24,597 nt of DNA, taken from positions 1-24,597 of the IMG/VR virus record IMGVR_UViG_3300038674_000137; one strand, written 5' to 3'. This document shows positions 1 to 24,597 of the stretch, piece by piece (position 1 is the first letter of the stretch; every line of letters starts with the position of its first letter). This DNA is from a virus. Taxonomy: Duplodnaviria; Caudoviricetes. The notes under the pieces are model-generated. The model did not search any database and was not told the DNA's origin. It was given only the letters and a program-made list of their open reading frames with translations. The position numbers and the translations under genes are program-made.

Positions 1-7
1 ACCTACT

Positions 8-691
8 TTAGAATCTTCCTTCAAGCTGGATACCTATTGTTCGATTAACTGTGCCAAAAGGAGTAGCATTACCACTCAATCCACTTTCTACATCTCTATC
101 AACACTTCCAGAAAGAGTAACACTACCAGCTAATCCTATTGCTACTTTGCGATTGAGTACTCCGGCAGGTGTGATACTTCCCTCTAGATTTGCAGCTTGT
201 AGTATTTCATAAGTAACTGTAGCATATATCTGAGTACAACGTTCATAATGACCACTGTCAGGTGTAAACATTATTCCAACTGATAAGTTATCAATATCAC
301 TTTTTGTCCATGCAACGGTTGTATAAGGATTAGTTGTCCATGATACTGATACATCTGTATATGTCGTTGTGACGTAAATATTAGAACCATAATTTACACT
401 TGCCCCATAAGGTTTAATTACTAGATACCCTAACTGTGTGCCAGCATCACCTTTTACAACTGCATGGACAGTAACAGACGATATGGTAATATCCCCTTCC
501 ACAGCTAGACTAGGTAATCCAAACAAATCAAAGTAATATGGAGGAGGAAATTCATACCTTGTCTCATATATATAGGTTAAATCACTATCAGGACTTGAAT
601 CATCTACAGCTTGGTAATGAGATGTGGTGCCATAAACACCTTCAAGCCCTCGAGTAATATCACTATTTGGTCTTAGAGTTTCAGTAGCCAT
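8..691 (-). CDS. Putative virion structural / tail-associated protein
   Basis: Thr/Ser/Tyr-rich and beta-like. Contains a WTTNPYTTVAWTKSDIDNL segment of a type seen in phage virion proteins, and C-terminal ~18-aa quasi-repeats (L.G..T..G...R). Lies downstream in the structural operon. Confidence 0.55.
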   Translation of the reverse strand: MATETLRPNSDITRGLEGVYGTTSHYQAVDDSSPDSDLTYIYETRYEFPPPYYFDLFGLPSLAVEGDITISSVTVHAVVKGDAGTQLGYLVIKPYGASVNYGSNIYVTTTYTDVSVSWTTNPYTTVAWTKSDIDNLSVGIMFTPDSGHYERCTQIYATVTYEILQAANLEGSITPAGVLNRKVAIGLAGSVTLSGSVDRDVESGLSGNATPFGTVNRTIGIQLEGRF

Positions 692-705
692 TACGGTTTC
701 CTTTT

Positions 706-740
706 AGAGAAAGTGGTAGAGAAGCAAACCTCTCTACCAC
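706..740 (-). terminator. Probable intrinsic terminator/attenuator hairpin
   Basis: Perfect 10-bp inverted repeat GTGGTAGAGA (713-722) / TCTCTACCAC (731-740), followed on the minus strand by a short pyrimidine tract. Intergenic. Confidence 0.6.
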
Positions 741-767
741 ATATCCCCCAATCTTTAGGCAAGTCGG

Positions 768-1361
768 TTATCCACCGGCTGTTAAGGTAAGTACATAAGT
801 CCAGATAATCTGGTTACCAGGGACAACGTTAATGGCATCGAACTTGCTCCTGTCCATCAGTGTTCCATTTGTAGAGGCATTGAACAGACCGTGTTCCGTA
901 ATAGCTTTAGTGGCATTGTAAGTGGTAGTAGCTACGGAAGTATAGGTATTAGTGCTTGCTACCTGTGTACCTATATCCCTGCTTCCACCCCACGGAGTAC
1001 CTAAGCCAGTATCTCCGACTGCTTCATCCCCAGTACCTGTACCGGAATCGTGGTACTTAAAGTCCCCGATAGCTGAAGATTCCGTTTGATGCTGAGCTGC
1101 AAGGAAAGTAACATAAGCGGTAGTGATACACTTATTACGTACTGTCCTCTTCTGCTTAACATCTTCTCTATACAGTTCGGGAAAGCGAGTTACCGGATGT
1201 GCTTTAAGGAAGTCAACATCCATACTTGTATCTATAGGTGTAAACACCCTCGCAGTTAAGAGTGAATCATAGCTCACTTTTCCGGCTGTTCCAGCTAGTA
1301 AATTGGCGAGGTTATCGATACCCCCCAATACTGCTTCTTTTACTTTACTTGTAATTCCCAT
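768..1361 (-). CDS. Phage tail-collar/fibre-type structural protein
   Basis: C-terminal pattern GTG...GDTGL...AITEHGLFNASTNGTLMDRSKF..INV..G resembles tail-collar fibre-like domains. SD AGGAGG upstream. Confidence 0.6.
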   Translation of the reverse strand: MGITSKVKEAVLGGIDNLANLLAGTAGKVSYDSLLTARVFTPIDTSMDVDFLKAHPVTRFPELYREDVKQKRTVRNKCITTAYVTFLAAQHQTESSAIGDFKYHDSGTGTGDEAVGDTGLGTPWGGSRDIGTQVASTNTYTSVATTTYNATKAITEHGLFNASTNGTLMDRSKFDAINVVPGNQIIWTYVLTLTAGG

Positions 1362-1373
1362 GTTTCCTCCTAT

Positions 1374-1613
1374 TTACGAACCAAATAAGTTTATTCCACT
1401 CAATGTTCCTGTCACACCAAGAACAGCAGAAAGAACAAATAATATCGTCTGTAATTTACTATACTTGTTCTTCAAAGTAGATACTTCTTTTCTCAGACAT
1501 TCTACTTCTCCACACAATCCGGTGTCCGATGAACCTTTAGCTCCGAGTAAAACAGCAGTTAGTGTTAGAACGGTATCATGCGTTTCCTGTATGAGTTCTT
1601 CTGTTGTTTTCAC
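1374..1613 (-). CDS. Small coiled-coil protein with a C-terminal transmembrane helix (XhlA/holin-like)
   Basis: Start re-called at GTG 1613 behind AAGGGGG. Heptad segment followed by hydrophobic ILFVLSAVLGVTGTLSGINLF. Confidence 0.45.
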   Translation of the reverse strand: MKTTEELIQETHDTVLTLTAVLLGAKGSSDTGLCGEVECLRKEVSTLKNKYSKLQTILFVLSAVLGVTGTLSGINLFGS

Positions 1614-1626
1614 ACGTACCCCCTTA

Positions 1627-1842
1627 TTACTGTAACTTTGCTTCTCCACCTTTTGTACCTCCAAAAGTTGGTTCATCCTGTTTCATCTGTGTTCTTTCAG
1701 CTACCATACTGTTACACATAGCAACAGCTTGGTCTCTGGGGATTCCATTTCCTATTTCGGCAGCGATACAAGCACTTAAAGCTGCTTTCTTTTGGCTATC
1801 ATCGCTTGCCGGTTCAAGCCTTTCAATTTCAATTATAGACAC
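1627..1842 (-). CDS. Small phage head-module protein
   Basis: SD GAGGTG. The SACI......G....QAVAMC.S motif recurs in small phage head-gene products. Confidence 0.5.
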   Translation of the reverse strand: MSIIEIERLEPASDDSQKKAALSACIAAEIGNGIPRDQAVAMCNSMVAERTQMKQDEPTFGGTKGGEAKLQ

Positions 1843-1851
1843 ATATCACCT

Positions 1852-2499
1852 CTAAAAGTACATGACCCTGACTGTAAACTTACCCTCTGAAGCTTCAGCA
1901 GTATTTGTCCAAGTTGCCACGATATATGTCTCTGCAGAAAGAAACTCAGGGAGTTTTTGGTCATTATTTGTACCCGCCTGCATTGTCATAACACCATTTA
2001 GAGTCACTGGACAATCTACAGGGTCAATGTACTTATTTGTATTACCAGCTATACCCACTTCAAAAGTCTTAGTTGTGTCACCATTCATAGATTCCGTACA
2101 TAATACACCAATCTCCATAATCACGCTACCCGCAGGAAGCGTCATAATGGCTGTAGAAGTGGCTACACCGCCCTCTGAACAGTCCACTTCCTTCGTGAAG
2201 CATTTACCCAGTGAATTTCCATTAAGGATGTTTCCAGCTAGGTCGTTAAGGTTAGCGGCTGTAGCGGTAACAGCCACACCACCGAGCTGGAGATTAGTCA
2301 CTTTAGCCGTAGTCAGATTTGCCGTAGTTGACGTAAGCGTTGTTATCGTACCTGTAGTGGCAATAAGAGACGTTAAGGCAGCTACTGTGGCTGTTATCTG
2401 GTCAACAACAGCATTACGTATATCAGGGTCAATAAGCACCGGCTTTGAGAAAGTAGCTATGGTATCTTCATCATGGATAACTTTTGGTATATCTATCAT
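1852..2499 (-). CDS. Putative capsid decoration/spike protein
   Basis: Thr-rich N-terminal stalk plus a C-terminal beta-sandwich-like pattern (LPAGSVI.EIGV...F.VG....KY). Second gene downstream of the major capsid gene. Confidence 0.55.
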   Translation of the reverse strand: MIDIPKVIHDEDTIATFSKPVLIDPDIRNAVVDQITATVAALTSLIATTGTITTLTSTTANLTTAKVTNLQLGGVAVTATAANLNDLAGNILNGNSLGKCFTKEVDCSEGGVATSTAIMTLPAGSVIMEIGVLCTESMNGDTTKTFEVGIAGNTNKYIDPVDCPVTLNGVMTMQAGTNNDQKLPEFLSAETYIVATWTNTAEASEGKFTVRVMYF

Positions 2500-2520
2500 A
2501 TCTTCCCCCTTACAAGAATA

Positions 2521-2540
2521 GAGGGGGAATGTACCCCCTC
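2521..2540 (-). terminator. Intergenic GC-rich hairpin, possible weak terminator
   Basis: 7-bp stem GAGGGGG/CCCCCTC with a 6-nt loop. The tail TATTCTT is a weak U tract. Confidence 0.4.
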
Positions 2541-2554
2541 CATTCTACCCTATT

Positions 2555-3229
2555 CTAGATTCTCTGGAAGGCATTGGCAGTTAGAAATATCCAGACTTTG
2601 CCAAAGTTATCCTCAACATTGGAACAGTTACATCTGACGTATTTCTTATCCGTAGTAAAGTTACGGACATACACAGCGGGCTGCATCTGTGTAGGGTCGG
2701 GTAAGAGTGCCGTAGTCTTAGTACCAACACCGGTACTGCCGGAAGTAATGGTCTTACCGACAGCAGCATCGAATAGGTCATCCGCAGCATCCATTTCGAT
2801 AAGAACTTTACCAGTTCCACCTATGGTCTCCAAAGCAGGGTCATACCACAGGATAACGCCGGTATCCCCAGAAGTTTCCTCGGTAACGGTAGCTCCGACA
2901 TCAGCAGCTACGAAAGCTGTAGTAGCGGTAATTTCAACCTGCTTCAGATGACAATGCAGGGTGGGGAAAGTTGTTACGGTCTCCCAGTTCCTGTCAAGGT
3001 AATCTGAAACTTCAATAGTGATTACGGCTTCATCGTCATACGCATCAGAATCAGCTTCTTCGGTAAGAACCATAACTGCAGCCAGACCCTTAGTCGGAGT
3101 ACCGTTGATTTCAACTACCGCATTACCGTCAGAATTGACAGTTTTTGAAGTAGCAGCTACATCATTCTCGTCTAAGTCGATGAGAACACCACCGTAAAGT
3201 CCTCTTAAAACAGTCTCGTTATCAAACAT
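2555..3229 (-). CDS. Putative capsid cement protein (Bbp16-like position and termini)
   Basis: Directly downstream of the major capsid gene. MFD.. start, KKYVR near the C-terminus, acidic and beta-rich. SD AAGGAGG. Confidence 0.55.
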   Translation of the reverse strand: MFDNETVLRGLYGGVLIDLDENDVAATSKTVNSDGNAVVEINGTPTKGLAAVMVLTEEADSDAYDDEAVITIEVSDYLDRNWETVTTFPTLHCHLKQVEITATTAFVAADVGATVTEETSGDTGVILWYDPALETIGGTGKVLIEMDAADDLFDAAVGKTITSGSTGVGTKTTALLPDPTQMQPAVYVRNFTTDKKYVRCNCSNVEDNFGKVWIFLTANAFQRI

Positions 3230-3269
3230 TTTACATGTCCTCCTTATTTATTTACCGGTTATATACAGC

Positions 3270-4268
3270 TTATGAAGAAGCTGCTACGTTATCGGGGAAG
3301 ATATTGCAGAGTCTCCCGATACTTCTGGGGTCAATCATGGCTAAGCCTATCGGGTGGTCGACTTCGGTTCTGTAAACCGGTTTGCCCTCCAGTAAGCCTT
3401 TGTCCGTAACTTCCATAGGATATTCCTGAATACCCCACAGGTACTCGCCTACGCCAAACTTGGCGGCGTAGATAGAAGTACTGGTATCTGAAGAATACAG
3501 GTTAAGCGGGTCTTCGTTCAGACCGATAATATCAGTAAGCTGGTCGGAACAAGTACCAATATCAATCAACCGAGCACCACCATACATGTCGATATTTCTA
3601 TCAAACATGTCTTTAGAAGTAGTAAGCAGTTTCTCTTTCATCAGAATATGTCTGACTGCCATTAGGGTTCTCTTGTTCATAAACAAGAAATCCGGAGAAT
3701 GACCCTTGATATTGTATACTAATTGGTCAAGCTTCATCAGGAAGTTGTAAGCGTTGGCAGTGTCATACAGAATACCGGCATCACGGATAGTACCAGCAGT
3801 TCCACCACAATCGATAAACTGGTCTGTAAAGCCCTCGGATACTACTTCATCCACCCTTGCAGCTAAACCTTTGAACTCTTCAGGGTCAACGACAGGATTG
3901 CCGTTAATGAATTTGTCGTTGAACTTGTAAGCCATAGCTTTAACCATCATATTCTGTTGAATAGCACGAGCATCGGCAATCGAGTTCTTAGCTCTGGCGA
4001 TTGCTTTATCGGTATCAATCATACCCCCCATCAGGGCTATTTGTTCTGTTTTCTGTTTGAAGTTACCGGTGGATTCAGCGTAACCGGCGTTCAGTTTACG
4101 GAAACCGACACTGGGAAGGTCGTTATAAGTTACAACCGTAGTCGAAAGAGCACCGATTGTCTCCCAAGGAATCATCTGCATTACAGGAGCTTCCATAAGA
4201 AAAGTATCAATTACCGATTTCCTCAGTGCATCCGTTTCTATTTTTGAAAAATCAGCATAAGTCCACAT
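3270..4268 (-). CDS. Major capsid protein (HK97 fold)
   Basis: ~332 aa, follows the scaffold gene. Motifs LPSVGFRKLNAGY.ES, GG.ID.DK, FINGN....PEEFKGL..R and TSIYA.KFG are typical of Bbp17-like capsids. Start re-called at ATG 4268 behind GAGGTG. Confidence 0.9.
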   Translation of the reverse strand: MWTYADFSKIETDALRKSVIDTFLMEAPVMQMIPWETIGALSTTVVTYNDLPSVGFRKLNAGYAESTGNFKQKTEQIALMGGMIDTDKAIARAKNSIADARAIQQNMMVKAMAYKFNDKFINGNPVVDPEEFKGLAARVDEVVSEGFTDQFIDCGGTAGTIRDAGILYDTANAYNFLMKLDQLVYNIKGHSPDFLFMNKRTLMAVRHILMKEKLLTTSKDMFDRNIDMYGGARLIDIGTCSDQLTDIIGLNEDPLNLYSSDTSTSIYAAKFGVGEYLWGIQEYPMEVTDKGLLEGKPVYRTEVDHPIGLAMIDPRSIGRLCNIFPDNVAASS

Positions 4269-4288
4269 ATGCGTCACCTCTTATAAAT

Positions 4289-4792
4289 TTATTTTTTCGA
4301 GTATGCCTGTCTCGCCAAATCCATCGGTGAACCGGTGAGTACTGCAGCACCACCGCCACTTCCGAAATCTGGTGCAGGCTTTTTCTTGTCTGGTACATTG
4401 ATACTGCCGATTGTCTCGTTAAGCAAGTCAAGTTCTTTCTCGGACAAACCTTTTACTTTTTCTTCAGAGACACCTTTTGCAACAAGGGTTGCTCTCTTCT
4501 CCGATATGGACTTTTCCTTGAAACCAGCCAATTCCGCTTTAATTTGTTCATGTGCAACTTTAAGTTCATCAAGTTCTTTCTTTAAAGCTTCTGCAGTACC
4601 TTTGTCAGGTGCGTTTTTCAACTGTTCTTCAAGGGATGTTTTTTCTTCGTTCCAGCGAGTTTCAGATTTGTTAAACTTTTCTTTAAGTCCTACATACTGA
4701 TTCCAAGGTACGGTTTCAGGATGGGGCTTAGGGGTGGTTTCCTCTGCCGGAGTTTCGGTAGTAACATTCCCTTCTTCAACTTTTTCTGCCAT
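4289..4792 (-). CDS. Capsid scaffolding protein
   Basis: Acidic N-terminus, VPW..Y...KE motif, Glu/Lys coiled coil and Gly-rich C-terminal tail. Immediately upstream of the capsid gene. Start at ATG 4792 behind GGAGG. Confidence 0.8.
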   Translation of the reverse strand: MAEKVEEGNVTTETPAEETTPKPHPETVPWNQYVGLKEKFNKSETRWNEEKTSLEEQLKNAPDKGTAEALKKELDELKVAHEQIKAELAGFKEKSISEKRATLVAKGVSEEKVKGLSEKELDLLNETIGSINVPDKKKPAPDFGSGGGAAVLTGSPMDLARQAYSKK

Positions 4793-4812
4793 TATATCCT
4801 CCATCTGTTTTT

Positions 4813-4841
4813 AATTTAACACAGCTATTTATTTCTGTCAA
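4813..4841 (-). promoter_or_regulatory. Sigma70-type promoter for the scaffold/capsid genes
   Basis: Minus strand reads TTGACA-N17-TAAATT with TG at the extended -10 position, in the gap upstream of the scaffold gene. Confidence 0.7.
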
Positions 4842-4843
4842 CA

Positions 4844-7800
4844 CTAATCAAGGTTCATATAATATGTCCAATCTGCGGTCTGTATCATAGTAGGCTTTAT
4901 ATCAAAGTAACTCCACCATGTAACGATAAGCTCTCGTACCTCCTTCCACTCTTTCGAGTCAAGACTGAATACACTTTCGTTCATCTTACCCCAGAAGAGT
5001 AACATAGCTTCAAGCTGTATATCTTTCTTACGTTCCTCTTCCCTAAGATTCTCTTTTGAGGGTAATTGATAATAGACACCCCAGTAATCCTCACATTGCC
5101 GGTAGAAAGAAACAAGTTCATCGAACCCATTATCCTCCGTGATAAGAAAATCGGGTATACCTTTCAAGGCAGAAGCATAATCACTGCCAAGGTTAGACAT
5201 TGTATAGTACTTTCCCTTAGCAATCTCTGTTCCAAGAAGCAATACAGCATCTTGAGTCTCCCGTAAAGCTTCTTCATACTCCGTATCCGGTGCTTCTTCC
5301 GTACCTGTAAATACTTTCTGTAAACGTTCAAGTATATCACGTTCAGCTTTCTCAACTTCAGCGGGTTCATACTCATCATCGAGTAGATGTATTAACTTCT
5401 GGAAGAAGCGTCTGTCCATACCATCGGGAGTGTCGGTAGTTGCTTCAAGCACATCGATGAAGATACGGTAGAATCCTACGAAAGTATTGCCATACTGAGA
5501 CATGCCATATGATAAGTCACTCAAAGCCTGCTTCTTATCTTCTTCATCATCCGAAGTAAGGGCTATAAGGGCATTACCTATAATCTCATTAATCGTAGAT
5601 ACGGAACTCATGGCGAGACCCCCCATCTCCCAGTTAAGTATACTTGTAACCGTATACTCTTTATTATCCCCACCGGATAAGGTCATAAGCAGAGAACTTA
5701 GTAAGTCACCCCATAGTGCCATGAAAGCGACATTCTTTATCCCTGTAGCCCTGTCAAGAGGCTTGGACTGCGAACTGAATATCTTACCTACCTGTATAGC
5801 TATCTGCTGAATGTAACTCTTCGGGAAGATTGATAAACTTCCGAGAATACGACCAGCAGAACTCCAATACATCCTTGCAGATGAAGCCATCGAGTACATG
5901 TATAATGCGTCATTAACAGCTTCACTGGCTATTTTCAGACAAGCCGCTTCTGTTCCGGTAAGCGTCTGATTGCCTGGTACTCCCCAATCAACTCTACCCT
6001 TTGTCTCCAGTAATGCAAGGATAGTTTTTCTTTTACCAGAAGCAAGGTCTGCTATACCACTCTTCTTATACCACCAGTCAATGTCTTTATAATGCTTACT
6101 GTTAACATCATGGTACTGTTCACTGGCTTCCATAGCTTTAAGTAAAGCAGCTCTGAATGTGATTAACCTTGAGTATTTATCAGATACAGCCATAGTCGGA
6201 ATCTTCGCACATACCCTTGAAAGAAGCCTTGACGGTGAGTCAGCAAGCTTAACTGGATATAGCACAGCTTTAAGCCATGCGGGTAAGTTATTGCTAACAC
6301 CGGTAACATCTCCATCCAAGAACAAAAAGTCACGCATTTCACTGCCAGACTGGTCAACTCTAGTATCGAAGAATACCGCCGCTTTACTTCGGAAAGCCGG
6401 AGACAGCTTCTTATTCCACATGGAACGGTTAAGAGCCTTAAACAGATAACCCTTGTGTGGGTAAGTAGCAAAAGGCTGCAGTACATTTCTGACGCCTTTA
6501 AAGGGATGCATAAAGACTACCGGATTAGCTCTCCTTAGTACGGCACGTATAGCGTTCACGAAGATGTTACTCGACTCAGGCTTGCCCAAAAGTACACGCT
6601 TATAATCTTTCAGATACTCATTAAACTTCTCTTTATCCGCAATCTTATCGTGCATTACACTGTAGAACTGGTTAAGAGTATCTATCTCCTCTGAAAGAAA
6701 CAGATTCAAACCCATTGAAAGATTGTACGTGTCCAATCTCTTAATGACCCCATCCAACTGACCGAAAGGAATCATATAGTCCTCTCTGGATTCTGTATGC
6801 CTAGTTCCTCTTGTAACATTCCAATCTTCCTCTACAGACTCCAAGGACTTATTCGATACAACATGAGGGTCGTAGAAAGACTGGATAACACCCCATTCGA
6901 CTGTGGATAAGTAACGCCACAAAGCATCTTCTCCTTCACTTTCAAGGGTATCGATAGCTTGCTGTATCTCACCACGAACCACTGTATCTTCTTCTCTTAC
7001 GTGCAGTTTGTCTGCAATATGGTTTACGGTAGGACTCTGCCTGTAATAACGTAAGAATCTCAAAGCACGTACAACCGGCTGCCATTCCTTATAGATAAGG
7101 GTAATTTCATCAGCAAGTAATTTCTCTTCTATGGAAGCCTCAGTCTCAATGCCATTGACAAGGGCTGCAACACGCTGCTGGGCTTCTTTATCCTTTACTA
7201 TGATGTTGAACCCCTTAACTTTCTTTAGACGGCGTAAATAGGCATCCTGCAGTCTCTTGGCGTATTGATAGCCGGTTATCTGGCGGTCATGCAGCATGCT
7301 GAAAGGTAAGCCGGTAGCTTTCTCCAAATCATCAAATACGTAGCGGGTATCCATAACCTGCCATGTCGATTTAAAATGAATCGAGTCATTGGGCAAACGG
7401 GATAGTACGATAAACTGCTGTTCCAATCGAGATAGTTCATACCACGACTTTACAAGTAAGGTATTCTTCGGTAGTCCCGCAGCTTCGGCTATCTTCTGAA
7501 GTCCCTCTAAAGCTATAGCTTTCTGTTCAGGAACTATACTCGTGTCATTAAATACTAACTGGTGGAAGAGAATCAATTCTTGAACGGACTTACTACCTTT
7601 TTCCAATGCAGGATTCTCGTATATATACTTTTCAATATCAGGATTCTCGTCTATAGCCATCTGTTCACGTTCCATAGCAAGCTCAATATCCGGTAAACGA
7701 GTCATACCGGAAGCGTGAACAGGGCTTAAAGAACCCGCATTCTCAAATGCAAACTGTTTTTCTGCTTCTTCACGAGAAGAAAGGATTTCCTCCGTACTCG

Positions 7801-10800
7801 GTTTCTTATGGATACGTTCACTAGGACTACGGAGTACATTATATACGCCAGCTTTGTTTACGCTTAATGGATAGTTCATACTGAAGAAAGCAAAGTCAAC
7901 AGGATTCTCCAAGGTATCACCGTTAAGATACTCAGAGAAGCGATGTACTAACCTTTCGATTATCTCTCTTCCACTGTACTTTTTATTCTCCACTGTATAT
8001 TCAATTTTGGCTATAATACTCACCACACTAGCGTTCTGTATCTCTTCATCCGTAAAGCCCTGTTCTTTCAAGAAAGCTTTAGTAGTAGCACTGAAACCTT
8101 TCATTTCCTTAGCAGTCTGCAGTACTTCATCTAACCGTATATCGATTCCCAGATATGCAGCATAGTCGTTAAGCAAGCTGAAATCACCTTTGGCAGCTTT
8201 GACATACACATAGCTGTGGATAAGTTCATGGAAGAGGGTTATACGATTGATATACTTTGCACTCTTAATACGAAGTACTCCGGTAGTAAATTCGTAATCA
8301 CCGGTAGCTCCCTCCCGTATATTCTCGTCGATAACAACTTCAGATACAAAGATGTCAGTTCGATATGGAAAAGTAGCTAAGATACGAAGCAGTCTTTCAC
8401 GTTCTTTCGGCTTCAGTTTCTTATCAAGTTTAATATTGGCAAAGTCTATCCTATGCTCCTTATTGGCAAGGAAGTCTACATGGCTTTCACGTACTCTGGA
8501 AGCATAAGCAGATAGAGCTTCCATAAGCTCTTTCTTACTTCGTGTATTATTGGATAAAGCTGAAAAGCTTGACAGAGCATAGTTTTTATCTAAGCCATAT
8601 TCCTCACAGAAATTAGTCTTTGTCTGTATTGAAAAGCTTCTCCATAACTTACGAGCCTCTTTTTCTGTTAAGAGGATAGGCTGTCCATCGGTACTCTGAG
8701 ATATGGTGGCTTCCGGAGATATACCTTCCGAGGGTGCTTCTGTTGCTGCAGTTACATCCTTAGCTTTCTTTCTTTTCTTATTTGCGGTTGTTCCCTCTAC
8801 TTTTGCATTTACATCATCCTTTCTGGTTTCTAATTCTATCTTAGCTTTGAGCTTCTTGATTGTCTCGTTATTCTTTTTACGTGCTTCGATAAGATTCGCT
8901 GTAGCACCCTCTTTGGCTTTTATAAGCTCTTCCAAATTTGTAACAGCTTCTCTTGCATTTTCATCACGAGGATTCTTTGCTAAGCGTTCTTTCTGGGTTG
9001 CTAAGCTGCTCTTACAAGCAGTGAGTTCATCGTTAAGCAGCTTTAAGTCAGAAGCAATACCTTTGTTATCCTCTCGCTTAGCTTTGATAGCTTTCTCTAC
9101 ACCGGATATGTTCACAGGTACAACACGCTTTGTTTTCTCAACAGCTATCTCTACCTTTGCACGAGATACAGGTTCTTGCTGTACTTCAGCGGAAGCAATC
9201 GCTTTAGCTTCAGCTTCTTTAAATCCAGCTTTAGCTGCTTCAAGTTCGATAGCAGCCATCTTTGCAATAACTTCTGCATCTAAATAAGCTTCCATCTGGT
9301 TGTATTGTGCTCGTGCTTGTGACATAGCACCAAAGCCACCGGTAGGCAGGGTGAGTAAAGCGGAGGTGAATAAGGAATCTGTTACTCCTTCCCATATCCC
9401 ACGACTTTCGTCAACGGTAGAAATAGCAGCATTTTGAATTATGGTCTGTAAACTTTCAGTAACCATTTCAGAAAGCATAGCAGTAGTAAGGGTCTTGGCA
9501 GCTCCACCGATTATCTTCTTGGTAGTAAGCTCGCTGATTAACTCTTTCGATAACTCTTTCACCACATTCTTCTTAAAGGCAGCTGCAAGTCCTGGGAAGA
9601 TTGTTTTGAGATGAACAAACTCTCCTGCAAAGTCCAGTATACTTATAACAGAACCGGCGGTATTTGAAATCAAGCGAGCTTCACCATCGGTAGCCCCGCT
9701 TGCAATCGCATCATTGTATACGTCACCGATATTCTGGGGGGTAAAGAAGAAACCACCGACAGCAGTACCAGCAATAGGATTGGCTGTCAGAATCGTTGTA
9801 CCGATAGCTAGTGCAGCACCAATGACAGATGGTAAGTTAGCAGCTAAGAAGCCGAGATACCATTGTACCTTACCGGCATTATGCGTAAGACCAGAGAAAG
9901 TATACTCGTAATTCGATACGGTATACTCCGGATTCTCTTTTATCCATTCTGAATATATCTGCCTGTTTCTTTCCATTTGTCGGTCAGCCCATAAACCGGC
10001 GGATGAACCTACAACTTCACCGTAGGCATCTTCTCTACCCTCACCAGCTACGGTTCTTATTAATTCAAGAAAAGCTGTTTTGGAATCGAATACCAGTCTA
10101 TCCCATCTGAATACAATCGTATGCCAGATGTCCTCGTAATCACCCTCATCTCTTTCGTACTCTAAAGCGAGTGACTCGTTATGCTGCGTGTTAAGGAAAG
10201 CGATAGCTTCTGCGGCACTTAACTTCTCATTAGTAGTAGATTCCGGAGATTCAAGGATAGCCCCCCATTCGGAATAAGTCTTACCCTTATAAGTACCCGC
10301 AATCTCCAACTTAGAGGAAGCTTTGCCCAAGGTTACACGTTCATTCTCTGCGTCATAAAAACCTACCTGTTCATTATCTACCCATACAGAACCATCAGTA
10401 CGTAAATGACCGGCGACAGTGTTACCACTTTCGTCATCGGTAAGAAAGATTATATCTCCCTCAATCTGTAGAATCTGTTCATAAATATCGGCTATCTGGT
10501 CTTTAAGAGGCGAGTTCTCATCCACTTCAATACCTAGGTTTCTTATACCGGTAAGGAAAGCTTCCAATGAGCTTTTCACAGCCGTTTCATTACTCACAAG
10601 TACTGTCGAAGGAAAAGCGTCTTGCAAAGCGGAAGTAATGTCAGTAACTTCTCTAGAGAAAGCAACACTGGAAAGAATCTGAGCTGGAGTAAGTTCGGGT
10701 GCATTTTCAGATGCGGATTGTCTGGCTAACTTATCTGCTTCTTCTGTGGTTATCTCTCCGATATTCCACTTATTACCAGATAGTAATTCTTCCTGTGAAG

Positions 10801-11293
10801 CTCCGGCTACACTCTTAGCGTAATCGAACAGCCATTCCTGTTCTTCATCATTGAAATCAAAGCTATCTAAGTGGAAGTAACTGGTTAAAGTTTCAGAGTC
10901 AAGAATAGTCTCGCCTATTAAAGCAAGGTTACGTATAGCATCTTGAATAATGGGAAGAATCCGGTTTACTTTTTGTTTACGAACAAGTTCATCGTATTCC
11001 TCGGTAATAACGGTTAACTGCTTCTGTGCTTCTTCTGGGGTAGCACCGTAGTCAAAACCTGCGGTAGATGGAAGTACTGAAGCTACCTTACCTAATATAC
11101 TGGAATTATTAATAAAGGTACGTGCAACTTTCTCAAAGGGACTGGTTTCTTCCCATACCTCACTCTTAAATTGGAGACTGTAAGCTTTCTCCATTGCAGC
11201 TTTCTGCGCAGATACTTCTTCAAATCTTTTTGCATCCTCTTCCGTGTATAGAGATGGAAAAGCAGGAAAGGCAGTACTTGTAGTATTATCCAT
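4844..11293 (-). CDS. Giant (2149 aa) putative internal virion/ejection protein with a zincin-like HExxH metallopeptidase motif
   Basis: Uninterrupted ORF with SD GGAGG. Acidic N-terminus, Gly/Ala hydrophobic helices at ~aa 480-660, then a coiled coil, then G.Y......I.I.......TLFHELIH (HELIH at 8216-8230), then a long helical C-terminal half. Confidence 0.65.
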   Translation of the reverse strand: MDNTTSTAFPAFPSLYTEEDAKRFEEVSAQKAAMEKAYSLQFKSEVWEETSPFEKVARTFINNSSILGKVASVLPSTAGFDYGATPEEAQKQLTVITEEYDELVRKQKVNRILPIIQDAIRNLALIGETILDSETLTSYFHLDSFDFNDEEQEWLFDYAKSVAGASQEELLSGNKWNIGEITTEEADKLARQSASENAPELTPAQILSSVAFSREVTDITSALQDAFPSTVLVSNETAVKSSLEAFLTGIRNLGIEVDENSPLKDQIADIYEQILQIEGDIIFLTDDESGNTVAGHLRTDGSVWVDNEQVGFYDAENERVTLGKASSKLEIAGTYKGKTYSEWGAILESPESTTNEKLSAAEAIAFLNTQHNESLALEYERDEGDYEDIWHTIVFRWDRLVFDSKTAFLELIRTVAGEGREDAYGEVVGSSAGLWADRQMERNRQIYSEWIKENPEYTVSNYEYTFSGLTHNAGKVQWYLGFLAANLPSVIGAALAIGTTILTANPIAGTAVGGFFFTPQNIGDVYNDAIASGATDGEARLISNTAGSVISILDFAGEFVHLKTIFPGLAAAFKKNVVKELSKELISELTTKKIIGGAAKTLTTAMLSEMVTESLQTIIQNAAISTVDESRGIWEGVTDSLFTSALLTLPTGGFGAMSQARAQYNQMEAYLDAEVIAKMAAIELEAAKAGFKEAEAKAIASAEVQQEPVSRAKVEIAVEKTKRVVPVNISGVEKAIKAKREDNKGIASDLKLLNDELTACKSSLATQKERLAKNPRDENAREAVTNLEELIKAKEGATANLIEARKKNNETIKKLKAKIELETRKDDVNAKVEGTTANKKRKKAKDVTAATEAPSEGISPEATISQSTDGQPILLTEKEARKLWRSFSIQTKTNFCEEYGLDKNYALSSFSALSNNTRSKKELMEALSAYASRVRESHVDFLANKEHRIDFANIKLDKKLKPKERERLLRILATFPYRTDIFVSEVVIDENIREGATGDYEFTTGVLRIKSAKYINRITLFHELIHSYVYVKAAKGDFSLLNDYAAYLGIDIRLDEVLQTAKEMKGFSATTKAFLKEQGFTDEEIQNASVVSIIAKIEYTVENKKYSGREIIERLVHRFSEYLNGDTLENPVDFAFFSMNYPLSVNKAGVYNVLRSPSERIHKKPSTEEILSSREEAEKQFAFENAGSLSPVHASGMTRLPDIELAMEREQMAIDENPDIEKYIYENPALEKGSKSVQELILFHQLVFNDTSIVPEQKAIALEGLQKIAEAAGLPKNTLLVKSWYELSRLEQQFIVLSRLPNDSIHFKSTWQVMDTRYVFDDLEKATGLPFSMLHDRQITGYQYAKRLQDAYLRRLKKVKGFNIIVKDKEAQQRVAALVNGIETEASIEEKLLADEITLIYKEWQPVVRALRFLRYYRQSPTVNHIADKLHVREEDTVVRGEIQQAIDTLESEGEDALWRYLSTVEWGVIQSFYDPHVVSNKSLESVEEDWNVTRGTRHTESREDYMIPFGQLDGVIKRLDTYNLSMGLNLFLSEEIDTLNQFYSVMHDKIADKEKFNEYLKDYKRVLLGKPESSNIFVNAIRAVLRRANPVVFMHPFKGVRNVLQPFATYPHKGYLFKALNRSMWNKKLSPAFRSKAAVFFDTRVDQSGSEMRDFLFLDGDVTGVSNNLPAWLKAVLYPVKLADSPSRLLSRVCAKIPTMAVSDKYSRLITFRAALLKAMEASEQYHDVNSKHYKDIDWWYKKSGIADLASGKRKTILALLETKGRVDWGVPGNQTLTGTEAACLKIASEAVNDALYMYSMASSARMYWSSAGRILGSLSIFPKSYIQQIAIQVGKIFSSQSKPLDRATGIKNVAFMALWGDLLSSLLMTLSGGDNKEYTVTSILNWEMGGLAMSSVSTINEIIGNALIALTSDDEEDKKQALSDLSYGMSQYGNTFVGFYRIFIDVLEATTDTPDGMDRRFFQKLIHLLDDEYEPAEVEKAERDILERLQKVFTGTEEAPDTEYEEALRETQDAVLLLGTEIAKGKYYTMSNLGSDYASALKGIPDFLITEDNGFDELVSFYRQCEDYWGVYYQLPSKENLREEERKKDIQLEAMLLFWGKMNESVFSLDSKEWKEVRELIVTWWSYFDIKPTMIQTADWTYYMNLD

Positions 11294-11301
11294 TGTTCCT
11301 C

Positions 11302-13098
11302 CTATGACTGTCGATTAACGACTCTTTCTTCACCGGCTCTACTCTTTCGACTTCTTGCTTTCATTGTACCCTTACCAATACTGTACCGCAACTGCTGTGG
11401 TGTAAATCCCTGTGTAGCTTCAGGAGCTGCTATTTGGGGTAGTATACCCTTAGAACCTTTCGCAGTACCAGCTTCACGCTGTGCAGCTACTTCGGATGCT
11501 TCTTGTGGAGCACCTTCTCCTTCATCGAATGTACTTCCCATCTGACGTTCTAAAGAAGCTGCAGCAAGGCTAAATGTTTCAGCTTGTGCAGAATCACCCA
11601 CAGACCGCAAGTACTCGGCATGCTTCTTGTAAGCAGCAATCATTTCAATTTGCTGAGTCATAGGATGCTCCATTATTCGCTGTAATGAACGTCTCTTCTT
11701 TACACTCTGTGTGTCTGTAATGTGAAGTATCTCTGTAAAGATAGTTTCCTCGTCAAGTATATCTTTAAGCTGCTGATAACATTGACCTCGTTCAAGCCAA
11801 TCTTTCGGGGTAGCTACACTGCTATTCACGACTACTTCAACATCTTCCGGTATATCCTCGGTTTTAAGCTCTTCATCGAAGTACCCTTTGACAATAAAAC
11901 TTTTCTTTGAGGTTTTCAGCTTCTTTAACCAGAACTTATCTCCCTCTGAAATAACGAAGTGCTTTCCATCCATGTATGGGTACAGTATCTGATTGGCACT
12001 GGAAGAAGCGAGCAGAGACAAGGCATATCCGCTTTGTCCCTCTACCATGCCATATACGGCATCGTTGAATGAACCTTTCTGCATTTCACGCCGTAGCTCT
12101 AGCATGTTTGACTGAAGCTCTACTGGTAAAGAGGGAGCTGGTAAGCGTACCAAACCCTGTTCGCCTGGGGAGTAATGAAAGAAAGCACCTCTTTCTCGTA
12201 TCTGTTCAGGAGTAGCAGTGGCTACACTACTGAACTCTTCAGTAACAGGCTGTGCTGTGTCTCGGAGTATCTGGTTAATCATTGTTTTCCATTTATTGAA
12301 TGATGAAATAACACCAGCATTAACCTCAAAGATAGAACGACCTACAAGCTTTTTCCAGCTGGTACTGACACCACGAGTAAGACTGCCTTTATCAGGGAAG
12401 CCACCAACAGGAGCTACAAGTATCTTCATCTCGTCACGGGGAATCATGTCGGTAACGGCTTTACCATCCACGAATATCTGATTGTGGAGCACACCATCTA
12501 TCTCGGTAAAGTAATCGTCTAGTACGGATTCACCGACACATACTCCATGAGGGGCAGTATAAGACCATCCATTCGTTTCAGCTTTGGCAATTACCTCTTC
12601 TATGGATAACTTATAAGAATGAACACAGCTTGCCAATCGACCATTAGCGAATCTCGGGTATACTTCACTGGGATTCCATACTTGAGCACGTAATCTGCCT
12701 ATCTCCTCATCATAGAGATATGCTACACTAAACCAACCGGTAACAAGCATGAAAAAGCCTAAGTCATCGATAAAGTAATTATCTCCACCATACTTACGCT
12801 CAATATCAATAAGACTCCAGTTGTAGGCACAGGCACGGTCAATCTTAGCTCGTTTGTCTAAAGAGACACTGGAATCCGAATATACGGGAATAAGGTGGCT
12901 AAGATTACCTTTTGTGAGTAAATAATGCGCCATGTTGTAGAAAGTCTGGGGTTCATTACTTGCGTAAGACTCCAATCCTCTGGCTGCTAACTGGTCAACG
13001 AGTGTAAGAATTGAAAACCAATCCTCCATTTTCTTATTACGAACATACCAGTAATTCTTAAGTAAACTAATATCTGTTTTTATCTGCGGTTCTAACAT
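11302..13098 (-). CDS. Portal protein
   Basis: 598 aa, immediately downstream of the large terminase, with a helical/beta layout compatible with a portal (WNPSEVYP; G...GQSGYALS.L). Assigned mainly by synteny and size. Confidence 0.75.
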   Translation of the reverse strand: MLEPQIKTDISLLKNYWYVRNKKMEDWFSILTLVDQLAARGLESYASNEPQTFYNMAHYLLTKGNLSHLIPVYSDSSVSLDKRAKIDRACAYNWSLIDIERKYGGDNYFIDDLGFFMLVTGWFSVAYLYDEEIGRLRAQVWNPSEVYPRFANGRLASCVHSYKLSIEEVIAKAETNGWSYTAPHGVCVGESVLDDYFTEIDGVLHNQIFVDGKAVTDMIPRDEMKILVAPVGGFPDKGSLTRGVSTSWKKLVGRSIFEVNAGVISSFNKWKTMINQILRDTAQPVTEEFSSVATATPEQIRERGAFFHYSPGEQGLVRLPAPSLPVELQSNMLELRREMQKGSFNDAVYGMVEGQSGYALSLLASSSANQILYPYMDGKHFVISEGDKFWLKKLKTSKKSFIVKGYFDEELKTEDIPEDVEVVVNSSVATPKDWLERGQCYQQLKDILDEETIFTEILHITDTQSVKKRRSLQRIMEHPMTQQIEMIAAYKKHAEYLRSVGDSAQAETFSLAAASLERQMGSTFDEGEGAPQEASEVAAQREAGTAKGSKGILPQIAAPEATQGFTPQQLRYSIGKGTMKARSRKSRAGEERVVNRQS

Positions 13099-13110
13099 GT
13101 TACCTCCTTA

Positions 13111-14565
13111 TTACCATCCCCAATTATTCGTAGTACCCATATAGCCACACGATACAGCTGCAGTATTGTTGACGGATAAAGCTATCATAAGAGCTATAGC
13201 TAAGTCATCATGTATTGTGGCAGTTGGCTGCATCCGTATGTACTTGTAACTCTTAATCTGCCGTATCAAATTCGCATCCCAGACTCGAAGATTTGGTAAC
13301 TTATCTTTCAAAGTTGTAAGCATGTATCTCTTTGTATTATCTGCAGTCCACCAACCTACTTGACTTGATACCTTATTCGTTATCAGATTTCTTTGATAGT
13401 ACAGATTCGAGTAGTCTTGCATGTGGCTAAGAACGGTATAGCCTGTAAAGTTACGTTCAACTGCAATTTCAGCTTGATTATACCATGCACCTAGTTTTTT
13501 TAACAGAGCAGCAAAAGCTACCGGTTCTATCCGGTCATTGAATGTAGCTACTACTTCAAGTTCTCTGGAAAGAACTACTGCGCCACTTAAAGAGCCTGTG
13601 GCAGTTCCTGCACTGGTATCTGCAGCTATAATATACCTATGCCCCTTAATGGGGGGTATCCAGAATGTCCAGCCGTCTTCATGCTTATTACCCTCATAGC
13701 AGTTATTGGCTAGATTTGAAAGAATATTAAGGTCATATACCGGATTCCCGTTAGCTAAGAAACAGTCTATCTCGTTCTCCGGATACTCGATGAAGAATAG
13801 ACCATGCTTCTCAGCCATCTTCCAGCGTCTCCAACGAATTTGCCCCTCGCATAGTCCGTGAAGAGTTACAAGTTCTTGCTCTTCTTCAGTATAGATAAGC
13901 TCTCCTCTATCATCTGGAAGTGCTAAATCACTGCCCCTTTCAATATAGTAGCCAATATCCCACCACCAAGGATAGAAGAAAGGTTTATACGGAGATTGAC
14001 CGTTACGAGCTTCTACCCACTTCTCATAGAATACATTGTCCTCTCCATTGGCAGTACTCTCGATTGTTAGCTCACCTTTCATTGGAACAGCATCTTCGAT
14101 TCCACTGAGTACTTTTCTGGCATCGTCATAGAAAGCGAGTTCGGAAAGGTGTGCTTTACGTATCATGTCACCACGACCAAAAGCACGACTACCGGCACTG
14201 CCTATGAAAATACTGCTGTGCATATCGGGGAAGCTAAGTTCAGTACGGCAATCTGCACCTAATCTTGGCTTAGGTTCTTCCATCGTATCGTAGTAGAAGT
14301 GTACTTTGTCTAACAGTCTTTGCGTGGCTCTTGTCTCATGGCTGACAACAACGCAGTTTAAATGTTTCTGTGTAACGTCATCGATGAACATATCTGCAAG
14401 TATAGAGCTGGTTACCCCCATCTGTCTTGCTTTCAGTATGATATTACGGAAGCTTTTATTACGATGAAAGTGACTCTGAACTCGATTGAACTTGAAAGGA
14501 ACTACATTACCCTCTTTATTATCGATATGCAGTAACTCACCAATAAGATACTCGTTGTTTCTCAT
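13111..14565 (-). CDS. terL: Terminase large subunit
   Basis: Walker A ILKARQMGVTS, Walker B HLSELAF, coupling motif ESTANG, and nuclease acidic motifs AADTSAG, VERN and HDDLAIA. Confidence 0.95.
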   Translation of the reverse strand: MRNNEYLIGELLHIDNKEGNVVPFKFNRVQSHFHRNKSFRNIILKARQMGVTSSILADMFIDDVTQKHLNCVVVSHETRATQRLLDKVHFYYDTMEEPKPRLGADCRTELSFPDMHSSIFIGSAGSRAFGRGDMIRKAHLSELAFYDDARKVLSGIEDAVPMKGELTIESTANGEDNVFYEKWVEARNGQSPYKPFFYPWWWDIGYYIERGSDLALPDDRGELIYTEEEQELVTLHGLCEGQIRWRRWKMAEKHGLFFIEYPENEIDCFLANGNPVYDLNILSNLANNCYEGNKHEDGWTFWIPPIKGHRYIIAADTSAGTATGSLSGAVVLSRELEVVATFNDRIEPVAFAALLKKLGAWYNQAEIAVERNFTGYTVLSHMQDYSNLYYQRNLITNKVSSQVGWWTADNTKRYMLTTLKDKLPNLRVWDANLIRQIKSYKYIRMQPTATIHDDLAIALMIALSVNNTAAVSCGYMGTTNNWGW

Positions 14566-14583
14566 AGCTTTCCTTTCTGAGCT

Positions 14584-15138
14584 TTACGCATCAACCGTTT
14601 CACCGGTGAACTGACCGTCTTGAATATCCGTGCTTTCTGTATCTTCCGTTGATTCTGTTGCTTCCGTGATAATGGCATTTCTACCTCCTTCAAGCCTCGA
14701 CTGTTCTGTACCCTCTACGAGCATGTCAATACGCTGAAACCAGTTCAGGGTCTCAGGAGCTTTGGGAGCTATGTCCATCTCGTTAAGTAAACGGGTGTAT
14801 ACTTCTTTGGCTAATGGGGTACGGGATAAAACGTACTCCCCTGTCTCTATCTCCTGTTCGATAGTAGCAAGCATCTTACTTTCGAGTATTACAGCACGTA
14901 GCTGATTAGCTCTGCGGAGTAAAGTTACTGCTTCTTTCTGAAATTCTGTGAACAGGTCATCTACTTGGCGGTTAAAGGCTGCAAAATCTTCTTCGTGCAT
15001 AAAGTTGTTGTAGTTATTTTCGGTTAGTCCGGTAGCAGCTAAGGCTTGACGCTTATCCATACCGGCTACACGCATGAGAAGATACTGTCGTCTTTCTCCT
15101 CTGAACTTCTTTATTCCATCTTCAAGGGTATTACTCAT
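14584..15138 (-). CDS. Putative terminase small subunit
   Basis: Directly upstream of terL, with an N-terminal HTH-like segment (G.DKRQALAATGLT). Start re-called at ATG 15138 behind AAGGAGG. Confidence 0.6.
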   Translation of the reverse strand: MSNTLEDGIKKFRGERRQYLLMRVAGMDKRQALAATGLTENNYNNFMHEEDFAAFNRQVDDLFTEFQKEAVTLLRRANQLRAVILESKMLATIEQEIETGEYVLSRTPLAKEVYTRLLNEMDIAPKAPETLNWFQRIDMLVEGTEQSRLEGGRNAIITEATESTEDTESTDIQDGQFTGETVDA

Positions 15139-15166
15139 TCTTACCTCCTTGCTTATCTTACTCTGT

Positions 15167-15195
15167 AAATTAGCACACTGGGATTTAAGAGTCAA
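15167..15195 (-). promoter_or_regulatory. Sigma70-type promoter for the morphogenesis operon
   Basis: Minus strand reads TTGACT-N17-TAATTT with an extended -10 TG. Confidence 0.55.
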
Positions 15196-15248
15196 TGCAA
15201 TGACTTGCAATAAATAACGGTTTAGTGTATTCTACCACAAAATACCCC

Positions 15249-15277
15249 TTGACTTGAATCGGATTAAATGCTATAAT
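15249..15277 (+). promoter_or_regulatory. Strong sigma70-type promoter, divergent from the structural operon
   Basis: TTGACT (15249-15254)-N17-TATAAT (15272-15277) with TG at 15269-15270. Confidence 0.8.
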
Positions 15278-15333
15278 AGGATATAAATTGAATGGACTTA
15301 CGTTTAAGTATTTATGATAAAACACCCTATTGT

Positions 15334-15357
15334 ATATATAATATATATATTATATAT
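15334..15357. repeat. Perfect 24-bp pure A/T palindrome
   Basis: ATATATAATATATATATTATATAT is its own reverse complement. Confidence 0.9.
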
Positions 15358-15413
15358 TAGTATAAGAAAATAACCGGTAGAATAAAATTCATGTGTATAA
15401 GTAAGGAGGATAG

Positions 15414-15785
15414 GTGATGAAAGCTTGTAGAATAAAAAATGCGGGGTTAATATGTGCTAAATGCAAGGAAGATATGGATATTGGGTCAATTTCGATTAAG
15501 ACGCTTTACAAGGATGATAAGGGTAAATGGTATTCACACTATTATCATGAAAGTTGCTATGTGTGGAAAGTCGAAAAGGATGTAAAAAGTGCCATATCTG
15601 TCTTGGTAAAGAAAGAGGAGGAGGAGAAAGCGAGTAAAAAACCAGTTGGTAGAGCACGGAAGTACTCGGATACACTGGAAAGTCTGAGAATCAAGTCGAA
15701 GATAAGCTATTATACGAAAAGAGGAAATGTAGAAAAGGTGAAATATCTGAAAAATCAGTTACAGGAGCTTGTTGTGCATGAATAA
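15414..15785 (+). CDS. Putative zinc-binding, basic DNA-binding protein
   Basis: CAKC...HESC ligand set and a basic KKPVGRARK segment. SD AGGAGG. Confidence 0.6.
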   Translation: MMKACRIKNAGLICAKCKEDMDIGSISIKTLYKDDKGKWYSHYYHESCYVWKVEKDVKSAISVLVKKEEEEKASKKPVGRARKYSDTLESLRIKSKISYYTKRGNVEKVKYLKNQLQELVVHE

Positions 15786-16041
15786 GAAGGAATTACACTG
15801 GTGTATCGGGTGGCTTGGAGTCGCTTTCGGGCTTCTAGTAGCACCAATGCAGTTAATCAAGATAGTACAGACCGGAGAAGTCGGGGATATTTCCCTGTTT
15901 ACGTACCTGTTTCTGTGCTTGGCGATGGTCTGTTATCTCGTTGAAGCAATCAGAATCAAAAGTCCAGTGTTTATCACGGCACAAGCCGTAAATCTTGTGG
16001 TAAATAGTGCTGTGCTCGTATTATTAGTAATACTCAGTTAG
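15778..16041 (+). CDS. SemiSWEET / PQ-loop family 3-TM membrane protein (divergent)
   Basis: 87 aa with three hydrophobic helices and the pattern IG.LG........QLIK...T....DIS...............P.FI. Start at ATG 15778 behind AGGAG. Confidence 0.75.
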   Translation: MNKKELHWCIGWLGVAFGLLVAPMQLIKIVQTGEVGDISLFTYLFLCLAMVCYLVEAIRIKSPVFITAQAVNLVVNSAVLVLLVILS

Positions 16042-16213
16042 CATTACAGTACTGCAACTTGAGGAAATTGGCATGTTTTAGCTTTGCGGCGGTACTCTGG
16101 GGCATAACATTATGTCAACCTGTATTTTTACAGGGCAATTTTTCTACGAGGTTACAGTCCTGATTAGTAGGTGGGTTGTGCGCCCAGGTATGGCATACCA
16201 CCCCCCCTCGACA

Positions 16214-16222
16214 TGGTATAAT
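16214..16222 (+). promoter_or_regulatory. Extended -10 promoter
   Basis: TGGTATAAT ~80 nt upstream of ORF 16301. No clear -35. Confidence 0.5.
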
Positions 16223-16300
16223 ATATATGTGGGTAGTGATTCACACCCGCACGTAAGGGTTGCTAGTACCTTAATAACTGAATATTAAAGGAGTACGAAA

Positions 16301-16948
16301 ATGGAAAACACATTATTCGAGTCATTAAGCATTAGTGATTTAGAGGCATTGAAAGGGTTACATCCTGATAACATAGACTTCTGCAAGGCTATTGACGCAC
16401 ACATCCAAGTTAAAAGAAGTTTAGAAGAAAAGCGATTGCTAAAAGAGGCTTTTGAGAATACCTTGTCAAGCATTGTACTGCCAACACCCCCAGAGGGCGT
16501 ATATAACGTCCTGTTCCGATTTGCTGAAGTCACCGAAGAGGACAGAACAAATCCGCCTGAAGAAGTTAAGATTATCGACAGCCCTGCTGTTCGTAATGAG
16601 AATGGTAAAGTTACCACTAAAGAAGTCTCACACATTGAACAGCGGTATCCCTCGATAGTGGTTAAAAAGTGGGTTGTTAAGGTTAACGCCTCTCAAGATG
16701 TAGCAAAGGGCAAAACTACTTCAGCCACGAACACCACCTCAAAGCGAGCTGTTGCGGTTTATAAGCGGAATGCCGATAAAGCAGACGAGTTCATAGGCAA
16801 TTACAAGAACTGCAAGGAATTCACAGAGCAGATGAAAGCGCAGAGCAATAGCCCTGATAACATTAAAAAGTGGGACAGCACGGGTGACTCAGCCACAAGG
16901 GTTGCCGAACGCAACGGCTATTATACCAAGCCTATAGAATCAGTCTAA
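16301..16948 (+). CDS. Hypothetical protein, monocistronic
   Basis: SD AAGGAG, 215 aa, flanked by its own promoter and terminator. The C-terminal segment loosely resembles NUMOD1-type DNA-binding motifs. Confidence 0.75.
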   Translation: MENTLFESLSISDLEALKGLHPDNIDFCKAIDAHIQVKRSLEEKRLLKEAFENTLSSIVLPTPPEGVYNVLFRFAEVTEEDRTNPPEEVKIIDSPAVRNENGKVTTKEVSHIEQRYPSIVVKKWVVKVNASQDVAKGKTTSATNTTSKRAVAVYKRNADKADEFIGNYKNCKEFTEQMKAQSNSPDNIKKWDSTGDSATRVAERNGYYTKPIESV

Positions 16949-16994
16949 CACCAAACACAGGCACAGCCTGAAGTGAATAATCCATCCCAAACAC

Positions 16995-17033
16995 AAACCC
17001 CTCCGTGATACTAGCTAAGCGGAGGGGTTTTTT
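16995..17033 (+). terminator. Rho-independent terminator
   Basis: 11-bp inverted repeat AAACCCCTCCG / CGGAGGGGTTT ending in a T6 run, downstream of ORF 16301-16948. Confidence 0.85.
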
Positions 17034-17226
17034 ATGCCCAGATACCGGTATCTGCGACCATACCGAATCCCGCTTAGTCTGTATTGCTGAGATAAGCAAA
17101 GCAGGAAGATTGAGATTAAGTTGAGAAGCAGTGGAATTAGCTTTGAATCAGATATGAATCCTGTCTGCCGGAAGAGTACCATATCTGCAGTGCGTAATGC
17201 AAAGCTAATGCTGCTTAAAAAAGATA

Positions 17227-17255
17227 TTGACATATCCCACGAGCTAGCTTAGGAT
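17227..17255 (+). promoter_or_regulatory. Sigma70-type promoter for the small-ORF cluster
   Basis: TTGACA (17227-17232)-N17-TAGGAT (17250-17255). Confidence 0.65.
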
Positions 17256-17347
17256 GGAATTAGGATTGAATAAGGGAGGGAGTATGTAACAAGAGTATAT
17301 CAATAGCTGGCAATTTAAACTGGTAATTTAAAAAGGAGAAGTGGATT

Positions 17348-17518
17348 ATGAAATTATACTACCACAAGACAAGCGGCGGAGCTGAATATCTAACGGATAC
17401 TTATACTGTATGTCTCAACGGCGATAAAGAGGGTACATTCACAAACAAAACAAAGTATATTATCAGGATTGACGGCGATATTCGTAAGAATGCTGAATTA
17501 ATAATAAAGGAGAAGTAA
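17348..17518 (+). CDS. Hypothetical 56-aa protein (not in ORF track)
   Basis: SD AAGGAG. MKLYYHKTSGGAEYLTDTY...IIKEK; its stop abuts the next ATG. Confidence 0.7.
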   Translation: MKLYYHKTSGGAEYLTDTYTVCLNGDKEGTFTNKTKYIIRIDGDIRKNAELIIKEK

Positions 17519-17638
17519 ATGGATAATAAGGAATTTAATAAGCAAGGCAATATTTATACACTTAACCGACTCTTAAGGGAAGGTAAAATCACACAGGAGC
17601 AATATGACAAACGAATGGATATTATAGAGCAATCATAA
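17519..17638 (+). CDS. 39-aa SHOCT-like peptide (not in ORF track)
   Basis: SD AAGGAG. MDNKEFNKQGNIYTLNRLLREGKITQEQYDKRMDIIEQS matches the L..L...G.IT.E.Y pattern. Confidence 0.65.
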   Translation: MDNKEFNKQGNIYTLNRLLREGKITQEQYDKRMDIIEQS

Positions 17639-17709
17639 TAGGCTATAAATGAGCTAGTAATTAGCTCAGTTGTGAGCCGGAGATACCGGACACACAGGAG
17701 GAGAAGAAA

Positions 17710-18003
17710 ATGGATAATACCTCGAATGATTTAAGCTATGACGCTGCTACGATAGACCTCGAATCTGTTCGTATCGTGTCAGGTTATACAACTCAAATGC
17801 TTGCAGCTAGTATCGGAAAGACTGCAAGAAAGATAATGGATTTAAATGTGTCTGACAATATGATTTGTATTCTGGTTAGGGATATAGGAAGAGAACAGAA
17901 GATAATGAGCATTGCCGCTGAATTAGCTTTAACCTCTTCCAAAGCTTTTGACAGAAGTAATATAACAGTAACTAAGGAAAGTAAATTGAAGGAGAATAAG
18001 TAA
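17710..18003 (+). CDS. Hypothetical protein
   Basis: SD AGGAGG; TAATG coupling to the next ORF. Confidence 0.7.
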   Translation: MDNTSNDLSYDAATIDLESVRIVSGYTTQMLAASIGKTARKIMDLNVSDNMICILVRDIGREQKIMSIAAELALTSSKAFDRSNITVTKESKLKENK

Positions 18004-18392
18004 TGAATAAATGTAATTCAACGCACGTTACCCAGCACTGTGTCGAAGCAGATGGAAAGACGTTCAGAACACACTGCATTATATGTGGAGAACCCGCCGA
18101 CCCGTTTGTGAGTTGCAGGGAGCAGCTCTTAGAAACTGGTCTTGATGAAGAACTCGTCAAGTCTCTGACGGATGCCGAAGTACTCGTAGCTGCTAAGTAT
18201 GTGGATACAGAATTTACCTCTGCAGTAGGGGGTGAAGTTGTCAAGCTCATCATCGAGCAATTCCATAGTAATTCCTGCATAATAACTGAGGATTATATCC
18301 AAGTAATACTGGATAGTATCTACTCAGAATTGTCAGACCTTATCTCTGAAGCAATATACTACTGTATCCATGATGAAAATAACGAGAAGTAA
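18003..18392 (+). CDS. Hypothetical protein with an N-terminal zinc-ribbon-like motif
   Basis: SD AAGGAG; C...H ... CIICG. Confidence 0.7.
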   Translation: MNKCNSTHVTQHCVEADGKTFRTHCIICGEPADPFVSCREQLLETGLDEELVKSLTDAEVLVAAKYVDTEFTSAVGGEVVKLIIEQFHSNSCIITEDYIQVILDSIYSELSDLISEAIYYCIHDENNEK

Positions 18393-18395
18393 ATT

Positions 18396-18593
18396 ATGTT
18401 TATGAAAGAAAAGCGGGGCAATATTATCATCTGGAAACGTGCGTACATCTGTGCCAAGCGGATTCGTGGGAGACTGGTATGGTGTTATATGAATAAACAC
18501 TTCTGTACTGTCCATACATGCAAAATATGTAACAAGAAGTATATCTTGGATGACGCTGATATTCTTAGAAAGAGGGGGGTAATAAAGTACTGA
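18396..18593 (+). CDS. Small basic Cys-rich protein
   Basis: Five Cys including CKIC. Fills the operon gap, but the SD is weak. Confidence 0.5.
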   Translation: MFMKEKRGNIIIWKRAYICAKRIRGRLVWCYMNKHFCTVHTCKICNKKYILDDADILRKRGVIKY

Positions 18594-18688
18594 TGAAGAA
18601 CAGTGTACTACTGGATATTATTATCGGACTATGCTTTATACTCTGCTTTATGATTATATTTGGCATAGGTTTCGGGTTATTAGATTAA
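18593..18688 (+). CDS. 31-aa single-transmembrane peptide (not in ORF track)
   Basis: TGATG coupling and a G-rich SD. MKNSVLLDIIIGLCFILCFMIIFGIGFGLLD. Confidence 0.6.
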   Translation: MKNSVLLDIIIGLCFILCFMIIFGIGFGLLD

Positions 18689-18699
18689 AGGAGTGAATA

Positions 18700-18912
18700 A
18701 TGAAGAGTGAACTGACCGAGAAAATTAAGTGGAATATCAGAATTATTCTGACATGCCCGAACACCAATCAGGATGTAACTGTATCGGCGTATGATACTGT
18801 GCACGCTAACCAGGTTAAGTGCGAGCTGTGCGGTACACATGGGGAGATATACATAAGATTTAAATGTGTCCTGTGCGGAAAAGAACATAGAGTTTCCATA
18901 TCACGGTGGTAA
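18700..18912 (+). CDS. Small zinc-ribbon protein
   Basis: SD AAGGAG; CP, CELCG.H and CVLCGKEH. Confidence 0.75.
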   Translation: MKSELTEKIKWNIRIILTCPNTNQDVTVSAYDTVHANQVKCELCGTHGEIYIRFKCVLCGKEHRVSISRW

Positions 18913-19094
18913 AGGAGGTACATACTTTGAGAAATCAATGCTTTGTTTGCTATATGTATGACTGTATCGAAAGGAAGAAAGCAGTCGTAGACAGAAAATG
19001 CTGCAGATTGTGCGGAATACGAATGTCTTGTAAGGAATACAAAGGAGGAAGATTATATGTGTGCAACGAATTTAAATCAGAACAAGGAAAGTAA
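18906..19094 (+). CDS. Small Cys-rich protein (8 Cys)
   Basis: CFVC....C, CCRLC, C, C. Start uncertain. Confidence 0.55.
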   Translation: MVKEVHTLRNQCFVCYMYDCIERKKAVVDRKCCRLCGIRMSCKEYKGGRLYVCNEFKSEQGK

Positions 19095-19293
19095 AGAGAA
19101 GTACCGGCTACCGAATTTTTATAGTGGAGATGTCGAATGTGTAGCTGATACTCCAGAAGAACTGGTGAAGTACGTTCAAGAAAAAAGAGGAGAGCTTATG
19201 GGAGAAGCAGTCTATGAAATTTTTTATGGTTTACATCTGTCAACTACAAGTTTCTGGGAAAAAGTATTTAATAAAGGAGTGAATAATGGATAG
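19057..19293 (+). CDS. Hypothetical protein
   Basis: SD AGGAGG upstream; overlaps its neighbours in operon fashion. Confidence 0.6.
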   Translation: MCATNLNQNKESKEKYRLPNFYSGDVECVADTPEELVKYVQEKRGELMGEAVYEIFYGLHLSTTSFWEKVFNKGVNNG

Positions 19294-19645
19294 AATAACT
19301 TTGAATCCAAAGTATGGTCTTAATCCAACTATAGCAGTATGTATTATCTGCAAGAAAGAAAAAGACATGATTGTGTTACTGGGCAATACTTGTGAGGAAC
19401 AAGCACCAATGCACTCTGTCATTGACTTTGAACCTTGTCCGGAGTGCAGGGAAAAGTATTTAAAGAACGGAGTTATGCTTATAGAGTTCCGTAATGATAA
19501 CAAGACATATGTTGTAGCTGTCATTACAGAAACTGCTTTCAAGCGTCTCTTTAGCTCTGAAGTTCCGGCTGGTCGTATAGCTATAGTCGAACCAGGAACA
19601 TTCAGACAACTTGGTATAACAGAAGCCACGATAAAGGCGGGCTAA
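19286..19645 (+). CDS. Phage hypothetical zinc-binding protein
   Basis: SD AAGGAG. PKYGLNP....CIIC ... EPCPEC is a pattern recurrent in phage early proteins. Confidence 0.75.
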   Translation: MDRITLNPKYGLNPTIAVCIICKKEKDMIVLLGNTCEEQAPMHSVIDFEPCPECREKYLKNGVMLIEFRNDNKTYVVAVITETAFKRLFSSEVPAGRIAIVEPGTFRQLGITEATIKAG

Positions 19646-19657
19646 TAGGAGAATAAA

Positions 19658-19873
19658 ATGGGTAAAGCAAAGAGATTACATCGGGAAGCAGTACAAGCAG
19701 GTACAGAAAAGCCATTCAAACAGCCGATATGTACAGCTTTGGTTTATACTTGCGGGAAATGCGGTGACTCAGTAGGGGAGACAATGGTTCGAGACCATAT
19801 TCGTGACTGCTGGAAATACCCCATCAAGGATGATGAGCCTATACCTACTGAAGTAAAGCGAGGTATGGTTTGA
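19658..19873 (+). CDS. Small zinc-finger protein (C2HC-like)
   Basis: SD AGGAG; CGKCG.........HIRDC. Confidence 0.7.
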   Translation: MGKAKRLHREAVQAGTEKPFKQPICTALVYTCGKCGDSVGETMVRDHIRDCWKYPIKDDEPIPTEVKRGMV

Positions 19874-20049
19874 AAGCAAAGCTGCAAGTAAATGTTATGT
19901 ACTGTTGTGGCTGTGGTTTCAGAACGCTGTTCGTAGATACAGCAAAGGAACATGCTAACAAAGAGGGGCATACGTTAACAGCTACAGGGTGTATACGCCC
20001 CCTCAGTAAATGCGTGCCGAAAGGAAATTATGATAAAGAGAGTTATTAA
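19870..20049 (+). CDS. 59-aa C2H2-like zinc-finger protein (not in ORF track)
   Basis: TTG start overlapping the upstream TGA, SD GAGGT. CGCGF.......A.EH....GH. Confidence 0.6.
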   Translation: MKAKLQVNVMYCCGCGFRTLFVDTAKEHANKEGHTLTATGCIRPLSKCVPKGNYDKESY

Positions 20050-20224
20050 ATGCTCAGTATGCGGAGAAGCTGCGATTTTAGATAGCAGTTTGTCTGGAAA
20101 GTTTAATCAGTATTACTTCTGTGAAAGACACCATCACATTACAACTGTTATTCCAGACTATAATGAACCGGATAAATTGGCGGATAATCTTACGGAGGTG
20201 GAAATAAATGAAATATTAAAATAG
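20030..20224 (+). CDS. Small zinc-ribbon protein
   Basis: CSVCG ... YFCERHHH. Confidence 0.65.
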   Translation: MIKRVIKCSVCGEAAILDSSLSGKFNQYYFCERHHHITTVIPDYNEPDKLADNLTEVEINEILK

Positions 20225-20248
20225 CTTTGAACTCCTTTAAGGAGTATA

Positions 20249-20277
20249 TTGACAACACCTATGAGAACCCTTATATT
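20249..20277 (+). promoter_or_regulatory. Sigma70-type promoter of the ubiquitin-like operon
   Basis: TTGACA (20249-20254)-N17-TATATT (20272-20277), preceded by the inverted repeat ACTCCT-TTA-AGGAGT (20231-20245). Confidence 0.75.
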
Positions 20278-20343
20278 AGCTTTGTGTGTGGTAGATAGGT
20301 GAACAGCCTAAAATTAAAACTGCCATACCAAGAGGAGAAACAA

Positions 20344-20682
20344 ATGGAAATCGACAACATTCCTAATTCTGAACCGGTAGAGAGAGAAGTATTTGATATT
20401 ACTTTCACAGAAGTAACTGAAGAAACACCTGCTTTTGGGGAAAGTTTACCGGTAGTTCAGACCGAACAAGTATTCATTGAAACAGGTAGAGGAAACGCTG
20501 TTCCTGTTACTATCGGGAGTCCTTTCGTTCCCACCATTGCCGACATCGCCAACCATGCTAACTATGGCAGAAACTTCAGAGTATTCCTCAATGGTTCGGA
20601 AATCCTCAATCCGTCTGAAGCACCTGAGGTAATTCAGGCTAATCATCGCATCGTCCTGACCCCTTATGATAAAGTCGGGTAA
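20344..20682 (+). CDS. Ubiquitin-like (beta-grasp) protein with an acidic N-terminal extension, ending ...PYDKVG
   Basis: Start at ATG 20344 behind GAGGAG. The ~70-aa C-terminal domain has a strand-strand-helix-strand (FRVFLNG)-strand (RIVLTP) pattern and a terminal Gly. First gene of an operon with E1 and JAB. Confidence 0.75.
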   Translation: MEIDNIPNSEPVEREVFDITFTEVTEETPAFGESLPVVQTEQVFIETGRGNAVPVTIGSPFVPTIADIANHANYGRNFRVFLNGSEILNPSEAPEVIQANHRIVLTPYDKVG

Positions 20683-20742
20683 GTATATCGCTTAGCTGGT
20701 GAAAGTGTACGCATAAGTAGCCAGCTAATGAAAGGAGTTTAT

Positions 20743-21741
20743 ATGTCTTTAAGAAATAAAGAAGTGAGTAATGCTCTAGATTTACTTAACATCAGTCATG
20801 CTGTTGTTCTTGGAGTACATGAGAACTGTCCTTATGAGTCTAACTGTCCCCTGTCTATATCCCTTAGACGTATTGTAGCTGAAAGTGGCGTAACACTGGA
20901 AGCAATCGAAGAGACGCTTCATACCTACAATGAAAGAGCAGAAACACTCTTCCCAAATCCAGCAATTAGAGCTATTTCAGAAGAACTTGAACTCAATGTT
21001 ATGGGTGCGCTCGTAAAAGTACCTATCGAACAGTGTACAGAGTTACCACGAAAGCTTAAAGAGGGGTTAATACTGAAGATGAAACAGCTTGATGACGAGA
21101 TACAAAGAGTATTTGATTATACTTTATCTATACAAGCAGCTTATACCAGAGAAAGATTTCTTGTACGGAATACTCAGAAACTAATAATGCTGGATTATAA
21201 TCCAGTTATGTCTGAATCAGAAGGACTGTTCGTATATGCCAAAGACAACTGCTATAATATAGCTTTTAACCTCAAGTACAATCCTCAGTATATCATAGAT
21301 AATGGGGAAAGATACGAGATTTTAAAAGCTTATGAGCCCAGTCTCAAGCATGACTGGAAGCTGGTCTTTACCATAACCGCCGACTTTATGCTAGTCAAGG
21401 CTACTGTTATGGACAGGTACTACCAGAAGATGGTGCATTATCACGGAACAGCTTCTAGAGACTGTTGGGGTTCGATACGTATTGAGGGAACATGGGATAG
21501 GAGTATGGAGACGTTACGCAGGAAGAAAGCAGAACTAGAGGGAGCATTAACCACGATAAATTATAATAGTCTGTATACAAGGAATCCTGCGGGTATGCCA
21601 CCGATTGATGATTTACGAAGAACTGCTACGAAACTCGGAAGAGAGGGAGGAGAGGTTACACGAGTTCGGAGAAGTACACGTACTCTGCCGGTAGCTCCTG
21701 TAGCTAATACATGGGGAGAACTGATAGACAATGTTAGCTGA
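20743..21741 (+). CDS. Putative prokaryotic E2-like conjugating enzyme with an N-terminal helical extension
   Basis: Start at ATG 20743 behind AAGGAG. A beta-rich region is followed by HYHGTASRDCWG (Cys codon 21463-21465), equivalent to the E2 HPx...C.G active site, then helix-L..IN..S. Lies between the Ubl and E1 genes. Confidence 0.6.
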   Translation: MSLRNKEVSNALDLLNISHAVVLGVHENCPYESNCPLSISLRRIVAESGVTLEAIEETLHTYNERAETLFPNPAIRAISEELELNVMGALVKVPIEQCTELPRKLKEGLILKMKQLDDEIQRVFDYTLSIQAAYTRERFLVRNTQKLIMLDYNPVMSESEGLFVYAKDNCYNIAFNLKYNPQYIIDNGERYEILKAYEPSLKHDWKLVFTITADFMLVKATVMDRYYQKMVHYHGTASRDCWGSIRIEGTWDRSMETLRRKKAELEGALTTINYNSLYTRNPAGMPPIDDLRRTATKLGREGGEVTRVRRSTRTLPVAPVANTWGELIDNVS

Positions 21742-22387
21742 AGTATATGATAGACAACATTCACTGGAACTCAACATACCGGATGCTATTACTATAGTTG
21801 GAGTTGGAGGTATCGGTACATGGGTAGCTATTTACGCTGCTATGACAGGGGTAAAGAATATCTTTATCTTTGACCCAGACAATCTGGAAGTTACCAACCT
21901 GAACCGTCTACCTTTCTGTGAATACAGTGTAGGACAGCCAAAGGTTAATCTTGTAGTAGATTATGTACGTTCTATCAGACCGGACTGTAATATCATTGGT
22001 GTAGCCAGTAAGCTTGAGGGTATTCTTAAGAATCTGCAAATAGTAATGGGATACCCTGTTATTGAATGTACGGATTCGCCGAAGAGTCAGATAGAACTGT
22101 ATAAAGAATGTGTTGCTCGTGGTATTCCTTTCATCAGAGCTGGTTATGATGGTACACACATCACTGTTACCTCCAATGTATCTGGATGGGTACAAGCGGA
22201 TGATGAAGAACGAGCTACATATACCTTTAATCCTAGTTGGGTAGTTCCAGCATCGATTGTGGCAGCTTTGGCAGTAGCGAAGCTGTGTAAGTTTACGAAT
22301 CAGGAGGTATGTACAGACCTAAGCGAGATAGGCATACCGCAATTAAAGAAGAGTCAACCTCGAGTAAGTAACAGATGCAGGCAGTAA
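21731..22387 (+). CDS. ThiF/E1-family adenylating (Ubl-activating) enzyme
   Basis: YDRQ arginine finger, IVGVGGIG nucleotide-binding loop, FDPD.LE.TNLNR and ECTDS. Overlaps the upstream stop. Confidence 0.92.
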   Translation: MLAEVYDRQHSLELNIPDAITIVGVGGIGTWVAIYAAMTGVKNIFIFDPDNLEVTNLNRLPFCEYSVGQPKVNLVVDYVRSIRPDCNIIGVASKLEGILKNLQIVMGYPVIECTDSPKSQIELYKECVARGIPFIRAGYDGTHITVTSNVSGWVQADDEERATYTFNPSWVVPASIVAALAVAKLCKFTNQEVCTDLSEIGIPQLKKSQPRVSNRCRQ

Positions 22388-22420
22388 TATGTCTGCTAAA
22401 AAATAAAAAGGAGAAATATT

Positions 22421-23155
22421 ATGTGGGAAAATAAAGAGTATAAAGGCAATCTGCAGGCGTGTTCGCTTGCACCACTACCCAGAATACATGTAGCTAGAGA
22501 AGTGCTTGATAAAATAGAGATGTTAATGGATAGGTATCCCAGTACAGAATGGGTAGGGTATCTAACCGGAAATACTCAGAACAAAGAGCATTACTATATA
22601 ACAGGAATCAGTATCCCACCTCATGTGTCAAGGGGAAAAGCTTATGCGGAAGTAAAACCCCTGCATCAGCCGGATAACTGTATTGGATTAATCCACAGTC
22701 ACAACTCTATGGGTGCTTTCCATAGCGCAGTAGATAACGATTACGTAGACGATAACTACACCATATCATGTACTGTATCCAAAAAAATTAACAGCCATAC
22801 TGACTTCAGTACAATCGTAAATGTAATTACGCCCTGTAACCGGAACGTACAATACCACAATGTTATGCTTGAAACCGAAAGCAAGGAATCGGTTTATGCT
22901 GAATGGCTTGAAGAAGCAGTAGCAAATATCGAAATGGGTAGTCCTGATTACATTATCAGTAAGCAGTATATACACAGCTTAGGGCTTCCTGTTTACCCCG
23001 AAGAACCTACCCACGATAGTACAACAGAAGCACATTTCCAGTATACGGATGGAGAAGATACAGTTACGGTAACACCATTAACCGGAACAGTACATCCTGA
23101 AGACATAGAAAAGCGTAATAGAACTGTATTCTTTGATAAGAGAAAAAAGAAGTAA
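22421..23155 (+). CDS. JAB/JAMM (MPN+) metallo-isopeptidase
   Basis: EWVGYL plus HSHNSMGAFHSAVD (22694-22735) form a complete E...HxH-x7-S-x2-D JAMM motif. SD AAGGAG. Confidence 0.9.
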   Translation: MWENKEYKGNLQACSLAPLPRIHVAREVLDKIEMLMDRYPSTEWVGYLTGNTQNKEHYYITGISIPPHVSRGKAYAEVKPLHQPDNCIGLIHSHNSMGAFHSAVDNDYVDDNYTISCTVSKKINSHTDFSTIVNVITPCNRNVQYHNVMLETESKESVYAEWLEEAVANIEMGSPDYIISKQYIHSLGLPVYPEEPTHDSTTEAHFQYTDGEDTVTVTPLTGTVHPEDIEKRNRTVFFDKRKKK

Positions 23156-23199
23156 GCACAGCATACATCAAAGCTGATAGCGGCGTGAATAGTGTATGA

Positions 23200-23560
23200 G
23201 GCAAGAGGGGTTAGAACGTGAATGTCGATTAACACATCTGCCGATAGCCAGCAAGTTAATATGAATACAGTTGGCTGGTGTCCTTGAGGGAGCGTCACCG
23301 AAAGGCAGACCCCGAATATCGGAGTGAAGGTGAAACTAACCGAGCCAGCTAATTGTAGAGCTTACTGGGGTAAACTGAGCTGCGTGCCAGTATCCAGTAA
23401 GCGAAATGCCACACAGATGAAATGGCTATGGGCAGCCAGCACAATAATAGAAAGCTGTGTAAGTCAGTAGGTGCTGGCACAGTGCAGAGGGGGGTATCCA
23501 AAAGAGCAATCTGCGGGGATATTTTAGTGAAGGTGTAAGCCCTTCTAAGCCCCTCCTGTC
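23200..23560 (+). ncRNA. Candidate large structured ncRNA with a tRNA-like terminal domain
   Basis: No plus-strand ORF of 60 aa or more. At least six mutually compatible helices with G-U wobbles on the plus strand, including end-to-end pairing (see findings). Confidence 0.7.
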
Positions 23561-23582
23561 AAATAGGAAAGGAGAAAAGAAG

Positions 23583-23681
23583 ATGAACAAAATAAAATAC
23601 CCTTTTAAAGAATGCTTAAAATGTTCCAGCAAAAAGGAATGTTTAAAGAAGCCGAAATGTTTAGCAGGCAAGGATATTTAG
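23583..23681 (+). CDS. 32-aa Cys/Lys-rich peptide (not in ORF track)
   Basis: SD AAGGAG. MNKIKYPFKECLKCSSKKECLKKPKCLAGKDI. Confidence 0.55.
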   Translation: MNKIKYPFKECLKCSSKKECLKKPKCLAGKDI

Positions 23682-23693
23682 AGGAGTTAAGTA

Positions 23694-24098
23694 ATGGATA
23701 AACAGGAAGAACAAACAGAATCAGAATTTGGTAAAGGGTTAGTAATCTGTTTAGTTAAATTTGCGGAACATCGATGGAGATGGTATGAACAGAAGCGTTC
23801 GTATGAAGAAATGAGTATAAAGAATCCAGAATTATTTTCCGAAAGCGATGCTGTAGAATTGCATTTCAATGGGGCTTCCGACCATTTATATGAGATTGAA
23901 GTTCCTAAAGCATGGGAAGATACATCCATTGGCATTAAAGTAAAAGAATTACAGGACTTTGGATTACAAATTGGACACGGTTTTACTCATAGGAATTGGA
24001 CTGAATCTGATGTAAATAAGGCTTATGAATTATGCCAAGAAATCGCACTATTGATTGATGAAAAACTAGGATTAAAACCCTTAAAAGGCAGTTGGTGA
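23694..24098 (+). CDS. Hypothetical protein
   Basis: SD GAGGAG; 134 aa, predicted helical. Confidence 0.75.
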   Translation: MDKQEEQTESEFGKGLVICLVKFAEHRWRWYEQKRSYEEMSIKNPELFSESDAVELHFNGASDHLYEIEVPKAWEDTSIGIKVKELQDFGLQIGHGFTHRNWTESDVNKAYELCQEIALLIDEKLGLKPLKGSW

Positions 24099-24106
24099 GG
24101 TGATAG

Positions 24107-24597
24107 ATGTACATAAATAGAAAGACAGGGGAAAGGGTAGAAGTAAAACGAGTTGATGAGCATATAATGGCTGTGAATGACGGTAATGATGGTTGGCTAT
24201 CAATAACAATGGCAAACTTCAACGAGCAATATGGAGAGGCTATGATATGCCAACACAAATGTCCTGATTTATCTGATTGTGGCGGGAATCATAATATCCC
24301 CCATATTAAAAATAGATGGTGTGCAGAAGGGTGTTTTGGTTATCCCTGTATTCCCTATATCCCCGAAGAACAGAAAGCAGACAATGAGCCTGTATTCCCT
24401 GTTTGTGGTACTTGTAATGCACGGAAAGATGCTAACGCCTGTGATACACAAGGTAATCTAGGCGGTACTAAAGAGCCTAAGCCTAATCTCTTGTTATCAG
24501 ATGAGGAGATAAGGGAACTAATCAGGGTAGGATTATCTAAGGATTGGGTAGTAATGGAATACTCAAAACTATTACTACAAAATGAGCTAGACCACCT
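24107..24597 (+). CDS. Cys-rich hypothetical protein, truncated by the window end
   Basis: SD GAGGTG. Open frame MYINRKTGERVEVK... runs to the end of the window without a stop. Confidence 0.7.
   Translation, partial: MYINRKTGERVEVKRVDEHIMAVNDGNDGWLSITMANFNEQYGEAMICQHKCPDLSDCGGNHNIPHIKNRWCAEGCFGYPCIPYIPEEQKADNEPVFPVCGTCNARKDANACDTQGNLGGTKEPKPNLLLSDEEIRELIRVGLSKDWVVMEYSKLLLQNELDH

Follow-up and report, generated by a model that had tools for sequence, protein, structure and literature searches.

The gap behind a ThiF and JAB-like operon of a tailed phage contains what sequence comparison identifies as a real RNA motif, supported by covariation and lying outside Rfam. This motif, here named the core (module A; plus strand, 23266..23357; 92 nt), is smaller and more widespread than the first-pass annotation, made from the letters of the window, had thought. 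It was found in 36 copies in 33 loci, window included, in viral contigs and in one prophage-like genome contig. The window is the whole stretch of DNA analyzed here, a 24.6-kb virus record (24,597 nt) with a CheckV completeness of 56%.

Gene setting of the RNA region

The minus strand of the window carries the terminase and major capsid genes, and the plus strand carries, in order, small early-type ORFs followed by Ubl-like, E2-like, ThiF, and JAB-like genes. The RNA region fills the 427-nt gap between the stop of the JAB-like gene (23155) and the start of a 32-aa ORF (23583).

20344..20682, plus strand: Ubl-like ORF, 112 aa, C-terminal Gly, syntenic in relatives
20728..21741, plus strand: E2-like ORF, 337 aa
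21731..22387, plus strand: ThiF/E1-like gene, firm match to PF00899 (E 4.9e-26)
22421..23155, plus strand: gene for a JAB-like peptidase, 5' of the array (Prok-JAB match at E 1.1e-4, which falls below the curated Pfam cut-off)
23583..23681, plus strand: 32-aa Cys/Lys-rich ORF with an SD, 23 nt 3' of the array, no terminator between them

The Ubl label is a lead only, drawn from the translated ORF: a Pfam match was not found, and its atlas neighbor has ThiS in 10% of its members (score 0.86). The E2 label is also a lead only, the ORF being placed with the atlas Prok-E2_D cluster at 0.85 (39% of members), with TM values of 0.35/0.46 against UQ_con, under the threshold. The window resembles the prokaryotic Ubl-E1-E2-JAB operons of PMC1779556 in its upstream genes, that is, ThiF and a JAB-like gene, with Ubl-like and E2-like leads; the passages of that paper on these operons mention no RNA. 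The window RNA, by contrast, is not a fixed operon part.

A ThiF profile search yielded 165 loci, 13 of which (L001-L009 and L086-L089) are close relatives with ThiF identities of 52-58% and, over the stretch that each locus covers, an unchanged gene order. The RNA had been described as lying directly behind the JAB gene and possibly co-occurring with the operon. Behind JAB it was found in 0 of 11 syntenic loci (10 distinct), where ordinary genes stand, so that the RNA region is no fixed JAB partner; the core was nevertheless present just behind the Ubl gene in 4 of the 13 syntenic loci. In L001, L008, and L009, no more than 11 nt separate the Ubl stop from the start of a long-insert core, the distance being 92 nt in L086.

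Several further observations concern this clade and the rest of the window. The clade of about 40-45-kb tailed phages (window 20344-23155; L001-L009, L086, L088) keeps the Ubl-like/E2-like/ThiF/JAB-like operon beside the terminase region, with about 95 ThiF relatives at 50-60% identity. At the site behind the Ubl gene, L004-L007 and L088 carry other stem-closed structured modules without the core, those of L005 and L006 beginning with a common GCUGG-U stem. In L001 (8144-8340), the core insert is complementary to downstream sequence over a long stretch, with a terminator-like hairpin following, and this alternative helix could disrupt the core in a switch-like manner. A 2149-aa ORF (4844-11293, minus strand) between the portal-like and capsid genes gave no Pfam or PHROG matches, an 87-aa PQ-loop-like membrane protein (15778-16041) gave a weak Pfam match, and a 215-aa gene (16301-16948) has relatives in either orientation in syntenic phages. 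The 134-aa ORF at 23694-24098 is skipped by contigs of run X6 (window 23715-24095), with joint sides of only 26-30 nt, and thus looks like an optional cassette gene. Sigma-70-type promoter-like sites were found in the window, which point to a bacterial host.

Structure of the intergenic region as a whole

The first-pass annotation had read positions 23200-23560 as one RNA of about 360 nt. All seven helices that it listed were found in the sequence at the positions given: 23238-50/23423-35 (12 of 13 pairs), 23266-78/23345-57 (13/13, two of them G-U), 23360-68/23394-402 (9/9), 23435-42/23471-78 (8/8), 23484-88/23510-14 (5/5), the T-arm-like hairpin 23529-23545 (5/5), and the end-to-end stem 23200-23213/23546-23560, which has 12/14 pairs when counted without a bulge. 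RNAfold assigns the plus strand an energy of -127.9 kcal/mol (z -4.18, with none of 100 shuffles as good) and the minus strand a z of -3.50; 25 same-size tiles in 15200-24450 ranged from z +2.35 to -2.71 versus -3.9 for the region (20 shuffles each). The sole plus-strand ATG frame (23422-23538, 38 aa) has neither an SD nor a Pfam match, and an X6 contig shows ten short gaps across 23496-23547, most of them within this frame. The reading as a plus-strand, noncoding structured RNA was borne out. As had also been stated, no terminator-like site lies between JAB and the RNA region, which is therefore probably co-transcribed with the upstream operon.

23200..23213, plus strand: alternative 5' strand (end-to-end stem), pair probability 0.25, no homologue found
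23238..23435, plus strand: window-specific helix, 12/13 bp, that encloses the core together with the hairpin behind it, most pairs having a probability of about 1.0

When the full intergenic region is treated as an ensemble, pair probabilities are mostly 0.8-1.0 in the three inner helices and in 23435/23478 (one terminal pair, 0.09), 0.29 in the 23484/23514 helix, and 0.05 in the T-arm-like hairpin.

We consider it quite unlikely that the region acts as a single nested RNA of 360 nt, closed end to end, with a tRNA-like corner and the core as a built-in domain. The nested end-to-end fold has a lower energy than the fold with local closure of the 3' module (-138.6 vs -134.1 kcal/mol, about 4.5 better), the 12-bp enclosing helix, with a probability of about 1, is the longest enclosing helix among the 36 copies, and the T-arm-like hairpin is retained in a contig of run X9. 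Against this, a homologue of the whole was not found, the X9 sequence upstream of the core differs, and the end-to-end stem, unproven, reaches a probability of only 0.25, its 3' strand (23546-23560) being able to close locally instead (23484-23560) at a size typical of the D modules described below. The enclosing helix of 23238..23435 has no conserved counterpart in other core copies: a helix around the core was absent in 20 of the 36 copies and amounted to 6-10 bp at scattered positions in 15. Searches with nhmmer and blastn of a 401-nt region against the 165 ThiF loci found no homologue, and four other sub-regions of the 360 nt gave no nhmmer match below E 0.49. The proposed tmRNA/GOLLD/ROOL-like unit of 360 nt was not upheld, as only the 92-nt core has homologues.

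A tmRNA is recognized by its G3-U70 pair, T-loop consensus, CCA end, and tag frame. The window region is like tmRNA in measuring about 360 nt end to end and in having a 5-bp/7-nt hairpin ahead of its 3' strand; unlike tmRNA, it has none of these four features, its end-to-end unit is not conserved, and it gave no Rfam or ARAGORN match. In keeping with the earlier suggestion of a possibly distinct class, Rfam, with its GOLLD, ROOL, and OLE families, returned 0 matches in the window at the gathering score (4 weak unrelated matches at E up to 10) and ARAGORN returned none; raiA (RF03072) gave no match in the window at E up to 10. On the homologous loci, Rfam matched only a tRNA and one weak unrelated element. 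Apparent similarities of parts of the region to RNase P, raiA, cobalamin, twister-sister, and rRNA segments were rejected, having no Rfam backing and not being kept across copies.

The core is a stem-closed pseudoknot

Alignment of the copies defines a fold with the helix order P1-pk-P3-pk'-P3'-P1':

23266-23279/23344-23357, plus strand: closing stem P1, topped by U23279.G23344
23280..23330, plus strand: unpaired G23280-U23281, then the pseudoknot helix 23282-23285 (CCUU)/23327-23330 (AAGG), assessed with a fixed-rule pseudoknot test
23286..23317, plus strand: variable loop 1 with a CC-GAAA-GG hairpin, not conserved, 7-45 nt among copies
23318..23343, plus strand: A23318, helix P3 (UCGG 23319-23322/CCGA 23340-23343), and the purine-rich loop UGAAA 23331-23335

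Judged from these alignments, the core is an H-type pseudoknot that a stem closes off, and its two loops vary freely in length, reaching up to 212 nt. The second free loop measures 17-61 nt in 33 copies and 92, 128, 174, and 212 nt in the long copies (four counted), and ends in the 3' pseudoknot strand and the purine-rich loop; the pseudoknot itself varies from 2 to 6 bp. The unit as a whole spans 60-110 nt, with minimal copies of about 60 nt, and reaches about 250 nt with inserts. The internal CC-GAAA-GG tetraloop reported in the first-pass annotation is indeed present, but it lies in variable loop 1 and is not conserved. This loop is identical in a contig of run X9. The same annotation had overlooked, within 23279-23344, both the UCGG/CCGA helix and the pseudoknot, and the RNAfold minimum-energy fold also fills the core interior differently from the conserved fold.

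P3 is seen in all copies, yet it was required by the search patterns and the descriptor, and the "invariant" innermost letters were imposed by the search for most copies; support was therefore drawn from unselected positions. With shuffle controls that ignore relatedness, pairing is seen in 135 of 155 cells at the free outer positions of P1 (97.2 when shuffled) and in 26 of 31 at the next, unselected P3 pair, the extension (17.0 when shuffled; 31 copies in each case); under the same controls, the pseudoknot test, which applies one rule to true and swapped partners, gave 119 versus 98.3 +- 5.3, a value reached in 0 of 3000 shuffles, or 103 versus 82.4 +- 5.0 counting Watson-Crick pairs only. 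The second pseudoknot pair is C-G in 23 copies, U-A in 5, U-G in 3, and A-U in 1, with 2 unpaired and 2 having no anchor. Double-change cells numbered 64 versus 32.2 shuffled, and the covariation score was 0.229 versus 0.104 shuffled and 0.037-0.095 when slid (30 rows for both, two of which are chance rows). In L001, which was not picked by a pattern, the otherwise fixed top of P1 is changed on both sides, and U.G becomes C-G. Compensatory changes in these alignments thus support the closing stem, the near-invariant UCGG/CCGA helix, and the pseudoknot. In the covariation check suggested for the region, shuffling supported P1, the P3 extension, and the pseudoknot of the core; the helices around the core have no conserved counterparts. 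The fixed sequence of the helix, together with its fixed unpaired GU and A neighbors, suggests base triples and a tertiary surface.

Distribution of the core

Pattern scans of viral contigs gave 1 true homologue among at least 80 matches, then a second among 58, and a third scan gave 27 true rows among 72 (one near-duplicate and two earlier contigs included); the near-duplicate, L359, was excluded from the core count. Patterns that took the CC-GAAA-GG hairpin or the 3' stem as their basis were rejected, their matches being chance in 2 of 2, 6 of 6, 8 of 8, and 79 among at least 80 cases. Across 72 sources, a model of the core (R1) scored 28 matches at E values under 1e-6, of which 26 were its own seeds, and it recovered copies outside all patterns, namely the syntenic L008 and L086 and second copies in two records. 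Copies with long inserts were added by inspection and with a relaxed descriptor. In the syntenic phages, 6 nonpattern copies were found in 173 kb (13 loci), all on the gene strand; as a background, the relaxed descriptor gave 3 chance-like matches over the 2.0 Mb of the remaining ThiF loci and 2 over 244 kb of chance loci.

Among contigs of seven sequencing runs, an X9 contig matches 23274-23322 exactly, with a different sequence upstream. A second X9 contig matches from 23548 onward, with a 5-bp/7-nt hairpin of different stem just before, and an X6 contig aligns with 23473-23698, its interior (23496-23547) being changed. The 32-aa ORF is near-identical in the X6 and X9 contigs, along with the array 3' end.

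In genomes, pattern scans gave 0 real matches of 8, then 1 of 13 (L433, E 9e-11), located on a 177-kb MAG contig, in a prophage-like stretch of the RecT type, with cellular genes further on. This RecT/MBL/replication-initiator stretch (G078:C3, about 17400-23500) holds a core-B-D array, in a MAG labeled Nitrososphaeria. None of 151 genomes from the class to which G077 belongs yielded the core. Relatives of the terminase large subunit (TerL) were seen at 44% in 1 of 301 genomes and, partially, at 36% in another, matches that are too weak for a host assignment. Searches for loci by a single protein, JAB or ThiF, gave 0 loci, and blastn against cultured phages gave only chance matches of 20-30 nt. 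One candidate, L170, was rejected as an unrelated structured RNA in a phage tRNA array; it is an unannotated element of about 70 nt (1476-1560) with 0 Rfam matches.

An array of stem-closed modules

The core either stands by itself or is followed by other, recurring stem-closed modules (57-116 nt), many of which have its GG-U/G-CC closure and some of which are tRNA-like. Behind the core, we recognized module B in 7 of 36 copies, C in 2, and D (closure GG-U/A-G-CC, 57-92 nt) in 10, so that a B, C, or D neighbor was present in only 14 of the 36; in the antisense control, D gave 0, and the B and C descriptors fired equally on the antisense strand. The order core-B-D is found in L433, L372, and L344. 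The window has the order core, hairpin, B-like stem, and D-like stem:

23360..23402, plus strand: 9-10-bp hairpin module directly 3' of the core, no homologue found
23435..23478, plus strand: B-like module, closed by an 8-bp stem, GCCAGC../..GCUGGC, inside which lies a 4-bp/7-nt hairpin (23454-23468)
23484..23560, plus strand: D-like module, 77 nt, stem 23484-23495/23549-23560 with GG-U/A-G-CC closure, T-arm-like hairpin 23529-23545 inside
20692..20728, plus strand: 37-nt mini module with GG-U/A-G-CC closure, directly behind the Ubl-like gene

The B-like closing stem of the window resembles the B module of those 7 copies, but the window copy has no small GAAA hairpin of the family type and was not called by the descriptor. 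For the D-like module, the X6 contig retains both stem strands around its changed interior. The T-arm-like hairpin has one covarying homologue, in run X9, which stands at the corresponding position and differs throughout its stem; in the window, the pair probability of the hairpin is the 0.05 given above. A held-out model (R2) gave 23484-23560 as its top match in the window at E 2.8 and found 1 of 3 held-out D members, and the strict D descriptor placed the window module in another register (23488-23546). Covariation of the D stem is seen across its 10 seeds, which were chosen for pairing. The GG-U/A-G-CC closure with at least 9 pairs occurs 6 times on the sense and 0 times on the antisense strand in the syntenic loci and the window, a count that includes descriptor seeds for the syntenic group, and 11 and 9 times in other loci.

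Transfer RNAs were found in 2 of 26 loci, with a tRNA-Met 5 nt behind the core in L357. L351 carries, 10-80 nt behind the core, a tRNA-like element in which acceptor-like, D-like, and T arms are combined with an anticodon-like loop of 8 nt; ARAGORN did not call this element, whose T-stem equals that of the window.

The conserved unit is comparable with other phage RNAs. Like GOLLD, ROOL, and raiA as presented in the passages of PMC12286853, the core is an intergenic structured RNA of phages and prophages, sometimes beside tRNAs; it differs in the size of its conserved unit, 60-110 nt (up to about 250 with inserts) and not 200-800 nt. UG27 units are copies of one fold of about 150 nt tied to a reverse transcriptase, according to passages of bioRxiv 10.64898/2026.09.22.753630. 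The present arrays share with them variable intergenic structured units in phages that are gained and lost, some with a pseudoknot, but the modules here differ from each other, and a reverse transcriptase was found neither in the window (56% complete) nor among the recurring neighbors of the core.

Placement relative to genes and alternative functions

The copies of the core are intergenic and lie on the gene strand. By mechanical ORF calls, 15 of 30 begin within 20 nt of an upstream stop, and the distance to the next start ranges from 9 to 717 nt with differing downstream genes; in L228, the core stands alone in an 80-nt gap. Its position before unrelated genes at such variable distances argues against a gene-specific riboswitch. 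A role as small-molecule aptamer, either a riboswitch or a nucleotide-signal sponge, seems very improbable. In SAM-II and preQ1-type folds, the ligand pocket combines a fixed helix and fixed unpaired bases in an H-type knot, and the sequence-fixed helix of the core, flanked by fixed unpaired bases, resembles such pockets; however, a common downstream gene and an expression platform are both missing.

Always being on the gene strand within long early operons, the core could instead act in cis, either as an antiterminator or as a nuclease-blocking knot stabilizing the downstream mRNA, a role to which we attach rather little probability on the sequence evidence. The put and EAR elements are antiterminators of this kind. 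Four of the syntenic phages have a long-insert copy behind the gene that opens the Ubl operon, three of them at the short distance from the stop given above, and promoter-like sites lie at most 400 nt upstream in 4 of 31 copies. Most copies, however, have no nearby promoter, and the window core is 3 kb from the promoter-like site at 20249; there is no constant overlap with a terminator or RBS, and the core, found in only 4 of 13 syntenic loci, looks dispensable.

The core may also be a putative new class of small self-cleaving ribozyme, a stem-closed H-type pseudoknot of 60-110 nt spread over a broad group of uncultured phages, which would cut early polycistronic mRNA between genes or release neighboring modules from the cassette. 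We regard this as unlikely, while observing that the core often stands directly behind stop codons, is bound to no single gene, lies 5 nt ahead of the tRNA in L357, and tolerates inserts of 92-212 nt on a minimal copy of about 60 nt. The hammerhead core consists of the strands CUGANGA and GAAA; the CUGANGA strand was not found in the alignment of the copies, and hammerheads, permuted forms included, gave 0 Rfam matches. The helices of HDV form a nested double pseudoknot, unlike the core, which is a single stem-closed H-type knot. In about half of the copies, a short CC/GG-type pseudoknot is followed by a CGAA-like loop, as in HDV-like and theta ribozymes, but among the 34 anchored copies, the loop begins behind the pseudoknot with C in 18 cases, G in 10, and U in 6, so that the would-be catalytic cytosine is often G or U and there is no fixed cytosine of the HDV type. 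Such a C at the first J4/2 position is required and invariant in HDV-like and theta ribozymes in the passages of PMC10879173, RNAs that the core resembles in being small, pseudoknotted, and phage-encoded, with one copy adjoining a tRNA; unlike in theta, that copy is 5' of the tRNA. The core fits the description of ribozyme candidates in the passages of PMC10085705 (a length of 50-80 nt with conserved positions and covariation, and either a pseudoknot or a junction of several stems), in which, however, 0 of 10 nonhammerhead candidates cleaved. Furthermore, no known ribozyme was found near the copies in 20 loci at the gathering score or in 14 loci at E up to 2 (overlapping sets).

The core gave 0 matches in the supplement portions of PMC10085705 and in four of the six text supplements of PMC10690425, whose remaining files may hold alignments. 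The fold is new with respect to Rfam and the literature searched and could sit unnamed in a large candidate list.

A proposed cassette of decoy modules

The reading that we favor, tentatively, is that the region is an early-transcript cassette of protein-binding or decoy RNA modules, in which separate stem-closed modules would be grouped around the 92-nt pseudoknotted core. The modules would likely be transcribed with the early operon, as suggested by the missing terminator behind JAB, and a nuclease reading their common GG-U/G-CC stem closure would likely excise them. A closure common to modules with different interiors indeed suggests a common signal for processing or binding. Once freed, the modules would likely be compact protein-binding decoys acting against host proteins, and in the core, the invariant helix and the unpaired GU and A are predicted to form base triples and thereby a fixed three-dimensional surface. 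Counting against the modular reading are the better energy of the nested fold, by about 4.5 kcal/mol, the length of the 12-bp enclosing helix, unequaled among the 36 copies, the E 2.8 of the D-like part and the 1 of 3 held-out members found with model R2, and the lack of a homologue for the flanking parts of the window.

A comparable protein-bound RNA is YrlA with Ro60. The 3' module shares with it a closing stem and a T-arm-like hairpin, and tRNA-like RNAs occur in some arrays; unlike that system, the arrays gave no YrlA match, and none of the 9 syntenic records (41-90% complete) carried a Ro60/TROVE gene, which was present in 1 of 12 further core-bearing records and in 3 of 29 records overall, with none in the window. 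With no TROVE in the syntenic records, no phage-encoded binding partner is in sight.

In conclusion, a compact RNA fold outside Rfam, backed by covariation, recurs between the genes of these phages. Should the core cleave, it would add to the known ribozyme classes; should the modules prove to be excised decoys, the early regions of phages would contain mix-and-match RNA cassettes, which would represent a layer of host takeover or counter-defence that protein-centered annotation has overlooked.
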